Shown here: piece by piece, positions 1-64,000 of the stretch | Position numbering within the stretch: position 1 is the stretch's first letter | Layout of the letters: the number at the start of each line of letters is the position of its first letter | IMG/VR virus record: IMGVR_UViG_3300029305_012082 | Location: 32,001 to 96,000 of that record | Source: a virus | Taxonomy: Duplodnaviria; Caudoviricetes | Length of the DNA: 64,000 bases | Strand: one strand, 5' to 3' | Position numbers and translations under genes: made by a program | The notes under the pieces: generated by a model | Database searches by the model: none | What the model was told of the DNA's origin: nothing | What the model saw: the letters and a program-made list of their open reading frames with translations, nothing else

Positions 1-2438
1 CCAAGATCAAGATCGAATTCAATCCGCTGTGGTCTTTGAGCGATGTAGAACAAGCTGATCTCGACAACAAACGGGCAAACACCGAGTTGGTGAAGGCACA
101 AACCGCACAAGCATACATCGACATGCAGGTCTACGATCCAAGCGAGATCAGAAAGAAGCTTGCCCAAGCAAATGACTTCGAAATCGATGATGTAATTAGC
201 GAAGAGGATCTGGAAGAAGATTTCTTTGCTTCTTTGGAAGAAACGGCTGAACCTACAACTAGGTTGGCTGCAAACCCCGACGCTGTCCACGAGACAAAGA
301 CAGCGGCTGAAGGTAGTACGCCTACGAATGCGCCGGCAGCAACGAAGCTTCCTCAGGATATGACGGCGCAGGAAATCGGAGAGGTAGCAAAGAACACCGA
401 TGAAGATGATGCAGTGTGGAATCCTTTTGGCGTTGGCGTTCTTGTAATAAAGGATGGAAAAATTCTTACTGGAACGAGGCACAATGACTCCGGATATGGA
501 CTCATCGGAGGCCCCGGTGGTCATGGAGAAGAAGGTGAAAGCCCTGAAGAGGCAGCTTTTCGTGAAACCGAGGAAGAATTCGGTATCAGCGCAAAAGAAC
601 TGATCCCCATTGGATTAGGCCCTTTTGAACCCGAAAGTGGGCTGCAATCTCATCTTTTCATCTGCACAGAATATGACGGTGAACCCGACTGTGTTGATAT
701 GGAGATGGTCAATCCCAAATTCCGCACCTTGGAAGAATTGGAACAGCTGGATGCGTCCCTGTTCCCACCGTTCAAGGACAGCTTAGAGATCCTGAAAAGG
801 GAACTCTGTGGAAAACGGGATGACGGTGGCCCCGGCTCCGGTAACTGGGGACATGCTGGTAGACCCGGTAAAAAGGGTGGCTCTTCAGGAGGTGGCGGTG
901 CACATAACCGCATGGGATCTTCTGAGGAAGGATATACTTCCTTCTCCAAGGAAAAAAAGAAGATGGCAAAGCCGCACAAGCTCTCTCACGAAGAACTTTC
1001 CAAGTGTCCCAATGGTACTGTCATCGCTGGCATGGCTGGTCACTACAAAAAAGCCAAGATTGAAGTTTGGAACAACGAGACGTTCGACTATGAATTTAAG
1101 GAAGGCTTCGTCAGCGATGACTGGGGAGATTTCCTTGAAATCGATCAGGTAATTTCTGCTGCCGGTAACGATTCCTATGGTCTCGCAATTCCCGACAGCG
1201 CCAACAAGAACTACCTCAAACCGAAGGGAGATCCTTTCTCTGACGAACGGAGAACCAACGCATTCAAGGCATCTGAAGCTCGTGATGCTGATGACCTGCT
1301 CAGAGAGAAAAGTGGACATATTTGGCGAGGACTGGATGATGCATCCAAAGATGCCCTCGTTGGATACACGGGCGAAACATACTTTGATATAAACAGCGGC
1401 TTACGAAATGGCTATAATGTATCAGACAGCATCCGGAAAGACACGGAACTCTTGACAAATGCAATTTCTCAATCTGTTCTGGATAGAGACATGTATCTGT
1501 TCCGTGGCACTAGCAGCAGCGCGGCAGAGAAACTTTTCGGCTTAAAATCTGGCGATCTCGCTACTTGGAGCGGTCAGATCGAAGATCTGAGCACATTGGT
1601 CGGAACACGAGGTATCGACAACGGCTTTTTGTCCTGCGGAACGTCTGAAGGCAAAGGATTCACCAGCCGAGATGTCCAGTTGAAGATATACTGTCCTGCC
1701 GGAACACAGGCACTTTACGCCGAACCCTTCTCTGCATTCGGACGTGGCGATCAGCGAAGCTGGGATGGTATCAGCAAGCAGAATTCCTTCTCTTCTGAAA
1801 ACGAAACAATCCTTCAAAGAGGATGTGAGCTGCGTATTGTTGGTGCGGAATGGTCTGGAAACAAGGCTATTCTGGAAGTTGAAGTGCTATCCCAGATGAA
1901 TAATACCATCAAATCAGATGGAGATGACCTAGATGGCTTCTCAAAATCATCGAATCCTGATAATCTCGAAAAACATCTTGACTTTTACGGTCAATCAGCT
2001 ACGATAAAGTCACAAGATAACTTCGATGGCGGCTCCGGCTCCGGAAACCATGGACACAGAGGTGTTAAGGGTCAACGGGGAGGATCTGCAGCAAAGTCCT
2101 CCCATCCCAAAGTCACAAAGTTCACAACCCAGAATGGGAGAATGAAGATTACTTCAGATCTTAAAGTCAAAGCGAGTAAATCTGGGAAAGTATCTGTTAC
2201 GATAAAAGCGGGACAGGAAATCGAAGGGATTTATTCTTTTGCTGGGAAGGGGTCGAATGCAAATCTTGTGGTATCCGGCACACTGTCCAAACAATATGGA
2301 GGCAAACCGAAAGACTGGTCCCACTTGTGTGGTTATGCAACCGTTGTCAATTCAAACGGAAGCCAAGAACGGGCGGAGATCCACTGGTTTGAGCATGAAA
2401 CGGTAGGCCAGATAAATTTCAAAGTTAAAAAAAGGTAG
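1..2438 (+). CDS. 5'-truncated portal-like protein (DUF1073-type C-terminus) fused to Nudix, VIP2/C3-like ADP-ribosyltransferase and a C-terminal putative toxin domain
   Basis: Frame is open from base 3 (KIKIEFNPLWSLSDVEQA...YDPSEIR, portal-like end), so the start lies outside the window. Nudix box GGHGEEGESPEEAAFRETEEEFG; ART motifs YTG..INSGLR, LFRG, FLSC, ENE; lies upstream of head genes. Confidence 0.8.
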   Translation, partial: KIKIEFNPLWSLSDVEQADLDNKRANTELVKAQTAQAYIDMQVYDPSEIRKKLAQANDFEIDDVISEEDLEEDFFASLEETAEPTTRLAANPDAVHETKTAAEGSTPTNAPAATKLPQDMTAQEIGEVAKNTDEDDAVWNPFGVGVLVIKDGKILTGTRHNDSGYGLIGGPGGHGEEGESPEEAAFRETEEEFGISAKELIPIGLGPFEPESGLQSHLFICTEYDGEPDCVDMEMVNPKFRTLEELEQLDASLFPPFKDSLEILKRELCGKRDDGGPGSGNWGHAGRPGKKGGSSGGGGAHNRMGSSEEGYTSFSKEKKKMAKPHKLSHEELSKCPNGTVIAGMAGHYKKAKIEVWNNETFDYEFKEGFVSDDWGDFLEIDQVISAAGNDSYGLAIPDSANKNYLKPKGDPFSDERRTNAFKASEARDADDLLREKSGHIWRGLDDASKDALVGYTGETYFDINSGLRNGYNVSDSIRKDTELLTNAISQSVLDRDMYLFRGTSSSAAEKLFGLKSGDLATWSGQIEDLSTLVGTRGIDNGFLSCGTSEGKGFTSRDVQLKIYCPAGTQALYAEPFSAFGRGDQRSWDGISKQNSFSSENETILQRGCELRIVGAEWSGNKAILEVEVLSQMNNTIKSDGDDLDGFSKSSNPDNLEKHLDFYGQSATIKSQDNFDGGSGSGNHGHRGVKGQRGGSAAKSSHPKVTKFTTQNGRMKITSDLKVKASKSGKVSVTIKAGQEIEGIYSFAGKGSNANLVVSGTLSKQYGGKPKDWSHLCGYATVVNSNGSQERAEIHWFEHETVGQINFKVKKR
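1978..2005 (+). promoter_or_regulatory. copy of the phage promoter motif inside the portal fusion ORF
   Basis: TTGACT-16nt-TACGAT followed by AAAGTCACA, as at 51209. Confidence 0.6.
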
Positions 2439-2447
2439 GGGATTTCG

Positions 2448-2606
2448 ATGACAGGAATTTGGAGAGGCGATACTGATCCTCTGGAGCTTATCCATGGGAA
2501 AGAGTACGAAATTATCGGAGAAGGTTTCGACGGTACATTTTTCGAAGTGGTTGACGAAACGGGGGAGGCATTCTTGTATCCTGCGGAAGATTTCGAAATC
2601 GTTTAA
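2448..2606 (+). CDS. 52-aa acidic protein, putative immunity/antitoxin partner
   Basis: Manual translation MTGIWRGDTDPLELIHGKEYEII...VVDETGEAFLYPAEDFEIV; starts 9 nt after the fusion ORF; absent from ORF track. Confidence 0.7.
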   Translation: MTGIWRGDTDPLELIHGKEYEIIGEGFDGTFFEVVDETGEAFLYPAEDFEIV

Positions 2607-2648
2607 TAGCGGTTCTTGAAATAATTTCTAGGCATATAGAAAAACCAC

Positions 2649-2676
2649 TTGACTAGGTCGGTAGGTAAGTTACGAT
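2649..2676 (+). promoter_or_regulatory. phage promoter motif
   Basis: TTGACT-AGGTCGGTAGGTAAGT-TACGAT. Confidence 0.75.
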
Positions 2677-2714
2677 AAAGTCAAGATGATACTACCGAGC
2701 AAGGAGGGGTTAAA

Positions 2715-2945
2715 ATGGCAAGATGGGACAATGAAGAGTTTGCGCTCCAGCGCCCTGATGAAAACCGGATTATCTGCAAGGATTGTGTGTTTAGAGAAAA
2801 AGATCGTCAGTTTGGCAAGAGTGTTATCTGCGGATGCACACTTGACATCTGTCAAGTTTATTCGAACAGCAATCCGAAGCCGCACGATATTCTTTTCAAG
2901 AACAAACCCTGTGGGTATTATGTGAGCGAGAATGATGAAGACTAA
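2715..2945 (+). CDS. small Cys-rich, possibly metal-binding protein
   Basis: AAGGAGG RBS; CKDC...C...C pattern. Confidence 0.7.
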   Translation: MARWDNEEFALQRPDENRIICKDCVFREKDRQFGKSVICGCTLDICQVYSNSNPKPHDILFKNKPCGYYVSENDED

Positions 2946-2975
2946 GATCAGAAGCAGAGTAAAGGAAAAGGAACT

Positions 2976-3767
2976 ATGATTGGTGCAATTGTAGGAGATA
3001 TTGTAGGCTCCATTTATGAATTCGATAATCACAGAGGCAAGGAGTTTCCTTTGTTCGGAAAAGGATGCTTCGCAACAGATGACAGCATTATGACTTTGGC
3101 GATTGCCAAGGCGGTTATGCTCAGTAAGCCGGATCACAGTGATCTTGGCAGAAATGCCGTCAAGCACATGCGAGAAGTTGGTCAGCCGTACCCATCTTGC
3201 GGGTATGGAGGCCGGTTTTTTCAGTGGATGTACAGCGACAATCCAGCCCCGTACAACAGCTTCGGAAACGGGGCCGCCATGAGAGTTAGTCCTGTTGCAT
3301 ACGAAGCGAAGTCGTTGGAAGATGTGAAGCTGATGTCTCGGCTTGTGACTGAGGTAACTCACAATCATCCCGAAGGGATTAAAGGCGCAGAGGCTGTAGC
3401 GGTGGCCACATGGCTTGCGCTTCATGATTTCGATAAAAGCGAAATCGATCATTATATCCGGGAGAACTACTATCCGATGGATTTCACGATTGATGAGATC
3501 CGTCCGACATATCGGTTCAATGAAACCTGTCAGGATACTGTCCCCCAAGCGATCAAGGCATTTTTGGAGTCCGAAAACTTCGAGGATGCGATCCGGATTG
3601 CGATTTCTGTTGGCGGTGACAGCGACACTTTAGCGTCTATTACTGGAGCAATAGCCGGTGCGTACTACGGTGTGCCCTCGGCAATCAAAATTCAAGCAAA
3701 TCGGTATCTCGATGATCGGCTTTCTGTGATTTTAAGGGATTTTTGTTTGCGTTACGGCGCAGCATGA
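2976..3767 (+). CDS. ADP-ribosylglycohydrolase (ARH/DraG/Tri1 family)
   Basis: GAIVGDIVGS, TDD, GNGAAMRVSP, THNHPEG and GGDSDT motifs. Confidence 0.95.
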   Translation: MIGAIVGDIVGSIYEFDNHRGKEFPLFGKGCFATDDSIMTLAIAKAVMLSKPDHSDLGRNAVKHMREVGQPYPSCGYGGRFFQWMYSDNPAPYNSFGNGAAMRVSPVAYEAKSLEDVKLMSRLVTEVTHNHPEGIKGAEAVAVATWLALHDFDKSEIDHYIRENYYPMDFTIDEIRPTYRFNETCQDTVPQAIKAFLESENFEDAIRIAISVGGDSDTLASITGAIAGAYYGVPSAIKIQANRYLDDRLSVILRDFCLRYGAA

Positions 3768-3772
3768 TAATG

Positions 3773-3803
3773 AAGCGGGTTGGCATTTGCCGACCCGCTT
3801 TTA
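3773..3803 (+). terminator. intrinsic terminator
   Basis: AAGCGGGTTGGC/GCCGACCCGCTT stem followed by T run. Confidence 0.65.
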
Positions 3804-3825
3804 TAAGGACAATTTCAATGAATAA

Positions 3826-3900
3826 GTCGTGGTAGATCAGAAGGTAGATCACCGGGAAGGCATAGCCCGACAGTCGCAGGTTCAAGTCCTGCCCACGGCA
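3826..3900 (+). tRNA. degenerate tRNA-like element (Met-like; CAT in a 9-nt loop; no CCA)
   Basis: Acceptor GTCGTGG/CCACGGC, D stem GATC/GATC, T arm GCAGG-TTCAAGT-CCTGC; anticodon loop AAGGCATAG is non-canonical. Confidence 0.55.
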
Positions 3901-4003
3901 CAACTCCCGGAAGCGGGGCTATTTTCTACTCCTTTGTAACTTGACGGCTCGGAAAAGACGAGAAGTGCTGTGTAGCGTGGTTGAGCTACACAGTGCGCCT
4001 TAT

Positions 4004-4088
4004 GGGGCAGTGGCGAAATGAAAACGCTGGGGACGATTTCCTCTAGTGCTGTTGCACCTTGTTGGTTCAAATCCAACCTGCCCCACCA
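4004..4088 (+). tRNA. degenerate class II tRNA-like element, anticodon undetermined
   Basis: Acceptor GGGGCAG/CTGCCCC plus ACCA, T arm GTTGG-TTCAAAT-CCAAC, variable stem GTGC/GCAC; irregular anticodon arm. Confidence 0.6.
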
Positions 4089-4188
4089 CCCACGAAAGTG
4101 GGATCTTCCTCTCTTTTTCTTGTTTTGACAGCTCGGAATAGACGGCAATGCCCTGTAGAATTCATTCGCCTCTGCAGGGCAAACATAC

Positions 4189-4264
4189 GCTGCTATAGCT
4201 CAGTCGGTAGAGCAGCTGATTTGTAATCAGCAGGTCGTCGGTTCGAGTCCGACTAGCAGCTCCA
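4189..4264 (+). tRNA. tRNA-Thr(TGT)
   Basis: Full cloverleaf; GCTGA-TTTGTAA-TCAGC; CCA. Confidence 0.95.
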
Positions 4265-4367
4265 CTGTGGTGTGGTGAACCACAGAGGCTTTCATTTCTC
4301 ATTCTTCTGGCAGCTCGGAAAGACGAGCAGTGCTGGACGATCCTCCTATTCGCCCAGCACATCATAT

Positions 4368-4441
4368 GCCGCAGTAGTTCAATGGCAGAACACCAGCCTT
4401 CCAAGCTGGTTGCGCGGGTTCGATTCCCGTTTGCGGCTCCA
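4368..4441 (+). tRNA. tRNA-Gly(TCC)
   Basis: CCAGC-CTTCCAA-GCTGG; CCA. Confidence 0.95.
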
Positions 4442-4666
4442 AATCCGAGGTGTACATGGGCCGTTGCCGACATAAGGCAGCGCAAGCCGGTTGCCGCGCT
4501 ACACGATAGGAGAAAACAGCTGGGTCGCTCCCATCCGACAGCCGGACGGAATACAGACCGATAGTACTGTGACACGACGGACAGCGACGCCGAACAGGCC
4601 AGAACGAGAGGCCGGCAGACACGCCGCCAGCTGACTTAGAGAGCAGAAAAGATGCGTGTCCGATAT

Positions 4667-4741
4667 AGGGGTGTCGCCAAGAGGAAAGGCACGGGACTTT
4701 GACTCCCGTATTCGCAGGTTCGATCCCTGCCATCCCTGCCA
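4667..4741 (+). tRNA. tRNA-Gln(TTG)
   Basis: CGGGA-CTTTGAC-TCCCG; CCA. Confidence 0.93.
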
Positions 4742-4854
4742 AGGACATATATGTCCTTACCAAGAGCCGAAAACAACCTGCTTGCGCGACAACGACTGCG
4801 TACCACGCGGGAACAGTGTAAGCGGGTTCTTTCGGTAATTGCCAACATTGAAAT

Positions 4855-4942
4855 GGGAGCTTCGCCAAGCGGTGAAGGCATCGGTCTTGAAAACCGACAG
4901 GGCAGTAATGTCGCATGGGTTCGAATCCCTTAGCTCCCGCCA
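4855..4942 (+). tRNA. tRNA-Ser(TGA)
   Basis: TCGGT-CTTGAAA-ACCGA; long variable arm; G discriminator plus CCA. Confidence 0.92.
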
Positions 4943-4967
4943 AAACCAACAGTGATGAAGATTTGAC

Positions 4968-5050
4968 CTCCGCATGAAGGAATGGTAGACTAACTTGTCT
5001 CAAAAACAAGTGCCATCGGCGTCCCGGTTCGAGTCCGGGTGCGGAGACCA
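4968..5050 (+). tRNA. tRNA-Leu(CAA)
   Basis: CTTGT-CTCAAAA-ACAAG; variable arm; CCA; weak D stem. Confidence 0.85.
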
Positions 5051-5209
5051 GCCGGTATGCTTCATCTAGACATAGTGTTGGGCGACTGTGACCCGGACTC
5101 TCGGAGTCCTCCTTCCAAAGAAAATCGCAGTCTGATCTTAAAGTGAGGCCGCTTACCCTTGTGGTGGAAAAGTAGCGGGAAAGAACAGAGGCGGGGCTGT
5201 TCATTTCGT

Positions 5210-5286
5210 GGGCCTTTAGCTCAGCGGGTCAGAGCCTCCGGCTCATAACCGGATCGTCCACGGTTCGAATCCGTGAAGGCCCACCA
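5210..5286 (+). tRNA. tRNA with CAT anticodon, probably Ile2 (lysidine type)
   Basis: TCCGG-CTCATAA-CCGGA; GGGCCTT/AAGGCCC acceptor resembles Ile2 rather than fMet. Confidence 0.85.
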
Positions 5287-5481
5287 TAAATGCAAGCGAT
5301 GGATAGATCCGCCAAACACTAGGATCACCAGAGGTCGAGACTCTGGGCTTGCTCATGGCCGCGAGGCTTCTTCCTTTTGTTGTGCATAACGGAGGAAGAT
5401 AAAGAATACCATCTGGACCCGGATTGAGTGAAACGGATGCGACTTTTGCACGAGCGCAGGGCTGAAAAGTTCCGTGGCAAA

Positions 5482-5599
5482 AACAGGAATGCAAATAGTG
5501 GTAAGGATGAGGTGAGGTGCCCGTATAGGAGAGGCAACGCCGACCAACCATTAGGTGTCGAGGCGTTGGGTAGTTCTGAAGGCTATTTGCATTCTTGTT
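5482..5599 (+). ncRNA. putative structured ncRNA
   Basis: 18-bp closing stem AACAGGAATGCAAATAGT/GCTATTTGCATTCTTGTT; inner stem CAACGCC/GGCGTTG. Confidence 0.45.
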
Positions 5600-5695
5600 A
5601 TTGCTGTGAAAAATCCATTCGCATAGTGGCAAATAATGCCGCTATGCTTTTTTGTTGTCCTACAAACGCCCCAAGCAGCAGGGAGGAGATAATCC

Positions 5696-6634
5696 TTGAA
5701 CCATAACCAACACCAACAAGCTGTAAAAAAGGCGGTAAAAGCGAAATTCAGGGGTCACACGACCCTGCACAGCAAGCGAACCCCACTATATCCAGACACG
5801 GCAGAGCGGGAATATATGAGGATCACAGCTGGTTACGTCAGGTTGATGAATCAGGTGTTGAGAGAGAACCTGCCTGAAATAATGACCGAGTACAGAGCGC
5901 AACGAACAGATGGTGTCAGAAACGACGATCTTCGTGACTTGGAATCTTGGCTGAGACAAAAGTTCCGACAAATGGCGCAAGAACTTGAAAAACGGGTTTC
6001 TGTATTCGGGCTAGAGAGACTTGTGGACAAAGTATCCAGAATGACACAACGGATGTCCCTGAGGGAATGGAAAAAGTCGGTTAAAGACACCTTGGGAATT
6101 GATCTCATGGATGACTACTATAGCGGAGAATTCTACGAGTCGATAGTTCACAGGTGGGTGGATGAAAACGTTCTAAAAATCAAAACGCTCCCTCAGAACA
6201 CACTGGATGAGATGCAGCAAATTATACTGCATGGCTTTAAGTCTGGCTCGACGATCAGAGACATCACGAAAGAGATCCAACGTGAATATGGAGTAACCAG
6301 AAGACGGGCAAGAACTCTTGCCAGAGATCAAATTGCAACACTGAATTCGCAGATAACAAAAGCCCAGCAACAAGATGCCGGATGCAACAGATACAGATGG
6401 TCCGATTCCCGTGATTCTCGTGTCCGAGAATGCCACCACGCTTTGAACGGCAAGATCTTCAGCTGGGACGATCCTCCGGAGATGTGGTACACGACCAAGA
6501 AACGAGGAGTTGTTCGCACCGGAAGACGTTGTCATCCCGGCGAAGATTACTGCTGCAGATGCATTGCTATTCCAGTATTCGATTATGAGACACTTGATGT
6601 CCCTATAAAAGAAACAGTAAGTCCCAAGGGGTAA
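5696..6634 (+). CDS. head morphogenesis protein (MuF/SPP1 gp7 family)
   Basis: RARTLARDQ, W...DSRVRECH and HPGEDYCCRC motifs. Confidence 0.92.
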   Translation: MNHNQHQQAVKKAVKAKFRGHTTLHSKRTPLYPDTAEREYMRITAGYVRLMNQVLRENLPEIMTEYRAQRTDGVRNDDLRDLESWLRQKFRQMAQELEKRVSVFGLERLVDKVSRMTQRMSLREWKKSVKDTLGIDLMDDYYSGEFYESIVHRWVDENVLKIKTLPQNTLDEMQQIILHGFKSGSTIRDITKEIQREYGVTRRRARTLARDQIATLNSQITKAQQQDAGCNRYRWSDSRDSRVRECHHALNGKIFSWDDPPEMWYTTKKRGVVRTGRRCHPGEDYCCRCIAIPVFDYETLDVPIKETVSPKG

Positions 6635-6640
6635 ACCACC

Positions 6641-6814
6641 ATGCAGAACAAAGAAAAGATCAACGTTTACATCTATTTCAAAGATGGTAAAACGATTTGC
6701 ATATGCAAACGGTCGAATAAAAAATGTGGTAGAAACTGCACACCGGATGTTGTTGAACGAGACAAATTTGCTGGATGGGAAGACTCGTTCAAAAGAGACC
6801 GCTTTGGTCGTTGA
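6641..6814 (+). CDS. 57-aa Cys-containing hypothetical protein
   Basis: Manual translation MQNKEKINVYIY...ICICKRSNKKCGRNC; 6 nt after MuF. Confidence 0.55.
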   Translation: MQNKEKINVYIYFKDGKTICICKRSNKKCGRNCTPDVVERDKFAGWEDSFKRDRFGR

Positions 6815-6934
6815 GTTCCGTATTCAAGGAAGGCGGTAACACACATGGTAGTATCCGGCATTATAAGGAGCCGAGATCCCCCCAATCTTGCGACAGGACC
6901 TCCCGGCAGAATACTTTGAAAGGAGAAAAGACCC

Positions 6935-7276
6935 ATGAGAAACTACAGAGCAGTCGAAGATGTCAGCAGACATCTTTCGAAGATTTGCGAAAGCATTCAG
7001 AATTTGGCTTGCTCCATTGAGATGTACCAGCACATGGATGGTGATCTGGAAGCAACTTATGAAACTCTCATGCTCGACAAGCTTGAACATCTGCAGATGC
7101 TCACCTTGAAACTGACCGAACTGATTACTTCGGCAGAGGAGAGATCTGACAGTCAGGAGAACTTGGACGAAGGCGGCGGTGCTTTCTTTGCCGGCGAACT
7201 AGACGATGTCAAGAGAGATGAAGCGGCTGATGACAGAGATCCCACTTCCGTTAAAGCTGCGACAGCTGCAGAATAA
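6935..7276 (+). CDS. hypothetical head-region protein
   Basis: AAGGAG RBS; ORF track. Confidence 0.7.
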   Translation: MRNYRAVEDVSRHLSKICESIQNLACSIEMYQHMDGDLEATYETLMLDKLEHLQMLTLKLTELITSAEERSDSQENLDEGGGAFFAGELDDVKRDEAADDRDPTSVKAATAAE

Positions 7277-7304
7277 TCACCATTCTCCGAAAGGAGGGGA
7301 GCGC

Positions 7305-8837
7305 ATGCCCCCTAGCTTAGCAAAGGTGATTCGTCTGGACAATTTGCCATTGAACCAGACTTATTTCACCTCTGAAGGATATCTCGTAGACCGTCCTATT
7401 CTTACAACAACGGGTATATTCGAGTATCACAATGCTGACGGAAGCGTCAGAAGGGAGCTTCGACTCCCAGATGAAGTCTTTTCTGCTGAAAGCCTGAAGT
7501 CGTACAAGGGTCATCCGATTATCATAACCCATGATGCAGGTGAAGTTGACAAAAACAATGTCACCTCCCACCAGATCGGAACCATCCTTACAGAAGGATA
7601 TCGCAGTGGAGACGATGTCAGAGCTGAGATCATCATCCATGATACGGATAAGATGAAAGCAGCAGGACTCAAAGAACTTTCTCTTGGCTATCATGTCGAC
7701 CTAGACGAAACGCCCGGAGAATGGAATGGACAGCGATATGATGCCATTCAAAGAAACATTAGAATCAATCACCTCGCTTTGGTAAGAAACGCCAGAGCAG
7801 GTGAGCAGGCACGTCTGAACATTGACAGCCGTGATCCTGTCAGAAAACTACAAGGAGGAAAAGCAATGGCTAATCCCAAGCAAACTGAGACCAAGCCCAC
7901 TCAGCATGCCGACGGTCTCTTGACTTCAGAGCAGCTGGCTCAGGCAATTTCTGAGTACAAGGCTCGACGCAGTCAACAGCCTGTGCAGGACGAAGACCCC
8001 GTGCCTGCAGAAGAAACTGTCGTTGAAACCGCCGAGGAAACTGTTGTGGACGAAAACGCTGTTAGCGATGTCGAACAAAACGTTCTCACCACAGATGAAA
8101 AGATCTCTGCGATTAAGGAACGACAGGTGGCACGAGCCGGCGGAGAAGGTCCTTCTGATCTTGATGCCGCAAAGAGCGTTATTCTTCAGCAGGATGAGGA
8201 TCTGGCAACTCTGGTTGGTATCATCGATCAGATGAAGGCTGCTGAAGACTACAAGAACGCAAAGAATGATGCCGAGGACGATCAAAAGGACGAAGAAGTC
8301 CTGCCCGAGGACGACGTCAAAAATGATGAACAAGAGCCTGCCACTCCCGAAGAAACTGAAACGCACGAGGATCAAACTGATGTAGAAGATCCTGACGATC
8401 AGGATGATAAGAAGGATGGTGCTGGGTGCAATGAAGACTCTGCCGAAAGTGAGCCGACTACAGAACCTGCAGCCGAAGATGATAAGACCACCCTGAACGA
8501 AGATTCCATCGATGCAATCGTTACTCAGCGAGTGACCCTTGGCATTATGGGCCGCCAGCTGAATTTGGACGGCCTTGAGCACATGCCTGTTCTGGATGCA
8601 AAGAAGGCTATTATCTCCGCTGTCCGTCCCGGCATGCGGCTCGATGGCAAGAGTGAAGATTACATTGCTGCGGCGTTTGACCTTGCAGCTGCTGAAATCG
8701 AAGCTCAAAGTGAAAAGGACACCGCTTATCAAAAGCGACAGATGTTCAACAAGGACTCTGGTGCCGCAGAAGAAGCCGGCACCTCTGCTGCTGACGCTCG
8801 TCAGAGAATGATCGACCGTCAGACCAATAAGATTTAA
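7305..8837 (+). CDS. DUF2213-type prohead protease/scaffold
   Basis: EGYL...TGIFEY, ELSLGY and NHLALVRNARAG motifs; acidic C-terminal half; start moved to ATG after GGAGG. Confidence 0.88.
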   Translation: MPPSLAKVIRLDNLPLNQTYFTSEGYLVDRPILTTTGIFEYHNADGSVRRELRLPDEVFSAESLKSYKGHPIIITHDAGEVDKNNVTSHQIGTILTEGYRSGDDVRAEIIIHDTDKMKAAGLKELSLGYHVDLDETPGEWNGQRYDAIQRNIRINHLALVRNARAGEQARLNIDSRDPVRKLQGGKAMANPKQTETKPTQHADGLLTSEQLAQAISEYKARRSQQPVQDEDPVPAEETVVETAEETVVDENAVSDVEQNVLTTDEKISAIKERQVARAGGEGPSDLDAAKSVILQQDEDLATLVGIIDQMKAAEDYKNAKNDAEDDQKDEEVLPEDDVKNDEQEPATPEETETHEDQTDVEDPDDQDDKKDGAGCNEDSAESEPTTEPAAEDDKTTLNEDSIDAIVTQRVTLGIMGRQLNLDGLEHMPVLDAKKAIISAVRPGMRLDGKSEDYIAAAFDLAAAEIEAQSEKDTAYQKRQMFNKDSGAAEEAGTSAADARQRMIDRQTNKI

Positions 8838-8851
8838 GGAGGAATTCCATT

Positions 8852-9346
8852 ATGAGCGCACAAACCAGATACGGATTCACTACTCCCATTGGCGTCGCAG
8901 GTGGCATTTATGATCTCGCCCCCTACGAAATCAACACATTCCTGAACGAAGAAGAAACCGGCGTTATGAGCTTTGGCGTTGGCGTTGTGAAGGGCACCGC
9001 TCCCGGTGCAAACGTCAAGCTGCCTGCGGAAGGTGCAACTGCTGCTGATTTCGAAGGCATTACCGTCAACAACCGCACAACCGAGTACGGACTGGACGAC
9101 AAGGTCCGTGTTCGCAAGGGTGCCTCTATGGGCGTCATGCGCTATGGTCGTATTTACGGCCGTGTCGCAGCTGATGTTGAACCTGAATACGGCGAAGCCG
9201 TTTACATGGTTGCATCCGGCGAAGAAGCAGGTTTCTTCACCAATGTTGCTTCCGGCAATGTTGCGATCAAGGCACGTTTCGGCGGCAGTGTTGATCCCAT
9301 CCATAAGGTCGCACTGATTGAACTGTTCAATCAAGCACAGGCGTAA
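8852..9346 (+). CDS. capsid cement/decoration protein
   Basis: Lies between scaffold and capsid; FGVGVV...GVMRYGRI pattern. Confidence 0.75.
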   Translation: MSAQTRYGFTTPIGVAGGIYDLAPYEINTFLNEEETGVMSFGVGVVKGTAPGANVKLPAEGATAADFEGITVNNRTTEYGLDDKVRVRKGASMGVMRYGRIYGRVAADVEPEYGEAVYMVASGEEAGFFTNVASGNVAIKARFGGSVDPIHKVALIELFNQAQA

Positions 9347-9358
9347 GCAAGGAGGTAA

Positions 9359-10396
9359 ATGAATATGAGCACTCATACCAACTACAACCCTTCTGAAATG
9401 AAGGCTCTGCAGAATTCTGCTATCCCCACCGCCATCATGGCTTCTCCCGGCACAAGATTTGACAGCGCAGAACAGGCATCTGTTTTCTTTGCACAGGAAC
9501 TGGATCACGTCAAGGCTCAGTCCTACGACGTGGAATATCCTGAACTGACAGCTCTGAGCCTGTTCCCCGTCAGCTCTGAAGTTGACCCCGGCGCTGAGAC
9601 CGTTACTTATCATACCTACGATAAGACCGGCCTCGCAAAGGTCATCGACAACTATTCCACCGATCTGCCCCGTGCAGACGTGAACGGCAAGCCCGTCCAT
9701 GCAATCATCAAGTCCGTCGGCGACTCCTATGGTTACTCCGCACAGGAAATGAGAGCATCCAGACTGGCTGGCAAGTCCCTGGACTCCAGAAAGGCCGAAT
9801 CTGCACGTTTCCAGATCGACAACATTCTGAACAAGATCGCATGGGCCGGCGATGCAGAGTCCGGCCTGATGGGCGTTCTGTCCGAAGGTCAGAATATTCC
9901 TCTGTTCGCCATCGGCGCTGGTGCAAGCGGTGCTACCTCTTGGCTGGAAAAGACCGCAGATGAAATTCTGGCCGATGTTGCCGGTATGCAGAAGCAGGTC
10001 GCAAAGATGACAAAGAACGTTGAGCGTCCTGATACCCTTTGCCTGCCCTCCGATGTCTATCTGCATCTGAGCACTACCAGAATCCCCGACACTACCACCA
10101 CCGTGCTGTCCTTCATCAAGGAACATGCTCCCTATATCAAGAACATCGTTTCTGCCGCCGAGCTGGACAGCGACAGCACCTTCACCAATCCCTATGCTGC
10201 TGAAGAAGACGGTCAGGGCGTTGCATTCCTGTTCAAGAACGACAAGCGCAAGCTGTCTCTGGAAAATCCCATGCCCTTCTATCAGTATCCTCTGCAGGTC
10301 AGAAATCTGGAAACCATCATTCCTTGCGAGGCACGAACTGCCGGCGTCATTGTGTACTATCCCATGTCCGCTCTGATTGCCGTTGGCGTGTCCTGA
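9359..10396 (+). CDS. major capsid protein (DUF2184 type)
   Basis: YDKTGLAK, YGYSAQE, IAWAGD and RTAGVIVYYP motifs; strong codon bias. Confidence 0.9.
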   Translation: MNMSTHTNYNPSEMKALQNSAIPTAIMASPGTRFDSAEQASVFFAQELDHVKAQSYDVEYPELTALSLFPVSSEVDPGAETVTYHTYDKTGLAKVIDNYSTDLPRADVNGKPVHAIIKSVGDSYGYSAQEMRASRLAGKSLDSRKAESARFQIDNILNKIAWAGDAESGLMGVLSEGQNIPLFAIGAGASGATSWLEKTADEILADVAGMQKQVAKMTKNVERPDTLCLPSDVYLHLSTTRIPDTTTTVLSFIKEHAPYIKNIVSAAELDSDSTFTNPYAAEEDGQGVAFLFKNDKRKLSLENPMPFYQYPLQVRNLETIIPCEARTAGVIVYYPMSALIAVGVS

Positions 10397-10411
10397 TTTT
10401 TTTCGGCAACA

Positions 10412-10427
10412 CTTACCGATCGGTAAG
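10412..10427. promoter_or_regulatory. palindromic operator-like site
   Basis: CTTACCGATCGGTAAG; related sites at 41962, 45898, 51559, 57425, 60320. Confidence 0.6.
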
Positions 10428-10437
10428 AGAAATGAAA

Positions 10438-10463
10438 GGGAGGCTACCGCTTGGTAGCCTCCT
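10438..10463 (+). terminator. hairpin after major capsid gene
   Basis: GGAGGCTACC/GGTAGCCTCC stem. Confidence 0.55.
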
Positions 10464-10482
10464 TAACTTTAGGAGGTAAAAC

Positions 10483-10776
10483 ATGATTATCAAAAACACC
10501 AGCCCCAAGATCGTAAACATCGGCACCACAATGCTGCTGCCCGACAAGACCATGACCATCACCCCTGTTGTTGCAAATACTCCCGCAATCAAGGCTTTTA
10601 TCCGAACCAACGTGATTGCTGTCGTTCCTGAAGAAGTTCCGGAACAGGAGCAGCCTGATCCCAACGAAACCGACGACACCGCCGATCCCGAAACCGACGA
10701 CACTCAGGGCACAAAAACACCGAAGCCCAGAGGCCGGAAGAAGAAGGAAGAGGAGACCGAAAATAACGCCGAATAA
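10483..10776 (+). CDS. hypothetical head-associated protein
   Basis: AGGAGG RBS; position after capsid. Confidence 0.75.
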   Translation: MIIKNTSPKIVNIGTTMLLPDKTMTITPVVANTPAIKAFIRTNVIAVVPEEVPEQEQPDPNETDDTADPETDDTQGTKTPKPRGRKKKEEETENNAE

Positions 10777-10789
10777 GGAGTGACCGTCC

Positions 10790-11194
10790 ATGAAAATGTC
10801 AGCCATAGACATGATCCGGTTGATCGGAGCTGAGTTTGTCGACGTCGATGAAGATACGCTCAACGATTGGATCGAAATGGTAAGACCTATGGTAAGCCGT
10901 AAACAATTCGGCAGTCTCTATGAACAAGGACTTGCCTATTTGGTCTGTCACAAAATGAAGATGGCTGGCTATGGAGTCAATCCTTTGGGAGATATGGGAA
11001 CTATCGGCGTCGGCTTCTCCGTAGGAAGTGTTTCAGAAGGCGGCAGCAGTGTAAGCTACGGCGCGAACCAATCGTCGAATCTAGCAACGGATGCCGAGCT
11101 GGGTCTCACAGCCTATGGGGTGCAGTTTTTGCAGATTCGAAGATCCGTTATTGTGCCCATTCATTGTGGTGGGGAGAATGATTTGAATGTTTGA
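10790..11194 (+). CDS. head-tail adaptor (DUF4054-like)
   Basis: [15 protein letters not shown] and TAYGVQF motifs. Confidence 0.8.
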
Positions 11195-11636
11195 TCTGAA
11201 AGACCTTACTCCTGAAGGCAAGAGGTATATGGAGCAGCTTAAACGGCTAACCGAACTTCAAGTCCACGTTGGATTTCAATCGGGAGATGATCCTTATGAA
11301 GACGGAACGGATCTGGTAAGTGTCGCTGCCTATAACGAATTCGGTTCCTCGTCAACTCCGGCCAGACCTTTTATGAAACAGAGCTTCGATAACAACGAAG
11401 ACAAGCTGAAGGCTCAAGGGGCGAAGGCAAACAGAGATCTCGCCAACGGAGCTTCCGCAGAAAGCATCTTAAAAGAGATGGGAGTTGTGGTGAAAGGCAT
11501 TGTTCAGCAGGAAATTGTTGAAGGCGACTTTGCTCCAAACGCTCCCTCTACTGTCCGGAGCAAAGGATCGGGACAACCTCTGATCGACACTGGCCACATG
11601 CGGCAATCGGTCAACTTCGTCATAAAGAAAGGATAG
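11187..11636 (+). CDS. neck/tail completion protein
   Basis: NEFG..PARPF, PNAPST and PLIDTG motifs. Confidence 0.8.
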
Positions 11637-11643
11637 TAGACCG

Positions 11644-12075
11644 ATGAATATTAGGTTATTCAACAAGAAATACTGGGTCAGACGTTTCGAGGAGCAACGA
11701 GAAGTTCGTGGTTATCTCGCATCCGGTTACTCGGACTTTGTTGCAGATTTGAATGTCCACCCTCTGGGGACAGATCAGGTCATGACCCTTCCTGAAGGTC
11801 AGCGAAAAATCAAACGGCTCGAAGCTCACGGCGAGATTCAACTCGTCGTCGCAGATCAAGACAGCAACAGAAAAGGCGATCTTCTATTCTATCACGGAGA
11901 ATGGTTTGAGTGCATCTCATCACAGATGTGGGATCATACGGTCTTATCTCACTATAACTATCAGTTTGTGCTTGTTCCCAGAGATGCAGCACTTTCGACG
12001 GATATCGAACACGATCCAGTAGGAATACCCGGATCTCAAAAGGAGTGTCATTGCCATGAGAGTATCTGCTGCTAA
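11644..12075 (+). CDS. head closure protein
   Basis: Gene order; LPEG...GDLLFYHGEWFE pattern. Confidence 0.65.
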   Translation: MNIRLFNKKYWVRRFEEQREVRGYLASGYSDFVADLNVHPLGTDQVMTLPEGQRKIKRLEAHGEIQLVVADQDSNRKGDLLFYHGEWFECISSQMWDHTVLSHYNYQFVLVPRDAALSTDIEHDPVGIPGSQKECHCHESICC

Positions 12076-12808
12076 AGAACTCTTCCGGACTCTTGTGAAG
12101 AGGTATTTTCCCGGAGCTGTTGTTATTTTTGCGAACCAAAGCCGAGTAGCAAAGCCGCCGATTCCTCTTGTTGTTATAACGCCCGGAGCAGTAAGACGGA
12201 ACCAAACTCCCAATTACTCAATTGTAAACGGCGTCAATGTCGGGTTCTATCATTCGAAGATCCCGATGACTATTGATCTGTTTTCTCCCGGCGATCCAAT
12301 AAAGGATGACGATACAGGGCAGGTTGTTGCATACGCCAATTCTGCAGTGGACGATATGCTTAGTCTTGCAGACTATATCAACTCTCAAGATTCTGTTGAG
12401 TGGTCTCATCAGCATGACGTCAGTATGGTTATAGACGGAGATGTGCAGGATCTGACATCGATCGTTAATGATTCAAACTATGCATACCGCTCAAGAATGG
12501 TCGTCCAGTTTTACTTCACTCAAGCAGCTGTGGGATACTCCGCTGTTCTGTCTGAAGGCAGTATCCACTATCCCACACGCATAGACGATCCGATAACAGG
12601 AGAACCGCAATATACAGATCAAGAACCTGTTACTACGACAAGCCCGACTGGGGATTACGTTGATGAAGCAACAGAAAAAGAGCGAGATGCGGTAATAATT
12701 CCTGTTCAAGAACAGACGCCTAGCGGAGGCGGGTCTGTTGAGCTGGCCGATAAAGAAGCCGGCTACTTCACAAATGTTGTAATCAAGGAGGAAACAGGCA
12801 ATGAGTAA
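12056..12808 (+). CDS. tail terminator/neck protein
   Basis: Position immediately before sheath. Confidence 0.6.
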
Positions 12809-13955
12809 AAATTACGACCAGATTGCAACTGTCAGCATCGACCTCGCCACCCCGCTGGTTGATGACACCAGTTTCGACAATCTCTGTATCGTAGGTCCTC
12901 TGCCCAAGACCGAACCCGATAATGCACCTCCCAAGATCGGCGTTTATGCCTCTTTGGAGGAAGTTGTTTCTGCTGGCTGGGTTGTCGTAGGCGAAGAGGC
13001 TGATCCTGTCGGTCTCGCAGCACTCGCCGCTTTCAGTCAATCTCCCACTCCGTCTAGCATCTACATTGCACCTCTGCAGACGGTTGAAACTGCAGAACTC
13101 GACACAGATGGAAACAACATCTATGTCTCAGAACCTGCCGTTAATGCTGTCCAGAGAGCCTGCGATGTCACTGGCTGGTACGTCCTTTGCACCGCTGGCG
13201 TTGATGCATCTGAGTACGAAGAAATTGCGGCTTATATCGAAACTCAGGACAGAATGTTCTGCTACACAGAACTGGACTGTTTCGAAGATGAGGTTGTAGA
13301 ATTTAAGCCTGCAGTCGGTGACGTGTATTACCGCACCATGTCTATCTACGGAAGACAGTACGCTGGTCAGCCCACAGAAGAAATTCCTGATGCAAACAAG
13401 TACATCAACTGCGCTTGGGTTGCAAAGTGGCTCAACTACGAGTCTGGTACTGAGACATCTGCTTTCAAGTCTCTTTCTGCAATCTATCCCAGTCAGCTCA
13501 CCTCTACAGAAATGGCAGCAATGAAGGCTGGCAATGTCAACTATTTCATTACTGTCGGCAATAAGAAGGTCTCCATGAACGGCAAGGTACGAGCCGGCGA
13601 ATGGGTTGACATCATCCGTTTCCGTGACTGGCTCAAGAACGACATGCAGGTCCGTGTTGTGAACCTGTTTGTCACGACTCCGAAGATCCCCTACACGGAT
13701 AATGGTATCAGTCTGGTGCAGAACCAGATGATCGCCTCTCTCAAGAATGGTCAAGATATTGGCGGCATCGCTCCCGATGAGTTTGACGTAGACGGCAACC
13801 GCATCCCCGGTTACTCTACGTCTGTGCCTCTGGCAGCAAGCATTCCTGCTTCCGACAAGGCATCCCGTGTCCTGACTGGCTGTAAATTCAAGGCAAGACT
13901 CGCCGGCGCAATTCACTTTGCGGAACTCAACGGCAGCTTGACCTACGAAATGTAA
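12801..13955 (+). CDS. tail sheath protein (DUF3383-like)
   Basis: [21 protein letters not shown] and LAGAIH motifs. Confidence 0.88.
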
Positions 13956-13972
13956 GGAAGGAGGCGCAATAA

Positions 13973-14389
13973 ATGGGTAAGATTAAGACTTACAATCCCA
14001 AGGAAGTTACTGTTGCATTCGGTAATCATATCGTCACTGGTTACGCTGATGACAGCTTTTTGTCCATTGATCCCGCAGGTGATGGCATGACAAAGAAAGT
14101 TGGATGCGATGGCGAAATTGTAAGAAGCGTAAACCCTGATGATACGTTTGTCGTTAAGTTGACTCTTCTGCAGACTTCTGATACAAATTCTTTCCTCCAG
14201 CAGAAACTTGCTCAGGACAGAAAGAGCGGAGACGGCATGTTCCCTGTGCTTATTAAGGATCTGAAAGGCGGTATGGTGTTCAGCACTGATGCCGCTTGGC
14301 CGATCAAAGCCACTTCCCGCAGCTTTGGCAAAGAGTCGTCCAACAGAGAGTGGGAGCTTCACACTGGTTCTGGTGAACTTACTGAATAA
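13973..14389 (+). CDS. tail tube protein (DUF3277-like)
   Basis: TYNPKEV, VGCDG and LLQTS..N motifs; follows sheath. Confidence 0.85.
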   Translation: MGKIKTYNPKEVTVAFGNHIVTGYADDSFLSIDPAGDGMTKKVGCDGEIVRSVNPDDTFVVKLTLLQTSDTNSFLQQKLAQDRKSGDGMFPVLIKDLKGGMVFSTDAAWPIKATSRSFGKESSNREWELHTGSGELTE

Positions 14390-14395
14390 AAATAG

Positions 14396-14425
14396 CAGGG
14401 TCGCTCCGCATGAGCGACCCTGTTT
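14396..14425 (+). terminator. hairpin/terminator after tube gene
   Basis: CAGGGTCGCTC/GAGCGACCCTG followed by TTT. Confidence 0.6.
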
Positions 14426-14457
14426 CACCAAGAAGAATGTCTATAGGGGGTAACATA

Positions 14458-15039
14458 ATGGCATTAAAACGAATGGAGGTCGTCACGAAAACCATTGGTG
14501 ACGCAACTTTCTACATCAAGCCTTTTGGCGCATTCACGTCCGCAAATCTGAGCGGAGAACTTGCAAAGATCATTTCCCCGTTTATCGGTGGAATTCTGCC
14601 TGCTGTATCTGCCGTATTTGGCAAACTTGATCTTGATGTTGAAAAAACACAAGCAACAACAACCGAAAATACTGGCGATATTATGGACATGCAACTGGAC
14701 GATGCTATCGGTGCATTTACAGATGCTTTTTCTACTCTCTCTGGCGATAAAATCGAACAACTCATGATGCAGTTGCTCATCAACAACCAGAATATATCCG
14801 TCAATTGCTATGCAACGGAAGATAGACCTCAACTTCTCACCAAAGATCTTGCTGATGAAATTTTCTGTACCGACATTCAGGATATGTATATTCTCTGTTT
14901 TGAGGTTATCAGAATTAACTTCAAGGGTTTTTTCAAGAAGCTCGGAGGCCGATTTGGAAAGCTGCAAGGAATTATTCAGCGGTTGACTCCGAGTACAGCA
15001 AATACGGATACCTCGATGCAAGCCAGTTCTGCGAACTAG
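14458..15039 (+). CDS. tail assembly chaperone (G-like)
   Basis: Between tube and tape measure; contains slippery site. Confidence 0.8.
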   Translation: MALKRMEVVTKTIGDATFYIKPFGAFTSANLSGELAKIISPFIGGILPAVSAVFGKLDLDVEKTQATTTENTGDIMDMQLDDAIGAFTDAFSTLSGDKIEQLMMQLLINNQNISVNCYATEDRPQLLTKDLADEIFCTDIQDMYILCFEVIRINFKGFFKKLGGRFGKLQGIIQRLTPSTANTDTSMQASSAN

Positions 15040-15200
15040 AAATGAGAATGTACACGCTAATCAAGGCGAAGATCGCCTCAAAATCAGAGCTTGATGAAGC
15101 ATACACCCTTGATGAAGCGTTGAAGTTATACGCACTTTATAGCATGGACTGTGACATAGAACGTGCCGTTTCAGAAGAAATGAAGCGACAGTCTGATTAA
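14925..15200 (+). CDS. -1 frameshift extension of tail chaperone (G-T-like)
   Basis: G GGT TTT heptamer at 14925-14931; -1 frame open to TAA at 15198-15200. Confidence 0.75.
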   Translation, partial: GFFQEARRPIWKAARNYSAVDSEYSKYGYLDASQFCELEMRMYTLIKAKIASKSELDEAYTLDEALKLYALYSMDCDIERAVSEEMKRQSD

Positions 15201-15230
15201 AAGATTCTCTCCTTCCGCATATGCGTATTC

Positions 15231-15262
15231 AAAAGACCTCCCATTGGTGTGGGAGGTCTTTT
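15231..15262. terminator. bidirectional terminator
   Basis: AAAAGACCTCCCA/TGGGAGGTCTTTT between convergent genes. Confidence 0.8.
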
Positions 15263-15270
15263 GTTACGGG

Positions 15271-15639
15271 TCAGTATAGAACAGAAAGCAAAAATTTATG
15301 AGTTTTTTCATCAATTTCGCAGAGAGCCTTCTTACCGTCATTGAAAACTATAGATACTTGATAGGTTGTTTTGCTTTTGCCTGATGCTGCTCCGGCAATA
15401 GCACCGACCCCACCGAACAATAATGCTCCAGCAGCCCCTCTTGCGGCTCCACTGATAAGGCTTTTTCTAGACGACTGATCTACGACCTCCCATTCAGAAA
15501 CAGTGTTTTTGTTCACAAAAATCTTTTTTGGGCCGATAAGAAATCTTGGCACAGAAATCAACAGGCCCTTTCTGGCGTTCTTCCATGTTATAACGCCGCC
15601 CTTATAATCGCCAGCAATTACTTGATTCAAATCCGACAC
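15271..15639 (-). CDS. moron-like protein with glycine-zipper segment
   Basis: AAAGGAG RBS on - strand; GAAGALLFGGVGAIAGAASGK; own promoter and terminator. Confidence 0.8.
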   Translation of the reverse strand: MSDLNQVIAGDYKGGVITWKNARKGLLISVPRFLIGPKKIFVNKNTVSEWEVVDQSSRKSLISGAARGAAGALLFGGVGAIAGAASGKSKTTYQVSIVFNDGKKALCEIDEKTHKFLLSVLY

Positions 15640-15668
15640 ACTCCTTTGTAATTAGTGGAAGCGATTTC

Positions 15669-15697
15669 ATTTTAACAGTCTTTCTTCTGTGCGTCAA
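15669..15697 (-). promoter_or_regulatory. sigma-A-type promoter of the reverse gene
   Basis: TTGACG-17nt-TAAAAT with TG extension on - strand. Confidence 0.7.
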
Positions 15698-15727
15698 TCC
15701 TCATATGGTACGAACGGTGGTGTTCTT

Positions 15728-18133
15728 ATGACCCTAGCAGAATTTATTAACGTTGTTGGCTTCAAAGTCAAAGACGGCGATATAAGTAAAGTAAACAACT
15801 CGATCAATACTATAAAAAACACAGCGCAAAAGGCTTTAGGTGCTATAGGAATATCCCTTTCGATTGCAGGGATTACGAGCGTTATAAAGGATTGTGTTTC
15901 CCTCGCGTCTGAAGCCGAGGAAATGCAAAACAAGTTTGATGTCGTGTTCCAAGGCATGAACGAAACCGTAGAGGAATGGGCGAAAAACTACTCAGATGCA
16001 ATAGGTCGAAATGCAAATGACATAAAAACCTACATGGCAGATATGCAAAATCTGGTTGTAGGTTTCATGGGAACTGATATGAGACAAGAAGCCTATGAGC
16101 TTACTCAGTCTATGACAACCCTGGCTTTAGATCTGGCATCCTTCAACAACATAGACGAGGGTATTGCTGTAAACGCAATGCAAAAGGCGGTTATGGGCGA
16201 ATCGGAAGCAGCGAAAACAATCGGTGCTGTCCTCAATGATGTTACACGAGCCGAAGCTATGCATCAGCTTGGGCTTAAAGGAAAGTACGACGCCTTGGAT
16301 CAAGCGACCAAGATGATGGTCAATTACCAAGCAATTCTACTTCAAAGCACTGATGCCGTTGGAGATTGTGAACGAAGTCTTGGTTCATACAGAAGCACCT
16401 TAATTGCATTTCAATCCAAACTCAAAGAGATTAAAACTATAGTTGGTCAATTTTTCATGCCAACTGCACAGAAAATACTCCAAATTGGCACGAAAGGACT
16501 TACCGTCGTTCGCAATTGGGTTCAGAATATAAGTGATTTTGCGGAAGAACTAGGAGGAGCGCACAGAATAATCACGATTATCGGCGGTGCTCTAGCGGGA
16601 ATGTTGTTGGTACGAAACCTCGGCAAAGTAGCAGCTTTAGTGAAAGTTGTTGTCGGGCTTCTTTCTCCCGCCAAGCTTCTTATCGCTGCCATTGCTGCAG
16701 CATTTACTCTTGTGGCTCTAGTCGTAGAGGATTTCTTTGCATTTGTTCAGGGTAAAGACAGCTTGTTTGGTGATTCCTTGAAGAAAGCAGGAATTGATCT
16801 CGCCCAATTCCGCACATCTATTTTACTGTTGAAAAATCGCCTTAAAGATGCATTTGGAGGAATCAAGGATTTTGCTGGTGAAATAGGAACGGGTCTATTT
16901 AATGCGCTCCAACAAATTCTGCCGATCATTGTAGATTTCGTTGTTGCAAAAGGTCCCGGAATCATTGACATCATAAAGAAAGTTGCGCCGCTTATCGGAA
17001 ATCTTGCAAGTGGCAAGCTCTCGATGCTTTTTAGTGTTGCAAAAAAATTGTTGCCCGTTGTTGCAAACGTAGCAAAGACCCTTAGCGGACATCTCGTAAA
17101 CGCAATTTCGACACTTATTCCGTTCATAGGAAATCTTGCTTCCAGTCTGGGCGGATTTTTATTAGAAGCAATACAGACATTGCTGCCTCCACTGGTTGAG
17201 TTTGCGATGAGTATTCTTCCGGTGATTCTTTCGTGTGTAAACGCTATTCTGCCTGTGATTCTTGAGTTCGCACAAGCTGCACTGCCCATAATCATAGACC
17301 TTATAAACCAGCTTCTTCCGGTTCTTCTTCAGATCATAGAGGCGGTTCTTCCTGTGTTGTTATCCTGTATAGAGCAGCTTCTTCCTATCATTCTTCAGCT
17401 TGTTCAAGAACTACTTCCGATTATATTGGAAGTCATAATGATGATTCTGCCACTGCTGGTTCAGGTCATTGAGGCAATATTGCCGGCAATCATGTCGTTC
17501 ATCGAGGAACTTCTTCCTCTTGTCAGTCCACTGATTGAGATAATTGCAAATCTAGCATCTTCTATTCTGCCTGTCATCATCACCTTGCTTGAGTCAATTT
17601 TGCCGATTCTCGAACCGATTCTCGGCATACTTCAGCCAATTGCAGATGTACTGGCTGTAATAATTGATGCTCTCGGAAAGGTTGCTGGAGGTATAGCAAC
17701 AGGGATTCAATGGCTTGTTGATGCTGTGACTGGCGGTGGAAGTGACACAGACGCTTCCAGCACAGTCCCCGGATATGCTGTTGGTACAGATTATTCAGAG
17801 GATACATTTGTCGCAGGCGAAAATGGGCCGGAACTCATAACAGGACAAAGAGGCAAAAAAGTTTTTACCGCCCTCCAAACAGGAAGTATATTTGCTACAG
17901 CCAAGGAAGTAATATCTGCGGCGATCGCTCTGTCAAATATTAGAACAGCTCGGCCAGCAACGGCTGCAAACGTTACAAGTTCTCAATCCACCAGAAATGT
18001 ATTCCAAAATGTATCAATTAGCAATCAGTTTAATGGAGACAAGGCAATCCAGCGTCAGGCAGCTAACACCATGGGAAAATCTGCAAATGACATAACAAGA
18101 GAGCTGGCTCGTGGATTGGCGTATGCAAGATAG
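15728..18133 (+). CDS. tape measure protein
   Basis: Long helical ORF with amphipathic ILP repeats; C-terminal GYAVGT...AGENGPEL motif. Confidence 0.9.
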   Translation: MTLAEFINVVGFKVKDGDISKVNNSINTIKNTAQKALGAIGISLSIAGITSVIKDCVSLASEAEEMQNKFDVVFQGMNETVEEWAKNYSDAIGRNANDIKTYMADMQNLVVGFMGTDMRQEAYELTQSMTTLALDLASFNNIDEGIAVNAMQKAVMGESEAAKTIGAVLNDVTRAEAMHQLGLKGKYDALDQATKMMVNYQAILLQSTDAVGDCERSLGSYRSTLIAFQSKLKEIKTIVGQFFMPTAQKILQIGTKGLTVVRNWVQNISDFAEELGGAHRIITIIGGALAGMLLVRNLGKVAALVKVVVGLLSPAKLLIAAIAAAFTLVALVVEDFFAFVQGKDSLFGDSLKKAGIDLAQFRTSILLLKNRLKDAFGGIKDFAGEIGTGLFNALQQILPIIVDFVVAKGPGIIDIIKKVAPLIGNLASGKLSMLFSVAKKLLPVVANVAKTLSGHLVNAISTLIPFIGNLASSLGGFLLEAIQTLLPPLVEFAMSILPVILSCVNAILPVILEFAQAALPIIIDLINQLLPVLLQIIEAVLPVLLSCIEQLLPIILQLVQELLPIILEVIMMILPLLVQVIEAILPAIMSFIEELLPLVSPLIEIIANLASSILPVIITLLESILPILEPILGILQPIADVLAVIIDALGKVAGGIATGIQWLVDAVTGGGSDTDASSTVPGYAVGTDYSEDTFVAGENGPELITGQRGKKVFTALQTGSIFATAKEVISAAIALSNIRTARPATAANVTSSQSTRNVFQNVSISNQFNGDKAIQRQAANTMGKSANDITRELARGLAYAR

Positions 18134-18141
18134 GTGATAAA

Positions 18142-18786
18142 ATGGCAAAAGCAAAAAGACCAGTAACAGTAGCCGGAATACAATTCGATGCACTTATTAG
18201 TGAAGAAAGATCGTTGACAGCAACTGTACCAACATATTCTGTCGAGTCTGGGTTTTGTGTAAGCGACGCCATCATTCTAGAGCCTGAGACATTGTCTATG
18301 GTGCTATTTCTCACCGATACCCCAGTGACTTGGAGAAGAAACGGTGGGCGTGGAAAGACGGAGAGGATTGTTAGCCAACTCGAAGAACTGTATTATTCTG
18401 CTTATCCTGTAACCATCGTTACTTCGGATAAGACATATACGAACATGGCAATTACAAGCCTTGGACTAAACAAAAGCACAGAGATTGGCTACGCAAGAGA
18501 GATTCCGATTGAATTTCAAAAAATTCGAATAACTACCGCTTCAACGACGACAATCCCTGACTCCTATGGAAAAAGCGGAACAACAGGAGCGCAAGCCGGA
18601 ACAGCAAGCGTTACTACTGAGTCAACTTCGCCCTCGACCGGGGCAAGTACATCCGCAAGAGACACAGAAACAACCGTTTCAGAAAACGGTCAATCTATAG
18701 CAAGAAATATCACACAGATGACCGTTACTGAAACAAAATATCATAATGCACAGGATGTGCTGTGGGAGAAACGGAATGGATTATAG
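18142..18786 (+). CDS. baseplate/tube initiator protein
   Basis: Follows tape measure; FDA...YSVESG..SD pattern. Confidence 0.7.
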   Translation: MAKAKRPVTVAGIQFDALISEERSLTATVPTYSVESGFCVSDAIILEPETLSMVLFLTDTPVTWRRNGGRGKTERIVSQLEELYYSAYPVTIVTSDKTYTNMAITSLGLNKSTEIGYAREIPIEFQKIRITTASTTTIPDSYGKSGTTGAQAGTASVTTESTSPSTGASTSARDTETTVSENGQSIARNITQMTVTETKYHNAQDVLWEKRNGL

Positions 18787-19093
18787 TTTCATCGAAGTTC
18801 CTGATATGAATGATAGCATTTCCCGCATCGTCCTTTCTGGGACACCATACCAGATCCGGTTTACCTACAACGATACCGGAGACTACTGGAAATTTGGGTT
18901 GCTCAACACTCTCGGAGAGCCGATTATTCAAGGAATGAAAATCGTCCCGAGATTCCCGCTAAATATTTTTTACACCGTTGCCAAGATTCCAGCCGGAATA
19001 TTTGGTGTCAGAACAAAACTCGAACGCATTGGTCGCAATGACTTCAAAAACGGAAACGCAAGCTTCATATTTTGCCCTATCGACATTGGGTAA
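18776..19093 (+). CDS. small baseplate protein
   Basis: Gene order; FTYN....W...G.KIVP pattern. Confidence 0.7.
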   Translation: MDYSFIEVPDMNDSISRIVLSGTPYQIRFTYNDTGDYWKFGLLNTLGEPIIQGMKIVPRFPLNIFYTVAKIPAGIFGVRTKLERIGRNDFKNGNASFIFCPIDIG

Positions 19094-19104
19094 AACCTCT
19101 GCTT

Positions 19105-19213
19105 CGGAATTTCCGTGGAATTTCCGTGGAATTTCCCGCGACTTTCCACGGAAATTCCGGCGCAACCGTAACCGTAACCGTAACCGTAACCAATATACCG
19201 TAACTATATATAG
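19105..19213. repeat. iteron-like repeats plus (AACCGT)n microsatellite
   Basis: GGAATTTCC x3 at 11-bp period; perfect 16-bp inverted repeat 19105-19120/19144-19159; AACCGT x4 from 19164; TATATATA. Confidence 0.85.
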
Positions 19214-19291
19214 ATTCTGCGCTAATGCGTGTTTTTTATGAAATTGCAGAATGACCATTGCAATGGTTTGTGATAGATAAGAGGTGAGAGA

Positions 19292-20155
19292 ATGGCAGGT
19301 CTTGAGAATTTTGATCGGCAATATCGTCTGTCTGCCGGCAAGGCCGGGGGCACAGGATTTGAGATCGGCGGAGAAAAGCCTGTTCCGCTGCACATAGATT
19401 TCTCTGTGGAAAGAACCGACCAAGAAACACAGAACACCGCCACTCTCAGCATTTGGAACCTCAATGATGCCCATTTGGCAGCTCTTGAAGAAAAAGACTG
19501 TGTTGTGGCACTTAGAGCAGGATACGGGAACCGTATGCCTCTAATTTTTTCCGGAATCGTAACTCAAGCAGTAACTTCGAATGATGGCGCAGACAGAAAA
19601 ACTGAGCTTGACATAGTAGACAACCTTGTGGAGATCCGAGACACCTATGTAAGCCTCTCGTACAACGGGACTGTCAATTGGAAAACAATTTTTGATGATG
19701 TTTCTTCCCAGATGGGTGTCGCCATCTCCTACTCCTACAATGCCGAGTTTGTCGATATTCCGAATGGATTTAGCTTTGTTGGTATGGCTAGAGACATAAT
19801 GACCAAGGGCTGCGCTTGCTGCGGTCTTGTTTGGAGTCTCCAGAATGGGGTCATGCAAGTGAAAAAGCCCGGGGATGTAATGTCCAAGGAAGTCTATGTT
19901 CTGTCCCCGGAAACTGGACTGCTTGGTATTCCCGCCCGAATCACGGAAGCGTCCGACAAGTCTGACGAAAAAAATACAATCGGCTGGGATGTCGAGTATT
20001 TTATGAACGGCGCAATCAACATAGATGACTATGTTAAGCTTGAGAGCAAAATGGTGACTGGGTATTTCCGCGTCTATTCGTTAAGCATTTCTGGCGATAA
20101 TGTTTCTGGCGACTGGATATGCAAGGCCCGACTGAAAGAGGTGAAGGAATCATGA
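19292..20155 (+). CDS. baseplate hub protein
   Basis: IWNL, LRAGY, WSLQNG and TGLLGIP motifs. Confidence 0.8.
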   Translation: MAGLENFDRQYRLSAGKAGGTGFEIGGEKPVPLHIDFSVERTDQETQNTATLSIWNLNDAHLAALEEKDCVVALRAGYGNRMPLIFSGIVTQAVTSNDGADRKTELDIVDNLVEIRDTYVSLSYNGTVNWKTIFDDVSSQMGVAISYSYNAEFVDIPNGFSFVGMARDIMTKGCACCGLVWSLQNGVMQVKKPGDVMSKEVYVLSPETGLLGIPARITEASDKSDEKNTIGWDVEYFMNGAINIDDYVKLESKMVTGYFRVYSLSISGDNVSGDWICKARLKEVKES

Positions 20156-20748
20156 TGCAGGAGTTTGTCCAAGAGATTACCAACACTGTCAATCAGTCTT
20201 TGAAGGGCGTCCATACAGCAATGCCTGGTACTATCGTCTCATACGATCCCGGAAGCGGAACGGCAACAGTGAAGCCGGCGATGAAGTTCAGGAAGCCAGA
20301 TGGAACAACTATCGACTATCCGCAGATCTCTGGTGTCCCTGTTTCCATTTCTCAGGGATCTGGTGGTCAGGCAACAGTTGCTATCCCCATCAAAGGCGGA
20401 GACGGATGCATGATCGTAGTTTCCGAGCAATCTCTCGATTATTGGATGTATGGACAGGAAACCCCCACTGATCTGCCCTTCGACATGAGCAACGCCATGT
20501 GTATTCCGGGTCTTGCTCCTGCTGCGAATGCTGCCATGCAGAAAGCATGTGCTGAAAACTGCATTGTGATAACGGCCGGAGGAGCAACAACCGTCAAAGT
20601 AAAAGGGGACGAAGTTGAGATCGAAGCTCCTTCCGTCAACATGAAATCGCCACAGGTGAAAATAGAAGGTTCTCTGGAGGTAGGGAGCGGAATGACTGTC
20701 AGTGGTGGGTTGTCTGTAGAGGGAGGCATTGAAGAAACCTTGAAGTGA
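20152..20748 (+). CDS. baseplate spike (Gp138/gpV-like)
   Basis: HTAMPGTIVSYD...VKP, P.KGGD motifs; beta-repeat C-terminus. Confidence 0.82.
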   Translation: MMQEFVQEITNTVNQSLKGVHTAMPGTIVSYDPGSGTATVKPAMKFRKPDGTTIDYPQISGVPVSISQGSGGQATVAIPIKGGDGCMIVVSEQSLDYWMYGQETPTDLPFDMSNAMCIPGLAPAANAAMQKACAENCIVITAGGATTVKVKGDEVEIEAPSVNMKSPQVKIEGSLEVGSGMTVSGGLSVEGGIEETLK

Positions 20749-20887
20749 TCGCCCTACAATTCGCTTCACAGCCGCCCAAATTGCCTCTAACGGGACTTTT
20801 TGGCAGACATCAACTTACAAACAAAGCAAAGAAACTCCGACCTCACAAGACACAGTGGGTTCTCAGCTTATAAACAAAGGGAGGACA

Positions 20888-21244
20888 ATGATGGCCGATA
20901 TTAGGTTGAACAAAGATGGCGATATCGACGTGTCGAAGACAGGTGACATCTACCTCACAAACAGCGTTCGACAGGCGATCCTGATTAAATTGAGATGGAT
21001 TTATGGCGAATGGCGGCTCGGTCCAGAATTAGGTTTCCCTTGGTTTGAACAGGTCTTCATTAAGAACCCGAACACAGATGCGATCAAGGGTTTACTTCGA
21101 GAAAAGATCCTTCAGGTAGAAGGAGTAGATGCGGCGATTGTAACAGAGGTCGAATATAGCCGTGAAAAAAGATCTGCAACCTTCCGCTACACCGTAACGG
21201 TAGGGGAGGAAGTGTTCAAGGAAGAGGTGACGCTTTATGAGTGA
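20888..21244 (+). CDS. baseplate wedge/sheath initiator (gp25-like)
   Basis: RQ...L....GEW.L....G.PW pattern. Confidence 0.78.
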   Translation: MMADIRLNKDGDIDVSKTGDIYLTNSVRQAILIKLRWIYGEWRLGPELGFPWFEQVFIKNPNTDAIKGLLREKILQVEGVDAAIVTEVEYSREKRSATFRYTVTVGEEVFKEEVTLYE

Positions 21245-22679
21245 ATATGGGCTTACACCGAAAGGGCCGAATATCAAAAGACTTGATGAGATCATTGAGT
21301 CCTTGCATAAGAACCTCTCAGAGCGGTGGGGTGTCAATACCCGTCAGAACCCCGAGTCTCTGATAAATCATGTTTTGACAAATGTTGCCGATCAGATCGC
21401 AGAATTGTGGGAGTTTGGAGAGAGTGTTTATTATTCTCAGTATCCTGCCACAGCGGAAGGCATCAATCTGGATAATGCTGCTCAGTACGGCGGCTCCACG
21501 AGAGAGCCGGCGGCGAAATCCTATTACCCCATCCACTGCACAGGCAAAGATGGAACGGTCCTTGCAGCAGGAACGATCATTGCCTCTACCACGAATCCGA
21601 CAACACAGCTGTCTCTTGCCGAGAGCCGGACCATATCGAGATCTGCTTTCAATAAAGCTGCGATAAAAGTGGCATCCCTGCAAACGGGAAATCCGTACAT
21701 AGTAATCATCAACAACAAAGACTACCGGCATACAGCTGGAACCCTCAGTGCTCTTGAAATTCTGAATGGGTTGGCCGAAGAAATGGGCAATGACTTCACC
21801 GTCAGCGTAGATACCGAGAACGAGCTGCTGAATATCGAAGCTGACGCAGGAACAACAAACGACTTGACTCTTTCAGAGAATCTGACCACAGAAACCGTCA
21901 CATCAATCATCACGTTCGGCACTGTCGAAACAGGAAACATTCTGCTTCCGGACGGAGTCATTACGAATATCGTAAAGGCAGATGCCGGCCTCCAAAGCGT
22001 TGTAAATGTCAGCGGCTACATTGCGGGACGAGATGAAGAAAGTGACGCAGAGTTCCGGATGTCATATGCAGATAAGATTTTCAACCGATCCAAGACAATG
22101 CTTGACACCATACGCAGTGCGATTTTGAACAACGTACAAGGCGTCGCTAGTGTTGCTACATACGAGAACGATAGCGACATTACCGACGAATATGGCCGTC
22201 CCCCTCACAGCATCGAAATCGTTGTTGATGGAGGAGACAACTACGAAATTGCACAGCAAATATTCGCAAACAAAGCCGCAGGCATTTCCACACATGGAAA
22301 TGAAGAAGTGACTATAGTAGGTTCCTATGATGAAAATTTCACTATCAAGTTCAGCCGCCCCGAGATTGTCTATGTGTGGTTCCATCTGAAATTGGAGCGA
22401 AATTCTTCTCAGAGCATTCCGGACAATTACGAAGAACTACTGCGATCGGTTGTAACAAAAAATATGGAGAATTTGGACGCAGGAACCGATGTGGTTCCCA
22501 TGCGCTTCATGACCGAACTTTACGATGCTTTCTCAGGCATCAACTACATCGACATTACATTGACAGCAACCTCGAACAAAGAAAAACCGAGCGTGTACAC
22601 AGCTCGAAGCCAAGCAATTACAGCTAGACAGAGAGCCTTCACCAGCGAAGACATGATAACGGTGGATTTCTATGAGTAA
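21237..22679 (+). CDS. baseplate J/Mu gp47-like protein
   Basis: ATAEGINLD, GRDEESDAEFR and PPHSIEIVVDGG motifs. Confidence 0.88.
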   Translation: MSEYGLTPKGPNIKRLDEIIESLHKNLSERWGVNTRQNPESLINHVLTNVADQIAELWEFGESVYYSQYPATAEGINLDNAAQYGGSTREPAAKSYYPIHCTGKDGTVLAAGTIIASTTNPTTQLSLAESRTISRSAFNKAAIKVASLQTGNPYIVIINNKDYRHTAGTLSALEILNGLAEEMGNDFTVSVDTENELLNIEADAGTTNDLTLSENLTTETVTSIITFGTVETGNILLPDGVITNIVKADAGLQSVVNVSGYIAGRDEESDAEFRMSYADKIFNRSKTMLDTIRSAILNNVQGVASVATYENDSDITDEYGRPPHSIEIVVDGGDNYEIAQQIFANKAAGISTHGNEEVTIVGSYDENFTIKFSRPEIVYVWFHLKLERNSSQSIPDNYEELLRSVVTKNMENLDAGTDVVPMRFMTELYDAFSGINYIDITLTATSNKEKPSVYTARSQAITARQRAFTSEDMITVDFYE

Positions 22680-23334
22680 TAGATATGTTGTAAATCTCCA
22701 AAGTGATCTGCTTGAGCAATTTCGAGGAAAGCCGAATATCGAGGCTCTTGTTGAGGTAATTGGCGTTGAACTCCAAGAAGTGTATGATTTTTTCTCTCAA
22801 CTCCTGATCGAGCGAGACATCAAGGTCGCAGTCGGAAAACAGCTGGACGGAATAGGCAGCATTGCAGACATGACCCGCAGCGAGGCGATTGCTCTTGCAA
22901 GAGACGCCAATTACCCCTATACCGATGAAGATGAGATGTATCGAGTATTCCTACTCTACAAAATCTTCGTCAACACGGCAAAGGGGACATATGCCGATGT
23001 TCTAAGATCCATCCACATGTTATGGGAAGGAACACTGACATATGAGGAGGATGCAACAGTTCCTGCGACCATTATCCTGAATTTTGAGCGGTTTAATGGG
23101 CTTGATATTCAGAGACTTCTAAAGGTGCCCATTGTCAAACCTGCAGGCGTTAGAATTCTTTTCCGAGCCACTGGTCGAAAGGATCATTCTTTCTATACTG
23201 CAGGAACAATCACACATAGCAAAAGAATAACCTACACCCAAGAAGAATACGACTTCTCTATCCCTGACATCCTCGTAGACGAAGACCAAAACCTTCTTCT
23301 TGATGAAAATGGTAATATCCTAACCGAAGGCTGA
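22672..23334 (+). CDS. baseplate wedge protein (DUF2612-like)
   Basis: AVGKQLDGIG, DEMYR and KPAGV motifs. Confidence 0.8.
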   Translation: MSNRYVVNLQSDLLEQFRGKPNIEALVEVIGVELQEVYDFFSQLLIERDIKVAVGKQLDGIGSIADMTRSEAIALARDANYPYTDEDEMYRVFLLYKIFVNTAKGTYADVLRSIHMLWEGTLTYEEDATVPATIILNFERFNGLDIQRLLKVPIVKPAGVRILFRATGRKDHSFYTAGTITHSKRITYTQEEYDFSIPDILVDEDQNLLLDENGNILTEG

Positions 23335-23351
23335 CAGGGAGGTAATGAAAT

Positions 23352-24413
23352 ATGTCCATATTCGTTGAAACTACCGACAGTGGCATCGGCTTGATGGTTC
23401 AGGCCCTGTTTGGAGACGCCACTATAGAGTTTACAAGGTTTGAATTCGGGAATGGGGACGTCCCCTCTGAACCCGAAAAGATGACCGAACTGGGCAACAA
23501 AATCTTTGAAAGCCCCGTTGTTGGTGAAATTGTTAAAGGCGAAAACTATGTCGATGTAGCAACGAAATTCGACAACAGAAATGTATCGCACGATTTCACT
23601 CTCACGGAAATTGGAGTATTTGCTATCGATGTGGGCACTCAGGAAGAGGTGATGTTTGCTTACATTCATCTCGGCGACCAAGGCGAACCTGTTCTTAGCA
23701 CTGCGGCAAATAAACTGGTTGAGAATGAGATTGTCGTTCGTATCATTATCGACAAAGCCATAAACGTTACTGCTTCGGTTGCATCCACCATGTATGCATA
23801 TCAAAAGGACTTTGATGACCACTTGAAAGACTACGACAATCCGCACAAGGTCACAAAAGCACAAATTGGGCTTGGTGAAGTTCCGAATACGCATCCCAAA
23901 GACACAGAGATTAAATTTACAGAAGCACAGGAAATCGGAAATATAATGTCAGGAGATACGATCGGAACTGTCTTCGGAAAAATTGCGGCTGCAATCAGAG
24001 CTTTGATTGCCCACATCGCAAACAAAAACAACCCGCATCAGATTACGCCCATGTCTATTGGTGCTGCTGGAGAAGGACACTCACACGCAACTTCCGACAT
24101 TAAAACCGGCGTGCTTACTGTTTTGAGAGGTGGCACAGGGAAGAACAACTGGATAGCCAACAGAATTCTTTTCGCTGCTGCAAGCGATGAACTCGGCCAA
24201 ATCAAGAATCCTGACAAAAAGTCTTTCCTCGTCCAAGGATCTAGTGGAGCACCATATTTTGAAGCCATTTCCGAGTTCGCCTTTTTCTCTACAGGAAAAG
24301 AAGCCCCTGATAGTACGAATATCTTGTGGATTGATACAACTCCTACTACCGGCGGACTTAAATACCACAACGGGACAGAATGGACACATGTGCCTGTTGC
24401 ATATGTGCAGTAA
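23352..24413 (+). CDS. tail fibre/collar protein
   Basis: FTR..FGNG and EIGVFA N-terminus; H....NPH.VT repeats; RGGTG. Confidence 0.82.
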   Translation: MSIFVETTDSGIGLMVQALFGDATIEFTRFEFGNGDVPSEPEKMTELGNKIFESPVVGEIVKGENYVDVATKFDNRNVSHDFTLTEIGVFAIDVGTQEEVMFAYIHLGDQGEPVLSTAANKLVENEIVVRIIIDKAINVTASVASTMYAYQKDFDDHLKDYDNPHKVTKAQIGLGEVPNTHPKDTEIKFTEAQEIGNIMSGDTIGTVFGKIAAAIRALIAHIANKNNPHQITPMSIGAAGEGHSHATSDIKTGVLTVLRGGTGKNNWIANRILFAAASDELGQIKNPDKKSFLVQGSSGAPYFEAISEFAFFSTGKEAPDSTNILWIDTTPTTGGLKYHNGTEWTHVPVAYVQ

Positions 24414-24422
24414 GGAGAGAAT

Positions 24423-24752
24423 ATGAAAACGCTTGTATTTGATATTCCGTATGATCTTTCCAGTTTGATAGAAATGCTCGATTATGAAACGGGAGCATTG
24501 AGAGAACTCCTTGCGTATGCAGCCTCCAAAGGGTTAGAGAACACTACTGCATATCAAAAGTGGGAACAGGACTACCACGCCACCTACAAAGAATTCCAGA
24601 TTGCAAAACAAACTCTGCAGAATGATTATCTGCCCCGTGTCGTCGAAGGAACCGTTTTGAACTGGGAGCTGACTTACTCAACCAACTCGATCGAAGTACA
24701 AGTCTGTCAATGCGAGGGGGAGCAGAATGAAGAAGCACGAGTCGTTCTCTGA
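24423..24752 (+). CDS. small accessory protein of the CXXX-repeat modification cassette
   Basis: AAGGAG RBS; overlaps radical SAM start; resemblance to CXXX-system accessory proteins is from recall only. Confidence 0.6.
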   Translation: MKTLVFDIPYDLSSLIEMLDYETGALRELLAYAASKGLENTTAYQKWEQDYHATYKEFQIAKQTLQNDYLPRVVEGTVLNWELTYSTNSIEVQVCQCEGEQNEEARVVL

Positions 24753-26046
24753 TAAGCTTGGACGGATTTATCACCCGATTGATGCCGATGATACCTTCAA
24801 GGTAAACGATTGGAGAGCAAAAACAATCACATTTCAGATCACAGAGGAATGCAACCTGAATTGCTCCTATTGTTATCAGGGAGCGAAATCTCGAAACAGA
24901 ATGAGTTTTGAGACAGCCAAAGAAATTGTAGACACCCTTTTGGCTGCAGACAGCAGGACGAATCAATATATCACATCGGACAAAATCAGCGGTGTTATCT
25001 TGGATTTCATAGGTGGAGAGCCACTGCTCGAAGTAGATTTGATCGATCAAATCATGGACTATTTTCTGGAACAGGCGTTTTTGCTCAATCACCCTCTGGC
25101 GACCAGATATATGATCTGTATATCTTCGAATGGCACCTTGTATTTCACAGAAAGCGTACAGAGATTTCTGGAAAAATGGGAAGGTCGAATCTCTTTTTCT
25201 GTTAGCGTTGATGGGAACAAGGAACTCCATGATTCCTGCAGAGTCTTTCCTGATGGGACTGGAAGTTATGACCTTGCAATTGCTGCAGCCAAAGACTACA
25301 TGAACAAACATGGCTTCATAGGAAGTAAAATGACGATAGCTCCCGGAAATGTCATGCATGTAAGAAGTGCTGTAAACAGCCTGCTTCAGGAAGGGTATGA
25401 CGAGATTTATCTGAACTGCGTTTTCGAAGAAGGGTGGGAGCTTTCTCATGCCCAAATTCTGTACAGACAGCTCAGAGGACTGGCTGACGATTTGTTGGCT
25501 ATGGAAAATCAACCCTATCTGTCCATATTTGACGAACACATCGGACACCCCATGAAGGAATCAGATAACCAAAACTGGTGCGGTGGGTGCGGAAGCATGC
25601 TTGCGGTCAATTGGAAAGGAGAATTCTTTCCTTGCCTCAGATACATGGGATCTAGCCTGAACGGAGCACAAGAGCCGTTCATAATCGGAGACCTTGAGAA
25701 TGGGATTATGAATTTGCAGGAACACCGCGACAGGGTACAGGAACTCTCTGTCATCGACCGGAAGTCTCAAAGCACAGAGGAGTGCTGGAGCTGCCCCATC
25801 GCATCTGGATGTGCATGGTGTTCGGCATATAACTATCAGGTATATGGAACACCGAATAAAAGAGCGACCTTTATTTGCAAAATGCACCAGGCTAGAGTCT
25901 TAGCAAACGCATACTACTGGAACCTGATATACAAAAAAGAAAACATAGGAACACGGTACTTGTTAGATATTCCTGCTGATTGGGCTGTCGAAATAGTTGG
26001 CGAGAACGAATACGCTATGCTCAAATCTTTGGCGGAGGAGGTGTAG
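24727..26046 (+). CDS. radical SAM/SPASM peptide maturase, CXXX-repeat target type
   Basis: CNLNCSYC and FIGGEPLL; SPASM cysteines CGGCG...PC and CWSC.....CAWC...C. Confidence 0.92.
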   Translation: MKKHESFSDKLGRIYHPIDADDTFKVNDWRAKTITFQITEECNLNCSYCYQGAKSRNRMSFETAKEIVDTLLAADSRTNQYITSDKISGVILDFIGGEPLLEVDLIDQIMDYFLEQAFLLNHPLATRYMICISSNGTLYFTESVQRFLEKWEGRISFSVSVDGNKELHDSCRVFPDGTGSYDLAIAAAKDYMNKHGFIGSKMTIAPGNVMHVRSAVNSLLQEGYDEIYLNCVFEEGWELSHAQILYRQLRGLADDLLAMENQPYLSIFDEHIGHPMKESDNQNWCGGCGSMLAVNWKGEFFPCLRYMGSSLNGAQEPFIIGDLENGIMNLQEHRDRVQELSVIDRKSQSTEECWSCPIASGCAWCSAYNYQVYGTPNKRATFICKMHQARVLANAYYWNLIYKKENIGTRYLLDIPADWAVEIVGENEYAMLKSLAEEV

Positions 26047-26049
26047 TAG

Positions 26050-26721
26050 GTGGCATATATCGACCATGAAAGATTTCTTGATCTCAAAAAGCGAGTACGA
26101 GAAGAATGCCTCAAAAGGTGCTACACTGGATCGGTGCTGATGTATGGAAGTCAAGACTTTGACTTTGAAAACCAACCTGCGGAAGGAAATCTGATTCTTG
26201 GGGAGCATTATGAGAAAATTGCAACCCCCCTCGCTGCGATCAATTCTGACCTAGTTCCAGATTTAGATCCCAAACGAATTGTCTCCGAAGAAGAACTCGC
26301 TATGTTGGAGGCGGCAGTAACTACATTTGAGGCAGAGTCGAAAGCAAGGACAACTCCGGGTGAATGCAAATCGTCCTGCACCGGAACCTGTTATACAGAA
26401 TGCTCCGCATCATGTACCGGAAGTTGTGGTGGAAACTGTTCCGGTGGTTGTCTTACAAGCTGCAATGGGTGCGACGGATGTAGTGGCAGCTGCACCAACG
26501 TATGTTCTGGATGCACAAGTACATGCAAAACGCACTGTACTGGAGGATGCAGCGGTTCCTGCAAGGAGACCTGCACTGTTTCTTGTGGATTTAGGGGTTG
26601 CTCCGGAAGCTGTAGAAATCATTGCTACAATGGTTGCGTTTCTTCTTGCGGTGGAGGCTGCTCAACTTGTGGCAGCAACTGTTCGGGCGTTAGTCTAGTA
26701 GGAACGCAAAGCAGTCATTAA
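26050..26721 (+). CDS. Cys-rich CXXX-repeat protein, probable radical SAM substrate
   Basis: ~105-aa N-domain, then 28 Cys mostly spaced CXXX; 3 nt after the maturase stop. Confidence 0.88.
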   Translation: MAYIDHERFLDLKKRVREECLKRCYTGSVLMYGSQDFDFENQPAEGNLILGEHYEKIATPLAAINSDLVPDLDPKRIVSEEELAMLEAAVTTFEAESKARTTPGECKSSCTGTCYTECSASCTGSCGGNCSGGCLTSCNGCDGCSGSCTNVCSGCTSTCKTHCTGGCSGSCKETCTVSCGFRGCSGSCRNHCYNGCVSSCGGGCSTCGSNCSGVSLVGTQSSH

Positions 26722-26732
26722 GAGGTGACAAC

Positions 26733-27281
26733 ATGAATATTGCATCAAAGTTTGATATAGCTGCCTTGAACCTTTTCGTGGCAGCAAGTGAGGGAACTGT
26801 TTCTACGGAACATAGAATGGAAATTTTCGAAAGCGTTGCTGGCGATCTTGACCTTATGGTCGAGGCCCTTAATGCGTTGATCGTCGGACACAATGCTAGA
26901 GTGTACTCTGGAACGCTTTCTGCGGAGAAGGCTTTTAAGTCCATTAAAGCAGAATACAAAGCAATTGGTTTTGGAGAAATTGTTCCTTTCGATTGCATGG
27001 AAGGTCCTCTTGAGATGCTTTATTATAGAAAAAGCTCAGATGAAATAGATATGGACCACATGTTCGAGATCATCCAGAAGATGTTCCAAAAAAATGAAAC
27101 CTGTCCCAACGAGAGAATTAAGTGTGGCGTATATCAGCTTGCGCTGAGAACAATTACGCACTACAACCTCGTAGCAAAGGACATAAGTTTCTCCAGACAA
27201 GTCATCGATAAAGTAAATTCCTACACACAGGAACAAAAAGATTCCGCTCTTTTGCCCCCTGCCATTGTGACAGAACTGTAG
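26733..27281 (+). CDS. hypothetical protein, possibly part of the radical SAM cassette
   Basis: GAGGTG RBS; tight spacing. Confidence 0.7.
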   Translation: MNIASKFDIAALNLFVAASEGTVSTEHRMEIFESVAGDLDLMVEALNALIVGHNARVYSGTLSAEKAFKSIKAEYKAIGFGEIVPFDCMEGPLEMLYYRKSSDEIDMDHMFEIIQKMFQKNETCPNERIKCGVYQLALRTITHYNLVAKDISFSRQVIDKVNSYTQEQKDSALLPPAIVTEL

Positions 27282-27291
27282 GAGGTATTCT

Positions 27292-27615
27292 ATGGCTATT
27301 GAAAAAATCACAGATAAGCCGGTGGCTGCATCGGCTGAATTGGCAGATCATATTTTGATCGTCATAGACGGAAAGCTCCGAAGGGCTACTGTTGAAACAC
27401 TGGCGGATATTTTGGTGGAAGGGCATATAGTCAAAATCAACGCTGATGTTACTTCTGCCGTCAATGAAGCGACAGAGCTTGCTGATAGAATTAGAACATC
27501 GCTGGATAACGGGGAATTCAACGGAACGCCCGGTGCTGCAGGAATTTATATCGGCAAGGACGAACCGACAGATCCTCACCATCCCGTATGGCTGTACTAT
27601 GATCCCGAAGCATGA
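27292..27615 (+). CDS. tail-associated hypothetical protein
   Basis: AGGAGG RBS; GEFNG...EPTD..VW motifs. Confidence 0.7.
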   Translation: MAIEKITDKPVAASAELADHILIVIDGKLRRATVETLADILVEGHIVKINADVTSAVNEATELADRIRTSLDNGEFNGTPGAAGIYIGKDEPTDPHHPVWLYYDPEA

Positions 27616-27656
27616 TTTGCAAGGATTAGAGAATCCCAAATAAAGGAGTACGGAAC

Positions 27657-28616
27657 ATGGATAAACAGTATGCGAGAAAAAGATCTCCCGTTACAATCGG
27701 AAGGCATGGCGAAAACAAAGCAAGGCAGATTCTGTTCGATATCTCGCGCTGGAAAAAGCTCTACGGGTCTGGAACCGTAGCTCTTTTGCACAGGAGATGT
27801 GGAGACATCGAAGCATATCCTTGTCTCATCGAAATTGACGGAAACTTTGTTGTCTGGACGATCATGGAATCTGACCTTGCCAAAGTTGGACAAGGTCAAT
27901 GCGAACTCCAGTATCTTAAAGGCGAAACGGTCGTCAAATCTGAGGTCTGGGTCACAAAAGTAAATAAATCCCTCACACACTGCGGAAACAGCTGCGATAA
28001 CCCCCAAGACAGCTGGGTGACAAAAGTATTGCAGGCAGGTGCAGCTGTCCTTGAGGCGCAAATGCACCCTCCGATGATTGGAGACAACGGGAACTGGTTG
28101 GTTTGGTCATCCGAGGAAAGCGCATACAAGGACACAGGAATTTCTGCCGGCGGATACAACGATGCAGATAAACTGGATGTAGATCAAGGCGTAGAAAATT
28201 TCGGGAAAGCCATGGTGGTCGGACCAGACGGGCGATTGGTTCCGGCTTATGTGTCTCCCGTCATTTCTGAAGAGCCTCCGGACGATCTTAATGTCGGGGC
28301 ATACATCGACCCGAGAGAGGATTATGAGGAAGAAGAAGGTGTCCCTGTCGCTTCTGGTGGAAGCGTCAGATACGACAACCCTCAAAATCTATCCGAAGAT
28401 CAGAAAAGACAAGCCAGAGAGAATATCGGAGCTTTTGCCTCAAGCCAAGGCGAAGAAAACGCCGAAAAACTCCTGTTTGTAGACAAGAACGGCATTGTCT
28501 CTGTACTAGCCATTGGAGCAGGGCTTGCGATAGTAGGAGGAAAGCTTACTCTTGCAACGCTCGCTACAACAACAGCCATACTGGGCACAGCGAAGCTCGG
28601 AGAAATGATCCTTTAG
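27657..28616 (+). CDS. BppU-like tail/fibre adaptor protein
   Basis: GENKARQILFD N-terminus; IGDNGNW...DTG and QNLSEDQKRQARENIG motifs. Confidence 0.65.
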   Translation: MDKQYARKRSPVTIGRHGENKARQILFDISRWKKLYGSGTVALLHRRCGDIEAYPCLIEIDGNFVVWTIMESDLAKVGQGQCELQYLKGETVVKSEVWVTKVNKSLTHCGNSCDNPQDSWVTKVLQAGAAVLEAQMHPPMIGDNGNWLVWSSEESAYKDTGISAGGYNDADKLDVDQGVENFGKAMVVGPDGRLVPAYVSPVISEEPPDDLNVGAYIDPREDYEEEEGVPVASGGSVRYDNPQNLSEDQKRQARENIGAFASSQGEENAEKLLFVDKNGIVSVLAIGAGLAIVGGKLTLATLATTTAILGTAKLGEMIL

Positions 28617-28630
28617 GAAGGAGGATTTAC

Positions 28631-29131
28631 ATGAGCTACAAAAAACATATTTTTGCAGACGGGCATATACTAAAAGCCGAACATCTCAATGCCATGGAAG
28701 ATCAGATCGCCCAGAACGAATCCAACAATGGCAACTTGGCTGACCTTTCCACAGACTCCAAATCATCCACTGTTTCGGCGATCAATGAACTTAATTCAAA
28801 AAAGGCAAATGCACCAACCAAGGCAGCGGTTGGACAGATACTTGTCGTAAAATCGGTCGACTCAGAAGGACATCCAACAGAGTTTGAGACTATCGCACTT
28901 CCTCAATGTGATTTTGGAGAAGAAGCAAAGATACTGTTGGTGGATATTCTTGGAAGCGCAAAATTTGAATCAGACCAAACATCCAACATTTCTGCTCTGG
29001 CAGAGGCGTTGGGTGTTGTTTTTTCACCTGAGCTTCCTGAAGAAAATGGCGTAGAAAAGGTCGACGAGACGCTGGTTATCACTGACAATGTCGACGCAGT
29101 ACAAGATGGAAACACACTGGTAATATCTTGA
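28631..29131 (+). CDS. tail fibre-associated protein
   Basis: LKAEHLNAMEDQI and SAINEL motifs. Confidence 0.65.
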   Translation: MSYKKHIFADGHILKAEHLNAMEDQIAQNESNNGNLADLSTDSKSSTVSAINELNSKKANAPTKAAVGQILVVKSVDSEGHPTEFETIALPQCDFGEEAKILLVDILGSAKFESDQTSNISALAEALGVVFSPELPEENGVEKVDETLVITDNVDAVQDGNTLVIS

Positions 29132-29144
29132 GAGGAGTGAATTT

Positions 29145-30554
29145 ATGAGCAAAGACGTATTGATCGGCGAACAGACGTATTCAGGAATAACAGACGTGCA
29201 GCTTAAAACCACAACTGGTCAAGCCGCCACGTTCAAAGATGTTGACGAGATCGTCACACCGAGCGGTGAAAAGGAAATCACAGCAAACGGCACATACGAT
29301 ATCACGGGATATGCCAGCGTGGTCGTAAATATTCCGACGGAGGGTGAAGCAATGACGATTAACACAGAAGCAAGCACAACATTTGAACTTGCAAATGGCA
29401 CCGAATTCAGACGGGGAGAGGTAGCGGAACTTGTTCTTACAATCCCCGAGGAACTCCCCACAGCTTTTAGCTGTCAAGTTGCATTTACAAGTGGTGAAAA
29501 CGCAACTAGCATTACAATGCCCACAGATGTCGTAATGCAAGGCGAATCTGTGTCCAATGGAGTTTTCACACCCAAGGCCCATTATCGATATGGTCTCATG
29601 TTCTGGTACGACGGCGAAATCGTGTGGTGTGTCATTTGTGCCGCAGCTCTGGAAGGAGCAGAAGACAATCCTGACGAAGGCGGCAGCGGAGATAATACCG
29701 GAGATGACACCGGCGATACTGGAAATACCGGAGGTTCTGGATCTGGCGGCGAAGATGATAACACCGAGATGACTGGTAGCGGAACGGAGTCTGATCCGTA
29801 CATGATTGCAACTGCAGCACAGTTCGTTGCACTTGGAGAAGAAGTTGATGCCGGCGATACGAAGAGTGGAGTTTATTACGCCGTTGCAAACGACCTCGAT
29901 TTGGATGGCATCGAATGGAACCCCATTGGCGCAAACTATAAGAATACCAACAGTGACACCGACAATAGCGGTAGCTTTGCCGGTACGATTGATGGTCGTG
30001 GTCACGTCATCCGCAATATCAGCATAAACGGCATGCAGTATGCAGGTCTGTTTGGCTCGAACTTTGCCGGTACAGTAATGAACCTTGGACTTGAAGGTGG
30101 CTCCATCAGCACGACTTATGCAAGTTCCACTTGCGGTGCCATTGCACGCAAGGGTTCCGGCAAGATCGTAAATTGCTACGCACGAGTTCCCGGTCAAGCT
30201 GTTACTCGTTCGTCCGGTATCATTGATGAGATCGAAGCTGGCGGCATGGTCCTTGGCTGTTACCAAGCTGCAGCTATCAACAACGGAAATGGCTATGCGA
30301 TCAAGTCTGCTACTACAACAACCGGAACAATTAAGTATTGCCTGTGGGATAGCACATTGACAGAAAAGGGTATTGCCGGGACTTCTTCTTCTGATTCCAA
30401 CAATAACGGTATTACAACCGCAGAGTTTGCAACAGCTCATACAACCCTCAATAATAATCTTTCCGCTGTTGCTGCTGCGGCCGGAATCGATGTTGCCAAG
30501 CTGTGTGCTTGGGAGGCTGGTTCTGACGGTTATCCCAGACTGGTGGTGGCGTGA
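29145..30554 (+). CDS. tail-associated protein with GLUG/M26-like beta-helix region
   Basis: GSGTESDPYMI, WNPIG, FAGTIDGRGHVI and GLFG motifs. Confidence 0.7.
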   Translation: MSKDVLIGEQTYSGITDVQLKTTTGQAATFKDVDEIVTPSGEKEITANGTYDITGYASVVVNIPTEGEAMTINTEASTTFELANGTEFRRGEVAELVLTIPEELPTAFSCQVAFTSGENATSITMPTDVVMQGESVSNGVFTPKAHYRYGLMFWYDGEIVWCVICAAALEGAEDNPDEGGSGDNTGDDTGDTGNTGGSGSGGEDDNTEMTGSGTESDPYMIATAAQFVALGEEVDAGDTKSGVYYAVANDLDLDGIEWNPIGANYKNTNSDTDNSGSFAGTIDGRGHVIRNISINGMQYAGLFGSNFAGTVMNLGLEGGSISTTYASSTCGAIARKGSGKIVNCYARVPGQAVTRSSGIIDEIEAGGMVLGCYQAAAINNGNGYAIKSATTTTGTIKYCLWDSTLTEKGIAGTSSSDSNNNGITTAEFATAHTTLNNNLSAVAAAAGIDVAKLCAWEAGSDGYPRLVVA

Positions 30555-31486
30555 TGAGTCTTACGATGAGACGATTTGCTGCAATTGCTCAACTATCGTC
30601 AGGTAGTGCAGTTGCGCCTGTTCTTCGGTACAAGCTCGGAATTATATCGGACTCTCACTCTGGATACACAAATGCAGTTCCGCATTTAACGGCAACCTTG
30701 AATACGCTTCATAATCGTGGGGCGCAAGAAATCGTCACTTGCGGAGATAGTGCTGTAAATGGTACTCAGGCAGAATGGGAGCAGTATATCAGCACAATCG
30801 AATCGTCCCCGTACAAGAGAACTCAAGTTCATGAGTGCAATGGCAACCACGATGGTGCCGCCCCCGATCTGACCACGTTTAAGCAGTATTCAAACAATGG
30901 AGCTTTGGTGGGAAAAGATCCGTACTTTGCGATCGACCTGTTTGGAGATCGTTTCATTTTCTTGGCTTTCGATGTTGGAACGTCTCCCAGCGGTGGAAAC
31001 TGCTTCTCAACAGCACAGCTTGATTGGCTTGAAGAAGAGCTTCAGGAGCACTACGGCAAAGGGAAGAATGTGTGGATCATTGAACACTCTCTTTTCTATG
31101 GTTGGGGTGCTGGTGATATTATTTCCGCCCCTAGATACCCAAGAGCCTTGTCCCTTTCCTTTGATAGCCATATCCGCCTGAAATCCATTTTGGAAGCACA
31201 TCCCAAGCTTATCTTCCTCCACGGACATACGCATATTAGGCTTGAAGATGTTTCCGAAGGACTCGTTGCCCATGCACTTCCTGCGGATGCCGGATGCAAT
31301 CAGATTCACGTCCCTGCTGTTACCGCAGGTAAGTTTATTGGAGGCAGCGGCGAACCCTCGGCGGATTTTAGTATGGACCCGGAATGCTGGTACTGCGAAG
31401 TTTACACAAACAAGATTGTTTTCATCGGTCTTAACGGCAATACTGGTGAAGAAATAGCAAACGTTTCTCATACTATTGCAGTCTAA
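30551..31486 (+). CDS. calcineurin-like metallophosphoesterase
   Basis: SDSH, CGD, GNHD, H and HGHTH motifs. Confidence 0.88.
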   Translation: MMSLTMRRFAAIAQLSSGSAVAPVLRYKLGIISDSHSGYTNAVPHLTATLNTLHNRGAQEIVTCGDSAVNGTQAEWEQYISTIESSPYKRTQVHECNGNHDGAAPDLTTFKQYSNNGALVGKDPYFAIDLFGDRFIFLAFDVGTSPSGGNCFSTAQLDWLEEELQEHYGKGKNVWIIEHSLFYGWGAGDIISAPRYPRALSLSFDSHIRLKSILEAHPKLIFLHGHTHIRLEDVSEGLVAHALPADAGCNQIHVPAVTAGKFIGGSGEPSADFSMDPECWYCEVYTNKIVFIGLNGNTGEEIANVSHTIAV

Positions 31487-31512
31487 GAGAAGCGAAGAGT
31501 TGAGGTGTGAAA

Positions 31513-33399
31513 ATGGCAAGATATTACGTTCGAAATCCCGACAATCCTCAGGAGTGGCTGCTTGTAGGTGGTAACGCCAAAGGGGCTGTCCTGTACAACA
31601 GACCTCAAACTCTTAGCGAAGAAGCAAAGAGCGTTGCAAGAGACAATATTGGCTCAGCTTCCAAGGCAATCGTCGGCGATCTTAAAAAACTCAACACTTC
31701 GTCAAAGAACGATTTGGTCGAAGCCATAAACGAAATTCTCAGACTTGTTGGAACAGGAGTCGGAGGAACTGTTGATCCGGAACAGATCGAAAGAATTGTC
31801 GAGGATTATTTAGAAAATAATCCGCCCGAAGATGGTCAGGATGGTATTTCTGCAACGCATAGTTGGGAAGGTACTGTCCTGACCATGACAAGTGCAAGCG
31901 GCACATCGAAGGTAGATCTTCAAGGCCCCAAAGGGGATGACGGAATATCACCGCACATCTACCTCGAACAGATCGATGGCGGACATAGAATCACCATTGA
32001 AGATGCTTTCGAAAGAAAAGAGTTTGTCATCAAGAACGGTTCTGACGGGCGAGATGGTGATAATGGCGCAACGCCAGAACTCAAAATTGGCACCGTTACG
32101 ACTGTATCCTACGGGGGTGAGGCAAAAGCAACAATAACGGGAACGGCAGATAAGCCGGTTCTCAACCTATGGCTTCCTTCTGGTCCCGCTGGATCTTCTT
32201 CCGAAGGGGATGACGGAAGAGAAGTTGTCCTTCGTGCTTACGGTGGTTATATCCAATGGCAATATGTTGGTGATACCACTTGGGAAAACATTGTCGCATT
32301 GTCTGAAATATCCGGAGACGATGGTGTAGGCATCGAAAGTGTAGAGCAGACTACTACCTCTGATGAAGACGGTGGCACAAACAAAATTGTACTGAGACTG
32401 TCCGATGGGTCTGAAACTGAAATATCAATAAAGAACGGCTCTGCAGGAACACCGGGCAGAACTCCGGTTAAAGGCGAAGACTACTTTACCGATACAGAAA
32501 AGCAAGAGATTGCCGAAGAAGCATCAAAGCTTGTAACCATCGATCAAGTTCTCCCCACACAAGTCGTTTTCCCCGAAGGACAGACAACGAACTTTGCCAT
32601 CGGCAAGGTAAAACTGTCGAATGGTAGCGCAGAGCTTATTCCTGTAGGAGGAACACTGCAGGACTTCTTCGACAAATTGGTTGAAGAAAAGAACCCCTCT
32701 ACAACTCAGCCGAAAGTAACGCTTACGTTCGATCAGGCAAAGGCTTATGAAGTTGGAACAAAAGTCACTCCTACCTATAAAGCCACCCTCAGCGCAGGTT
32801 CATACACATACGGACCCGCTACAGGAGTTGTAGCATCTGCATGGGAAGTCACTGACACCCAAAACGCTAAAAGAACAACAGCCAGCGGTAGCTTTGATGA
32901 AATCCAAATAGTTGATGATATAAGCTATAAGATTACAGCAAAAGCAACTCACAACGCAGGTGCTGTTCCTGTAACAAACCAGAAGAACCCTTATGCCGCC
33001 GGCCAGATTAAATCCGGAACAAAAAGTGCTACCTCTGGAGCGATGACAGGATATCGAAACGTCTTCTATGGAACAAGAACAGATAAGACAGATCTCACAT
33101 CTGATAAGATCCGCGCTCTCTCTGGAAAATCCGGAAAGGCTCTATCAAATGGAAGCACATTTGTGGTTGATGTTCCTGTTGGAGCCTTGCGTGTTGTTAT
33201 AGCATATCCGGCCACCCTTCAGGATATTTCTTCTGTAAAAGACGTGAACGGCATGAATGCTGAAATTGCTTCAGGTTTCTCGATGATTACACTTGATGTT
33301 TATGGAGTTGATGGATACAAAGCCATTCCGTACAAAGTGTATATCATGGACTTTGCATCCGCAAATGACACGGCAAACACCCTTGCTGTAACAATCTAA
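31513..33399 (+). CDS. tail fibre-like protein with collagen-like linkers
   Basis: GPKGDDG, KNG.DG and TPVKGEDYFT modules. Confidence 0.7.
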   Translation: MARYYVRNPDNPQEWLLVGGNAKGAVLYNRPQTLSEEAKSVARDNIGSASKAIVGDLKKLNTSSKNDLVEAINEILRLVGTGVGGTVDPEQIERIVEDYLENNPPEDGQDGISATHSWEGTVLTMTSASGTSKVDLQGPKGDDGISPHIYLEQIDGGHRITIEDAFERKEFVIKNGSDGRDGDNGATPELKIGTVTTVSYGGEAKATITGTADKPVLNLWLPSGPAGSSSEGDDGREVVLRAYGGYIQWQYVGDTTWENIVALSEISGDDGVGIESVEQTTTSDEDGGTNKIVLRLSDGSETEISIKNGSAGTPGRTPVKGEDYFTDTEKQEIAEEASKLVTIDQVLPTQVVFPEGQTTNFAIGKVKLSNGSAELIPVGGTLQDFFDKLVEEKNPSTTQPKVTLTFDQAKAYEVGTKVTPTYKATLSAGSYTYGPATGVVASAWEVTDTQNAKRTTASGSFDEIQIVDDISYKITAKATHNAGAVPVTNQKNPYAAGQIKSGTKSATSGAMTGYRNVFYGTRTDKTDLTSDKIRALSGKSGKALSNGSTFVVDVPVGALRVVIAYPATLQDISSVKDVNGMNAEIASGFSMITLDVYGVDGYKAIPYKVYIMDFASANDTANTLAVTI

Positions 33400-33411
33400 G
33401 GAGGTGGGGAC

Positions 33412-34965
33412 ATGGCTGATTTCGGAACGCTTAATTTTTCTGTTGCATTCAAACCTACCGGCGCATTTCCCATCAACGCAAATCAGTATTTTGAAAGCTT
33501 GGATGAAGCAAGGGCAGCGGCCGCATCTGCAGAGGAAGTCGGTAGCACAAATACCGTTTATCACTATGGAATGAAGCTCCTTGTTTCTCAGGACGGTGTA
33601 GACACATGGTACACAATCCTGAGAGACGGGACTCTTTCTCCTGAAGGGACAACCGGCCCGTCCGAAGTTGTGCTTGTCATACCCAAGAAATATGACGAGC
33701 TGAAAGAACTCCTGAATAATTCCGCCCTTGTTGCAGGTAGTTTATATCGCATAACCGACTATGTCACCGCAACTACTCAAGAGGCGACCCAGAGCGCAGG
33801 ACATCAATTTGATATCTTGGTTCAAGCTCTTACCGCTAGTACGCTTGCCGAAGAAGCGAAAGCAATCCATCACGATGGAGACGAATACTTCTCAAGCAGC
33901 AATCTTAATGGATGGCAGCTTTGGTACACCATAGACAACGACACAAATCGGTTTGCATGGGCAGACGCTGAAAACGGCAAAGGCGTCATCTATCGACTGA
34001 TAGATGAGTGGGGAAACGAGTGCCCATATGATTTCAAAAACATCATGATGCAAAATCCTCTTGACGCAGATGATTCTGGGTACTATTACACGTTCGACAA
34101 CGCAGGAGGAGATCTTTCCCTCATTGGTGAACTGTGTTTCTCAAACCACATTGACAAATATATAGATGGTGCTCAGAAGATCAACAGGAATATTTTCATC
34201 GCTGCCGGGTTGGAGGTCAGTGGGAACTCCTTTGACACCCAATGCTACAACAATGTTTTCCGCAGAGCAACAAGGCGGTTGAGCTTTGCTCGTGAATGCT
34301 ACGGAAATAACTTTCTGGGGCACAATCATCTGAGCACGTTCGATACAAAGTTCAGAAATAATACTGTCGGCGGAGAAACACAGTCAATCCAAGTTGGGCA
34401 AGGAGCAACCAACAATGTTTTTGCTAACAACATTTACTATTGCTCGTTCGGCAACTATTTCAAAAACAATGTCCTTTGTAGTTATCTGTACTACAGCACT
34501 TTCGGCCATTATATTCAGAACTGCATATTAGGAGAAAGTGCAGAGCTTCCTGGCCAATACATGAGATTTTTGACATTTGAGAACAATGTCACTTACTTGA
34601 ATCTCTACAAGGCGGATACTGCTACAAAATCCTATTTGGAGAATGTAACAATATCCAGCGGCACTTGCGGATCATCTGCTGCGCGAATTATGCTTCTTGT
34701 AGAAGAATTGGCGCAGAAATATGCAATTACTTTCGGCCTGAACACAAAAGGAATTGTCGAAAAATATTGTGCTGCAGACCTGCCCAGTTCTGCAAATAAT
34801 TCAGGAGGAGTTAGTTTCAAAACAGATGAAACTCTCTCTTTGGTCGATGGGGTGCTCTCTGTCAACACGGCTAATTCTGCTGAAGAAGACAACACAAAAC
34901 CCATCACATCAGCTGCTGTTCATACACAGCTCGGCAACATCGAAGCCCTGCTTCAGACAATATGA
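33412..34965 (+). CDS. tail-associated protein with Asn-rich beta-helix
   Basis: YRITDY and GKGVIYRLIDEWGNECPYDFKN; N.F(G) repeats. Confidence 0.65.
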   Translation: MADFGTLNFSVAFKPTGAFPINANQYFESLDEARAAAASAEEVGSTNTVYHYGMKLLVSQDGVDTWYTILRDGTLSPEGTTGPSEVVLVIPKKYDELKELLNNSALVAGSLYRITDYVTATTQEATQSAGHQFDILVQALTASTLAEEAKAIHHDGDEYFSSSNLNGWQLWYTIDNDTNRFAWADAENGKGVIYRLIDEWGNECPYDFKNIMMQNPLDADDSGYYYTFDNAGGDLSLIGELCFSNHIDKYIDGAQKINRNIFIAAGLEVSGNSFDTQCYNNVFRRATRRLSFARECYGNNFLGHNHLSTFDTKFRNNTVGGETQSIQVGQGATNNVFANNIYYCSFGNYFKNNVLCSYLYYSTFGHYIQNCILGESAELPGQYMRFLTFENNVTYLNLYKADTATKSYLENVTISSGTCGSSAARIMLLVEELAQKYAITFGLNTKGIVEKYCAADLPSSANNSGGVSFKTDETLSLVDGVLSVNTANSAEEDNTKPITSAAVHTQLGNIEALLQTI

Positions 34966-34979
34966 TAGGAGTGTGAATC

Positions 34980-35867
34980 ATGAGCATTGCACAACGAATA
35001 AGCACTATTCAAACAGACAGAAACACAATCCGAGCCAAGCTGGTTGAACTCGGTCTGGCAACGAACACAGACAAGCTGACTGCTCTTGCGGCTGCGATCG
35101 AAGATATCGTCAATCAAGGTGCAGTATCTGTCGAGATCAAAGAGGGTACAATCTATACGATTCCGGCTGGTTTCCACAACGGCTCTGGTGTCGTAAAAGC
35201 TATTTCCGACGCAGCCGGCGACGCAGAGACCTACAAGACTCAGGCAAAGGTTGTAACCCCCACAAAGAAACAACAGAGTGTAACGCCCGATGTCGGCTAC
35301 TATGCTCTGGAATCTGTCACTGTCTATCCCATTCCTGACGCATATCAAGATGTTACCAGCGTTACCGCAACGGCAGAAGACACACTTACCGGAAAAATCT
35401 TTGTTGCAGCGGATGGTACTGTTGTAACAGGTACTATGCCCAACAATGGCACTGTAGATAAGATCCTCGACTGTACGACTCTTACCTACACAATCCCGAA
35501 GGGCATGCACAGCGGCACTGGTAAGATCCAGATCATTGTAGAAACAAAAACTGTAACTCCCACCAAGGCCGTACAGGAAATCACTCCTACAGATGGAAAG
35601 GTACTTTCCAAGGTTACAGTTGCGGCTATTCCCGATGCATATCAGGACGTCACTCCCGTTGATGCCACAGCGGCAGATGTGGTTGTTGGAAAGACTATCG
35701 TTGCCGCCGATGGCACCGTGATTGAAGGGGGAATTCCCGTCAATGGCGACGTATCCAGAACAATCGATGGCCTGACAACAACCAGTGTAGAAATTCCTGC
35801 AGGAAGCACTACTGGAGGAACCGTGAGTCTCACAGACGATATTGAAGAAGCTCTTGCGGCTATCTGA
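34980..35867 (+). CDS. tail fibre-like protein with internal duplication
   Basis: TPTK..Q..TP...VTV..IPDAYQDVT occurs twice. Confidence 0.7.
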   Translation: MSIAQRISTIQTDRNTIRAKLVELGLATNTDKLTALAAAIEDIVNQGAVSVEIKEGTIYTIPAGFHNGSGVVKAISDAAGDAETYKTQAKVVTPTKKQQSVTPDVGYYALESVTVYPIPDAYQDVTSVTATAEDTLTGKIFVAADGTVVTGTMPNNGTVDKILDCTTLTYTIPKGMHSGTGKIQIIVETKTVTPTKAVQEITPTDGKVLSKVTVAAIPDAYQDVTPVDATAADVVVGKTIVAADGTVIEGGIPVNGDVSRTIDGLTTTSVEIPAGSTTGGTVSLTDDIEEALAAI

Positions 35868-35908
35868 GCCCCGGGGCGTGAATCGCCCCGCAAGGAAGGA
35901 GGCGCAAC

Positions 35909-36415
35909 ATGAGCATAAAAAGCGAGATTGAAAGGATTCGTTCCGCCGTTTCCGACCAAGAAAGATTAGTTGGGAGAATACAGGAAGAACTCGCAAAAAA
36001 AATAAATGCTTCTCAAGTCAAGACTTGCACCCTTACAGTAGCTTCAGATGGGAACGGAATTGTTACAGCAATCTGTGTCACCAGATTTGAAAACGGCGCA
36101 TTTATTGCAGACAATAGATATACCCCAAACAGCATAGTGCCGCAGACCTTCAGCAATGTGGTTTGCGGCAGTGCTATATATATTGAGATTTGCAACTTCG
36201 AATCCGCTGCGTTTGAAACATCCGGAATCTCTGGCAACCCAATAAGCAACGGATATTTTGGACAGATAACAGCACCTGCCGACAATGAATGTCAAATCCG
36301 AGCCTACGACCCAAACAAGCAAGATCAAGCAGGAGTTATACAGAACGAAAATACACTGATCGTAAATAGCGGTGTTACATCTTCTCAGGATGGAAGTACA
36401 CTGCTAATACTGTAA
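35909..36415 (+). CDS. tail-associated hypothetical protein
   Basis: MSIKSEIERI N-terminus; AAGGAGG RBS. Confidence 0.65.
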   Translation: MSIKSEIERIRSAVSDQERLVGRIQEELAKKINASQVKTCTLTVASDGNGIVTAICVTRFENGAFIADNRYTPNSIVPQTFSNVVCGSAIYIEICNFESAAFETSGISGNPISNGYFGQITAPADNECQIRAYDPNKQDQAGVIQNENTLIVNSGVTSSQDGSTLLIL

Positions 36416-36428
36416 GGAGGTGTGGCGG

Positions 36429-37340
36429 ATGAGTATCCTCGAAAACAATACGAGTAGGTTGCAGCAAATACTAGAAGATATAGAAACTCTTCCGACTGCA
36501 CCCTCTTTGCCTGAACTAGACAATCCGGGCGATGGAAACAAGATGCTCGAAGGGTACAAGTTGATCGGCCAGAACGGTGAGGTTGTCACAGGCACAATCC
36601 CTGTCGAAGAAGGAAAAACCGTTACGCCCGGCGAGACCGAGCAGGTTGCCGTGGAAAGCGGAACATATGTATCCGGTGACATTGTCGTTGCTGCAGTAGA
36701 AAAGGTGGAAGAGGTCGAACAGGCCACCCCTGTTATCTCCGTCACCATTGATGGTATAATCACGGCTAGGGCTACGCAGTCGGCAGGTAAAGTGGCGGCT
36801 GGCACGAAGACCGCCACCAAGCAGATGACGGTTCAAGCGGCTAAGACATGGACACCCGGTGCGACAAACCAGACCATTGCCTCTGGTCGGTATCTCACTG
36901 GTACACAGACCATCAAGGGCGACGCAAACCTGAAAGCAGAAAACATTGTTTCCGGTGTTTCTATCTTTGGGGTTGCTGGTACGGCGGAGACTGGAACGGG
37001 TGGGGGTTCTGAAACAGGGGCTGCCTGCACAGTCCATATTGATAACTCGTCAAGTTATCCTTGCGCTGTTTGTTATGCGAACAGTGATGGAGAAGGAAAG
37101 GCAGTGATCGTAAACGATTGGACTTCCGATCAAATTGATGCGACCGTGGGGGATATTGTCACCTTTTATTCTCCCTTCGATTCTTTTGCGCCCCCATTGG
37201 TGTGTGAGGTACAAGGTTGTAGCTTTTTGGGTACTACAGAATTCGTCTCAGGCATGGTTCAATGTAGGGTTTGTATGTTCCGCCTAACCTCCGAGAATGC
37301 AGATATTTTTGTGTATGATTATACTGGAGACGATACGTGA
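36429..37340 (+). CDS. tail fibre-like protein
   Basis: TPG...QTI..G.YL.G.QTIKGDANL.AENI..GVSIFGV motif. Confidence 0.7.
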   Translation: MSILENNTSRLQQILEDIETLPTAPSLPELDNPGDGNKMLEGYKLIGQNGEVVTGTIPVEEGKTVTPGETEQVAVESGTYVSGDIVVAAVEKVEEVEQATPVISVTIDGIITARATQSAGKVAAGTKTATKQMTVQAAKTWTPGATNQTIASGRYLTGTQTIKGDANLKAENIVSGVSIFGVAGTAETGTGGGSETGAACTVHIDNSSSYPCAVCYANSDGEGKAVIVNDWTSDQIDATVGDIVTFYSPFDSFAPPLVCEVQGCSFLGTTEFVSGMVQCRVCMFRLTSENADIFVYDYTGDDT

Positions 37341-37357
37341 AAACATGAGGTACAGAT

Positions 37358-37627
37358 GTGAAATACTATATTTTCCATGGGGAAGTGCTGCCCCCCGAAG
37401 AAATAACCACATATTTTGGGGATAAAACTACTTATCCCTATGCCCAGAAACTGTACTGTGGTGAAATCACCCTTGACGATATTCCCGAAGACCTTCGGGA
37501 GACGGTACAGACCGCCGTCAACAACCGTATCAACCGGTGGGGTGCGTATGAGGATCAGCTTGTTTCATACAACGACATGAAGGAAGCACTGCAAGAAATT
37601 GATAGAGAGGATAATACAAATGGCTGA
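37358..37627 (+). CDS. small hypothetical protein, possible fibre chaperone
   Basis: GEITLDDIPEDLRETV (XkdX-like). Confidence 0.55.
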   Translation: MKYYIFHGEVLPPEEITTYFGDKTTYPYAQKLYCGEITLDDIPEDLRETVQTAVNNRINRWGAYEDQLVSYNDMKEALQEIDREDNTNG

Positions 37628-38291
37628 TGTTCCTATTTTAAGAATATGGAATCCTGAAACAGGAAGGTATGAAGGCGTTTCTCAGATCAAGGGGGACGAC
37701 GGAAGAGGCATTACATCTGTATCATATGACGAAACAAACGACGAGTGGGTTATTGCTTATACAGATGGAACAACGGATAGACTTGGCGCTTCGTCAAGCA
37801 AGAAATACCCCTACATTTCAGAAATCAATATTTCAGGATCTTCTGTCGAAGTCGTCACAGTAACGGCAAAAGACGAAACGGATGTTCAAACTTTCTCCAT
37901 TCCAAGCAAGCTGAGTGACCTCAAGGGCGACACTACGCACAGAACCGTGACCGATACCCAGATAGACACATGGAATTCAAAGTCATCGTTCTCTGGATCG
38001 TTTAAGGACCTGTCCGATCTTCCGAGTAAAATTGTTAAAGAAATTAACTTCACAACTTACGATGGACTCTGGATATATTATGCCGATGGCTCATCTGCTC
38101 ATTTCCCTCAGGATAATATAAGTGCTCACTCGCACACAGCAGACAAAATTAGTGGCGGCATACTCGGCGGGCAAGTCGCCGCAAACTCACTTCATCAATC
38201 TCCGGGCGAATATCTAGTCCGCAATCAGAAACTCTCTGCTACCGATGATGAGCCTACGGTTGAAGGAGAGATCTGTTGGATTTACTCGTAA
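37620..38291 (+). CDS. tail fibre-like protein
   Basis: IPSKLSDL..D.THRTVTD....WNSKS motif. Confidence 0.65.
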   Translation: MADVPILRIWNPETGRYEGVSQIKGDDGRGITSVSYDETNDEWVIAYTDGTTDRLGASSSKKYPYISEINISGSSVEVVTVTAKDETDVQTFSIPSKLSDLKGDTTHRTVTDTQIDTWNSKSSFSGSFKDLSDLPSKIVKEINFTTYDGLWIYYADGSSAHFPQDNISAHSHTADKISGGILGGQVAANSLHQSPGEYLVRNQKLSATDDEPTVEGEICWIYS

Positions 38292-38303
38292 GGGGGTGAG
38301 TAT

Positions 38304-39098
38304 TTGGCAGAGACATTGTTAGCCATCATCTCCATTACCGGAAATGGAATACAGGACGTAACCTATGTCGAAATTGACGGAGAACAATACTTTGGAGATG
38401 AAGAGATAGAAGTACCCCTTGGCACAGAAGTCCGATGTGCTTACTTTGGTGGATATCTTTATTTGAATGGCGAATTGAGCGACATGAACAGTGAACACAC
38501 GTTTGAGGCTACAGGAAATGTAGGTATCACATTCGTCGATTCTGGCGCATCAATTGAAGTCGAAATGGATAATTCCGAAGGCGATCCAGAACTCACAGGA
38601 GAGCACACGGCGATGGTTGGAGCGACAGTCTATCCAATCACAGAAGGAATCTGCCTTGCAGATGGCACTGGATATAAGATCGACATGGGAAGAACAATGG
38701 TCAATGGCACTATTTATGATGTCTCGTGGAAACGGACGATAAGAATAACTGGTGCCGGACGAGCAAAAAGCTATGACGAAAATTACGATAATTACTACGG
38801 CTGCTTTGTCGAATTAGAAGATGGCACGTCTTATCCGGTTGCAAATGGACAAGTCAGAATTCCAGTTGACGTCACCATAGATGTTAATCAGGGAGATGTT
38901 CTGATTCTCCAAACCACGAATTCTGTCAACCTGAAATCTTATATCTATTTGAACGGAGAAGAACCTGACGGGATCGAGGTATCCACGTCTGGAGGTAGAA
39001 CGGACAAAAGATTTGAATATCGAGTGACAAAGAATGCGACCATTACACTCGAATACAATCTAAATACTTTGCCAAACAGAATTTACATCGAGGATTAA
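38304..39098 (+). CDS. tail-associated hypothetical protein
   Basis: ORF track; beta-rich composition. Confidence 0.6.
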   Translation: MAETLLAIISITGNGIQDVTYVEIDGEQYFGDEEIEVPLGTEVRCAYFGGYLYLNGELSDMNSEHTFEATGNVGITFVDSGASIEVEMDNSEGDPELTGEHTAMVGATVYPITEGICLADGTGYKIDMGRTMVNGTIYDVSWKRTIRITGAGRAKSYDENYDNYYGCFVELEDGTSYPVANGQVRIPVDVTIDVNQGDVLILQTTNSVNLKSYIYLNGEEPDGIEVSTSGGRTDKRFEYRVTKNATITLEYNLNTLPNRIYIED

Positions 39099-39111
39099 GG
39101 AGAGAACACCA

Positions 39112-39459
39112 GTGATCTATATTAACATCAACGGCGATCAATATCCTGCCAAAGTACGCGGATTTGTCAGAGATCCCAATTGGAATAATCGAGACAGCAA
39201 AGAAATCACTTTATCGATGACTTATGAAAATGCACTTGCCATTTTTGTAGACGATGTGGACTGGGAGATTGTCTATCAAGCAAAGAGCTACACCAATGAA
39301 GATGGCGAGACAATAACCCCCGACCCTGCAATCTACGATAATAGCGATTGGTGTCTTGCTGGACCGATCACCGACAATCGGGATGGAACCGTAACAGTTA
39401 AAATGGGAAAAATTACAGCCGAAGAAGCCTTGGCTGAACTTCTGGAGGTATTGGCATGA
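39112..39459 (+). CDS. hypothetical protein
   Basis: AAGGAG RBS; AGPITDNRDGTVTVKMGK. Confidence 0.65.
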   Translation: MIYININGDQYPAKVRGFVRDPNWNNRDSKEITLSMTYENALAIFVDDVDWEIVYQAKSYTNEDGETITPDPAIYDNSDWCLAGPITDNRDGTVTVKMGKITAEEALAELLEVLA

Positions 39460-39635
39460 AACGAAAAGAACTTGATGCACTGAAGACGAAGATCAAGCAG
39501 AAAACAGAAGAGTCTTCCGATCTGCACGCCCTCGTTGAAGCTATCTCTAAGCTTCCTTATGGACAGTTCAAAAAAGTCGCAACTGATGAAGTGCTTGAAA
39601 TACTAACAAAGTATGGCTACGTTGAAGCTTCCTAA
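39456..39635 (+). CDS. 59-aa hypothetical protein
   Basis: GGAGG RBS; ATGA overlap; manual translation MKRKELDALK... Confidence 0.6.
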   Translation: MKRKELDALKTKIKQKTEESSDLHALVEAISKLPYGQFKKVATDEVLEILTKYGYVEAS

Positions 39636-39647
39636 TAACGACGGGAG

Positions 39648-39950
39648 GTGTTCCCATTGGACTTGGCACACGAAGAACGACTGAGCAAGGTCGAAGAAAG
39701 GTCGAAGTCGAACCAGCATCGCCTAGATGAGATGGAGCGACGACAGGACAACCTTGACGATCTCGTTGGAACCGTTAAAGTTCTTGCATCCAGAGAAGAA
39801 ATAGTCGAGAAAGATGTAAAAGAAATTAAAGATGACGTCAAAGAATTGACCAACAGACCGGCAAAAAGGTGGGAAGACATCGTAAGCAAAGCGATTATGA
39901 CCATTGTAGCCGCTGTTGTAGGGTTCATTTTGGCGAAAATCGGACTGTAA
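39648..39950 (+). CDS. XhlA-like lysis protein
   Basis: Coiled coil (VEERSKSNQHRLDEME) plus C-terminal TM helix. Confidence 0.75.
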   Translation: MFPLDLAHEERLSKVEERSKSNQHRLDEMERRQDNLDDLVGTVKVLASREEIVEKDVKEIKDDVKELTNRPAKRWEDIVSKAIMTIVAAVVGFILAKIGL

Positions 39951-39987
39951 CCAAACCGAAAATCCCAGAGAGGAGATATACTTTCGA

Positions 39988-40407
39988 ATGGAAATAAAAG
40001 AATTCTTATCTGCGTTGCTCCAAGCGATACTGATTGCCTCTATACCTGTGGTTGCTACATACATCAAGAAGAGTCTTCAGGCGTTTGCAGAATATCTGAA
40101 ATCAAAAATCGAGAACGACAAATCTAAGCATATTCTGGACGACATCGCAAAAGCTGTCACGGATGCAGTGACATACACGAGCCAGACATATGTTGACGCA
40201 CTCAAGCAGAGCGGATCATTTACCATGGAGAACCAAGGGATTGCACTTCAGAAGTCCTATGACAAAGCAAAAATGCTGCTTGGAGATCAGGCAATTGAGT
40301 ACATCGAACTCACATACGGCAACCTGAAGGAATATCTCACCACCAGAATTGAGGCTGAAGTCAGGAAGCAAAAAGTTTGTGTTCAGGCTGTAGAAGCGAA
40401 GGAGTGA
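39988..40407 (+). CDS. holin (LL-H-like)
   Basis: N-terminal TM helix; AV..TSQTYVDALK and IEAEV motifs. Confidence 0.72.
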   Translation: MEIKEFLSALLQAILIASIPVVATYIKKSLQAFAEYLKSKIENDKSKHILDDIAKAVTDAVTYTSQTYVDALKQSGSFTMENQGIALQKSYDKAKMLLGDQAIEYIELTYGNLKEYLTTRIEAEVRKQKVCVQAVEAKE

Positions 40408-40412
40408 GAAAC

Positions 40413-41237
40413 ATGACTGAATTGGAAAAGCGTCAACAGGTAGTTGATATCATGGCTGGATGGGTTGGCGCAACCAAGGGAAGTGCGGCACATAGAGAAA
40501 TCCTATCTTTGTACAACGGCCGTTATCCTATTGCGAGAGGGTACGCTGTCCAAGAATATGACGATTATTGTGCTACAACGGTAAGTGCTGCCTTCATCAA
40601 GGCTGGGATCGCCGAGTACACAGGGACTGAGTGTGGCGTAGAACGGTTCGTTGAAGTTGCAAAAGAAAAAGGCATATGGATCGAAGATGATGCATTTGTT
40701 CCCCAGTTCGGAGATGCGATTGTCTACGATTGGCAAGACACAGGCGTAGGAGACAGCCAGGGCTGGGCAGACCACATCGGCATCGTCGCTGCAGTGAATG
40801 GAAACCTTGAAACCGTAATTGAAGGCAACATGAGCGGCGGCGTTGTTGGAACCAGATCGATTGAGGTCAATGCAAGATACATACGAGGCTATATCTGCCC
40901 TGACTATGCAAAGATTGTCGGCGTGTCAACCGTTTCTCCGTCTGTTCAGCCACTACCTCAAGTGCCACTGCAGCCGCAGCAAACGCATCCTCAAACAACA
41001 GATCTTAACTACGAAATGTTCAAGAGTTACCTTGCCAAATACAGAGGCGAGGTACGAGACAATGATGCATCTGCGTACAGCGAGGAAGCTCGTATCTGGA
41101 GTGTAGCAATGGGCTTAATCGCTGGCGGAGGCAATGGCGCGGACGGAAAGCCAAATTATATGTGGGAAGATTTTCTCACGAGAGAGCAATTTGTTACCGT
41201 GCTGTACCGGTTCGCTAAGATTATGGGTAGAGCCTAA
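40413..41237 (+). CDS. endolysin, CHAP domain plus SLH-like C-terminus
   Basis: YCATTVS, DHIGIV and EGN motifs; LTREQFVTVLYR. Confidence 0.88.
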   Translation: MTELEKRQQVVDIMAGWVGATKGSAAHREILSLYNGRYPIARGYAVQEYDDYCATTVSAAFIKAGIAEYTGTECGVERFVEVAKEKGIWIEDDAFVPQFGDAIVYDWQDTGVGDSQGWADHIGIVAAVNGNLETVIEGNMSGGVVGTRSIEVNARYIRGYICPDYAKIVGVSTVSPSVQPLPQVPLQPQQTHPQTTDLNYEMFKSYLAKYRGEVRDNDASAYSEEARIWSVAMGLIAGGGNGADGKPNYMWEDFLTREQFVTVLYRFAKIMGRA

Positions 41238-41560
41238 TGAGCGGAAAATATCTCAAGAAAAGAAAAACCAAGGGCAGAAGCACTGATTTCAGCAAACGTC
41301 TGGTATCGGATATCAGGAGTCTCCTTTGGGTTGTGACTATCGGCGGATTAGGGCTTGCCGGTCTTTGCATCATAAAAGGGTACACCGGATCGCTGCCGTG
41401 GTTGTCGGCTATGGTTGGATTGCCTTGGAGTGCCCACGGTGTCGTATGCTCTTTCTACCTTACAATGGCAAAATCAGATCACAAATCTGGAGGGATAACA
41501 TTCGAAGCCGCAGCGGCTAATAACTTCGGAGTTGAAAAGTCGAATAGTCCTTCCATCTGA
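41237..41560 (+). CDS. two-TM membrane protein, holin-like
   Basis: Basic N-terminus; two hydrophobic segments; TAATG coupling. Confidence 0.65.
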   Translation: MSGKYLKKRKTKGRSTDFSKRLVSDIRSLLWVVTIGGLGLAGLCIIKGYTGSLPWLSAMVGLPWSAHGVVCSFYLTMAKSDHKSGGITFEAAAANNFGVEKSNSPSI

Positions 41561-41664
41561 ATACATTAAGCGATCACGGGTTTACCTCCGGCCCGTTTCG
41601 CCCGGTGTTCGTAAGAAAGATATCCCCCTTTTCTTCGACAAAATCGAATACCGGAAATAAATCC

Positions 41665-41705
41665 CCCCCACTTCAGCAATTGCTGGAGTGGGGGCTTTTG
41701 TTTTT
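41665..41705 (+). terminator. terminator ending the late operon
   Basis: CCCCCACTTCAGC/GCTGGAGTGGGGG followed by T run. Confidence 0.8.
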
Positions 41706-41918
41706 GTGGAACAACTCCGCAGAAAAAATCAATGCTCAATTTATACAAAAATGAAAGCTCTGTTTTGACAGAATGTTCCCTGCGGCATTTTAGCAACTTT
41801 TTATACACTTATACCAATGAAAAATAATTACGGCAAAACTCATTCTAAAGTCCCACAAAAGGATTATGATCTAAAATGGCGATTTGAATAAATCTTTTCA
41901 AATATATCGAAATTCCTC

Positions 41919-41977
41919 TTGACTTTACTGATTGGTATGCTACGATATAGTCACAAAAAAGTTTACCGATTGGTAAA
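41919..41977 (+). promoter_or_regulatory. phage promoter plus downstream operator
   Basis: TTGACT-16-TACGAT; TTTACCGATTGGTAAA at 41962. Confidence 0.8.
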
Positions 41978-42037
41978 AAGGAGTTTCAAACGATAAACGC
42001 GGAGATTTATCCGCAATCAAGAAAAGGAGTTCTCAGC

Positions 42038-42388
42038 ATGATAGATCTCAGAAAATATTCGGCTCTCATCCGTGAAATGGTTGCCAAAGAAAACGAAAAA
42101 GACCTCAACTGGAAGTGGTCGGTTAAGTCGATTGGGAAGAAGAAAGCGCGCATTCGCTGGGGCTATCTGGACTATCTGGAAGAGGAACAGAACTGCTTCA
42201 TCCTTTCTGTCGATTGCAACAAGGAAGCCGGAGACTGGATCTGGGCTTGTCTCCCTGACGGAGACCACATTGAATGCTATATGGTTGCTGAGAAACCGAA
42301 TCCGAAGATCGGCGCAGAGCAGACAATCGAGAGCGGCATCAGAGATGCAATTGAGGAAATCGCCTACTATGCACACACCAGATATTGA
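42038..42388 (+). CDS. hypothetical protein
   Basis: AAGGAG RBS. Confidence 0.7.
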   Translation: MIDLRKYSALIREMVAKENEKDLNWKWSVKSIGKKKARIRWGYLDYLEEEQNCFILSVDCNKEAGDWIWACLPDGDHIECYMVAEKPNPKIGAEQTIESGIRDAIEEIAYYAHTRY

Positions 42389-42403
42389 AAGGATGAGAAA
42401 AAG

Positions 42404-42661
42404 ATGAAGAAATACTTAGTTCAGACAAAGCATTCAAACGGCGAGATCGATCTCTCCGAGAACACTGCAGGTCAGATCATCAATTTCTTTGGTTTTCGTG
42501 ACTGCACCGACTGCGACTACGAGGTTTTCGACGGCACAGTTTTCGGCTCCATGATCCGCCTTATCTACGAGCCGGCGGAACACCCTCCGTTCAACTTCCA
42601 CCGTTTCATCAATTCGGCGACCAAGGAAGTCGAGTTTGAAGGTTTCAGCAAAGAGCACTGA
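42404..42661 (+). CDS. hypothetical protein
   Basis: ORF track; operon spacing. Confidence 0.65.
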   Translation: MKKYLVQTKHSNGEIDLSENTAGQIINFFGFRDCTDCDYEVFDGTVFGSMIRLIYEPAEHPPFNFHRFINSATKEVEFEGFSKEH

Positions 42662-42673
42662 GGAGAAAAAGAA

Positions 42674-42871
42674 ATGTTTTATGTACTAGACTTCAGAAGT
42701 CACCAGTTCCGTACCTGCCATACCATACAGGATGTTTTATTGCAAATTAAATACCTTCTTCTTTCAGGCGTATACGAAGATGAAATCGAAATCGTAAGTT
42801 GTTTTCACGATGAAATTAGATTTACGGTTGACGAATTTATCTCTGACAACGAAGGTGGTGCAGCCGTATGA
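42674..42871 (+). CDS. hypothetical protein
   Basis: AGGAG RBS. Confidence 0.65.
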   Translation: MFYVLDFRSHQFRTCHTIQDVLLQIKYLLLSGVYEDEIEIVSCFHDEIRFTVDEFISDNEGGAAV

Positions 42872-43137
42872 TCTTTCTTTGCTACGACCCTGTCGGAAAA
42901 ACCTTAGAAGAAGTTACACGAGAACCAACTGTATATTCGCAAGGAGTTTCTGTTTTTGTTCTTCAATATGAAAACGACACTCTCGGAAAGAGAGCAGCTG
43001 ACGGGTTTTCTTTGAGAGAGATTCTTTGCCGGCACCCGGAGTTGAAAACCGCTTTGGTAGTCAGCCACAACGACTTCTTTGGTGAGTCCGTGTTCCGAGT
43101 CAGAAAGGAGAATTGCATTGAAAGCGAAACGAATTGA
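42868..43137 (+). CDS. hypothetical protein
   Basis: ATGA overlap. Confidence 0.65.
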   Translation: MIFLCYDPVGKTLEEVTREPTVYSQGVSVFVLQYENDTLGKRAADGFSLREILCRHPELKTALVVSHNDFFGESVFRVRKENCIESETN

Positions 43138-43372
43138 AGGTATCGTCTACCGGATCAGGACGACCTACGGAGGCTTCCTGGTGGAGGTTCCCAACGAGGG
43201 CGATACGATAGGCGAGCTCGCCCGGTACTGCGCTAACCTCAGCATGAGCGGTTACATCATTTCGTCCGTAACGAGAGTGCTCGATGCGGACACCGCAACG
43301 CCGAGAGTTTCTGTCCTGACCACAAAGGAATATCGGGACGAAATCAAACGGCTGACCAAGAAGGAGAATTGA
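43118..43372 (+). CDS. hypothetical protein
   Basis: AAGGAG then TTG start. Confidence 0.6.
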   Translation: MKAKRIEGIVYRIRTTYGGFLVEVPNEGDTIGELARYCANLSMSGYIISSVTRVLDADTATPRVSVLTTKEYRDEIKRLTKKEN

Positions 43373-44319
43373 TAATGAAGCTGGATGAAATGTGGAACGG
43401 CCTGAAGCGGATTGCAAACGGCGATTATGTGCTGGAAGGTGATTTGATTGTCACCGAAGACGAAGACTTGGAAGTGGAGCTGAATGACCCGCTGGTTGTC
43501 AATGGCACGGTTGATGTCAAAAAGAGCCTGATTGTCCGTTGTGGCATCAAGGCTGGCGATGGCATCAATGCTGGCTGTGGCATCAAGGCTGGCGATGGCA
43601 TCAATGCTGGAGATAGCATCAATGCTGGCTGTGGCATCAATGCTGGCTGTGGCATCAAGGCTGGCTGTGGCATCGATGCTGGCTGGGGCATCAATGCTGG
43701 AGATGGCATCAATGCTGGCTGGGGCATCAAGGCTGGCTATGGCATCAATGCTGGCTGGGGCATCAATGCTGGCTGGGGCATCAAGGCTGGCTATGGCATC
43801 AATGCTGGCTGGGGCATCAAGGCTGGCTGTGGCATCAATGCTGGCTGGGGCATCGATGCTGGCGATGGCATCAATGCTGGCTGGGACATCAAGGCTGGCG
43901 AGGGCATCAATGCTGGCTGGGGCATCAATGCTGGAGATGACATCAATGCTGGCGATGGCATCAATGCTGGAGATGGCATCAAGGCTGGCTGTGGCATCAA
44001 TGCTGGCTGGGGCATCGATGCTGGCGATGGCATCAATGCTGGCTGGGACATCAAGGCTGGCGAGGGCATCAATGCTGGCTGGGGCATCAATGCTGGAGAT
44101 GACATCAATGCTGGCGATGGCATCAATGCTGGAGATGGCATCAATGCTGGCGATGGCATCAAGGCTGGTACGTACATCTGCTGCGAGAAGCGCATCTTTG
44201 CTGGCCTGTCCGTGTCCAGAACAAGCACAGACTGTGACAAAAAGATCATTTGCGCCGAACTGCTGAAGGGCGAAATTGCCTATGGTGATTTAGAGATTGT
44301 ACAACATAAGGAGGATTGA
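43369..44319 (+). CDS. hexapeptide-repeat (xIxAGx) beta-helix protein
   Basis: 35 tandem 6-aa units; AAGGAG RBS; unique flanks read only in this frame. Confidence 0.8.
   Translation: MIMKLDEMWNGLKRIANGDYVLEGDLIVTEDEDLEVELNDPLVVNGTVDVKKSLIVRCGIKAGDGINAGCGIKAGDGINAGDSINAGCGINAGCGIKAGCGIDAGWGINAGDGINAGWGIKAGYGINAGWGINAGWGIKAGYGINAGWGIKAGCGINAGWGIDAGDGINAGWDIKAGEGINAGWGINAGDDINAGDGINAGDGIKAGCGINAGWGIDAGDGINAGWDIKAGEGINAGWGINAGDDINAGDGINAGDGINAGDGIKAGTYICCEKRIFAGLSVSRTSTDCDKKIICAELLKGEIAYGDLEIVQHKED
43543..44172 (+). repeat. 18-bp tandem repeat x35
   Basis: Consensus GGCATCAATGCTGGCNNN; 162-bp higher-order duplication 43813-43974/43975-44136. Confidence 0.95.
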
Positions 44320-44487
44320 AAATGGTTCAGTGGGTTGTTTTTAAGCGTGGCAAAAAAGAGCTGCTGGCATATACGCTTCAGGGGACGTTCCGTGAGGAAC
44401 GAGAACAAACAATCGAATTGCTTGCCTGCGAACACGGCATTCCGAAAGAAGAAATTTCCGTTACGATCGAGGCAAGGAGGAGATAAA

Positions 44488-45135
44488 ATGAAAGACGCTT
44501 TTATGAAAATTTTCAATGCTCATATTAAACGAGATGGAGCAGACAAATTACTGGAGTGGCTGAAGACTACAGATTTCTTTGAAGCACCGGCATCTACTAA
44601 GTATCATCTGAACCGCCCCGGCGGGTTGCTGGAACATAGTCTTAATGTTTATGCACGACTTCGGCAACTGTACATCAATGAACGGAAACGGGAGAATATT
44701 GACTTTGTCGCCCTGACAGATCATGAAGAAGAAAAGATTGCTATTTGTGGTCTGTTCCATGACTTCTGCAAGATCGGGCTTTATCGGCAAGAACCAAAAA
44801 ATCAGAAAACCTATGATCCGGAAAAAGTTGGTGCCGCGCATCCCAAAAGCATTAAGCATGATGCTCTTGGAGACTTTGTCTGGGAAACTGTCATGGGATA
44901 CACACATGAGGACAATCTGCCCTATGGGCATGGCGAAAAGTCTGTCTACATCCTGTCTGGCTTCATCAAGTTGAGCAGGGAAGAGGCAATGGCGATCCGG
45001 TGGCACATGGGCTTTTCTGATGATACATTCCGAGGCGGTTCTCAGGCGGTTGGTCAAGCATTTGGGATGTACCCTCTGGCTGTTATGCTGCATATGGCGG
45101 ACCTCGCAGCAACCTTCATGGACGAGAAGGAGTAA
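44488..45135 (+). CDS. HD-domain phosphohydrolase
   Basis: APASTKYH...GGLLEHSLNV, HDFCK, HG, WHMG and AD motifs. Confidence 0.88.
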   Translation: MKDAFMKIFNAHIKRDGADKLLEWLKTTDFFEAPASTKYHLNRPGGLLEHSLNVYARLRQLYINERKRENIDFVALTDHEEEKIAICGLFHDFCKIGLYRQEPKNQKTYDPEKVGAAHPKSIKHDALGDFVWETVMGYTHEDNLPYGHGEKSVYILSGFIKLSREEAMAIRWHMGFSDDTFRGGSQAVGQAFGMYPLAVMLHMADLAATFMDEKE

Positions 45136-45342
45136 TTGATGAGTACCGAAACACGAGTAGAAGCTCTCATTAAGATCATTCAAACAGGATCAATCCTATG
45201 CGGACTCGATCTCACTGTGACAGGAAACCAGATTGCGTTTGTAGATCAACGAGAAGGAAAGCTTGTATCTTTCTGGACTCCAGAATATACTTTATCTGAC
45301 AAGTTAGGAAAGGAAGGAGAGAATGAAGGTGTCTCCCACTGA
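45136..45342 (+). CDS. hypothetical protein
   Basis: AAGGAG RBS. Confidence 0.6.
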   Translation: MMSTETRVEALIKIIQTGSILCGLDLTVTGNQIAFVDQREGKLVSFWTPEYTLSDKLGKEGENEGVSH

Positions 45343-45481
45343 TATTTCTTTTATCCTTTTCTATGCCTCTCGAACGTTTCTTGTTCTTTCATTAGGAGTC
45401 TTCTTCAGTGATTACATTATCCCCAGAATTAAATGGCTGGACAGATGGATTAGCCGGTTACCAGCTAACCGTGATGAATAA
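45323..45481 (+). CDS. 52-aa putative membrane protein
   Basis: AAGGAG RBS; manual translation with a hydrophobic core. Confidence 0.5.
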   Translation: MKVSPTDISFILFYASRTFLVLSLGVFFSDYIIPRIKWLDRWISRLPANRDE

Positions 45482-45499
45482 TAGATTGGAGGGCTATCC

Positions 45500-45700
45500 A
45501 TAAATATCGGAGACATTGTAAGTGAGAAGATTGAAGAACTCGGCATTCAGAGAATGGGAAAGGTCATTTTCATTCATCCGAAGGGCAGGTTCTACACCGT
45601 AGAATTCGATCTGGGAAATCAGATCGTTCGACACTGCTACACATTCGACCGACCTGAAGAATATATTGAAAAAGAAAGAGGATACAAGCGAAAAGCGTAG
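45500..45700 (+). CDS. hypothetical protein, possible ATA start
   Basis: GGAGG-7nt-ATA; GKVIFIHPKGRFYTVEF. Confidence 0.5.
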   Translation: MNIGDIVSEKIEELGIQRMGKVIFIHPKGRFYTVEFDLGNQIVRHCYTFDRPEEYIEKERGYKRKA

Positions 45701-45770
45701 ACTAGAATTCGGCTCAATTCATTGTAAAAACGGTCAGGTCTAGAAAAATAAAAATTCTGCATAAAGAATG

Positions 45771-45812
45771 AAATCCCTCGCAAGCCGCATAGGTGCTTGC
45801 GAGGGATTTTTT
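45771..45812 (+). terminator. intrinsic terminator
   Basis: AAATCCCTCGCAAGC/GCTTGCGAGGGATTT followed by T run. Confidence 0.85.
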
Positions 45813-45897
45813 GTTAGAAAAAATTATATGTAGCAGATGAAGGCAAACAAAAGAAAAACTGAACTTTTGAGGGGAAAAAACAGCCGAATAAAGCATA

Positions 45898-45972
45898 TTT
45901 ACCGCATGGTAAAAACAAATAAGCAAAATTTACCGTCATATCTATTGACTAGGTAGGTAGGTATGCTACGAT
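45898..45972 (+). promoter_or_regulatory. operator variant plus phage promoter
   Basis: TTTACCGCATGGTAAA at 45898; TTGACT-AGGTAGGTAGGTATGC-TACGAT at 45945. Confidence 0.75.
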
Positions 45973-46062
45973 ATCATCGAAGAAATACAACAAGAAAAGG
46001 GTGCTACAACACCTAATTCCTGTGGAAGATCGTATCTTTTCGACTATTTAAGGAGGTATAAC

Positions 46063-46332
46063 ATGGTCACACCAGCCCTGGTAAAACAGAAAGCTCAGGC
46101 ACTGAATGCCATTATGGAGGCATTCGAACACTACTATCTTGAAGTATTGGAGATAGGTCACTCGGATATGGATGAAAGAGAAATAAATCTCAGGGATAAT
46201 GGATGCAACGCATTCTACCTTATTCGAGAAATGCTTTCCAACTTGACCGCCATCATGGACGAGTTAGCTGGACATATGGAAGTTTGCAATGCAATTGCTG
46301 CAATTAACAAAAATAAACAGGGAGGAAAATAA
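46063..46332 (+). CDS. hypothetical protein
   Basis: AAGGAGG RBS. Confidence 0.7.
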   Translation: MVTPALVKQKAQALNAIMEAFEHYYLEVLEIGHSDMDEREINLRDNGCNAFYLIREMLSNLTAIMDELAGHMEVCNAIAAINKNKQGGK

Positions 46333-46335
46333 TAA

Positions 46336-46839
46336 ATGGAAAGTGTAAAAGAACTCCAGAAGAACACAGCGGTTATTGAAAGCAAATCTCACTCCATCCG
46401 TGCGATTCTGAAAGATGGAGAAACACTGTTCGCAGCGAGAGATATTCTCCAAGCGTGTGGTATCAAGTATCCGGGGCGATGGATGAATCGTGTAAGGCAC
46501 GAATTCCCCAATAAGTACCCCGAAGAAAAACTCACTTATCCATTCATGACCGATGGAGGATTGAGAGGAATTAAGATGATATTCGTTTCTGAGAATACCG
46601 CTATGAAGATCTTAGAGGCGACACCTTGTACCCAAGAGATGAAGAAATGGCTTATAAAAGATGTGCTTACATACAAAATCGATACAGACGCTCATTGTCG
46701 GCCGGGCACAGCACATGAAGGATTGGTCATTGAAGAAAAAGAACAATGTGCCAATCATTCGGCTGAAGAACTCAACCGAATGATCGATAGGATTTTGATT
46801 GTATTGTTGGAAATGAAAAAAGCTGTTACCATCCAGTAA
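46336..46839 (+). CDS. Bro-N-like DNA-binding/antirepressor protein
   Basis: IRAILKDGETLFAARDILQACG...FVSE...KKWL pattern. Confidence 0.65.
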   Translation: MESVKELQKNTAVIESKSHSIRAILKDGETLFAARDILQACGIKYPGRWMNRVRHEFPNKYPEEKLTYPFMTDGGLRGIKMIFVSENTAMKILEATPCTQEMKKWLIKDVLTYKIDTDAHCRPGTAHEGLVIEEKEQCANHSAEELNRMIDRILIVLLEMKKAVTIQ

Positions 46840-46844
46840 CAAAA

Positions 46845-46873
46845 CAGTCACCATGAAAATCTCATGGTGACTG
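46845..46873. terminator. hairpin after Bro-N-like gene
   Basis: CAGTCACCATGA/TCATGGTGACTG. Confidence 0.55.
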
Positions 46874-47064
46874 CATTTGAAAGATTATACCTTGCGGATA
46901 CGGCGATTCCAGCTTATCACAAACAACAATACATCATTAGGAGCAAGAAAAAAGCTCCATCCTGTAAAATCACAACGACAAAATGTTTCACGGGAAACAC
47001 AACGGTAATTTCTGACCAGAAATCGCTTTACTGTAAAATATTTGTGACTATCACCGATTTACTA

Positions 47065-47092
47065 TTGACATAGACGGTAGGTGTGTTACGAT
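47065..47092 (+). promoter_or_regulatory. phage promoter motif
   Basis: TTGACA-TAGACGGTAGGTGTGT-TACGAT. Confidence 0.75.
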
Positions 47093-47142
47093 AAGTATGA
47101 AGGTAATCACCTTCAATATAAGCCGGGTAGGAGGTAAACGAA

Positions 47143-47280
47143 ATGGAGCCTGATGCCATGACTGTAGCTGAGCTGATTGTTTTTCTGGAAACTCTTGCAG
47201 AGAACGTAGAGCTTAAAGCAGCAACCGGCGCAGACGCAGCGCAGATTATTCGTGAGAAAATCGGAAATCTAAAGGCGTAA
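47143..47280 (+). CDS. 45-aa hypothetical protein
   Basis: AGGAGG RBS; manual translation; followed by GGGGTCAG/CTGACCCC hairpin. Confidence 0.65.
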   Translation: MEPDAMTVAELIVFLETLAENVELKAATGADAAQIIREKIGNLKA

Positions 47281-47402
47281 AAAAGGGGTCAGCTGCAACC
47301 TGACCCCAAATCCCCCAGAACTAAAGAGGGGCGGTGGTGCCTACCCACCACTCGCTCCTCCATAATACCATCAAGGGTAGGAAAAATCAAGGAGGCCGTC
47401 AA

Positions 47403-47570
47403 GTGTTTGCTGTAGTTATTGCATATCCCACAGGAAAGCGAGATCTGATCGATTTTGCATCCTGCCCTGAGGAAGCTGAAGAAATTATAGAAACAGTTTG
47501 CCGCAACAATGGTGGCCGCCAATACCTCTACGAGAAGGGCGTTCGCTTTCAAGTGGAACTGGCATTTTGA
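47403..47570 (+). CDS. hypothetical protein
   Basis: AAGGAGG then GTG start. Confidence 0.55.
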   Translation: MFAVVIAYPTGKRDLIDFASCPEEAEEIIETVCRNNGGRQYLYEKGVRFQVELAF

Positions 47571-47583
47571 GGAGGAATGGTAC

Positions 47584-47949
47584 ATGAGCAGATTGACACG
47601 AGAAGACTGGGAAGTCTACGGTATTTTGAGAAGTGTTCGTGGCAAGAAATATGCTGAGAACTGGCGTCACAGCCGTAATAAGAAAAATGCGGATTATGGG
47701 ATTGGTCTCCCCAGAAAAGATCATGAATGGAGGCTCGTCAAAGAATATGGAATTGATGGCTATCTCATCAAACGCTTTGTTTCTGGACACATGACAGCTG
47801 CCGAAAAAGCCAGATTCGAAGAAGACAATTGGGTTCATGCACCTGCAACGGCCTATGACTGCACTGGAAAGCCGTTTACCAGTTGGATTTCGTTCCACGA
47901 AGTTCCCGAAGGCACATGGGTCTATCACATGATCTCGTTTGATGTTTAA
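47584..47949 (+). CDS. hypothetical protein
   Basis: GAGGAGG RBS; YDCTGKPFT motif. Confidence 0.7.
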   Translation: MSRLTREDWEVYGILRSVRGKKYAENWRHSRNKKNADYGIGLPRKDHEWRLVKEYGIDGYLIKRFVSGHMTAAEKARFEEDNWVHAPATAYDCTGKPFTSWISFHEVPEGTWVYHMISFDV

Positions 47950-47965
47950 GCAAGGAGACACTACA

Positions 47966-48298
47966 ATGGAAAAGAAAATCGTGCTGATATACCCGTCCGA
48001 GGCTGTCGGACTGATCGCAGATCTCGGAAACGGGGAGCCGACTGACAATGGCGACAGAACCAGTAGATACATCAGCGTCGCCAAGGGATACGGCGAGAAG
48101 ATGGGGAAGACGGTCAAGGTAGCCTTGATCGAAGAAAAGGCGCTGTTGCCTCAGAAGGAATGGGGCTATGCGCTCCATATCATCAACGATGTGGACATGA
48201 CCAACTGTCGGCTGATCAGAACTATCGGCCTTTCGGAGGACGAACTCATCCAACTACTCGGAACGATCCTCGAAGAGCTTGAGAAAGGAGCAATGTAA
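47966..48298 (+). CDS. hypothetical protein
   Basis: AAGGAG RBS. Confidence 0.65.
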   Translation: MEKKIVLIYPSEAVGLIADLGNGEPTDNGDRTSRYISVAKGYGEKMGKTVKVALIEEKALLPQKEWGYALHIINDVDMTNCRLIRTIGLSEDELIQLLGTILEELEKGAM

Positions 48299-48300
48299 CG

Positions 48301-48591
48301 ATGAGCTACGAGCAGGCTATGCGGCACTCCCGAAACCACCGCAAGGATCGCTTCACTCAGCAGTGCGGTGGTCCAGTTCACGAGCCTGATGCGACGTGGA
48401 CGCCTGACCAGACAAGAGCGAACGAGCTTTGCTCCCTTGAGCGAATAGCAGAGAGGGAACAGGATTACCCCATCTACATCAAGTCGCTGTCAGGCGGCGT
48501 ATATGTGACCGTGAGTGAGCGTGACAGCTTCGCTACGAAGATCGAGAGCCGGGATGAACTGAATGATTTCATCCGGGATTTAGTGGTGTAA
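48301..48591 (+). CDS. hypothetical protein
   Basis: AAGGAG RBS. Confidence 0.65.
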   Translation: MSYEQAMRHSRNHRKDRFTQQCGGPVHEPDATWTPDQTRANELCSLERIAEREQDYPIYIKSLSGGVYVTVSERDSFATKIESRDELNDFIRDLVV

Positions 48592-48629
48592 ACGAAAATG
48601 GATTTTCCGAAAAATATTCACAGGACCTA

Positions 48630-48657
48630 TTGACTAGGTAGGTAGGTGTTGTAACGT
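48630..48657 (+). promoter_or_regulatory. phage promoter variant
   Basis: TTGACT-AGGTAGGTAGGTGTTG-TAACGT. Confidence 0.65.
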
Positions 48658-48703
48658 AAAGTAAAGAAAACCACACAGAACAACAAGAATGGAGGAAACG
48701 AAA

Positions 48704-48838
48704 ATGCTGATGGAACTTGTTATGGCACTTCTCACCGCCGGAGATGAAAAGGAAAAAGAGAAAGCATACAGAAATCTTGAAAGAGTAGGGGTCGACCGCA
48801 TTACTGCCGACATAATGGCAGCAGAGTTCAAATCGTAA
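48704..48838 (+). CDS. 44-aa hypothetical protein
   Basis: GGAGG RBS; manual translation MLMELVMALL... Confidence 0.6.
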   Translation: MLMELVMALLTAGDEKEKEKAYRNLERVGVDRITADIMAAEFKS

Positions 48839-49017
48839 TCGACAGGATTGGTTCCTTACCTCGTTTTCTGCTGGCAGGGAGCGTCGCATTTAAGCGGCTT
48901 TTGAACTTTCGTGCCTTGCCAATAAAACAACACACCAAAACAAAAAGGCCGATACAAAGCATTCAGCGCCTTCATACAGCCCAACCTTACCGACCGGAAA
49001 ATTCACAGGAGGAATTC

Positions 49018-49389
49018 ATGCGAAAACTTACCAAGAAACAAATCGAGCGGCTTGCCCTAGAAATTAGACGCTTTCTTCTGAATCGTGACATGTGGGTTGA
49101 TGTCACTATCTATTTCAACGGCAAGGCAATCAGCACAGACGACAGAAACGGGAACTTCGGATACAACGATCCGGACAAGCTTTTTATTCTGGAAAACATG
49201 AACCCGAGGGATTACTTCTTGTATGCGGGTGATATCCTCAGCATGAGTTTTGAAGGCGACTTTTACGACGTTCTCAACTATGATTGCTGGCCTGCCGCAA
49301 AAAAACATTTCGAAGACCTTCTCTCCAAATACGGCCTGTATTATGAACTTGGCAATTCGTGGAACCTTACAGTTGCTATGAAAGGATAG
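49018..49389 (+). CDS. hypothetical protein
   Basis: AGGAGG RBS. Confidence 0.7.
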   Translation: MRKLTKKQIERLALEIRRFLLNRDMWVDVTIYFNGKAISTDDRNGNFGYNDPDKLFILENMNPRDYFLYAGDILSMSFEGDFYDVLNYDCWPAAKKHFEDLLSKYGLYYELGNSWNLTVAMKG

Positions 49390-49397
49390 AAAAGAAC

Positions 49398-49772
49398 ATG
49401 AAAAAAAAGAAATCGTTGACCGATCTGCTTTTCAAAAAAGCTGATGATCTCGGCTGGAGCATTTATCGTGACGAATATGGAGATTTGGAATTCAGTAAAC
49501 ATAGCCCTTTGGGAGAAGACTTTTCGTTCTATATTGGAGGCAGAGACATCGTAAAAGAGGTTCTTGAATACTACGAATACTTCGATCCTGATGAACACTG
49601 TAAGATGTGGATTGAAGCGCAGGGGCGTGTAGCGGGGGTGCCCAGAAGTATCCGCGATCTCATTGATGATGCAGAAGCCATCGACGAGATGCTGAAAGAA
49701 CTGGCTTATGCACTCATGGGTGTAGAACAGGAGCTCAGAGATGAAGATGAGGAGGGAGAGGAAGATGATTGA
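49398..49772 (+). CDS. hypothetical acidic protein
   Basis: SPLGEDFSF...FDPDEH pattern. Confidence 0.7.
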   Translation: MKKKKSLTDLLFKKADDLGWSIYRDEYGDLEFSKHSPLGEDFSFYIGGRDIVKEVLEYYEYFDPDEHCKMWIEAQGRVAGVPRSIRDLIDDAEAIDEMLKELAYALMGVEQELRDEDEEGEEDD

Positions 49773-50082
49773 TGCAACCAATTGCCCACATTGCGGCAAG
49801 TTTTCGGCTCCAAGAATTCAATTTACATACGAAGGTGAGCCGTTCTGGGTTTGTCGCCATTGCGGTGTTATGATTTATGACCGCAGATGGTACAAATATG
49901 TTGCCAAAAAGGAAGCAACAGAAATCGTGGAATACCGTGGCCGGCGGGGGTTATTTGTTCTTGATACAGGCGCTGGATACATCGGGATCGACAACTCGAC
50001 TGGAGATGCATGGTTCGAGGAGTTCCCAGATCTCTTTGAGTGCCTGATGTGGCTGGCTGGCGAAAAGGAGGCAGAAGAATGA
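49765..50082 (+). CDS. Zn-ribbon hypothetical protein
   Basis: CPHC...CRHC; IDNSTGDAWFEEF. Confidence 0.7.
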   Translation: MIDATNCPHCGKFSAPRIQFTYEGEPFWVCRHCGVMIYDRRWYKYVAKKEATEIVEYRGRRGLFVLDTGAGYIGIDNSTGDAWFEEFPDLFECLMWLAGEKEAEE

Positions 50083-50477
50083 CAAAAGCAGAACTCCGTG
50101 CGGAACTGATGAAGGGCCGCGCACTGGATGACATTCTGTACTTCATCGACGGTCAGGAGTGCCTGATTTTCAAGGCTGACCGGTTCGTTCCCGGAGATGA
50201 AGTTCTGTACATCCCTGACATCGACTTGAACCAGATCCCGGTCGACCTCAACCTGAGCCGCAATAACTCGATGATGGATGAGGCGTTACACGGTTGGGGT
50301 CCGATGACGGCAGAGGAACAGGTCACGGTCGTTCTTTCGTACTGCTACACCGGTGATGACTTCATCAAAGAGTGCGGCGGAGACGAGGAGAAGGCAAGAT
50401 ACCTGTTCTATTACTGCGATTGGCAGCATCCAAGCTCCGCATACCCTGAGATCTGCGAGTTGGAGGAGGTTGTATGA
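50079..50477 (+). CDS. hypothetical protein
   Basis: AAGGAGG RBS; GQECLIFKA and CDWQHP. Confidence 0.7.
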   Translation: MTKAELRAELMKGRALDDILYFIDGQECLIFKADRFVPGDEVLYIPDIDLNQIPVDLNLSRNNSMMDEALHGWGPMTAEEQVTVVLSYCYTGDDFIKECGGDEEKARYLFYYCDWQHPSSAYPEICELEEVV

Positions 50478-50659
50478 AGCGGTATATTCTGAGGGCGTGG
50501 TATAAAGCAGCATACGGAAAATGGGCAATAGCCGATTTTGTAGTAACTCGTCCAACCGTTTCTCCGGAAGGAGTGTACGCCACAAGCAGAACGGCTTGGG
50601 GTGGAGAAATCCGAAATTTTTATCCGTTACATACAGTGTTGAGCTTGAAGGAGGAATGA
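50474..50659 (+). CDS. hypothetical protein
   Basis: GGAGG RBS; ATGA overlap. Confidence 0.6.
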   Translation: MKRYILRAWYKAAYGKWAIADFVVTRPTVSPEGVYATSRTAWGGEIRNFYPLHTVLSLKEE

Positions 50660-50665
50660 AAACGA

Positions 50666-51175
50666 ATGGGCAGAGGCAACGTATGTGTTTCCGACGATTT
50701 TGAGGGGCTGTACTATGTTGACAATGATTATCTTCATATTTACAGGACGACCGACACCTATCCGGGAGAACCCGAATATAAATCTATGGGAGATCTAGAT
50801 TACGAAGAAATCTGTAGTGATAATTGGGAATTCGACGAGATCCAGAGCCGAATTGAACTTGAAGACACAGAGATAAACCTTACTGCATACTTGAAAGAAC
50901 GTTTCAAAAGCTTTGTAGATTGTAAAAAATGGATAGAGCACGATCGCTATGCGCTCCTAGAAAACAACCTGTTCTACATCGCAGAGGCAGACAATCAGTG
51001 GAGCATGGCTTTTATGCTTATTCAGAAGGATCATCCTTACATGGACCTAAGCGGGCTTCAGCAGCGACATTATCAAACATATCTTGATGGCATCAGAGAC
51101 GGACTGTTCGAAATGTTCCCGACACTCGGCACCTATGCAGGCGCATGGACAAGCGGAACGATCAGACGCCAATAG
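50666..51175 (+). CDS. hypothetical protein
   Basis: AAGGAGG RBS. Confidence 0.7.
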   Translation: MGRGNVCVSDDFEGLYYVDNDYLHIYRTTDTYPGEPEYKSMGDLDYEEICSDNWEFDEIQSRIELEDTEINLTAYLKERFKSFVDCKKWIEHDRYALLENNLFYIAEADNQWSMAFMLIQKDHPYMDLSGLQQRHYQTYLDGIRDGLFEMFPTLGTYAGAWTSGTIRRQ

Positions 51176-51208
51176 GAAGAAAAAACTTCGCATAGGAAGA
51201 TATTCCAC

Positions 51209-51236
51209 TTGACACGGTAGGTAGGTAAGCTACGAT
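51209..51236 (+). promoter_or_regulatory. phage promoter motif
   Basis: TTGACA-CGGTAGGTAGGTAAGC-TACGAT. Confidence 0.78.
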
Positions 51237-51272
51237 AAAGTCACAGAAAACATAGAAAGCCGAGGATATAAA

Positions 51273-51509
51273 ATGGAAGAACGGATCAAAAAGGAAATTG
51301 CTTATCTCGAAATGGAGCTGGACGACCATCAGCAGCGAAGAGACAGACTTGTTTCTGAACTGAAAGGAGATATCCAAACGTATACTGATTATCAGGTTGT
51401 GACATTCCTTCCCGGCAAGATCAAAGACATCGCATATGAACGTCAGAAGATTTCTGAGATTTCTGATCAGATTAGAATGCTCCGTCACCTGCTTGCAAAT
51501 GCAGGTTAA
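51273..51509 (+). CDS. coiled-coil hypothetical protein
   Basis: ORF directly after promoter. Confidence 0.65.
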   Translation: MEERIKKEIAYLEMELDDHQQRRDRLVSELKGDIQTYTDYQVVTFLPGKIKDIAYERQKISEISDQIRMLRHLLANAG

Positions 51510-51558
51510 TAACGCAAATGGGAGTCATCGGCATAGGCCGATAATAATTTCGATCGAC

Positions 51559-51574
51559 TTTACCGATCGGTAAA
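51559..51574. promoter_or_regulatory. palindromic operator-like site
   Basis: TTTACCGATCGGTAAA. Confidence 0.7.
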
Positions 51575-51596
51575 ACTTGAAAAAGGAGATATAAGA

Positions 51597-52379
51597 ATGA
51601 ATGTGAACTGCGGCAACTGTAGCCACCAAATTGTCGGCACTCTTTCTGGTTTAAGAAACGAAGAAGGCTGGCATATCGCATGCCCTGAGTGTGGAACTTC
51701 TGTCACCATGGAGGAACTGCCCCGCCGGATCATCATGGTTTTTGATTTCGATGAAACTGGCGAACACTTCACCGATGACCTTCTCGCAGACACTCGTTCT
51801 CGGGATTTTGAAGCGTTTGAAACCCCCAAGGAGTTTCTGGATTCTTGGAAGGTTCTTGTCCAAAAACCCGATGGGATGTGGTACTGGATTATTGACAATG
51901 GCGAGATCTTCTGTTCCGGACCTGTCGACGTCAACGACATTTACTGCATCGTCGATCATTTTGATGGAGAGCAGCTATTTCAAGGCCGGCCTTCCAAGAT
52001 TCAGGAATTCAATATTACCGTTTCGCAGAAAGTTGTACTCACTGTTGAGGACATTGATGACATTATGGTCGGAGCACTTGAAGGTGGAATCAATTACTGG
52101 TGCAAGGAAGCTGAAGTGATCGAAGAGAAACGGGTTGCGGCATGGGGACACGAGCAGATCGCCAGAGGTGGAGTCTTGATGCTCCACGATAGATATGAAG
52201 ATGAAGTGTACGAGCTTACCAGAACCAAGTTCATTGCTGGCTTCCAAAAATGGTTCGAAAACGGCGGATACGAAAGTGGCGCAGTGAGCGGCGGAAAGGT
52301 TGACTGCTGTTTGATTGATGCGATCGAGGCTGACATGATTGTGCAGTATGCTTTGTTTGGCAAGCTCGTCTATTGTTGA
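51597..52379 (+). CDS. multidomain hypothetical protein with N-terminal Zn ribbon
   Basis: CGNC...CPEC; ALEGGINYW...IDA..AD.IVQYALFG. Confidence 0.7.
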   Translation: MNVNCGNCSHQIVGTLSGLRNEEGWHIACPECGTSVTMEELPRRIIMVFDFDETGEHFTDDLLADTRSRDFEAFETPKEFLDSWKVLVQKPDGMWYWIIDNGEIFCSGPVDVNDIYCIVDHFDGEQLFQGRPSKIQEFNITVSQKVVLTVEDIDDIMVGALEGGINYWCKEAEVIEEKRVAAWGHEQIARGGVLMLHDRYEDEVYELTRTKFIAGFQKWFENGGYESGAVSGGKVDCCLIDAIEADMIVQYALFGKLVYC

Positions 52380-52392
52380 GGGGTTGAGTGCG

Positions 52393-53214
52393 ATGGGAAG
52401 AAAAAGATATGATGACTTATTGGGTATGAAGTTCTCCAACCTTCTGGTCATCAAACAAGCAGAAAGCAGCCGAACCGGCTGCGCTAGGTGGATATGCAGA
52501 TGCGAGCTTTGCGGAAGCGAAACGGCCATTTTTGCATCAAACCTAAAAAACGGAAGAACCAAGATGTGCAAATCTTGTTCAGAGAAAAGAAAGACGACAC
52601 ACGGGTTATCCCGCGACCGAATTTATCCTGTATGGCAAGCCATCCTCCGCAGATGCGAAAACCCGAAAAATGAACACTACCACGACTACGGAGGCAGAGG
52701 AATAGCTGTTTGCGAGGAATGGCACGATCTCAGAACATTTGCTAAATGGGCATATAGCAATGGCTTCGCCCCCTCCGCAAAGAGGGGCGAATGTACGATT
52801 GAGCGCAGAGATGTAAATGGCAATTACTGCCCCGAAAACTGTTTCTGGGCTAACATGAAGACGCAGGGCAGAAACAAGAGAAACAACCGACTGCTTCAGA
52901 CGAGCGAAGGTGACAAAACAATCACAGAACTCTCCGAAAACGCAGGTATTCTCGCAACTACTGTTTCTGGGAGAATAAAACGTGGCTGGAGCATCGAGGC
53001 AGCGCTGAATATACCAGTAGATAAACGCAGAGGAGGACACCGAAAGCCTGTCCTGTGCGTAAATGACGGAAAACTGTATGGATCACTCATAGATGCGGCA
53101 ACAGCGTATGAGCTGAGCTATGACAAAGTGAGGAGAGCCGTCGACACTGACAAGGATGTAGATGGCTATATATTCGCAACGAACTATGAGGAGGGATGCC
53201 AAAATGGATTATGA
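52393..53214 (+). CDS. free-standing HNH-like homing endonuclease with NUMOD1-like tail
   Basis: W.CRC..CG, YGGRGIAVCEEW, TIERRDVNGNYCPENC.W and KPVLC...Y.S..DAA motifs. Confidence 0.8.
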   Translation: MGRKRYDDLLGMKFSNLLVIKQAESSRTGCARWICRCELCGSETAIFASNLKNGRTKMCKSCSEKRKTTHGLSRDRIYPVWQAILRRCENPKNEHYHDYGGRGIAVCEEWHDLRTFAKWAYSNGFAPSAKRGECTIERRDVNGNYCPENCFWANMKTQGRNKRNNRLLQTSEGDKTITELSENAGILATTVSGRIKRGWSIEAALNIPVDKRRGGHRKPVLCVNDGKLYGSLIDAATAYELSYDKVRRAVDTDKDVDGYIFATNYEEGCQNGL

Positions 53215-53374
53215 GACTTTTGTGAAGCTGAAGCAGCTCTGCCAGGAGTGCGAAGGCCGTGGATGCACCTACAATCACGACGGTGAGTGCCGCTTCGCCT
53301 TGGTACACGAGAGGAAGCCTGAAATCAACGACATCGACGGCTGTGTTGACTATGACTATACGGAGGAAAACTGA
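53204..53374 (+). CDS. small Cys-rich protein
   Basis: CQEC...C......C...C pattern. Confidence 0.6.
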   Translation: MDYETFVKLKQLCQECEGRGCTYNHDGECRFALVHERKPEINDIDGCVDYDYTEEN

Positions 53375-53502
53375 TGAGCTACATCGGCGGTGGAATGTAC
53401 GAGGCAACAACATGCCCGATCTGCGGTGAAACAATGTGGAATGGCAAGTGCGAAAATCCCGACTGTTACTTCCACTGGCACCCGATGGATGACGACGATT
53501 GA
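53374..53502 (+). CDS. 42-aa Zn-finger protein
   Basis: GGAGG RBS; CPICG...CENPDC; manual translation. Confidence 0.6.
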   Translation: MSYIGGGMYEATTCPICGETMWNGKCENPDCYFHWHPMDDDD

Positions 53503-53523
53503 AAAACAAAAGGAGAGATCATA

Positions 53524-53832
53524 GTGACGAAGTTTGTAAGGGAGATCCAGCCGCATGTTAAGCTGTATCGAGATGTCAAAAATGGAATCGCCTGGATCGA
53601 AGACGGGCGGTCCGGCCTTGGGATTAGTGTCCATCCCAACATCAGCACCTCGGGGAGCGTAAGGGGCATGAAGGACAGGGGCTACTGGGGCAAGAATGAT
53701 CGGATAGTGAGAAGCCACGGTTGGGTCTATAACATCGACAGGTTTGTCTGCAACAAGGATGACGAGCTTGAAATGATTGTAGCCAACGAATGCATGTGCG
53801 AATCGTGCTGGGAACGAAGAAGACAGGAATAA
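53524..53832 (+). CDS. hypothetical protein
   Basis: AAGGAG RBS; HPNISTSGSVRGMK. Confidence 0.7.
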   Translation: MTKFVREIQPHVKLYRDVKNGIAWIEDGRSGLGISVHPNISTSGSVRGMKDRGYWGKNDRIVRSHGWVYNIDRFVCNKDDELEMIVANECMCESCWERRRQE

Positions 53833-53865
53833 CGTAATCGCCCACCGGGCAGAAAGGATAGCACC

Positions 53866-54330
53866 ATGAGTTACAAAGTGACCATCAACACGGAAGAATA
53901 CAAGCCTCGTCGCTGCAGCAAGACCAACTGGGAGCCTGGCACCATGAACGACTACATGGCCGCCATCAATGGCTGGCACACTACCGAGCGCAGCCTGAAA
54001 GAGGTCGAATGGCGTCTTATGATGTTCCAGGGCTCTTGCCGTCCTGTCTCTGAGTGGGACGAAGAAAAAGGGGATTACTCGGACAGATACCAGCGCTGGG
54101 AATCCAAGAAGTGCAACAAGGTCACTTACCTCGACCGGCTTTGTGGATTTGAGAGAACCCAGAATGTCACCGGATATGGCTTTACCCAGGGCTACTTCAG
54201 CATTGGCAAAGTGCTTGACGAGCTGAAGGCAAAAGGCGTTGTCAGAATCCCCTTTAGCTGGCTTTATGATGCCAGACAATACTGCAAGAACATGAACGGA
54301 TGCTACATGGAGATCCGGAAGGAGGGCTGA
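53866..54330 (+). CDS. hypothetical protein
   Basis: AAAGGA RBS. Confidence 0.7.
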   Translation: MSYKVTINTEEYKPRRCSKTNWEPGTMNDYMAAINGWHTTERSLKEVEWRLMMFQGSCRPVSEWDEEKGDYSDRYQRWESKKCNKVTYLDRLCGFERTQNVTGYGFTQGYFSIGKVLDELKAKGVVRIPFSWLYDARQYCKNMNGCYMEIRKEG

Positions 54331-54332
54331 CA

Positions 54333-54536
54333 ATGGCACGACATTCGTACAGAGGGAAAGACGGGCGTTTTGAACGATGCACGGTTCAGAAGCTTTTCGG
54401 CATCCAAGCGAACGAAAAAGGCAATCAATACCGGTGCCTGAATTGTGGCCATGTGTTTGCCCCTATCATCGAATCAGGGCGCTGCGTTAAATGCCAAAGC
54501 ACCGAGATCACACTGGTAAAGGAGGATTTGTTGTGA
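54333..54536 (+). CDS. Zn-ribbon protein
   Basis: CLNCG...CVKC. Confidence 0.6.
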   Translation: MARHSYRGKDGRFERCTVQKLFGIQANEKGNQYRCLNCGHVFAPIIESGRCVKCQSTEITLVKEDLL

Positions 54537-54612
54537 TTACTTTTACGGACACTTGTGCGAACGTGCCGACAACTGGAGCTTCCGTATTATCACAACCTAA
54601 GGAGAGTAAAAC

Positions 54613-54831
54613 ATGAGAATTCCGAAATATATTGATGATGCTCTGAGAAAGCGGACAAAAGCAGCTCAAGCCTTTAACAAATATGACTGGATTGTGTCTC
54701 ACTGGCTAGACGACCATGGAATTGGGGACGAAATCGACACTGCCAATACTCACGGAGGCGTGGAAAGTATTGTCAATCCTACGGTTGCGGAGAGAATAAT
54801 TCGAAATGCAATCTATTTTAAGGAAGGATGA
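54613..54831 (+). CDS. hypothetical protein
   Basis: AAGGAG RBS. Confidence 0.65.
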   Translation: MRIPKYIDDALRKRTKAAQAFNKYDWIVSHWLDDHGIGDEIDTANTHGGVESIVNPTVAERIIRNAIYFKEG

Positions 54832-55010
54832 TGAAGATGAAGAACAGCGGAAAGATTGTTGCGCTCATTGAGGCGTACATCGAACTCGCTCAGGATAATA
54901 GCTATGACGACAGCAAGATCATCGACGCCTTGACCGACATTTTCAACCGTGAGGAGTTGGAGGAACTCGGGTATGCGGAGTTCGTCCGAGCCTACTTCGA
55001 GGAGGACTGA
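54828..55010 (+). CDS. hypothetical acidic protein
   Basis: ATGA overlap. Confidence 0.6.
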   Translation: MMKMKNSGKIVALIEAYIELAQDNSYDDSKIIDALTDIFNREELEELGYAEFVRAYFEED

Positions 55011-55012
55011 CG

Positions 55013-55291
55013 ATGAAAGATATCCAATGCAAAAACTGTACTCAACTTAAAGCTGCATGGTGCGACAAGAAGATCGACTCCCCCGACCCGGAGCTTGTTC
55101 ATGATTGCCGGGACTTCAAACAGATCACCGAACACGATCACATCTGCGGCATGAGCGACGAAGAAATGGCGTTGTGGCTTTCTAACATCATCCGCAGCTG
55201 TTGGGATTGTTTCATTCGACACACCTGCAATAACAAGAATGCTTGCGCCGACAACTTTCTAGAATGGCTTAGATCGGAAAGGGTGAAGTGA
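55013..55291 (+). CDS. Cys-rich hypothetical protein
   Basis: GAGGAGG RBS; MSDEEMA.WL...WL.SE. Confidence 0.65.
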   Translation: MKDIQCKNCTQLKAAWCDKKIDSPDPELVHDCRDFKQITEHDHICGMSDEEMALWLSNIIRSCWDCFIRHTCNNKNACADNFLEWLRSERVK

Positions 55292-55292
55292 T

Positions 55293-55805
55293 ATAAAAGG
55301 AAAATATGATGCCTTTACGGAGACAGTAGCTGACACTGTTTTCGCAGAAATCAATAAAGGGAAGTGTCTCGATGATTGGATTTCTCTGCTTGTTAATATC
55401 CCTCTTCCGGCCTTCGTTGCAACCGGAGGGAAAATTGTCGTACTTGGCAACGAGAATAAAAGAGTCAAGCGGTATCTGATTACGCTCGTAGAGAATGATA
55501 ATTGGGTGCGTGCCGAAACCACTGCGTCCGCCGGTAGGGATGATCTCATTGCCGCCGTTTCTCGTATTCTCGACCAGCGTGTTACTCAACAAAAGAGTGC
55601 TCGAAAGAAACGGCCCAAATACCGAAAAGGAGACAAAATTCAAAGCCTCGACGAGCTTGCGAGACAGGAGTTCATTTTCTTTCACGATAAGGTCTACCAC
55701 AGAGGATGGTTCGGTTCGTGGCAGCTCTCGTGGTGTGCGGCCAGGATCAAGTTAGGTGAGCTTCAGTATGCGATAAAGGAGGGAAATGATGAAGGCGAGA
55801 AGTAA
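55293..55805 (+). CDS. hypothetical protein, possible ATA start (ORF track starts at 55506)
   Basis: Frame open from 55287; GGGTGA-6nt-ATA. Confidence 0.5.
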   Translation: MKGKYDAFTETVADTVFAEINKGKCLDDWISLLVNIPLPAFVATGGKIVVLGNENKRVKRYLITLVENDNWVRAETTASAGRDDLIAAVSRILDQRVTQQKSARKKRPKYRKGDKIQSLDELARQEFIFFHDKVYHRGWFGSWQLSWCAARIKLGELQYAIKEGNDEGEK

Positions 55806-56232
55806 GATCCGACTGGATGCGGAAAGCATTGGCAGGCTTTGTAATTCGCTGAACGCTTGTGCCGGTGCGGCATGGAGCGTTTTTCCCTCGGCTGCTCGAA
55901 CGATGCTTCTGGCGCAGGGGACGATCTCCGTTCTGCACGACAAGGTCGAGGAGAAAAAGACCGTGCTTGTTTCCGACCTCGACTCTATGTGCCCGCGCTA
56001 CAAGGTTGTAGACGAGCACGGATGGACCATCGGCGAAAAGATCCCGAGCTTCGGATATATGAAACCCGAATACCAGAAGAACGGCCGAATGACCGGCGGA
56101 AGACGCGGCAGTTTTGATGCTCGCCTCTATAAGGGCTCGCCGCCCTGGCTCAAGTATGAGGTCTTCAAGATCGACCACCTCGGCGGAGGTATCACTTTCC
56201 ACGCAAGAAAGAGAGGAGATACCAAGGATTGA
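55786..56232 (+). CDS. hypothetical protein
   Basis: AAGGAGG RBS. Confidence 0.65.
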   Translation: MMKARSKIRLDAESIGRLCNSLNACAGAAWSVFPSAARTMLLAQGTISVLHDKVEEKKTVLVSDLDSMCPRYKVVDEHGWTIGEKIPSFGYMKPEYQKNGRMTGGRRGSFDARLYKGSPPWLKYEVFKIDHLGGGITFHARKRGDTKD

Positions 56233-56298
56233 AACGGAATAGAGTAAAACGAGGATTACCGAGTAGGGCAACCATAGAGGAGAGGGGAGGATATTTTA

Positions 56299-56682
56299 AT
56301 GGTGAACGGGCCTGACAACTACGGCGTATATAGTCAATTCGACATCGCCAAACACAAAGAAACCTTTGTTCATTACTTGGAGGTTATCATTCACTCAGAC
56401 GGACTCGTTGAATATGCCGTTCCCTCGCATCAAAAGAAACTGATACAACTCGCAGCGAGAAAATTGGGAGTTCCGGAAGAAACTATCCCGGGGCTTTGCC
56501 CACAGGAATATCATGGAGACTATATGGTCTGGCTATCAAAAATAACAGGCTGCATTGCTGTGTGGAATGATTTTTACCACGCTTACGAAATTTCGAGAGC
56601 ACAGGCGTTAAAGCTCAGAAGCCTAAAGGTAGCGGGAATTTACCACGGAACCGTTCCACCGCTCCCCGGAGACCGTGTTTGA
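56299..56682 (+). CDS. hypothetical protein
   Basis: GGAGG RBS; YAVPSHQ. Confidence 0.7.
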   Translation: MVNGPDNYGVYSQFDIAKHKETFVHYLEVIIHSDGLVEYAVPSHQKKLIQLAARKLGVPEETIPGLCPQEYHGDYMVWLSKITGCIAVWNDFYHAYEISRAQALKLRSLKVAGIYHGTVPPLPGDRV

Positions 56683-56739
56683 TATGACCGAAAATTCGGA
56701 AATGTGCCAACATCTGTTTTCTTCATCAAGCAAAAATAA

Positions 56740-56768
56740 TTGATTTTGTATTCGTTTCGGTGTATGAT
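56740..56768 (+). promoter_or_regulatory. sigma-A-type promoter of HTH gene
   Basis: TTGATT-17-TATGAT overlapped by TTTGTAT/ATACAAA inverted repeat. Confidence 0.6.
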
Positions 56769-56798
56769 ACAAATAATTTAGAGATAGGAGGTTGTCTG

Positions 56799-57311
56799 AT
56801 GACGGCAAAAGATATCATCGAGGCTGTATCGAAAATCACCCACACAAGCCAGAATGAACTATCGAGAAAGGCAGGCAAACCTGTACAGTGGCTTAATACC
56901 AGAATGACCCGAGGAACCCTGAGAGTTGATGATCTGCTTCAGATTTTAGATGTAGCCGGCATCGACATCACGCTTACGGTGCGAGAAACAGGCGAAATTA
57001 TCAAGCCGTATATTGTCGGATACGGACGAAGAGTGCGCCGCATGGTTGATCGGGTTATCTACGACACTGCAGCAGCAGATGCTCTGTCTAACAGCTTTTT
57101 TGCAGACGGCGTAAACGAGTTCAACGACGATGGCAAGGCATCAGAACTGTACATGGATAGATCCGGTAGATACTTTCTGGCCGAATATACTTCTTGGGAA
57201 GGCGAAAAAGACCGTATCGAACCGGTGTCCGGCGAACGTGCCGCCGCATACATCGCAAAACACGGTACCACTTTGATGAAAAAGCATAATGATGAAAATG
57301 CTCCTCTGTAA
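56799..57311 (+). CDS. XRE-like HTH protein with uncharacterised C-terminal domain
   Basis: SQNELSRKAGKPVQWLNTRM helix-turn-helix; YDT...LY....GRYFL. Confidence 0.7.
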   Translation: MTAKDIIEAVSKITHTSQNELSRKAGKPVQWLNTRMTRGTLRVDDLLQILDVAGIDITLTVRETGEIIKPYIVGYGRRVRRMVDRVIYDTAAADALSNSFFADGVNEFNDDGKASELYMDRSGRYFLAEYTSWEGEKDRIEPVSGERAAAYIAKHGTTLMKKHNDENAPL

Positions 57312-57331
57312 CGAGGAGCATTTTTCTTTTT
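57295..57331 (+). terminator. intrinsic terminator
   Basis: AAAATGCTCCTC/GAGGAGCATTTT followed by T run. Confidence 0.8.
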
Positions 57332-57381
57332 GGCAAATATTTAGATAACAGAAAATATTTCTAGAAACATCGATTTCACTA

Positions 57382-57440
57382 TTGACTTTACCGATAGGTG
57401 TGCTACGATATAGTCACAAAAAACTTTACCGATCGGTAAA
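57382..57440 (+). promoter_or_regulatory. phage promoter plus downstream operator
   Basis: TTGACT-16-TACGAT; TTTACCGATCGGTAAA at 57425; near copy of 41919-41977. Confidence 0.8.
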
Positions 57441-57476
57441 ACAGTTGTACACGGCGGATAGAAAGGGAGAAAAAGA

Positions 57477-57977
57477 ATGCTTTACAGTGAATTCCTTCTT
57501 GGAACAGGCGCAGTAGACAATGTTGCATCCTATAAAGAGTACCGGCGAGTCGAGCGGATCTACATGGAGTCCGATCATTGCTCTAAAGAGGATGCATACC
57601 GGATGGCAAAGGTTGAAACCGTTAAGCAGTTCGAGGCTCGTCAGCGCAAAGCTCGAAAGGCCGAAATCGAATGGGTAAAGAATAATATCATCTCCGCCGC
57701 TGCTTTCATTCGTGCAATGGCAGAAAAGGAAGGAACCGTTTCCGGCATGGGTTATTCTCACCGCACTCCTTGCGGAAATATCTTCGAGCTGAAGCTGAAC
57801 CGTCAGATCAATGGTTGCTCGGTTCTCCTGTACGACTTCTTCGTAAATGGAAAGCAGATCGACACCAGCGAAAGCGGCTACAACCTGCTGCCCAGTGCAG
57901 AGTTCCAGAGTTACCGAGCAAATTGGCACGACAAGACTCGCGAGGAGCTGGAAGACCTTTTCGGATATATTGCATAA
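57477..57977 (+). CDS. hypothetical protein
   Basis: GGGAG RBS after promoter. Confidence 0.7.
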   Translation: MLYSEFLLGTGAVDNVASYKEYRRVERIYMESDHCSKEDAYRMAKVETVKQFEARQRKARKAEIEWVKNNIISAAAFIRAMAEKEGTVSGMGYSHRTPCGNIFELKLNRQINGCSVLLYDFFVNGKQIDTSESGYNLLPSAEFQSYRANWHDKTREELEDLFGYIA

Positions 57978-58017
57978 ATGGAGACAGATTGCAGATACAG
58001 AGAAAGGAGGTGCCAAG

Positions 58018-58188
58018 ATGGCTCTTAGTAAGTTTGCACAGGCGTATCTCGAAGCAGAGAGAAACTTGCGAGATGAGTGCGATGAGATGGTTCGTAGGGG
58101 TGAATGCAGCGAAGACTATGCCGAATTTCGCTTTCAGATGGTGAGAGATGAAATTCTAGAAGCTATGGCTTATGCTGATATGGACTAA
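58018..58188 (+). CDS. hypothetical protein
   Basis: AAGGAGG RBS. Confidence 0.6.
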   Translation: MALSKFAQAYLEAERNLRDECDEMVRRGECSEDYAEFRFQMVRDEILEAMAYADMD

Positions 58189-58239
58189 AACCAAATGCAC
58201 AAAGGAAAAGTTGTTTACCCAAAAGGAGGAAGTCAAAAA

Positions 58240-59013
58240 ATGATTGATGCAGCACAGGACAGAACCTATTTGCACACTTATATCTTGCAGCAGCAGGTTC
58301 TCGACAATATCGCTACCAAACTGGGGGTTGTCTGCTTCAGACCGAACTATCACGCAAAGAAAGGCGATGCAAACACCGTCTTGTTTTACACCAAGGAGGA
58401 TCACGCTCACAATTGTCATGTAGACAGGCAACCCACAACTTATAGCCCTTCTCAGGCTGCAGACCTGCCGTATTTCATCGACGAAAAATATATCTACCGA
58501 GACCATTTCTGGTTCTTTGAGAATACGGACATCAACGGAAGACACGATCTCGACTTTGCGAATTTCGGAATGTTCGATCTCAGAGGACATGAATGGGCCA
58601 AGCGGATTTACGGAGCGGTATGGCTTGCCCTGACAAAGAAGCTGCAGAAAGATTATGTTATTTCCTGCGGAGGGTTCGCACAGATTTTTGAAGCAGACGA
58701 GCGATATAACGATTATAATCGGGATTTGATTGCTTCGTTTGCAATGGCAAAGGGAGAAACTTGGATAGGCAGCTTTAATCTCACCAAAGAAGAACGAGAT
58801 GATGTTCGAAACAACGGCATGTCTGTGTACAGAAAATACGAAGGAGACACGGTTTTGAACTTTGGTTGTTCTTTCATAGTACCGAAAAAGGATGAAAAAC
58901 TTGAGATGGCGATCAAAGCATGGAATGGATTAAACGAGAAGAACACAGTTCGTCCTGAACATCTCCTTAATCTGGTAGAACGTGCAGGAGGAATTTATTT
59001 ACATTGGTTTTGA
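58240..59013 (+). CDS. hypothetical protein
   Basis: AAGGAGG RBS. Confidence 0.7.
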   Translation: MIDAAQDRTYLHTYILQQQVLDNIATKLGVVCFRPNYHAKKGDANTVLFYTKEDHAHNCHVDRQPTTYSPSQAADLPYFIDEKYIYRDHFWFFENTDINGRHDLDFANFGMFDLRGHEWAKRIYGAVWLALTKKLQKDYVISCGGFAQIFEADERYNDYNRDLIASFAMAKGETWIGSFNLTKEERDDVRNNGMSVYRKYEGDTVLNFGCSFIVPKKDEKLEMAIKAWNGLNEKNTVRPEHLLNLVERAGGIYLHWF

Positions 59014-59029
59014 AACAAGGAGGACGAAA

Positions 59030-59494
59030 ATGAACGGATATCAGAAACTGATGCGGAGACATCAAAAAGAATTCAATGAATTTCCTATCCATTTTGCATT
59101 CGGTCAAGAGCAGATTGACAGAAAGATCGAGGAACTTCATCTCAGCAAGGATCCCGGGAAAAGAGCGCAGCAGATCGTATCCATTGGTGCAGGAGGTTTC
59201 GTTCTGAAAGAGGATTTTCCCAGATATGCAGAGATGTGCGAGAGACACGCCAAGGAACGACTCGAAGCAATGGCAGATGATGAGAATGGCGCGACCTACT
59301 TGTACGATATGTTCTACACGGAACTGGTCAATCACGAATATGGATATACCCTCAGCACAGAAGACACCTTATGTGCTCTCGGCTTATCCAGAGAGGACAT
59401 TGAATCGAATCCTGTCATGAAAGAAGCTTTGAGAAAAGCCACTACAGACATTCTGAAAGCTGAAGGATACGAAACAGAAGCGGAGGAAGATTGA
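59030..59494 (+). CDS. hypothetical phage protein
   Basis: FAFGQEQ...GAGGF...ELVNHEY pattern. Confidence 0.7.
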   Translation: MNGYQKLMRRHQKEFNEFPIHFAFGQEQIDRKIEELHLSKDPGKRAQQIVSIGAGGFVLKEDFPRYAEMCERHAKERLEAMADDENGATYLYDMFYTELVNHEYGYTLSTEDTLCALGLSREDIESNPVMKEALRKATTDILKAEGYETEAEED

Positions 59495-59664
59495 TGCGAT
59501 TTGCATTCAAAGTATTTTATCGAACTGATCGTTCCCGCAAAGAAGGGAAATTTCAATATAAGCTGGTTCGTGCAAGAAACCATATCGAAGCCTGCGAGAA
59601 GTTCATGCAGAAATACCCGCATTTGCCTACTCCACTCTATGCAGTCTAAAGGGGTGAAAACTCG

Positions 59665-60306
59665 GTGGAAGAAAAAAGCAACGTAAGGACAGTCCGCTAT
59701 ATTGGAACTCATAATTGCGAAGACCTGTATCGATGCATCGACAACGGGCGTGTGTATATCAGACAGACACTGAACACTTCCAACCCGGTCGGGCTTGTCC
59801 GATGGTTGACCACCAGCAAATGGTCTGGAGGATATGAAGCAAACTGCCCCATCAAATGTGGTATCACAATGCGAGTGATTGATAGGAAGCGCAATGTGCT
59901 TTTCGAAGAAACGGTCGAAAACATTGATGGAGTGTTTGCCGGGAAAGCAGCAGTGAAAAAAGGCAATTCAATGAGCGAGGAAATTGCTAATCATGCCAAT
60001 CGCCTAAAAAAAGAACTCGGCTTGAACCTGCTGAGTTACGAGGCATGGAAGAAAACTATGATGGACGATGCTAAGCATCATGGTTTCACTGGATATTCGG
60101 ATAACTGGCTGTATCCGGAATCCGACTATATGGAGAAGAGCATCATCCAGACTTTTGAAATGCTAGGTGTGCCGGCAGCACTCTCTTGCCAAAGGGCGAG
60201 ACATCGTATTTCCAAAAGAATGTATCTTTGTTATGAAATCATAGATTTGAAAGATAATCTCACCTTTGATCTTTTGGGATATGAAGATTATGGGATCTAT
60301 GAATAA
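59665..60306 (+). CDS. hypothetical protein
   Basis: GGGGTG RBS then GTG start. Confidence 0.65.
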   Translation: MEEKSNVRTVRYIGTHNCEDLYRCIDNGRVYIRQTLNTSNPVGLVRWLTTSKWSGGYEANCPIKCGITMRVIDRKRNVLFEETVENIDGVFAGKAAVKKGNSMSEEIANHANRLKKELGLNLLSYEAWKKTMMDDAKHHGFTGYSDNWLYPESDYMEKSIIQTFEMLGVPAALSCQRARHRISKRMYLCYEIIDLKDNLTFDLLGYEDYGIYE

Positions 60307-60319
60307 TTTTTCGATCAAA

Positions 60320-60337
60320 TTTTACCGATCGGTAAAA
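60320..60337. promoter_or_regulatory. palindromic operator-like site
   Basis: TTTTACCGATCGGTAAAA. Confidence 0.7.
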
Positions 60338-60352
60338 ATGGGAGGAGAACAC

Positions 60353-60583
60353 ATGGAAAGAAACTGGAGACTTGGAGACGACCTTCTTCCGAGCGACAAC
60401 ATTCTCGACGGCCTTACCTTTGATGATCTGATTTTGGCAACCAGACACACGAGTGTCGTAAACCCGAAAACGGTCAGGGAGAACCTGAAGGATATGCTCG
60501 AAGGAAGGCTGGAGGATATGTGGTTCCTGGTCGAGAACAACATGGACATCATCATCCAGGCTGCACTGAAAGGAAGAGGTTAA
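60353..60583 (+). CDS. hypothetical protein
   Basis: GGAGG RBS. Confidence 0.65.
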   Translation: MERNWRLGDDLLPSDNILDGLTFDDLILATRHTSVVNPKTVRENLKDMLEGRLEDMWFLVENNMDIIIQAALKGRG

Positions 60584-60844
60584 ATGGAACGAAAGAAAAT
60601 CGTCATCACCGAAGAAAAGTATGCACCGGTTCTAAAAACAGGAGATCGTTTCGTTGCAAAATCCAAAGGACGTCCCGAAACGGAATTTGAATTCGTTGGA
60701 TTCTCTCCGTTCAACAACTGCAAGTGCCAATACATCATCCTCAAGAATATCGAAACCGGAAACCACCTTGGCGTAGAACGCCTTTGGTTTGACGAGACGT
60801 ACTGCGGAAGAAAAATCACCCTAGTAAAGGAGGGAGAAGATTGA
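60584..60844 (+). CDS. hypothetical protein
   Basis: Adjacent ORF; GAGG RBS. Confidence 0.6.
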   Translation: MERKKIVITEEKYAPVLKTGDRFVAKSKGRPETEFEFVGFSPFNNCKCQYIILKNIETGNHLGVERLWFDETYCGRKITLVKEGED

Positions 60845-61644
60845 AATATTGCAACTGCCTAACGTGTGACGCCTACTTCGAGATGAAGAAAGCCGAAAGA
60901 AGAAAGGGCAGATGGTATGCAAGTTGTCCTGATTGCGGCTGTTTGGCGGAAATCGACATTGACGACTATGTAGTCCCCACCGGGACATACGTCAAAATCT
61001 CGCCCAATCATTATGGCGAGATCGTCAAATGCAGTCACAAAAATGCAAAGGACTACTCCGAGATCCTTTACCTTGTCTTGCTTGAAGACGATGGAGAAGA
61101 AAGCACGTTCTGGGCAAAACGAAGCGATTTTACTCTTGCTGAGGACTGGCGCAAGATCCGGAGAGATGAAAATGGTTTCCACAGGGTATGCCATTATCCG
61201 GCAAACCAAGAATACAGCAATGTCCCGTGCTATAACTGCGCCGATCGCGCAAAGTGCAGCTACGATATTTATGCTCAGCTAAATGCTTATGAAGAATCGG
61301 ACATGCAGCCGGATCTATGCCAGAAGTACGGTCGCCTCAACAAGGAACTCAGGAAATCGGGGCTGACATTTGCGGGTCTCATGGAAATGATCGCAGCACA
61401 CAAGGCTGGAGAGTTGTACAAGCTTCCGTGTCCCATCGGAGGAACCCTATGGAGAGTGCGGTCTCAGGAAAGTAGGCGCGGATGCAAAAGAACGTATTTT
61501 GTCCAGCCCATTACGTTCAACCAGCACAATCTTTTCAAGATCGTGTTCGGTGGCGAATTAAACACCGTTGTCTTTGCAAGCAAAGACGATGCAAAAAATA
61601 GACTGGAGGAACTGAAAATTGAAGACAAAAATTCTGGGCATTAA
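60841..61644 (+). CDS. Zn-ribbon multidomain hypothetical protein
   Basis: CLTC...CPDC; L.AYE...LPC..G and VF.SK.DA motifs. Confidence 0.65.
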   Translation: MKYCNCLTCDAYFEMKKAERRKGRWYASCPDCGCLAEIDIDDYVVPTGTYVKISPNHYGEIVKCSHKNAKDYSEILYLVLLEDDGEESTFWAKRSDFTLAEDWRKIRRDENGFHRVCHYPANQEYSNVPCYNCADRAKCSYDIYAQLNAYEESDMQPDLCQKYGRLNKELRKSGLTFAGLMEMIAAHKAGELYKLPCPIGGTLWRVRSQESRRGCKRTYFVQPITFNQHNLFKIVFGGELNTVVFASKDDAKNRLEELKIEDKNSGH

Positions 61645-62215
61645 GGGTGGTTGGCAGGAGGTCGTTGACAACTGCCGCGCAACTGTATCAAAGCCTCCGC
61701 TCGGTAAAGAACCGAGTGAAGACTTCAAGAGAAAAATCCTGCTCTCCGAACATTCGCCTATCCGTTGCATCTCCGTTCACTGGATCTGGAACGGCATCAA
61801 ATCTTGGATTGCAACACACTGGAGCAGACATAAGTGGGAATGCTTCATTTCGACTCAAAGAACAGACAGAACTGGAGTTAATCGGGATCAGCTCACTCAG
61901 GACAACCCTGTGACCTTCACAGGTGAAGCGAATGTGCAGCAGCTAATCGACACATGGCGCAAGCGTCTCTGCTATCAAGCGTCCGAGGAAACCCGCAAGT
62001 ATGCAGAGGATTTCAAAGAAGCTCTCCACGATCTCGAACCTGAGATTTCTGATGTATTAGTCCCGAATTGCGTTTATCGAGGAGGCTGTCCCGAACTCAC
62101 CTGCTGCGGTTATTATCAAAAGCTTCTTAGAATGAACCCGGATTGTGCTTCTTCTGATCTTCGGAAACGATACGAAGCCTATAACGAGATGTTCCGGAAC
62201 GGGAAAGGTAGATAA
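61619..62215 (+). CDS. thyX: FAD-dependent thymidylate synthase-like protein
   Basis: EHSPIR, THWSRH, STQRTDR, KRLC..A..E and VPNCVYRGGCPE motifs. Confidence 0.8.
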   Translation: MKTKILGIKGGWQEVVDNCRATVSKPPLGKEPSEDFKRKILLSEHSPIRCISVHWIWNGIKSWIATHWSRHKWECFISTQRTDRTGVNRDQLTQDNPVTFTGEANVQQLIDTWRKRLCYQASEETRKYAEDFKEALHDLEPEISDVLVPNCVYRGGCPELTCCGYYQKLLRMNPDCASSDLRKRYEAYNEMFRNGKGR

Positions 62216-62224
62216 AGGCGTAAT

Positions 62225-62674
62225 ATGAGACTAATAAAATGCCCGAAGTGCAAATCTTTTGTAACAACCGAGGACAACCTGCAGCAGCAAATGTTTGCAG
62301 AAGTTAGCCGTTTGTCAGAGCTTGCCAGAAAGGACAAGAAAAACGCTGCAGCTTATTTGTCGGAAGCGAAAACAATCCGGAAAATTCTATCACAGACCAT
62401 TCATCTTTCAGCACAGCTGGATGAAGAACGGTCGAGGCTGGCGAACGAACTCAAAGTTATCGTCCATTACCTGCTTGACAATCACCTTATTACACAAGAA
62501 AAGTTAGACGAGCTGAATAATATTGCAAGATCACACGCTGCAGAAAATCAGAGAAAAGCTTCTGATCGCATGCAGGAACTCTACGGCGATTTCAACAATA
62601 TTATGTCCAACCGCAGCAAATCCGACCCTACAGCTGACAGAGCAATCAGACAGTCTCAGAGGAAAAAACCATGA
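62225..62674 (+). CDS. hypothetical protein
   Basis: CPKC plus helical region. Confidence 0.65.
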   Translation: MRLIKCPKCKSFVTTEDNLQQQMFAEVSRLSELARKDKKNAAAYLSEAKTIRKILSQTIHLSAQLDEERSRLANELKVIVHYLLDNHLITQEKLDELNNIARSHAAENQRKASDRMQELYGDFNNIMSNRSKSDPTADRAIRQSQRKKP

Positions 62675-62791
62675 CAGGCGCAATCTTCCGGCTTTGTGGG
62701 GGTGCATTTGTATTTTGTGATGGGATGTGTCAATCTTGCCCGAGAATGCAGTTCAACACAATAAACGAAACACAAGAGGAGAATATTCGAT

Positions 62792-63403
62792 ATGACCAAT
62801 AAAAGAGTACAAGAACAGGCATATTGTCAATTGACCCTCACTAAGGAGCAAGCAGACATTTTGCAAAAAGCCTGCGAGATGTATGCCAGAGTCAGGATGG
62901 GGCAGTTCTCAGAAATAATTTGGTGCTTACTTGATATCAAGACACCAACTGAAGAGTATTGCAAGAGACGAGATGAAGCTGAACGACTGTTGTATGAAGC
63001 CCGTAAACATATCTATCCTGACCTTTTTGGGAGAGGTCACTCCTATGGAATTGGAAAATTTGAAGATGCTGACATAGCCTTTGATATCCATCAAGTCCTA
63101 AGATATAAAAAAGGGGACCAGAGAGAACCGTTCAGCTACAGACATCTTCCCGAAGTCAAATTGCTTTGCTGTGAGAATAAGACGGAGAATGGAGATGAAG
63201 AGAAACCCAACATCAACAAGATGACCGCTGAAGAAATAAATTCAGTTACAGGAATTGGACCTACTAAGAGTTTGCAGATTGTCAGAGCCAGAAAGCACTG
63301 GCTTCATACAATTGAAGCTGCTGAAGATCTTCTTAAAATAGGGGGCATCGGACACATTACTGTCATGAAAATTGCTGAGAAAGTGAGGTTCGGTACAAAA
63401 TGA
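62792..63403 (+). CDS. protein with C-terminal ComEA-like helix-hairpin-helix domain
   Basis: NINKMTAEEINSVTGIGPTK...DLLKIGGIG. Confidence 0.72.
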   Translation: MTNKRVQEQAYCQLTLTKEQADILQKACEMYARVRMGQFSEIIWCLLDIKTPTEEYCKRRDEAERLLYEARKHIYPDLFGRGHSYGIGKFEDADIAFDIHQVLRYKKGDQREPFSYRHLPEVKLLCCENKTENGDEEKPNINKMTAEEINSVTGIGPTKSLQIVRARKHWLHTIEAAEDLLKIGGIGHITVMKIAEKVRFGTK

Positions 63404-63924
63404 CTACGGAAGAAGTAGCATTCATTCTGCAAATCATAAAAAAAGAAATTGGTGCTATGTATGAAACTCCATATCCTAACAACCACGGGATCCATATGCT
63501 TCATCGACGAGAAAAAGCCTTGGATTTTGCGATTGAAGCCGTTTCAGAGAAAAGCGAAAGTGATAAAAACCTTCCCATCGAACTGAGCGTCCTCAAAAGC
63601 ATGAAGTGGGAACCAGTGTGGCTAGAACATTACTTACGGCATTCAGACAGAATTGAGACTTACGGTGGTTGGGCCATCGTTGATGGAGACTATGCTTGCA
63701 CTCTGAAGCATCTCGATCCGGAACAGTTCGTTGTATTTTCAAAAAGTAATGGTCAGCAACTGTTCATGAAAACAAAAGAATTTGGAATGCCTCAAAAGCA
63801 TCTAGACATTGGCTGGCTTGCGTATAGACGTGAGCCAGATGGAATTTGCAAAACAAAACACGGAGAGATTTACGGGCGAAGAACTCTGACTCTTGACTAT
63901 GTTGATAAGCAGGTAAACGCATGA
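63400..63924 (+). CDS. hypothetical protein
   Basis: ATGA overlap; EPVW...WLAYRREP. Confidence 0.65.
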   Translation: MTTEEVAFILQIIKKEIGAMYETPYPNNHGIHMLHRREKALDFAIEAVSEKSESDKNLPIELSVLKSMKWEPVWLEHYLRHSDRIETYGGWAIVDGDYACTLKHLDPEQFVVFSKSNGQQLFMKTKEFGMPQKHLDIGWLAYRREPDGICKTKHGEIYGRRTLTLDYVDKQVNA

Positions 63925-64000
63925 AAGCAAGTAAAGAAGACCCCAAAACTCCTAGGAACTTTTCCGACAAGACAATGGAATTATACCATGCAGAAGTCGT

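Follow-up and report, generated by a model that had tools for sequence, protein, structure and literature searches.

The portal fusion protein

The window, i.e. the whole stretch of 64,000 nucleotides that was analysed, corresponded to positions 32001-96000 of a provirus record of 104,687 bp (G000:C1). It opened in the middle of a gene. The portal-fusion ORF started at G000:C1:30803, 1198 nt upstream, and encoded in full (L001:303-3938) a protein of 1211 aa named here P0006, of which window positions 3-2438 covered the last 811 aa. Coordinates below refer to the window and all retained features were located on the plus strand. The gene directly 5' of the portal ORF encoded TerL and contained an in-frame TAG, so this particular provirus copy may fail to produce virions. 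At its left end the record encoded a large serine recombinase, which indicated a temperate lifestyle.

A sequence-only reading of the window had proposed that a portal is joined in one frame to a Nudix hydrolase, an ADP-ribosyltransferase (ART) and a further domain. Recovery of the upstream sequence, together with Pfam matches and motifs, confirmed this composition, and the domain order within the single polypeptide was portal, Nudix, C3-like ART and basic C-terminal domain (CTD). The portal core extended from residue 1 to ~470, its C-terminal end being located at 1..212. Residues 71-426 matched Phage_portal_3 (PF06381) over nearly the full length of the profile (positions 6-353 of 357, E 4.4e-72), and PDB portals 9jlf and 9l01 matched with E values of 7e-30 and 2e-28, respectively.

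The linker between portal and Nudix was variable except for a peptide APAATKLPQDM[ST]xEE (330..374), in which A510, P511, K515 and P517 were invariant among 44 homologs. This peptide was found in 20 out of 61 loci; its synonymous sites varied freely, so the constraint acts on the peptide itself, a candidate site for processing or docking. Searches of P0006 detected no peptidase domain, including no zincin-like MPTase.

The Nudix domain occupied 408..818 (residues 536-672; Pfam NUDIX at residues 542-646, E 3.9e-12). Its Nudix box (residues 573-595, window 519-587) displayed the intact, canonical GX5EX7REUXEEXGU pattern, invariant across the 44 homologs. It was followed by two cassettes, each opened by a Gly-rich header that was disordered in the predicted model. 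Header 1 (RDDGGPGSGNWGHAGRPGKKGGS, 816..893) preceded the ART cassette and header 2 (NFDGGSGSGNHGHRGVKGQRGGS, 2019..2093) the C-terminal one.

The ART cassette comprised a small alpha/beta domain (mid domain, 945..1232, residues 715-810) and the C3-like ART proper (1245..1895, residues 815-1031). The mid domain always accompanied the ART, the two forming one unit in P0008, P0097, P0117, P0021-26, L004 and L007; it was modelled with a pLDDT of ~70-85 and gave no structural match above Z 4. The ART matched Pfam ADPrib_exo_Tox (PF03496) at residues 842-1017 (E 9.4e-17), the PHROG entry 'Bxa ADP-ribosyl transferase' (E 1.5e-22) and, by Foldseek, C3bot (E 2e-14). Structural Z scores (VIA) were 21.4 for Certhrax, 21.2 for C3stau2 and 20.9 for the Listeria ART of an ART-ARH pair. 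Its assignment to the R-S-E type was sustained by this C3-like fold (Z 21) and by the triad R901 in LFRG (1503-1505), S944 in FLSC (1632-1634) and E999/E1001 in ENE (1797-1805), catalytic residues that were conserved in homologs and aligned with C3stau2. These three motifs and the Nudix box, all pointed out previously, are real and were invariant or nearly so among homologs; the Pfam matches (window positions ~426-740 for Nudix and 1326-1853 for ART) fell within the ranges first given for the two domains.

The CTD (2109..2438, residues 1103-1211) was basic (pI 9.9) and beta-rich, and displayed a conserved motif AEIHWFE...GQ..K.KK. Its model reached a pLDDT above 90 and found no fold match in the PDB, nor did the domain match Pfam or PHROG entries. 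A profile search collected 996 representative clusters, in which relatives nearly always formed the very C-terminal end of portal, MuF, LPD3 or ART/Nudix proteins, or else were short solo proteins. Since no catalytic fold could be recognised, the CTD is called a candidate toxin from its context.

Downstream genes and promoter-like elements

Behind the fusion followed, as initially described, a 52-aa gene, a Cys-rich gene and an ARH-family hydrolase. The 52-aa protein (2448..2606, PHROG 34144) was acidic (pI 4.05), with a charge of -12 complementary to the +10 of the CTD. Homologs were encoded directly behind all seven CTD-bearing portals and behind none of 52 others (Fisher 3e-9), as well as behind a MuF-CTD gene (E 1.5e-20) and an LPD3-CTD gene (E 1e-21), which suggests the 52-aa protein as a candidate immunity protein for the CTD.

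The Cys-rich protein (2715..2945, 76 aa) contained six cysteines in a CxxC...CxC arrangement and matched no family, including no detectable relation to known immunity families. The hydrolase (2976..3767, 263 aa) belonged to the ADP-ribosylglycohydrolase family as claimed (ADP_ribosyl_GH, PF03747, E 3.2e-37). It matched ARH3 and Listeria Lmo0067 of the ART-ARH pair (8za7_A, E 5.5e-15) in the PDB, with motifs TDDS and GGDSDT aligned to the equivalent ARH3 segments, and fell far short of the NCBIfam cut-offs for Tri1 and DraG.

Both genes tracked the ART across 59 related loci. Portal-borne ART and both genes occurred together in three loci, the ART without them in none, the genes without portal-borne ART in one (L021) and neither in 55, counts that include few ART loci, two of them hand-picked, and related phages that are not independent samples. 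In L004 and L007, homologs of the Cys-rich protein (43-48 % identity) separated the ART-bearing portal from the ARH, and in L021 they adjoined the ARH and a separate ART protein; they were absent from the 55 loci lacking ART. ARH and Cys-rich gene were consequently present only with an ART (four loci, on the portal in three), and the 52-aa gene only with a CTD, and this is therefore a pattern of cognate immunity. For the Cys-rich protein, a non-enzymatic role as partner of the ART or as its immunity protein may be proposed. As the downstream genes track the cargo modules, the ARH is most likely an immunity enzyme comparable to BAH (see below) and not a co-deployed eraser.

A promoter-like element TTGACT-N16-TACGATAAAGTCA was located within the portal ORF shortly before the last cargo module (1978..2012), and a second copy lay 5' of the Cys-rich gene and the ARH (2649..2683). 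The window held five copies against 0.02 expected. Loci L005 and L006 displayed the element at the equivalent in-ORF site, and L007 and L004 related elements in the position of the second copy. Among six distinct CTD-bearing portals it was the sole nucleotide-invariant block, third codon positions included, and it was kept even where the Gly header had been replaced.

The phage also encoded a MuF head protein (5696..6634, 312 aa, Pfam Phage_Mu_F at residues 173-291) that indeed bore no C-terminal extension. Minus-strand ORFs at 4362-5632 were rejected as spurious because this stretch is an array of eight tRNA genes.

Distribution and diversity of portal fusions

Homologs of the portal fusion formed at least 5379 protein clusters (E<=1e-10), and each of the top 120 contained both portal and Nudix. 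An assembly artefact, which had been raised as a caveat, was excluded by the existence of more than 5000 such clusters and by the presence of the fusion in complete genomes. Gp30 of the isolated Faecalibacterium phage FP_Brigit combined portal and Nudix with a different tail, and 63 prophage loci were gathered from Oscillospiraceae, Lachnospiraceae, Christensenellaceae and others, isolates among them. The Nudix was fused to the portal in 54 of the 59 related loci, with or without ART.

Tails were expected to vary between homologous portals and did so: 48 architectures were counted among 120 proteins, sibling tails including Ntox50, Tox-PL1/Gln deamidase, ART-PolyVal and DUF4258. Cassettes transferred as whole units between homologs. 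The Gly-rich motif was also encountered at their cassette borders and, on other carriers, in over 100 contigs of IMG/VR. Several head proteins, namely two portal families, MuF and a DUF2213 protease/scaffold, shared the cargo domains and the Gly header, which suggests that the head is the compartment that matters.

Relation to known systems

The closest counterpart was Bxa/Bsi/BAH from a Bacteroides stercoris prophage, in which the immunity function of the hydrolase BAH and of the small Bsi was demonstrated by experiment (Alexei et al. 2024, PMC11699363). Both systems display a prophage head-module protein with a C-terminal arginine-type ART and, behind it, ORFs for small non-enzymatic proteins and for an ARH-family hydrolase. 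They differ in carrier (portal in P0006, MuF in Bxa) and in host (a Clostridia bacterium versus Bacteroides). P0006 adds, within the same polypeptide, a Nudix and a further toxin-like module for which a separate partner gene is also present.

Nudix, ART, 2H, PBECR and InPase domains fused to portal or MuF, predicted to be packaged and injected, were described as parts of polyvalent proteins (Iyer et al. 2017, PMC5512222; Iyer et al. 2022, PMC9503650). Like these, P0006 carries several effector domains per polypeptide and its gene lies among head genes. Portal fusions were mentioned there in passing, and P0006 differs in that no MPTase was detected. The two papers, as far as they were searched, gave no account of cognate immunity genes, Gly-rich headers or in-ORF promoters, and the words 'glycine' and 'linker' were absent from the 2017 text. 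MuF polymorphic toxins of temperate phages (Jamet et al. 2017, PMC5576092; Zhang et al. 2012, PMC3482391) resemble portal fusions in combining a conserved head-protein N-terminus with highly variable C-terminal toxin domains (ART, Ntox50, Tox-PL1), in their enrichment in temperate phages of gut Firmicutes and in having immunity genes downstream. A portal carrier would however be present in 12 copies per virion against one to two for MuF (as reported for SPP1), and P0006 places an invariant Nudix between carrier and toxins, with up to several stacked cassettes.

In Tre1-Tri1 (type VI secretion; PDB 6drh) and Listeria Lmo0066-Lmo0067 (8za7), an ARH-family hydrolase acts as the antidote to an R-S-E ART toxin. 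The P0006 ART was structurally similar to both (Z 13.9 and 20.9, respectively); delivery there is by bacterial secretion systems, and here presumably by the phage head. Phage T4 likewise packages an ART, Alt, in its virions and ejects it along with the DNA, after which it modifies proteins of the host. Alt is a separate protein, directed into the capsid by a targeting sequence and processed by the prohead protease, and is not known to have an immunity gene. In P0006, on the other hand, the ART is within the portal polypeptide and an ARH is encoded alongside.

Interpretation

We estimate at roughly 70 % the probability that P0006 is a portal-borne member of the polyvalent-protein and polymorphic-toxin class, from a temperate phage of gut Clostridia, and that the three genes behind it are antidotes. 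The analysis established the domain architecture, catalytic motifs, folds and modular make-up, and the way in which each cargo module varies together with its downstream gene; toxicity of the cargo modules and their neutralisation are what we infer from this arrangement.

Release of the cargo at lysogen lysis instead of injection, with action on competing bacteria or the animal host as has been suggested for Bxa, appears unlikely. The portal fusion would then merely tie cargo production to induction. Bxa was reported to act on epithelial cells once released (PMC11699363), no cleavage or ejection mechanism was evident in P0006, and immunity genes would be required under either scenario. ARTs nevertheless require NAD+ and cytosolic targets, the tail contained no detected secretion or cell-entry domain, and cargo domains with their Gly header recurred on several different head proteins.

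Just as doubtful, or slightly more so, is a concerted action of ART, ARH and Nudix in host takeover or counter-defence, in which the ART would mark host targets, the ARH erase its marks or those of host defences such as the DarT type, and the Nudix clear ADP-ribose or signals derived from NAD. All three enzyme families act in NAD/ADP-ribose chemistry, early action of head-packaged Nudix and ART was predicted (PMC9503650), and the ARH with its own promoter-like element could be expressed early. But the ARH was fused to no head protein and was present only with ART, which fits an antidote better than an anti-defence eraser; the characterised homologous arrangement, Bxa-BAH, is toxin plus immunity, and the solved Listeria ART-ARH pair was titled effector-immunity. 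The Nudix, being fused in 54/59 portals regardless of ART, is not a dedicated scavenger for it. The cooperative circuit initially put forward, in which the ART writes, the ARH erases and the Nudix scavenges, is accordingly not supported in that form, as the downstream genes pattern as cognate immunity and the Nudix is constant.

That the tails are internal head proteins with structural or enzymatic housekeeping roles in packaging or early infection, served by downstream chaperones or loading factors, is very improbable: the lack of toxin-like fold matches for CTD and mid domain and the Nudix-only portals without obvious partner gene would agree with it, but sibling tails contain the bona fide polymorphic-toxin domains Ntox50 and Tox-PL1, the ART triad is intact and paired with an ADP-ribose-removing enzyme, and partnerships with small acidic proteins that are strictly one-to-one and complementary in charge are a usual trait of toxins and their immunity proteins.

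According to the preferred toxin-antidote reading, the capsid-interior C-terminus of the portal carries a constant Nudix hydrolase as first cargo unit, followed by two exchangeable cassettes, one with Gly-rich header, small domain and arginine-type C3-like ART, the other with Gly-rich header and basic CTD. Being covalently joined to the portal subunit, the cargo would be built into every head, in up to twelve copies and with no need for a targeting system. Relative to the toxin modules, the antidote genes would run in the opposite order: the acidic 52-aa protein would neutralise the CTD, while the Cys-rich 76-aa protein and the ARH would neutralise the ART by binding and by ADP-ribose removal, as Bsi and BAH do for Bxa. 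The sigma-70-like promoters in the portal ORF and before the Cys-rich gene could allow antidotes to be made independently of late transcription, which would protect both the lysogen and the virion-producing cell.

The earlier proposal that cargo rides on the portal holds for its attachment to the capsid-interior end, whereas its ejection with the DNA is a conditional part of the scheme. If left uncleaved, cargo would remain attached to the portal of the emptied capsid, and ejection would require cleavage; the cargo would be freed by proteolysis at the conserved linkers and enter the next host with the DNA. The class itself is already described, as polyvalent proteins and MuF toxins, and the present locus is a rich example of it.

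The portal fusion gene and its genomic surroundings

The provirus record holding the window was 104,687 bp long. Because the window starts within the portal gene, 1.5 kb of upstream sequence was added, which gave a complete ORF (L001:303-3938) encoding a protein of 1211 residues, here called P0006. Its residues 71-426 matched Phage_portal_3 (PF06381, E 4.4e-72) over profile positions 6-353 of 357, at 243 bits against a curated cut-off of 33.8, and solved portals aligned to residues 57-442 (PDB; best 9jlf, E 7e-30). The portal identity that the sequence-only reading had given to the N-terminus was thus confirmed on the complete gene. TerL was found immediately 5' of this gene, while the genes for MuF, a DUF2213 protease/scaffold, cement and major capsid proteins were located 3'; the same head-module order was encountered in four homolog loci (L004-L007).

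The portal gene was directly followed by an ORF of 52 aa (2448-2606), an ORF encoding a 76-aa protein with six cysteines (2715-2945) and a gene for an ADP-ribosylglycohydrolase (ARH; 2976-3767, ADP_ribosyl_GH, E 3.2e-37). Eight tRNA genes (Cys, Pro, Thr, Gly, Gln, Ser, Leu and Met; 3826-5286) lay between ARH and MuF, inside the head module, and MuF itself was a separate protein of 312 aa which, as already noticed from the sequence, carried no extension. All elements named in the earlier reading were recovered at their positions, the sole correction concerning minus-strand ORFs between ARH and MuF (4362-5632): these were spurious, the stretch being occupied by the tRNA array and displaying no family matches. 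Co-transcription of the tRNA array from a promoter-like element at 2649 is possible. The 52-aa ORF is in frame with the portal ORF, from which it is separated by TAG and three codons (2436-2450); this is probably a coincidence, as among the two homologs checked the frame was shared in L006 and not in L005.

TerL displayed a single in-frame TAG just ahead of Walker A (L002:9391-9393, i.e. G000:C1:29391-29393, upstream of the window), a position at which TerL of L005 had no stop. The cause may be an error in sequencing, readthrough, or a nonsense mutation acquired as the prophage decays; TAG recoding was judged unlikely, since the other head-module genes examined were uninterrupted and had normal lengths when read with code 11. 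Upstream of the terminase, L002:3660-6987 contained ParB-like, methyltransferase and glucosyltransferase-like genes, and the corresponding position in L004-L007 was filled by PIG-L and WbqC genes; these genes possibly form a DNA-modification module. At its left end (G000:C1:1228-1674, minus strand), the record carried a large serine recombinase with an open frame of 572 aa, which indicates a temperate phage; no tyrosine integrase was found. A temperate lifestyle fits the link to lysogeny proposed for toxins of the MuF class by Jamet et al. (PMC5576092).

A portal-Nudix family with polymorphic tails

Homologs were searched among proteins of 666-2120 aa. At least 5379 clusters were obtained at E<=1e-10, and the best 120 all carried a portal and a Nudix domain. 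One scan of species-representative genomes, cultured strains included, gave 63 prophage loci, distributed over Oscillospiraceae, Lachnospiraceae, Acutalibacteraceae, Christensenellaceae and further groups; Nudix was fused to the portal in 54 of the 59 usable loci, and portal lengths ranged from 409 to 1480 aa. The closest isolate was the cultivable Faecalibacterium phage FP_Brigit, whose gp30 (828 aa, L003:7923-10409), annotated as 'portal protein', carries an unrelated C-terminal domain after its portal and Nudix parts. This last domain opens with a different junction motif, NEADHPRDENGQF. Complete genomes and isolates contained the fusion, as did thousands of clusters, so that an assembly artefact was ruled out.

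The tails carried by these portals were polymorphic: 48 architectures were counted among the 120 portal-Nudix homologs. Sibling tails included ART (ADP-ribosyltransferase, PF03496), ART-PolyVal, Ntox50, Gln_amidase/Tox-PL1, phosphoribosyltransferase, DUF4258 and DUF7211 domains (Pfam), and the majority had no Pfam match. The tail of P0006 was composed of two cassettes, each found separately in other proteins and moving as a unit. The cassette of residues 676-1031 (a Gly-rich header, a small mid domain and ART) was the terminal one in P0008, P0026 and other homologs, and residues 1056-1211 (header and a basic C-terminal domain, CTD) constituted the commonest tail straight after Nudix. This arrangement, with a constant N-terminal carrier and variable C-terminal domains swapped as cassettes, corresponds to the layout of polymorphic toxins (Zhang et al. 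2012; Jamet et al. 2017), and Ntox50, Gln_amidase/Tox-PL1 and ART from sibling tails are known toxin domains.

Enzymatic domains and the associated ARH

The NUDIX domain of P0006 (residues 542-646, E 3.9e-12, Pfam) displayed a canonical Nudix box GX5EX7REUXEEXGU at residues 573-595 (G-HGEEG-E-SPEEAAF-RE-T-E-EE-F-G-I), which was invariant in 44 diverse homologs. For a specific relationship to T4 NudE, whose clade of phage Nudix enzymes hydrolyses ADP-ribose, FAD and Ap3A, the domain was compared with NCBIfam and with phage records: it gave only weak generic MutT/YtkD/RppH matches in NCBIfam, all below cut-off, and FP_Brigit was its only match by tblastn in 50,697 phage records.

ADPrib_exo_Tox (PF03496, Pfam) covered residues 842-1017. 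The motif residues R901 (LFRG), S944 (FLSCGTS) and E999-N-E1001 were kept in 12 homologs, and the arginine and serine lined up with those of C3stau2 and Plx2A. The predicted model of the cassette (pLDDT 71) displayed a C3-like fold (Foldseek E 2e-14, probability 1.0) and was close, in VIA comparisons, to Certhrax (Z 21.4, rmsd 2.7, 194 aligned), C3stau2 (Z 21.2) and the ART of a solved Listeria ART-ARH pair (Z 20.9). By its motifs and modelled fold, this domain belongs to the C3/VIP2/Alt-type R-S-E family and is a predicted ADP-ribosyltransferase. In this enzyme family, an ARTT loop of the ExE type is associated with modification of arginine. The mid domain, an alpha/beta domain of ~95 residues (715-810), preceded ART in every case, and a structural search with its fold gave nothing above Z 4.

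ARH scored 129 bits against PF03747 (cut-off 26.2). Its segments TDDS (33-36) and GGDSDT (213-218) lined up with their ARH3 counterparts, and Listeria Lmo0067 was also matched. Its scores with the Tri1 and DraG equivalog profiles (NCBIfam NF041672 and TIGR02662) were 57-58 bits, far below the respective cut-offs (490 and 337), so that ARH is, judging from these profiles, a member of the ARH family and not a Tri1/DraG equivalog.

The CTD and its small acidic partner

The CTD comprised the last 109 residues of P0006 and had a confident predicted fold (pLDDT above 90). Foldseek retrieved nothing from PDB at E<=0.001, the highest Z in a wide VIA search was 4.2, ESM Atlas returned unnamed clusters only, and Pfam, PHROG and NCBIfam gave no match. 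Its placement, C-terminal on a portal or MuF, is PBECR-like. Pfam gave nothing at E<=1, and no structure of the BECR fold (a helix and 4-5 strands, with His and Ser/Thr) was present among the Foldseek or VIA matches. A HMMER profile of the CTD retrieved 996 representative clusters. The proteins were 75-1814 aa long, and the domain was almost always located at their very C-terminal end. Sampled carriers were portals, MuF, an LPD3 polyvalent protein and ART/Nudix proteins.

Two of these other carriers displayed the same kind of neighbor. In an SPP1-like phage, a MuF-CTD gene was immediately followed by a small gene of the 52-aa family (E 1.5e-20), and an LPD3-CTD gene was likewise followed by one (E 1e-21). 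In P0006 and its neighbor the two partners were of opposite charge: pI 9.9 and net +10 for the basic CTD, pI 4.05 and net -12 for the acidic 52-aa protein. They would form a new and widespread pair of a toxin-like domain and a candidate antidote, represented by about 1000 representative clusters.

Downstream genes follow the cassettes

The genes found behind the portal varied with its tail. In L005 and L006, where the portal ended in the CTD only, it was followed by a 54-55-aa homolog of the 52-aa protein (63-71% identity) and no ARH was present; in L004 and L007, where it ended in ART, a 74-80-aa Cys-rich homolog (43-48%) and ARH (60-75%) followed, with no 52-aa homolog. The portal gene studied here carried the two cassettes together and was followed by the partner genes of each, in reverse order. 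Over the 59 loci, all seven with a CTD had the 52-aa gene and none of the other 52 did (7/0/0/52; Fisher 3e-9). An ART within the portal was associated with ARH, and equally with the Cys-rich gene, in a 3/0/1/55 distribution. The comparison across homologous portals thus bore out the co-occurrence of ARH with ART (3/3 ART portals), the fourth ARH locus, L021, having a separate ART protein. In this exceptional locus the Cys-rich gene and ARH were located upstream of a 518-aa ART protein (L021:10462-13184) and the portal itself carried Nudix and another tail, which shows that the same ART/antidote set moves between carriers. The 76-aa Cys-rich protein had no family match in profile searches, and a word-based homolog search retrieved itself and one close relative only.

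This co-variation, together with the CTD/52-aa pairs behind other carriers and the charge contrast, is the signature of toxin-immunity cassettes, and the downstream genes are best seen as putative cognate immunity genes of the predicted toxin domains. The sequence-only reading had instead combined the three enzymes into one circuit of cooperating effectors, in which ART would write, a co-deployed ARH would erase and Nudix would scavenge. This circuit is a less likely alternative to toxin and antidotes. ARH and ART co-varied as in toxin-immunity cassettes and ARH had a parallel in BAH, the ARH-family hydrolase neutralising the phage toxin Bxa, so that ARH is read as a candidate immunity enzyme rather than as a deployed eraser. 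Nudix is read as a constant cargo of the portal clade (54/59 loci), not as a scavenger tied to ART.

Conserved header, linker peptide and embedded promoter-like element

Both cassettes opened with a Gly-rich header of about 22 residues, [K/D]GGPGSGN[F/W]GHxGRPGxxGGS (816-893 and 2019-2093). A degenerate-DNA scan of IMG/VR detected it in at least 109 ORFs (loci L072-L151). Among the matches listed, flanking positions left free by the pattern were ~100% conserved, up to five copies were present per ORF, and carriers included a second portal family (PF04860), MuF, a DUF2213 protease/scaffold, an ART-PolyVal protein and a solo ART of 215 aa with the header near its N-terminus. Another peptide, APAATKLPQDM[ST]xEE (330-374), was strongly conserved within the otherwise variable portal-Nudix linker. 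Synonymous sites of APAATKLPQDM varied freely, which argues for a functional peptide, and the motif is possibly a cleavage or docking site. The idea that the Gly header and KLPQD are cleavage sites common to the head proteins of this phage found no support within this phage, as these motifs occurred in its portal protein only.

A promoter-like element, TTGACT-N16-TACGATAAAGTCA, was found in five copies in the window against 0.02 expected. One was located inside the portal ORF (1978), immediately ahead of the second Gly header, and another ahead of the Cys-rich gene (2649). The three other copies (TTGACT-N16-TACGATA(A/T)AGTCA; 41919, 51209 and 57382) each preceded small uncharacterised ORFs, and one of them was followed by a HNH endonuclease gene (52339-53214). 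The copy within the ORF occupied an equivalent position in other CTD-bearing portals and was the only nucleotide-invariant block, third codon positions included, when six distinct loci were aligned as DNA; it was retained even where another linker replaced the Gly header. Related elements were present ahead of the Cys-rich homologs in L007 and L004. Such elements in front of antidote genes suggest that these genes may be transcribed independently of the late operon.

A broader and rather doubtful proposal unites these elements: the header would be an undescribed, universal 'cargo grammar' of tailed-phage heads, promoters would travel with the modules, and portal-Nudix proteins would be a major toxin chassis. 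The header would then act as a processing or loading signal marking each exchangeable effector module whatever head protein carries it, be it one of two unrelated portal families, MuF, a DUF2213 protease/scaffold, polyvalent proteins or free-standing ARTs, and promoters kept within the carrier ORF would ensure independent expression of antidotes. If this held true, the portal-Nudix family of phages of gut Clostridia would have gone unrecognised as a major chassis by which polymorphic toxins are delivered, present twelve times in each virion.

Delivery and relation to known systems

The C-terminal crown of portals faces the capsid interior, so that the head would contain up to twelve copies of the fused cargo. 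It would have to be cut from the portal to enter the cytoplasm of the next host; the conserved linkers are obvious candidate cut sites, and no peptidase domain was present in P0006. Alternatively, cargo might be released at lysis, by analogy with what is discussed for Bxa.

Most of what is known on head-packaged effectors and MuF toxins comes from sequence analysis; bench work has, to our knowledge, been restricted to Bxa, Apk2 and EFV, all of which are on MuF. MuF polymorphic toxins are an established class (PMC5576092), and portal-fused Nudix, ART, 2H, PBECR and InPase domains were named as predicted head-packaged effectors (PMC5512222, PMC9503650); the present system is therefore not of a new kind. 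In the literature searched, portal-borne polymorphic toxins were encountered solely as passing mentions by Iyer et al. The nearest parallel is Bxa, a MuF-ART of a Bacteroides prophage neutralised by BAH and a small binding protein, Bsi (PMC11699363). Here too ART is accompanied by an ARH-family hydrolase and a small protein, as known from the genes; in contrast to Bxa, the carrier is the portal, and MuF is separate and without extension. No earlier description was found, in the same literature, of a portal bearing stacked toxin modules whose cognate antidotes follow in mirror order, of the CTD/52-aa pair, of a promoter inside the ORF, or of the Gly-rich header, here common to several carriers.

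Toxin-immunity logic is thus placed on the portal itself, with two candidate toxin modules stacked and their putative antidotes in mirror order, and is accompanied by two elements of note, the Gly-rich header at every module border and the promoter-like element embedded in coding sequence. Since these phages infect abundant Clostridia of the human gut, the system may shape competition between lysogens in this environment.

Follow-up and report, generated by a model that had tools for sequence, protein, structure and literature searches.

A near-invariant glycine-rich peptide precedes putative cargo modules of phage heads and may be cut by the head protease

The window analysed here, a 64,000-nucleotide stretch of a phage record, opens inside the gene for a portal polyprotein. 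Positions 3..2438 (forward strand) encode the C-terminal 811 of the 1211 residues of this protein (P0002); the full gene (L001:303-3938) starts ∼1.2 kb upstream of the window. The protein begins with a portal domain (Phage_portal_3; phrog_15528 portal; TIGR01555), and its domain order is portal, NUDIX, motif, ADP-ribosyltransferase (ART), motif and a small C-terminal domain. The NUDIX hydrolase domain (426..740, forward strand; PF00293 at residues 142-246 of the window-encoded part, E 2.3e-12) is joined to the portal by an acidic, Pro-rich linker that lacks the motif. The first copy of the motif, DDGGPGSGNWGHAGRPGKKGGS (819..884, forward strand; DD-GGPGSGNWGHAGRPGKKGGS), runs into a Gly-rich tail, SGGGGAHNRMG..., and the HNRMG continuation is also seen after the motif in other phages (L036, L143). 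Behind it lies cargo module 1 (885..2021, forward strand), which comprises ∼145 residues with no Pfam or PHROG match, the ART domain (∼1326-1853; PF03496 ADPrib_exo_Tox, E 4.9e-17; phrog_16625, Bxa-type ART) and a linker. The second copy, FDGGSGSGNHGHRGVKGQRGGS (2022..2087, forward strand; FD-GGSGSGNHGHRGVKGQRGGS), is of the subtype GNHGHxGV[PK]GQxGGS and heads cargo module 2 (2088..2435, forward strand), a conserved, beta-rich C-terminal domain of 116 residues with an invariant HWFE. This domain has no Pfam or PHROG match and no PDB fold match (Foldseek best E 0.34; VIA best Z 4.2), while the ESM Atlas gives weak SH3-like leads with a score of 0.84. AlphaFold2 (AF2) modelling gives pLDDT >90 in the C-terminal domain and <50 in the motif. 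The window protein matches no peptidase family in Pfam.

The two copies reported by the first-pass annotation are indeed in frame within a single open reading frame. A six-frame regular-expression search of the window finds exactly these two, and a back-translated DNA pattern gives 2 matches, compared with 0 in 100 dinucleotide-preserving shuffles. They are also the only copies in the entire 104.7-kb record; both are tethered to the portal, and a free-standing tagged protein is absent from the record. Between them, 14 of 22 residues and 41 of 66 bases are identical. The 23-residue strings originally given for the copies begin one codon before the coordinates assigned to them, an offset of at most 3 nt.

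Genes for head proteins lie downstream of the portal polyprotein gene. At a distance of 540 bp from the latter is a gene for an ADP-ribosylglycohydrolase (2976..3767, forward strand; phrog_6572, E 1.1e-53), likely, by analogy, to be the antidote or immunity partner of the ART cargo. A MuF-like head morphogenesis protein is encoded separately (5696..6634, forward strand; phrog_324, E 2.2e-68), and a DUF2213 head-maturation protease with a scaffold-like tail (7206..8837, forward strand; PF09979, E 1.8e-34; phrog_530), a cement protein and the major capsid protein (9359..10396, forward strand; PF09950, E 4.1e-59) are likewise all downstream. The DUF2213 protease is a candidate for the enzyme that would cut at the motif. 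Its protease domain terminates in ..RLNIDSRD; next comes ..LQGGK.., in place of which relatives have TLKGGK. Ahead of the core of the capsid protein, an alignment of 12 relatives reveals a conserved N-terminal ..GTRFD↓SAEQ.., in which RFD↓SAE is possibly a maturation site (the arrow, here and below, marks a putative cut). Structure papers on E217 and Pa193 give no capsid-protein cleavage site, only an invisible N-terminus. The MuF protein, scaffold-protease, cement protein and capsid protein of this phage have no motif-like site.

The motif is a near-invariant Gly-rich stretch of 20 residues, GG-x-GSGN-x-GH-x-G-xx-G-xx-GGS, which in this gut phage heads portal-borne modules; the fuller consensus of its invariant part is GG-x-GSGN-aromatic-GH-x-GRPG-xx-GGS. 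Across ∼180 copies from diverse phages, 13 positions are invariant or nearly so, with the polar residues Ser, Asn, His and Ser set among glycines. Gly falls at each third residue over five triplets (GNF-GHA-GRP-GEV-GGS), and a variable Gly/Ser-rich stretch follows. A profile of the motif matches 6125 protein clusters (50% identity), with up to 10 copies per protein, and its carriers are viruses of bacteria and archaea. When proteins with the motif are scanned, no Pfam or NCBIfam family falls on it, no PDB chain matches its profile at E 10 or better, and the motif strings were not found in the literature searched; neither the polyvalent-protein and polymorphic-toxin papers nor those on MuF toxins, Apk2 and Bxa make any mention of it. 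A tblastn search of 50,697 phage records with the motif gave no match, most probably because low-complexity filtering masks the query, and so has no bearing on cultured phages. Among isolates, those nearest in portal or ART (Faecalibacterium phage FP_Brigit, Bacteroides phage Versailles and Bacillus phage S4-3) are without it. The motif is predicted to be disordered on its own. An AF2 model of a natural protease-motif fusion (L068), with a mean pLDDT of 44.8, is too poor to be used.

In 149 within-phage pairs of copies, the codons of the 13 invariant residues agree at a rate of 0.41, compared with 0.33 expected from codon usage. Because residues are kept while synonymous sites are randomised, we conclude that selection acts on the peptide and not on the DNA; the contrast of conserved protein and diverged DNA, first remarked on in the two copies of the window, is thus upheld within other phages. 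Homogenisation at the DNA level as the source of the conservation is rejected by the same codon comparison.

The idea that the motif is a basic, DNA-binding peptide, also put forward in the first-pass annotation, is not supported. Arg is conserved in 86% of copies and Pro in 83%, the pair being replaced in 14–17% (Arg by Val, Ile, Gln or Leu; Pro by Lys, Glu or Ala); copy 2 of the window reads G-V-K-G, and Glu is the most frequent residue at position 12. A more specific form of this idea is that an AT-hook-like G-R-P core tethers the cargo to the packaged DNA, with which it would be drawn out. G-R-P is present in ∼85% of copies and DNA is a partner shared by every phage, but the motif has neither the invariant R-G-R-P or G-R-P core nor the basic flanks of an AT-hook. 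Its flanks are often acidic, all ten copies in one protein (P0041) are of the G-L-x-G type, and the strictly invariant residues are Gly, Ser, Asn and His, not Arg. We regard such a hook as very improbable.

Successive motifs stand about one domain apart. In 150 multi-copy proteins the gaps between them have a median of 211 residues (5–95% range 124–503, none below 55), and the pieces that run from one motif to the next or to the stop codon have a median of 267 residues, 5 of 158 being shorter than 100. Within single proteins, 24 of 576 pairs of pieces are homologous. A profile search followed by a listing of the domains behind the motif, the check originally suggested, yields unrelated effector domains: ART families in ∼22 of 150 pieces, and also Zeta toxin, topoisomerase IB (Top1B), GNAT, ATLF, Ntox50, PBECR2, CdiA_C and nucleases. 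At a threshold of E 0.001, about two-thirds of the pieces are without a Pfam match. What precedes the first motif, in 80 proteins, includes portal (17), NUDIX (12), MuF (4), DUF2213 (4) and Peptidase_S78 (4) domains. Genes upstream of motif genes encode portal, terminase and MuF proteins, and MuF is present in 28 of the 49 loci of at least 9 kb.

In separate cargo genes the motif follows an N-terminal leader of 10–70 residues (median 30). Among the portal-NUDIX relatives of the window protein, the shortest lack module 1, with its ART, entirely, and in most of 29 the copy-2 subtype goes together with the C-terminal domain. The tag is where modules are gained or lost and where they fuse or split, which bears out the original view of it as a portable tag at the head of cargo domains and a junction for their exchange. 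We read the motif as a portable header of proteins that would travel inside the phage head. A passive element with no reader of its own, either a flexible spacer or a scar of recombination carried along with the cassettes, would suit the disorder of the motif, the variable Gly/Ser-rich stretch behind it and the exchange of modules there. However, 13 near-invariant positions with randomised synonymous sites are not what a recombination site at the DNA level would show, Asn, His, Ser and an aromatic residue are not conserved in spacers, and single-domain genes keep the motif at their N-terminus, so that this reading is hard to credit.

Comparisons with known systems place the window protein close to the polyvalent proteins of Iyer et al. 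2017 (PMC5512222). These combine unrelated effector domains in one polypeptide (ARTs including PF18760 ART-PolyVal, ParB, GNAT, 2H phosphoesterase, Zeta and zincin peptidases), are anchored to virion proteins and encoded among head-module genes, and are predicted to be packaged and injected. Like them, the window protein has at least two unrelated effector domains (NUDIX, ADPrib_exo_Tox and the third domain) and is both fused to a head protein, through its Phage_portal_3 N-terminus, and followed by head genes; it has no zincin domain, a feature common but not universal in the group. It differs from the polyvalent proteins, as described there, in the defined 20-residue header before each module, which single-domain genes have too. 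The words 'glycine' and 'linker' are absent from the main text of that paper, and among its passages on motifs that were listed none deals with this peptide; it ascribes the processing of polyvalent proteins to zincin peptidase domains.

The MuF polymorphic toxins, in which a head-morphogenesis protein bears a C-terminal toxin and an immunity or antidote gene adjoins (PMC5576092, PMC11699363, PMC12226406), offer a second comparison. The ART and ADP-ribosylglycohydrolase seen here would form a pair analogous to Bxa and its ADP-ribosyl hydrolase (PMC11699363), but the carrier is the portal, MuF being a separate gene, and there are several modules rather than one. The N-terminal MuF domain that characterises these toxins (Jamet et al. 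2017, PMC5576092) is absent from the window protein. The Jamet (PMC5576092), Bxa (PMC11699363) and Apk2 (PMC12226406) papers describe no junction motif, and the MuF-ART of phage Versailles is itself without the motif.

What is new here concerns the residue immediately before GG, which, from the sequences compared, is constant within a phage, varies between phages and follows the subtype of the head protease. Its identity is 92% within phages and 24% between them; over all ten variable positions the values are 0.64 and 0.37, even for pairs in which the synonymous sites are randomised. Among 245 sources it is Lys in 77, Asp in 65, Leu in 50, Asn in 16 and Ala in 12. With DUF2213 proteases of the window type it is Asp in 26 of 26 copies, whereas with a divergent DUF2213 subtype it is Ala, Leu, Met, Asn, His or Gln, mostly in the context [LI]-R-x-[AL]↓GG, and never Asp or Lys. 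The ends of the protease domains mirror these signatures, with ..IDSRD for one subtype and ..GCGA-x-R-A-A for the other, and the motif itself stands 15–35 residues past the protease domain in 7 of 29 protease genes, at the place where others have TLKGGK. For the Lys-type phages, the downstream open reading frames of ten loci revealed no protease family; two have HK97-type capsid genes. Cleavage after Asp, as the first-pass annotation supposed, is thus plausible for this phage, given the 26 copies and the RFD↓SAE of the capsid protein, but Asp is not the general rule. The link between residue and subtype could also stem from common ancestry of the phage lineages rather than from specificity.

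We propose that the motif is a cargo header cut before GG by the phage's own head protease, a reading that we hold with about even confidence. The tag would have two parts, the three or four phage-specific residues before GG and the invariant part. The former would be read by the phage's own head-maturation protease, with the cut falling between the last of them and GG, in this phage after Asp at ..KRDD↓GG and ..DNFD↓GG. Within the capsid, these cuts would detach both cargo modules, the one with the ART and the C-terminal domain, from the portal ring and let them exit with the DNA; the cuts would be needed because portal-fused cargo would otherwise be stuck in the capsid. The invariant part would become the new N-terminus of each released cargo and would be recognised by a partner that all these phages share, perhaps the P' side of homologous head proteases, or a loading or ejection step. 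This reading is favoured by the antidote-like hydrolase gene adjoining the ART, and by the way in which the pre-GG residue follows the protease subtype, with like signatures at the protease ends and the capsid N-terminus. Against it, the lack of any motif-like site in the head proteins implies that the invariant part would be missing from the main substrates of the protease, twenty invariant residues far exceed the needs of known head-protease sites, and Pro is the most frequent residue (56%) two places past the proposed cut. The C-terminal domain is kept without the motif in 2 of 25 relatives and no motif precedes NUDIX, observations that also sit uneasily with it.

The fact that separate cargo genes retain an N-terminal tag, although they have nothing to separate, would suit a loading or anchoring tag that is left uncleaved, the invariant peptide binding a conserved procapsid receptor or its own copies. 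In one variant the five Gly-x-y triplets, with Gly at every third residue, would form polyglycine-II or collagen-like bundles, so that free cargo is recruited to a tagged portal, MuF protein or protease, rather as cargo peptides act in encapsulins. A few carrier proteins that end in the motif and ∼15 further residues (L018, L133, L170) resemble an empty socket, and homogeneity within a phage is expected from self-contact or from a phage-specific receptor. On the other hand, both copies in this phage are already on the portal and no free tagged protein accompanies them, and the head proteins of motif phages come from different families, which argues against a shared receptor site. AlphaFold gives the motif no structure, there is no significant charge covariation of the pre-GG residue with positions 7 and 12 (p 0.25 and 0.52), and the exit of portal-fused cargo is left unexplained. 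We consider an uncleaved tag unlikely.

Cleavage might instead be effected within the polypeptide itself, either intramolecularly through Ser, Asn and His (Asn cyclisation or an N-O acyl shift) or by zincin-like domains that cut the tag. The invariant polar residues Ser, Asn, His and Ser would serve such a reaction, and invariance over bacterial and archaeal viruses fits a chemistry that needs no partner. The zincin signature HExxH is enriched about tenfold in multi-copy proteins (84 observed compared with 8.8 expected, in 59 of the 150), so that a zincin peptidase in cis could do the processing instead, and autoprocessing by such peptidases is predicted by Iyer et al. 2017 (PMC5512222). Yet HExxH is missing from the translation of the window protein and from 61% of the multi-copy proteins, and a disordered 20-mer lacks the strained fold of known self-cleaving sites. 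Nor would self-cleavage require that the copies of a phage share their variable residues, or that the residue before GG go with the protease subtype. Processing in this manner seems to us distinctly unlikely.

Separation during translation, by a prokaryotic counterpart of the viral 2A peptides at which the ribosome skips a peptide bond, has in its favour that the motif is a peptide-level signal of ∼20 residues at the joints of viral polyproteins and that the ribosome is common to bacteria and archaea. The motif has no likeness to 2A (no NPG↓P), however; the device would have no evident use in single-domain genes with leaders of 8–30 residues or at C-termini, and the residue before GG, specific to each phage, varies with the type of protease. 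We find it barely credible. Taken more broadly, the possibility that the 17–20 invariant residues are an enzyme-free device, self-cleaving or ribosome-skipping, that splits polyproteins and sheds leaders, with the upstream residues merely tuning it, is one we think improbable.

A cleaved header has a partial parallel in phage T4, whose internal proteins bear a capsid targeting sequence that is removed by the prohead protease gp21 at (L/I)-x-E. Both are short leaders in separate cargo genes with a head-protease site, putative in the present case, that has an acidic residue before the cut, and T4 cargo is injected with the DNA, as is proposed for the tagged cargo. There is no sequence likeness, however. 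The T4 site has 3 residues, compared with 17–20 invariant ones after the proposed cut here, and the present tag also occurs inside polyproteins and over unrelated phage lineages. Encapsulin cargo-loading peptides are similarly short, Gly-rich and disordered, and mark diverse enzymes for the interior of an HK97-fold shell; they differ in being usually C-terminal, uncleaved and bound in a defined pocket of the shell protein, whereas the shells here belong to different families. There is also a sister tag, DWNE-xx-HPRD-xx-G-x-F followed by a Gly-rich stretch, of which 7 occurrences were found compared with 0.16 expected. It takes the same position, after NUDIX in the portal of FP_Brigit, and occurs together with the GSGN tag in P0076 and L020, although the cores differ; it may be an alternative header with the same mode of reading.

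Proteins packed in phage heads are injected before gene expression to disarm the host, and this cargo is hard to spot by sequence. A header present in more than 6000 protein clusters would allow candidate injected effectors to be listed directly, and would explain how modules are gained and lost in polyvalent proteins. Since the pre-GG residue follows the protease subtype, the release of portal- and MuF-fused effectors becomes an experimentally simple question, and the header may prove useful for directing proteins of choice into phage heads.

The motif-bearing reading frame runs past the 5' end of the window, which covers bases 32001–96000 of a 104,687-base IMG/VR provirus record, and its full product has 1211 residues (protein P0002, 303–3935 of the extended locus L001). 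The N-terminal part is a portal domain of the Phage_portal_3/HI1409 type, joined through an acidic, Pro-rich linker to a NUDIX domain (window 426–740, plus strand). There follow the first motif copy (819–884), a cargo of ∼145 residues without a match and then an ADPrib_exo_Tox ADP-ribosyltransferase (ART), the second motif copy (2022–2087) and a 116-residue C-terminal domain (2088–2435, plus strand). Both in-frame peptides proposed in the first-pass annotation are present, at most 3 nt from where it placed them, and its statement that the peptide is conserved while the DNA has diverged holds, the two copies sharing 14 of 22 residues and 41 of 66 bases. A six-frame search finds exactly these two copies in the window, and likewise only these in the whole record; the motif's DNA pattern gives two matches in the window and none in 100 shuffles.

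The nearest cultured relative by portal–NUDIX sequence is the Faecalibacterium phage FP_Brigit (54% identity). NUDIX is the sole enzymatic domain of the polyprotein without a motif header, and it stands at the same place in 12 of 80 relatives; given also its linkage to the portal through the acidic, Pro-rich segment, it may remain attached to the portal ring. Downstream of the polyprotein lies an ADP-ribosylglycohydrolase gene (2976–3767), and between the two a Cys-rich reading frame of 76 residues (2715–2945, plus strand; CxxC ... C-x-C ... PC), whose relatives are small reading frames in the cargo regions of five further loci (L029, L036, L074, L092 and L102) and, at locus L080, a 'leader' fused ahead of a motif-tagged cargo. 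Eight tRNA genes (Cys, Pro, Thr, Gly, Gln, Ser, Leu and Met; 3826–5286, plus strand) sit within the head module, with the cargo region on one side and MuF on the other. The head genes 3' of the polyprotein comprise a MuF-like gene, a DUF2213 protease–scaffold fusion (7206–8837, plus strand; the called product begins later, at 7305), a cement protein and the major capsid protein (9359–10396, plus strand). An acidic 113-residue reading frame without a family (6935–7276, plus strand) overlaps the start of the protease–scaffold frame.

The motif is sharply defined and occurs widely. Its back-translated pattern occurs in at least 110 stretches of viral contigs, many with 2–9 copies, and 180 distinct copies give the consensus [D/K/L]-G-G-[P]-G-S-G-N-[F/W/H/Y]-G-H-x-G-[R]-[P]-G-[E/Q/K]-[V/R/I]-G-G-S, then a Gly/Ser-rich stretch; the two leading Gly, the Arg, the Pro and the final Ser are 83–100% conserved though unconstrained by the search pattern. 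A 35-column motif profile searched against 1.84 billion representative proteins retrieved 6125 clusters with E ≤ 0.001 (961 with E ≤ 1e-10, 163 with E ≤ 1e-30), with as many as 10 copies in one protein. Species genomes hold 68 true copies, in prophage-like DNA, mostly of Clostridia, further hosts being Dehalococcoidia, Omnitrophota, Acidobacteria, Elusimicrobia, Succinivibrio and two archaea. Matches in Streptomyces and Burkholderia are Gly-rich sequence that fits the motif by chance. Pfam and NCBIfam scans of the motif-bearing proteins place no family on the motif, and no PDB chain contains it. Motif strings had no match in the literature searched, and papers beyond it may mention them; the principal work on polyvalent proteins and on MuF toxins makes no mention of the motif. 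The motif-bearing proteins are themselves what Iyer et al. 2017 call polyvalent proteins, with PF18760 ART-PolyVal, ParB, GNAT and zincin motifs among them; HExxH is tenfold enriched in multi-copy motif proteins and absent from the window protein.

What stands behind the motif bears out the proposal that it heads cargo domains. The stretch from a motif to the next motif or stop has a median of 267 residues (<100 in 5 of 158), and gaps between motifs in 150 multi-copy proteins have a median of 211 residues, none being <55. Pieces within one protein are homologous in only 24 of 576 pairs, hence mostly unrelated, and the motif therefore does not belong to a domain that is itself repeated. It is followed by ARTs, Zeta toxin, topoisomerase IB, GNAT, an anthrax-LF-like peptidase, Ntox50, PBECR2 and CdiA_C, among other domains, and roughly two in three of the pieces match no Pfam family. 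Ahead of the first copy are portal, NUDIX, MuF, DUF2213 or Peptidase_S78 domains, and the genes immediately upstream encode portal, terminase or MuF. Many cargo genes are free-standing, with a leader (median 30 residues), often a short amphipathic stretch, before the motif; locus L102 has four ART genes in a row after MuF. A rival reading takes the motif for a loading or self-association tag.

Comparison of related proteins shows that modules are exchanged at the tag, as the first-pass annotation had supposed in calling it a junction for cargo swapping. Twenty-nine portal–NUDIX proteins of 796–2054 residues finish in the C-terminal domain, which has a motif subtype to itself. The shortest are simply portal–NUDIX–motif–domain, and the longer ones carry at least one additional module, each with its own header, ahead of the last motif; the window ART module is one such insert. 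At locus L026 a free-standing gene made up of leader, motif and domain shares 53% identity with an inner segment of a 1508-residue protein at L020, and a module at L019 matches the region of that protein preceding the L026-like part. The domain is kept and the motif lost in 2 of 25 relatives. Elsewhere the place of the GSGN tag, for example after NUDIX in the FP_Brigit portal (L112:7957), is taken by another junction motif, D-W-N-E-xx-H-P-R-D-xx-G-x-F with a Gly/Ser stretch behind it; this second motif is also carried by proteins P0076, P0023 and P0111 and at loci L020, L044 and L050, and occurs together with the tag in the same proteins in 7 copies, compared with 0.16 expected by composition.

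Selection acts on the motif at the peptide level. Across the 13 invariant residues, codons are identical at a rate of 0.41 for copies within a phage and 0.30 for copies from different phages (0.33 expected from codon use), a comparison that gives no signal of DNA homogenisation or DNA-level recombination at the motif. A DNA hook and a passive spacer are the two explanations least compatible with the data. In an AlphaFold2 model made with 22 relatives the motif and its flanks have pLDDT below about 50, and the motif is predicted to be disordered when alone; the C-terminal domain (pLDDT above 90) is beta-rich with one helix. This domain, with invariant F-A-G, W-x-H, H-W-F-E and G-Q, terminates portal–NUDIX proteins in many gut phages, and searches gave no family and no PDB fold match for it, only weak SH3-like leads.

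The variable positions behave differently within and between phages. Over all ten of them copies agree at 0.67 within one phage and 0.38 between phages (0.64 and 0.37 for pairs with synonymous sites at random level), and for the residue just before the GG the values are 0.92 and 0.24. Over 245 sources this residue is K (77), D (65), L (50), N (16) or A (12), among others. At loci with DUF2213 proteases like the window phage's own or near relatives, all 26 copies have Asp there; at loci with a divergent subtype, confirmed as DUF2213, the residue is A, L, M, N, H or Q, usually within [LI]-R-x-[AL], and in no case D or K. The ends of the protease domains carry the same signatures: one subtype has ..NIDSRD, the other ..GCGA-x-R-A-A. 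In the protease–scaffold proteins the protease domain closes with an invariant ..RLNIDSRD, and the conserved T-L-K-G-G-K behind it may be a site at which the protease cuts itself; the motif takes the position of this TLKGGK, 15–35 residues past the domain, in 7 of 29 protease genes. HK97-family capsid genes are found at two Lys-type loci, and the HK97 protease cleaves its capsid protein after a Lys. In 12 related Asp-type phages the capsid proteins share ..G-T-R-F-D|S-A-E.. directly before the conserved core, a candidate maturation site resembling ..DNFD|GG in the window protein and ..RRFD|GG at L102. The first 65 capsid-protein residues of the related phage E217 are not visible in the virion (PMC10329688), which is compatible with trimming but is not proof of it. 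The residue before the GG follows the head-protease subtype, through specificity or lineage ancestry, and this correspondence speaks against the rival readings of the motif as a self-processing joint or a 2A-like skipping peptide.

The simplest account of these sequence patterns is a two-part tag, with phage-specific residues before the GG and an invariant part after them. The former, combined with either the leader or the final part of the carrier domain, would present a site to the phage's own head protease, and the latter would become the N-terminus of every freed cargo. In the window phage, cuts after Asp at ..KRDD|GG and ..DNFD|GG would detach 12 ART modules and as many C-terminal domains from the portal ring while still within the capsid. 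A role as antidote, shielding the producing cell, would suit the ADP-ribosylglycohydrolase encoded nearby, by analogy with Bxa, for which such protection has been demonstrated (PMC11699363).

What the first reader, a model, noticed from the sequence alone, without database searches (positions are those of the whole stretch)
3901..4367. Repeated inter-tRNA RNA with conserved core and variable anti-RBS-like tract: candidate phage sRNA array
Seen: three consecutive spacers (103, 100, 103 nt) share one layout: hairpin A; pyrimidine tract; conserved core (TTGACGGCTCGGAAAAGACGAG, TTGACAGCTCGGAATAGACGGC, TGGCAGCTCGGAAAGACGAGC); hairpin B; about 7 nt; next tRNA. Flanking stems differ in sequence but keep pairing (GTGCTGTGTAGC/GCTACACAGTGC, TGCCCTGTAGA/TCTGCAGGGCA, GTGCTGGACGA/TCGCCCAGCAC). 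Reverse complements of the tracts look like initiation regions (AAAGGAGTAGAAAAT, AAGAAAAAGAGAGGAAGAT, AGAAGAATGAGAAATGAAAG). Inference: tRNA processing releases ~100-nt RNAs with a constant scaffold and a variable antisense seed that could silence host or defence mRNAs; alternatively they are processing or antitermination elements.
Basis: partly seen in the sequence, partly recalled or inferred. Interest (0 to 1): 0.85.

Follow-up and report, generated by a model that had tools for sequence, protein, structure and literature searches.

The report
Phage-wide leader hairpin between tRNAs
The three look-alike spacers between this gut phage's tRNA genes each carry a 22-base RNA hairpin that recurs almost letter for letter in phages of most bacterial phyla, usually just ahead of tRNAs or gene starts.

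Summary
Spacers 3902-4003, 4089-4188 and 4265-4367 share one layout: hairpin A, a CU-rich tract, a conserved core, a variable hairpin B, 7 nt, then the next tRNA. A covariance model of the core finds only these three copies in the 104.7-kb phage.

The core is not private to this phage. It is a 22-nt motif: UGRCR, a 5-bp stem closed by G-C, a GA(N)AGA loop, then A.
- The exact 22-mer occurs at 73 places in genomes of more than 10 phyla.
- It occurs in 86 cultured-phage records.
- The stem covaries, with U-A/U·G pairing on the transcribed strand. Rfam has no match.
- It ends 2-10 nt before a tRNA in 28 of 171 cases, and 13-35 nt before the start codon in the clear ORF cases. It is sometimes tandem or followed by a terminator.
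- It marks breakpoints between swapped phage modules.

Relatives of the window-type spacers keep a generic CCUCC (anti-Shine-Dalgarno-like) tract, not variable seeds. I read the core as a cis-acting leader or junction hairpin that docks a conserved host factor. The mechanism is unproven.

The parts
3826..3901 (+). tRNA-like gene upstream of spacer 1 (ARAGORN: Cys GCA)
   Evidence: Rfam tRNA, 47 bits. Other first-stage notes on this genome (e1-5922744, e1-5922751) flag an aberrant anticodon arm.
3905..3918 (+). hairpin A1 (UCCCG-GAAG-CGGGG), followed by a U-rich run
   Evidence: listed as terminator-like
3919..3941 (+). CU-rich tract 1 (contains ACUCCUUU)
3942..3963 (+). core hairpin copy 1: UGACG + GCUCG / GAAAAGA loop / CGAG(A)
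   Evidence: model R1, 31.2 bits, E 1e-5
3965..3996 (+). hairpin B1 (12-bp stem), then a 7-nt tail 3997-4003
4004..4088 (+). tRNA-like gene between spacers 1 and 2 (ARAGORN: 'Pro GGG', anticodon at the odd position 26; encoded CCA)
   Evidence: Rfam tRNA, 40 bits
4089..4102 (+). hairpin A2 (CCCAC-GAAA-GUGGG)
4103..4125 (+). CU-rich tract 2 (UUCCUCUCUUUUUC)
4126..4147 (+). core hairpin copy 2: UGACA + GCUCG / GAAUAGA loop / CGGC (bulged-U subtype 'GACGGCA')
   Evidence: 25.2 bits, E 4e-4
4149..4181 (+). hairpin B2 (11-bp stem), then a 7-nt tail 4182-4188
4189..4264 (+). tRNA-Thr (UGU)
   Evidence: 77 bits
4265..4285 (+). hairpin A3 (CUGUGGU ... ACCACAG)
4286..4307 (+). CU-rich tract 3
4308..4329 (+). 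core hairpin copy 3: UGGCA + GCUCG / GAAAGA / CGAGC + A (the consensus form)
   Evidence: 36.5 bits, E 5e-7
4330..4360 (+). hairpin B3 (its loop carries UCCUCCU, 4341-4347), then a 7-nt tail 4361-4367
4368..4441 (+). tRNA-Gly (UCC)
   Evidence: 70 bits

Best explanation
Each spacer is one unit of a modular non-coding leader inside the tRNA transcript. The unit consists of the trailer hairpin of the preceding tRNA, a CU-rich linker, one copy of a phage-wide 22-nt RNA hairpin (UGRCR, 5-bp stem closed by G-C, GA(N)AGA loop, A), a variable second hairpin, and 7 nt before the next tRNA.

The functional part is the conserved hairpin. I take it to be a sequence-specific docking site, on the nascent or precursor RNA, for a factor conserved across bacteria. 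I take it to act in cis as 'punctuation': it sets off the RNA unit that begins right behind it (a tRNA, a tRNA-like RNA, or an mRNA's ribosome-binding region), influencing that unit's 5' processing or stability, or read-through into it.

Because the same 22 bases sit at many module boundaries, the motif is also where phages have swapped tRNA and gene cassettes.

Shown: the motif, its RNA-type covariation, its distribution, its positions and the mosaic breakpoints. Inferred: transcription, the unidentified binding partner, and the cis effect.
For: (1) RNA-level structure on the + strand. Four of the 5 stem pairs show double changes (67 cells, against 12 +/- 5.5 in shuffles; slid controls give 5-19). 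In 116 loci found with a pattern that fixed only the 5' strand, the base opposite the stem U is A (87) or G (29) and never a pyrimidine.
(2) Invariant UG.C and GGA..AGAC across 69 distinct variants point to specific recognition.
(3) Frequency. At least 120 IMG/VR contigs (capped) against 19 for the reversed control. The exact 22-mer occurs 73 times in GTDB genomes of more than 10 phyla, where my estimate from collection size expects about 0.3. It occurs in 86 cultured-phage records, in most listed rows with no annotated feature under the match.
(4) Position. The motif ends 2-10 nt before a tRNA or tmRNA start in 28 of 171 distinct instances, and further long (~120-nt) tRNAs follow it directly. 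In the clear ORF cases it ends 13-35 nt before the ATG. Flanking ORF families are mostly on the same strand.
(5) No linked protein family within 3 kb: the largest family covers 12 of about 190 loci. This argues for a host partner or none.
(6) In this genome the motif occurs only in the tRNA array. Relatives by the neighbouring Mu-F-like protein mostly lack tRNA arrays, and the 13 of them scanned with the model have no convincing hit.
(7) Mosaic junctions. 35 locus pairs have the same upstream but different downstream sequence, 24 the reverse, and 28 are colinear. Identity blocks start or stop at the motif edges, for example L013/L307, L024/L047 and L045/L365.
Against: - No expression or RNA-end data exist for any carrier, and the binding partner is unidentified.
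- About 10% of instances are followed within 50 nt by a terminator-like hairpin (17 of 178 against 6 of 477 controls).
- Abutting tandem arrays of 2-4 units exist (L333, L317, L358). Both of these features fit a released, trans-acting protein-binding RNA at least as well as a cis signal.
- Many phage tRNAs in the same arrays lack the motif, so it is not needed for tRNA maturation as such.
- In the window, the strong terminator at 3775-3805 and the terminator-like hairpin A1 lie upstream of the first motif copy, which does not suit a simple antitermination role.
- The instances used for the pair counts were picked requiring at least 4 bp, which inflates the percentage paired.
Confidence: 0.4

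Rival explanations
1. Released decoy or sponge RNA. The hairpin is the payload, and the flanking tRNAs (or tRNA-like genes with broken anticodon arms) or a terminator only define its ends. The freed spacer RNAs then titrate or recruit a conserved cellular protein in trans through the GA(N)AGA hairpin.
For: - Tandem abutting arrays of 2-4 units occur (e1-5319099 reports five).
- Motif-plus-terminator units look like stand-alone small RNAs (L030, L010, L336, L121).
- The 2-6 nt gap to the tRNA would leave a short 3' tail after RNase P cleavage.
- Two of the tRNA genes flanking spacers 1 and 2 look non-decoding (e1-5922744).
- Hairpin B in the window occupies the place that a terminator hairpin takes elsewhere.
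Against: - 47 of 171 instances (about a quarter) have an open ATG frame starting within 90 nt; in the clear cases the motif ends 13-35 nt before the start codon, where a cis role is more natural.
- Single copies are the rule.
- No partner is known and no RNA data exist.
Confidence: 0.25
2. DNA-level cassette joint. The hairpin (as folded single-stranded or duplex DNA) is a recombination site at which tRNA and gene cassettes are exchanged, comparable to integron attC or REP (GTAG + hairpin) elements.
For: - Breakpoints of similarity fall at the motif edges.
- The motif abuts the payload tightly.
- It combines a conserved short word with a covarying stem.
- It has a uniform orientation.
- Tandem 'empty' copies exist.
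Against: - No recombinase or HUH-type enzyme is linked within 3 kb.
- A 5-bp stem is very small for such sites.
- Any conserved 22-mer is a passive hotspot for homologous exchange, so the breakpoints do not need a dedicated system.
- U·G-type wobble at a quarter of one stem position suits RNA better.
Confidence: 0.12
3. tRNA processing releases ~100-nt sRNAs whose pyrimidine tracts act as antisense seeds on ribosome-binding sites of host or defence mRNAs.
For: - CCUCC-type words are enriched in the 40 nt upstream of the core: 33 of 222 instances, against 5 of 222 downstream.
- They are kept in nearly all window-type relatives, although the rest of the tract differs.
- The tracts are predicted to be single-stranded.
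- The loop of hairpin B3 shows UCCUCCU.
Against: - The conserved word is generic, not a set of variable seeds.
- The phage's own genes use GGAGG-type sites.
- Tract 3 in the window has no such word.
- Most motif instances elsewhere have no such tract.
- No target or expression evidence exists.
Confidence: 0.08
4. Processive antitermination signal of the nut/put kind. The hairpin, alone or with host Nus factors, modifies RNA polymerase so that it reads through terminators and structured RNAs downstream. I keep this as a sub-variant of the cis reading and list it separately because it is testable.
For: - The hairpin resembles boxB: a 5-bp stem and a GAA(R)A-type purine loop.
- It is found at the head of early operons, near CI-type repressors and upstream of RecT/ERF/exonuclease genes, and downstream of a Q-like gene in phiEt88.
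- Terminators are enriched just downstream.
- The window-type unit has two adjacent hairpins, like put.
Against: - The tight 2-6 nt spacing to tRNA 5' ends is not expected.
- There is no boxA-like word.
- The motif is nearly absent from E. coli and its lambdoid prophages.
- In the window the first terminators precede the first copy.
Confidence: 0.1

Closest known systems
Lambda-type nut site boxB hairpin (N antitermination); comparison from my own knowledge of the lambda and P22 sequences
   Same: A small RNA hairpin with a 5-bp stem and a purine loop starting GAA. It lies in leaders of phage early operons and ahead of terminators, and acts (in lambda) in cis on the transcribing polymerase.
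   Different: The loop here is a six- or seven-base GA(N)AGA closed by G-C. There is no boxA and no N gene. The sequence is conserved across phyla, whereas boxB differs even between lambda, P22 and phi21. The motif abuts tRNAs, occurs in tandem, and is almost absent from E. coli.
PeSL cassettes of T4-like phages (PMC2839356, PMC4122927)
   Same: Short conserved non-coding motifs containing a stem-loop. They sit at module boundaries and mark the places where related phages have shuffled genes.
   Different: PeSLs are a sigma-70-type promoter plus a terminator stem-loop, and they differ between phage lineages. This motif has no -10 element at the right distance and is the same across phyla.
Theta (minimal HDV-like) ribozymes next to gut-phage tRNAs (PMC10879173)
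   Same: A small conserved RNA element placed directly beside phage tRNA genes, common in gut phages, and proposed to serve tRNA maturation.
   Different: Theta ribozymes abut the tRNA 3' end with their cleavage site and fold as a double pseudoknot. This motif is a plain hairpin on the 5' side of the tRNA. No ribozyme family of Rfam matches the spacers even at E <= 10.
RNAs excised from tRNA precursors: T4 stable RNAs species 1 and 2 (rnaC, rnaD) and bacterial tRNA-spacer sRNAs such as 3'ETS-leuZ (my own knowledge)
   Same: Non-coding RNA pieces that lie between or beside tRNA genes and are freed by tRNA processing.
   Different: No sequence or structural relation was tested or seen. Those RNAs are lineage-specific, whereas this hairpin is a portable module also found away from tRNAs.
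HK022 put RNAs (my own knowledge)
   Same: Two adjacent hairpins acting in cis without a phage protein; the window-type unit also has two adjacent hairpins.
   Different: put is promoter-proximal and restricted to a few phages. No sequence likeness was tested, and the second hairpin here is freely variable.

Membership tests
Any Rfam 15 family | A match of the spacers or of the motif to a curated covariance model | tested here: not met
   Window 3500-6000 searched at E <= 10: only tRNAs and noise; nothing credible covers the core or hairpin B (only a sub-threshold hit, SpF41, 22.9 bits against a gathering score of 52, reaches from tRNA-Cys into hairpin A1). 31 loci at gathering scores and 3 cultured-phage loci at E <= 1: no family overlaps the motif.
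Phage-wide UGRCR / GA(N)AGA leader hairpin (uncatalogued; defined here and apparently in e1-5319099) | 5' flank U-G-R-C-N directly before the stem | tested here: met
   UGACG, UGACA and UGGCA in the three copies. T4, G5 and C7 are invariant in 69 variants, but TGRC was itself a criterion for picking them.
Phage-wide UGRCR / GA(N)AGA leader hairpin (uncatalogued; defined here and apparently in e1-5319099) | A 4-5-bp covarying stem whose last pair is G-C, and a GA(N)AGA loop | tested here: met
   Copies 1-3 have loops GAAAAGA, GAAUAGA and GAAAGA. The G-C closing pair is present in 69 of 69 variants. Model R1 scores 25-36 bits.
Phage-wide UGRCR / GA(N)AGA leader hairpin (uncatalogued; defined here and apparently in e1-5319099) | Sits on the sense strand just upstream of a tRNA, ORF start or terminator | tested here: met
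   In the window a second hairpin and 7 nt separate it from the tRNA. The same two-hairpin variant is seen in L025, L056/L279, L119, L207, L212, L232, L254 and L266.
Lambda-type nut site | boxA word (CGCUCUUA-like) a few bases upstream of the hairpin | tested here: not met
   No positional conservation outside the 22 nt in 116 instances. The upstream flank is UGRCR only.
Lambda-type nut site | GNRA-like pentaloop boxB bound by an N-type protein encoded nearby | tested here: inconclusive
   The loop is six or seven bases. No recurrent neighbouring protein of 70 aa or more was found. Small fast-evolving N-like ORFs would have escaped this test.
Theta / HDV-like ribozyme | Nested double pseudoknot starting at the tRNA 3' end | tested here: not met
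   The first bases after each tRNA form a closed local hairpin, leaving no room for P2/P3 between the P1 strands. No HDV-type Rfam hit.
PeSL (promoter + terminator cassette) | A sigma-70-type -35 and -10 at 16-18 nt beside a terminator stem-loop | tested here: not met
   The promoter scan finds none in the spacers on the + strand. TTGAC is present in copies 1 and 2, but the base before UG is not conserved and no -10 follows. A tRNA would start inside the would-be -10.
Trans-acting antisense sRNA | A discrete stable transcript | not testable with these tools
   No RNA run holds the stretch; only DNA contigs could be laid.
Trans-acting antisense sRNA | A conserved seed with specific targets | tested here: inconclusive
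   Relatives conserve only a generic CCUCC word. The phage's own genes carry the complementary GGAGG-type sites.

The most novel reading that the evidence does not exclude
The 22-base hairpin is a universal phage 'plug'. As RNA, it would be a signal read by a factor present in essentially all bacteria, for example RNase P or another core RNA-processing or ribosome-related enzyme. The loop GGAAAGAC is identical to the 23S rRNA stretch around A2058, and the window-type spacers add a copy-like 16S 3' tail, CCUCCUUU. As DNA, it would be the joint at which phages of all phyla exchange tRNA and gene cassettes. In that reading the spacers are tRNA-punctuated hairpin RNAs with a function of their own, such as an rRNA-mimicking decoy.
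Probability: 0.15. Interest if true: 0.85.

Novelty: new variant of a known kind. Interest (0 to 1): 0.66.

Why it matters
A 22-base RNA hairpin kept almost unchanged in phages of Bacteroidota, Bacillota, Pseudomonadota, Actinomycetota, candidate phyla and others, yet absent from Rfam and from the papers I could search, implies a partner or mechanism common to nearly all bacteria.

It would add a new cis element, or a new decoy, to the short list of phage RNA signals (nut, put, theta ribozymes). It also bears on how phage tRNA arrays and accessory genes are expressed and moved between genomes. Finally, it gives a simple sequence tag for finding module boundaries, unannotated tRNA-like RNAs and non-coding cassettes in viromes.

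For this window specifically, the 'sRNA array' is better described as three copies of a widespread leader module.

Tried and rejected
Searches that found nothing useful:
- Rfam at permissive thresholds on the window and on 34 loci: no family.
- Full-text searches for the motif letters and for descriptions of such a motif: only primers and unrelated papers.
- E. coli genomes: no match to the consensus motif, and one genome of 5,426 matches the phiEt88 variant. No model-organism data are therefore available.
- The look-up of sequencing runs: no RNA holder listed. Read laying on four faecal DNA runs showed only the same phage and an L025-like relative, with no informative variation.
- Relatives found by the neighbouring Mu-F-like protein (55 loci, at most 61% identity) mostly lack the tRNA array, and the 13 scanned with the model lack the motif, so they gave no comparative data on the spacers.
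- A scan with a too-loose pattern returned mostly chance matches; only about 15 true window-type units were recovered from it.
- Clustering of about 1,900 neighbouring ORFs: no linked protein family.
- The search of earlier findings with short motif letters found nothing. I could not verify that the Saccharibacteria RNA of e1-2062698 ends in this hairpin.

Readings considered and dropped:
- Sigma-70 promoter. TTGAC is not conserved, there is no -10, and a tRNA would begin inside it.
- Sigma-54 promoter. The spacing is wrong.
- Hammerhead, twister, pistol, hatchet or HDV cores. No fit by eye and no Rfam hit.
- tRNA T-arm or anticodon-arm relic. The loop is wrong and too conserved.
- CRISPR-repeat mimic. 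No likeness to the common repeats that I recall.
- A loop/CU-tract pseudoknot. The polarity is wrong and there is no covariation.
- Long-range pairing of UGRCR with the tail after hairpin B. It fits only L025b.

The rRNA likeness (GGAAAGAC = E. coli 23S around A2058) is an 8-nt match that about 1 motif in 15 would show somewhere in rRNA by chance. I keep it only as a lead.

Full report
WHAT IS IN THE WINDOW

The window is bases 32001-96000 of a 104.7-kb IMG/VR provirus record rated complete. The same DNA stands in several animal faeces metagenomes.

On the + strand, the genes run in this order:
- a NUDIX/ADP-ribosyltransferase fusion gene (36-2438);
- an ADP-ribosylglycohydrolase gene (2976-3767);
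- eight tRNA genes (3826-5286);
- a Mu-F-like head gene (5696-6634).

By eye, a strong hairpin with a U run lies at 3775-3805. The terminator scan lists another at 5621-5647 with a U run behind it. The array therefore looks like a self-contained cassette.

The first three spacers (3902-4003, 4089-4188, 4265-4367) align with 33 invariant columns centred on GCTCGGAA.AGACG. They fold alike: a short hairpin A right after the tRNA, an unpaired CU-rich tract, a small core hairpin, a long hairpin B, and a 7-nt tail.

THE CORE IS A WIDESPREAD MOTIF

The same pattern read backwards hit 19.

In those hits conservation extends beyond the pattern, to ...GACGAGCA. It then stops: no position outside about 22 nt carries information.

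The consensus is UGRCR, then NNNNG, then GA(N)AGA, then CNNNN, then A. Variants swap the stem while keeping pairing: GCUCG/CGAGC, GCCGG/CCGGC, GCCCG/CGGGC, GCGUG/CACGC, GUCUG/CAGAC, AAUCG/CGGUU and CUUAG/CUAAG.

On 69 distinct variants:
- 4 of the 5 stem pairs show changes on both sides;
- 67 cells show such changes, against 12 +/- 5.5 in shuffles and 5-19 when the partner is slid;
- the closing G-C pair is invariant.

These variants were picked requiring at least 4 bp, which inflates the percentage paired. A check without that bias is. In 116 loci found with only the 5' strand fixed, the base opposite the stem U is A 87 times, G 29 times, and never C or U. That is U-A/U·G pairing on the strand that also carries the tRNAs, which points to RNA.

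Distribution:
- The exact 22-mer occurs at 73 places in one-per-species bacterial genomes. From the size of the collection I estimate about 0.3 chance matches. The hosts include Bacteroidota, Bacillota, Pseudomonadota, Actinomycetota, Acidobacteriota, Myxococcota, Saccharibacteria and Dependentiae, plus two contigs binned as Pacearchaeota.
- It occurs in 86 cultured-phage records: 61 Vibrio phages, plus Bacillus, Gordonia, Erwinia, Sinorhizobium, Stenotrophomonas, Iodobacter, Microcystis and a crAss-like phage. In most listed rows no annotated feature lies under the match.
- It is almost absent from E. coli.
- Rfam has no family for it, and I found no paper that shows it.

That is very probably the same motif. 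I reached it independently but could not compare the letters.

WHERE IT SITS

Among 171 distinct instances with enough flanking DNA:
- 28 are followed by an ARAGORN tRNA or tmRNA whose first base lies 2-10 nt after the motif (mostly 2-6 nt);
- 10 more have a tRNA within 200 nt;
- 47 have an open ATG frame starting within 90 nt. In the clear cases the ATG lies 13-35 nt behind the motif, just room for a ribosome-binding site.

Several of the remaining instances are also tRNAs. Rfam calls about 120-nt tRNAs starting 5-6 nt after the motif in L077, L085 and L357, and others are tRNA-like.

A terminator-like hairpin begins within 50 nt downstream in 17 of 178 instances, against 6 of 477 control places.

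Units can be tandem and even abutting. L333 has four in a row before a tRNA-Leu; L317/L330, L313/L319 and L358 are further examples.

Neighbouring genes are mostly co-oriented. They are typical early or accessory phage genes: CI-type repressor, RecT, ERF, exonucleases and DNA-modification enzymes. No family is present in more than 12 of about 190 loci.

In this genome the model finds only the three copies in the tRNA array. Phages related through the Mu-F-like protein mostly lack a tRNA array, and the 13 of them scanned with the model gave no convincing motif hit.

THE MOTIF IS A MOSAIC JOINT

I compared all instances anchored on the motif:
- 35 pairs share the 40 nt upstream (at least 85% identity) but not the 40 nt downstream (at most 45%);
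- 24 pairs show the reverse;
- 28 pairs are colinear on both sides.

Some of the first class are small indels, but BLAST confirms true joints:
- L013 and L307 are 100% identical for 126 nt (motif plus tRNA-Asp), starting exactly at the first base of the motif, with unrelated DNA upstream.
- L047 carries a 126-nt insertion exactly behind the motif relative to L024.
- L365 joins an L029-type left side to an L045-type right side.

Whatever its molecular role, the motif marks where modules have been exchanged. This resembles what was described for PeSLs in T4-like phages (PMC2839356, PMC4122927). Unlike PeSLs, the motif has no promoter and is the same across phyla.

THE WINDOW-TYPE UNIT AND THE 'ANTI-RBS' TRACT

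About 15 other loci carry the two-hairpin form: core, AAG, a variable hairpin B with many compensatory changes, a tail such as GCGAAAUAU, then a tRNA.

Nearly all of these also carry a CCUCC word 5-25 nt upstream of the core. Examples are aCCUCCUUUCUU in L207 and uCCUCCUUUUUC in L025. Some also have a hairpin before the word.

Over all 222 instances, CCUCC-type pentamers occur in 33 of the 40-nt upstream windows, against 5 of the downstream windows.

What is conserved, however, is one generic word and not a repertoire of seeds. The phage's own genes use GGAGG-type sites. I cannot say what the word does. It equals the 3' tail of 16S rRNA as I remember it for Bacillota, and I did not check this here.

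MECHANISM

The data require four things:
- an RNA hairpin read in a sequence-specific way;
- no dedicated neighbouring protein;
- a partner, or an intrinsic activity, valid from Bacteroidota to Actinomycetota;
- a preference for the position immediately 5' of a functional RNA unit.

I therefore favour a cis-acting leader or 'punctuation' hairpin that docks a conserved host factor and affects 5' processing or stability of, or read-through into, the unit behind it (confidence 0.4).

The main rival is that the hairpin itself is the payload, released by RNase P at the tRNA or by a terminator, and acting as a decoy (0.25). Tandem arrays, motif-terminator units and the two odd tRNA-like genes around spacer 1 speak for it.

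One curiosity is that GGAAAGAC equals E. coli 23S rRNA around A2058. The letters are confirmed. The numbering is inferred and my memory. It is an 8-nt match and only a lead.

VERDICT

The element is a member of an uncatalogued, very widespread phage RNA motif of unknown biochemical function. No expression data could be had, so every functional statement is inference.

Noticed in passing
window 5287-5660 (core 5431-5477): ORF-poor ~330 nt between tRNA-Met and the terminator at 5621-5647. Its core (AACGGAUGCGAC..UGCAC..GCGCAGGGCUGAAAAGUUCCGUGG) is 83-91% identical to stretches between tRNAs in L025, L202, L232, L263, L283, L113, L097, L073 and L369. Two uncultured gut-phage records (MT835513, MT835520) match at 83-85%. 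No Rfam hit. It is a candidate second conserved ncRNA of these tRNA cassettes.
   Followed up: partly
window 3826-3901 and 4004-4088: The two tRNA genes flanking spacer 1 score low for tRNAs (47 and 40 bits) and have odd anticodon arms. ARAGORN places the 'Pro GGG' anticodon at position 26 of an 85-nt gene with an encoded CCA. Other first-stage notes (e1-5922744, e1-5922751) flag the same. They may be non-decoding tRNA-like RNAs.
   Followed up: partly
window 4742-4854: The spacer between tRNA-Gln and tRNA-Ser folds into a long, very stable helix (-44.1 kcal/mol, z = -5.6, 0 of 200 shuffles as good). It has no copy of the motif and no match in the loci fetched.
   Followed up: partly
window 36-3767: Directly upstream of the tRNA cassette lie an 800-aa NUDIX + ADP-ribosyltransferase (exoenzyme-type) fusion and an ADP-ribosylglycohydrolase. 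This is a writer/eraser pair of ADP-ribosylation in a phage structural region.
   Followed up: no
L357 676-1772; also L077, L085, L086, L314, L317: Rfam tRNA hits of 110-126 nt, that is tRNAs with a ~45-nt insert that ARAGORN misses, several directly behind the motif. L357 has five such long tRNAs in a row.
   Followed up: no
L300 and L309 (Azobacteroides MAG); L032 4323-4392: tRNA-like RNAs behind the motif that lack a normal anticodon arm. The Azobacteroides example is ~58 nt with acceptor, D and T arms only. In L032 the anticodon region reads CCAGGAGGUAUG.
   Followed up: no
L328 (Nannocystaceae MAG), reverse strand, about 1200-2387: In a high-GC, host-like neighbourhood the exact motif sits 13 nt before the ATG of a 383-aa EF-Tu-like ORF (MKKEHLNVGTIGHVDHGKT...), with no tRNA nearby.
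   Followed up: partly
L037 13016-13099 and 13597-14158; L009 231-315: Contigs that carry the motif also carry a hatchet ribozyme and a tmRNA (L037), or a C4 antisense RNA (L009), at Rfam gathering scores.
   Followed up: no
L297 1218-2352 (Bacillus phage 031MP002, MN176224.1 4861-5995): A 1.1-kb unannotated, ORF-poor gap after the capsid maturation protease. It holds the motif at 1499-1526, promoter-like sequences that I picked out by eye, and several hairpins. No Rfam family matches it. This is a cultured, tractable phage in which to study the motif.
   Followed up: partly
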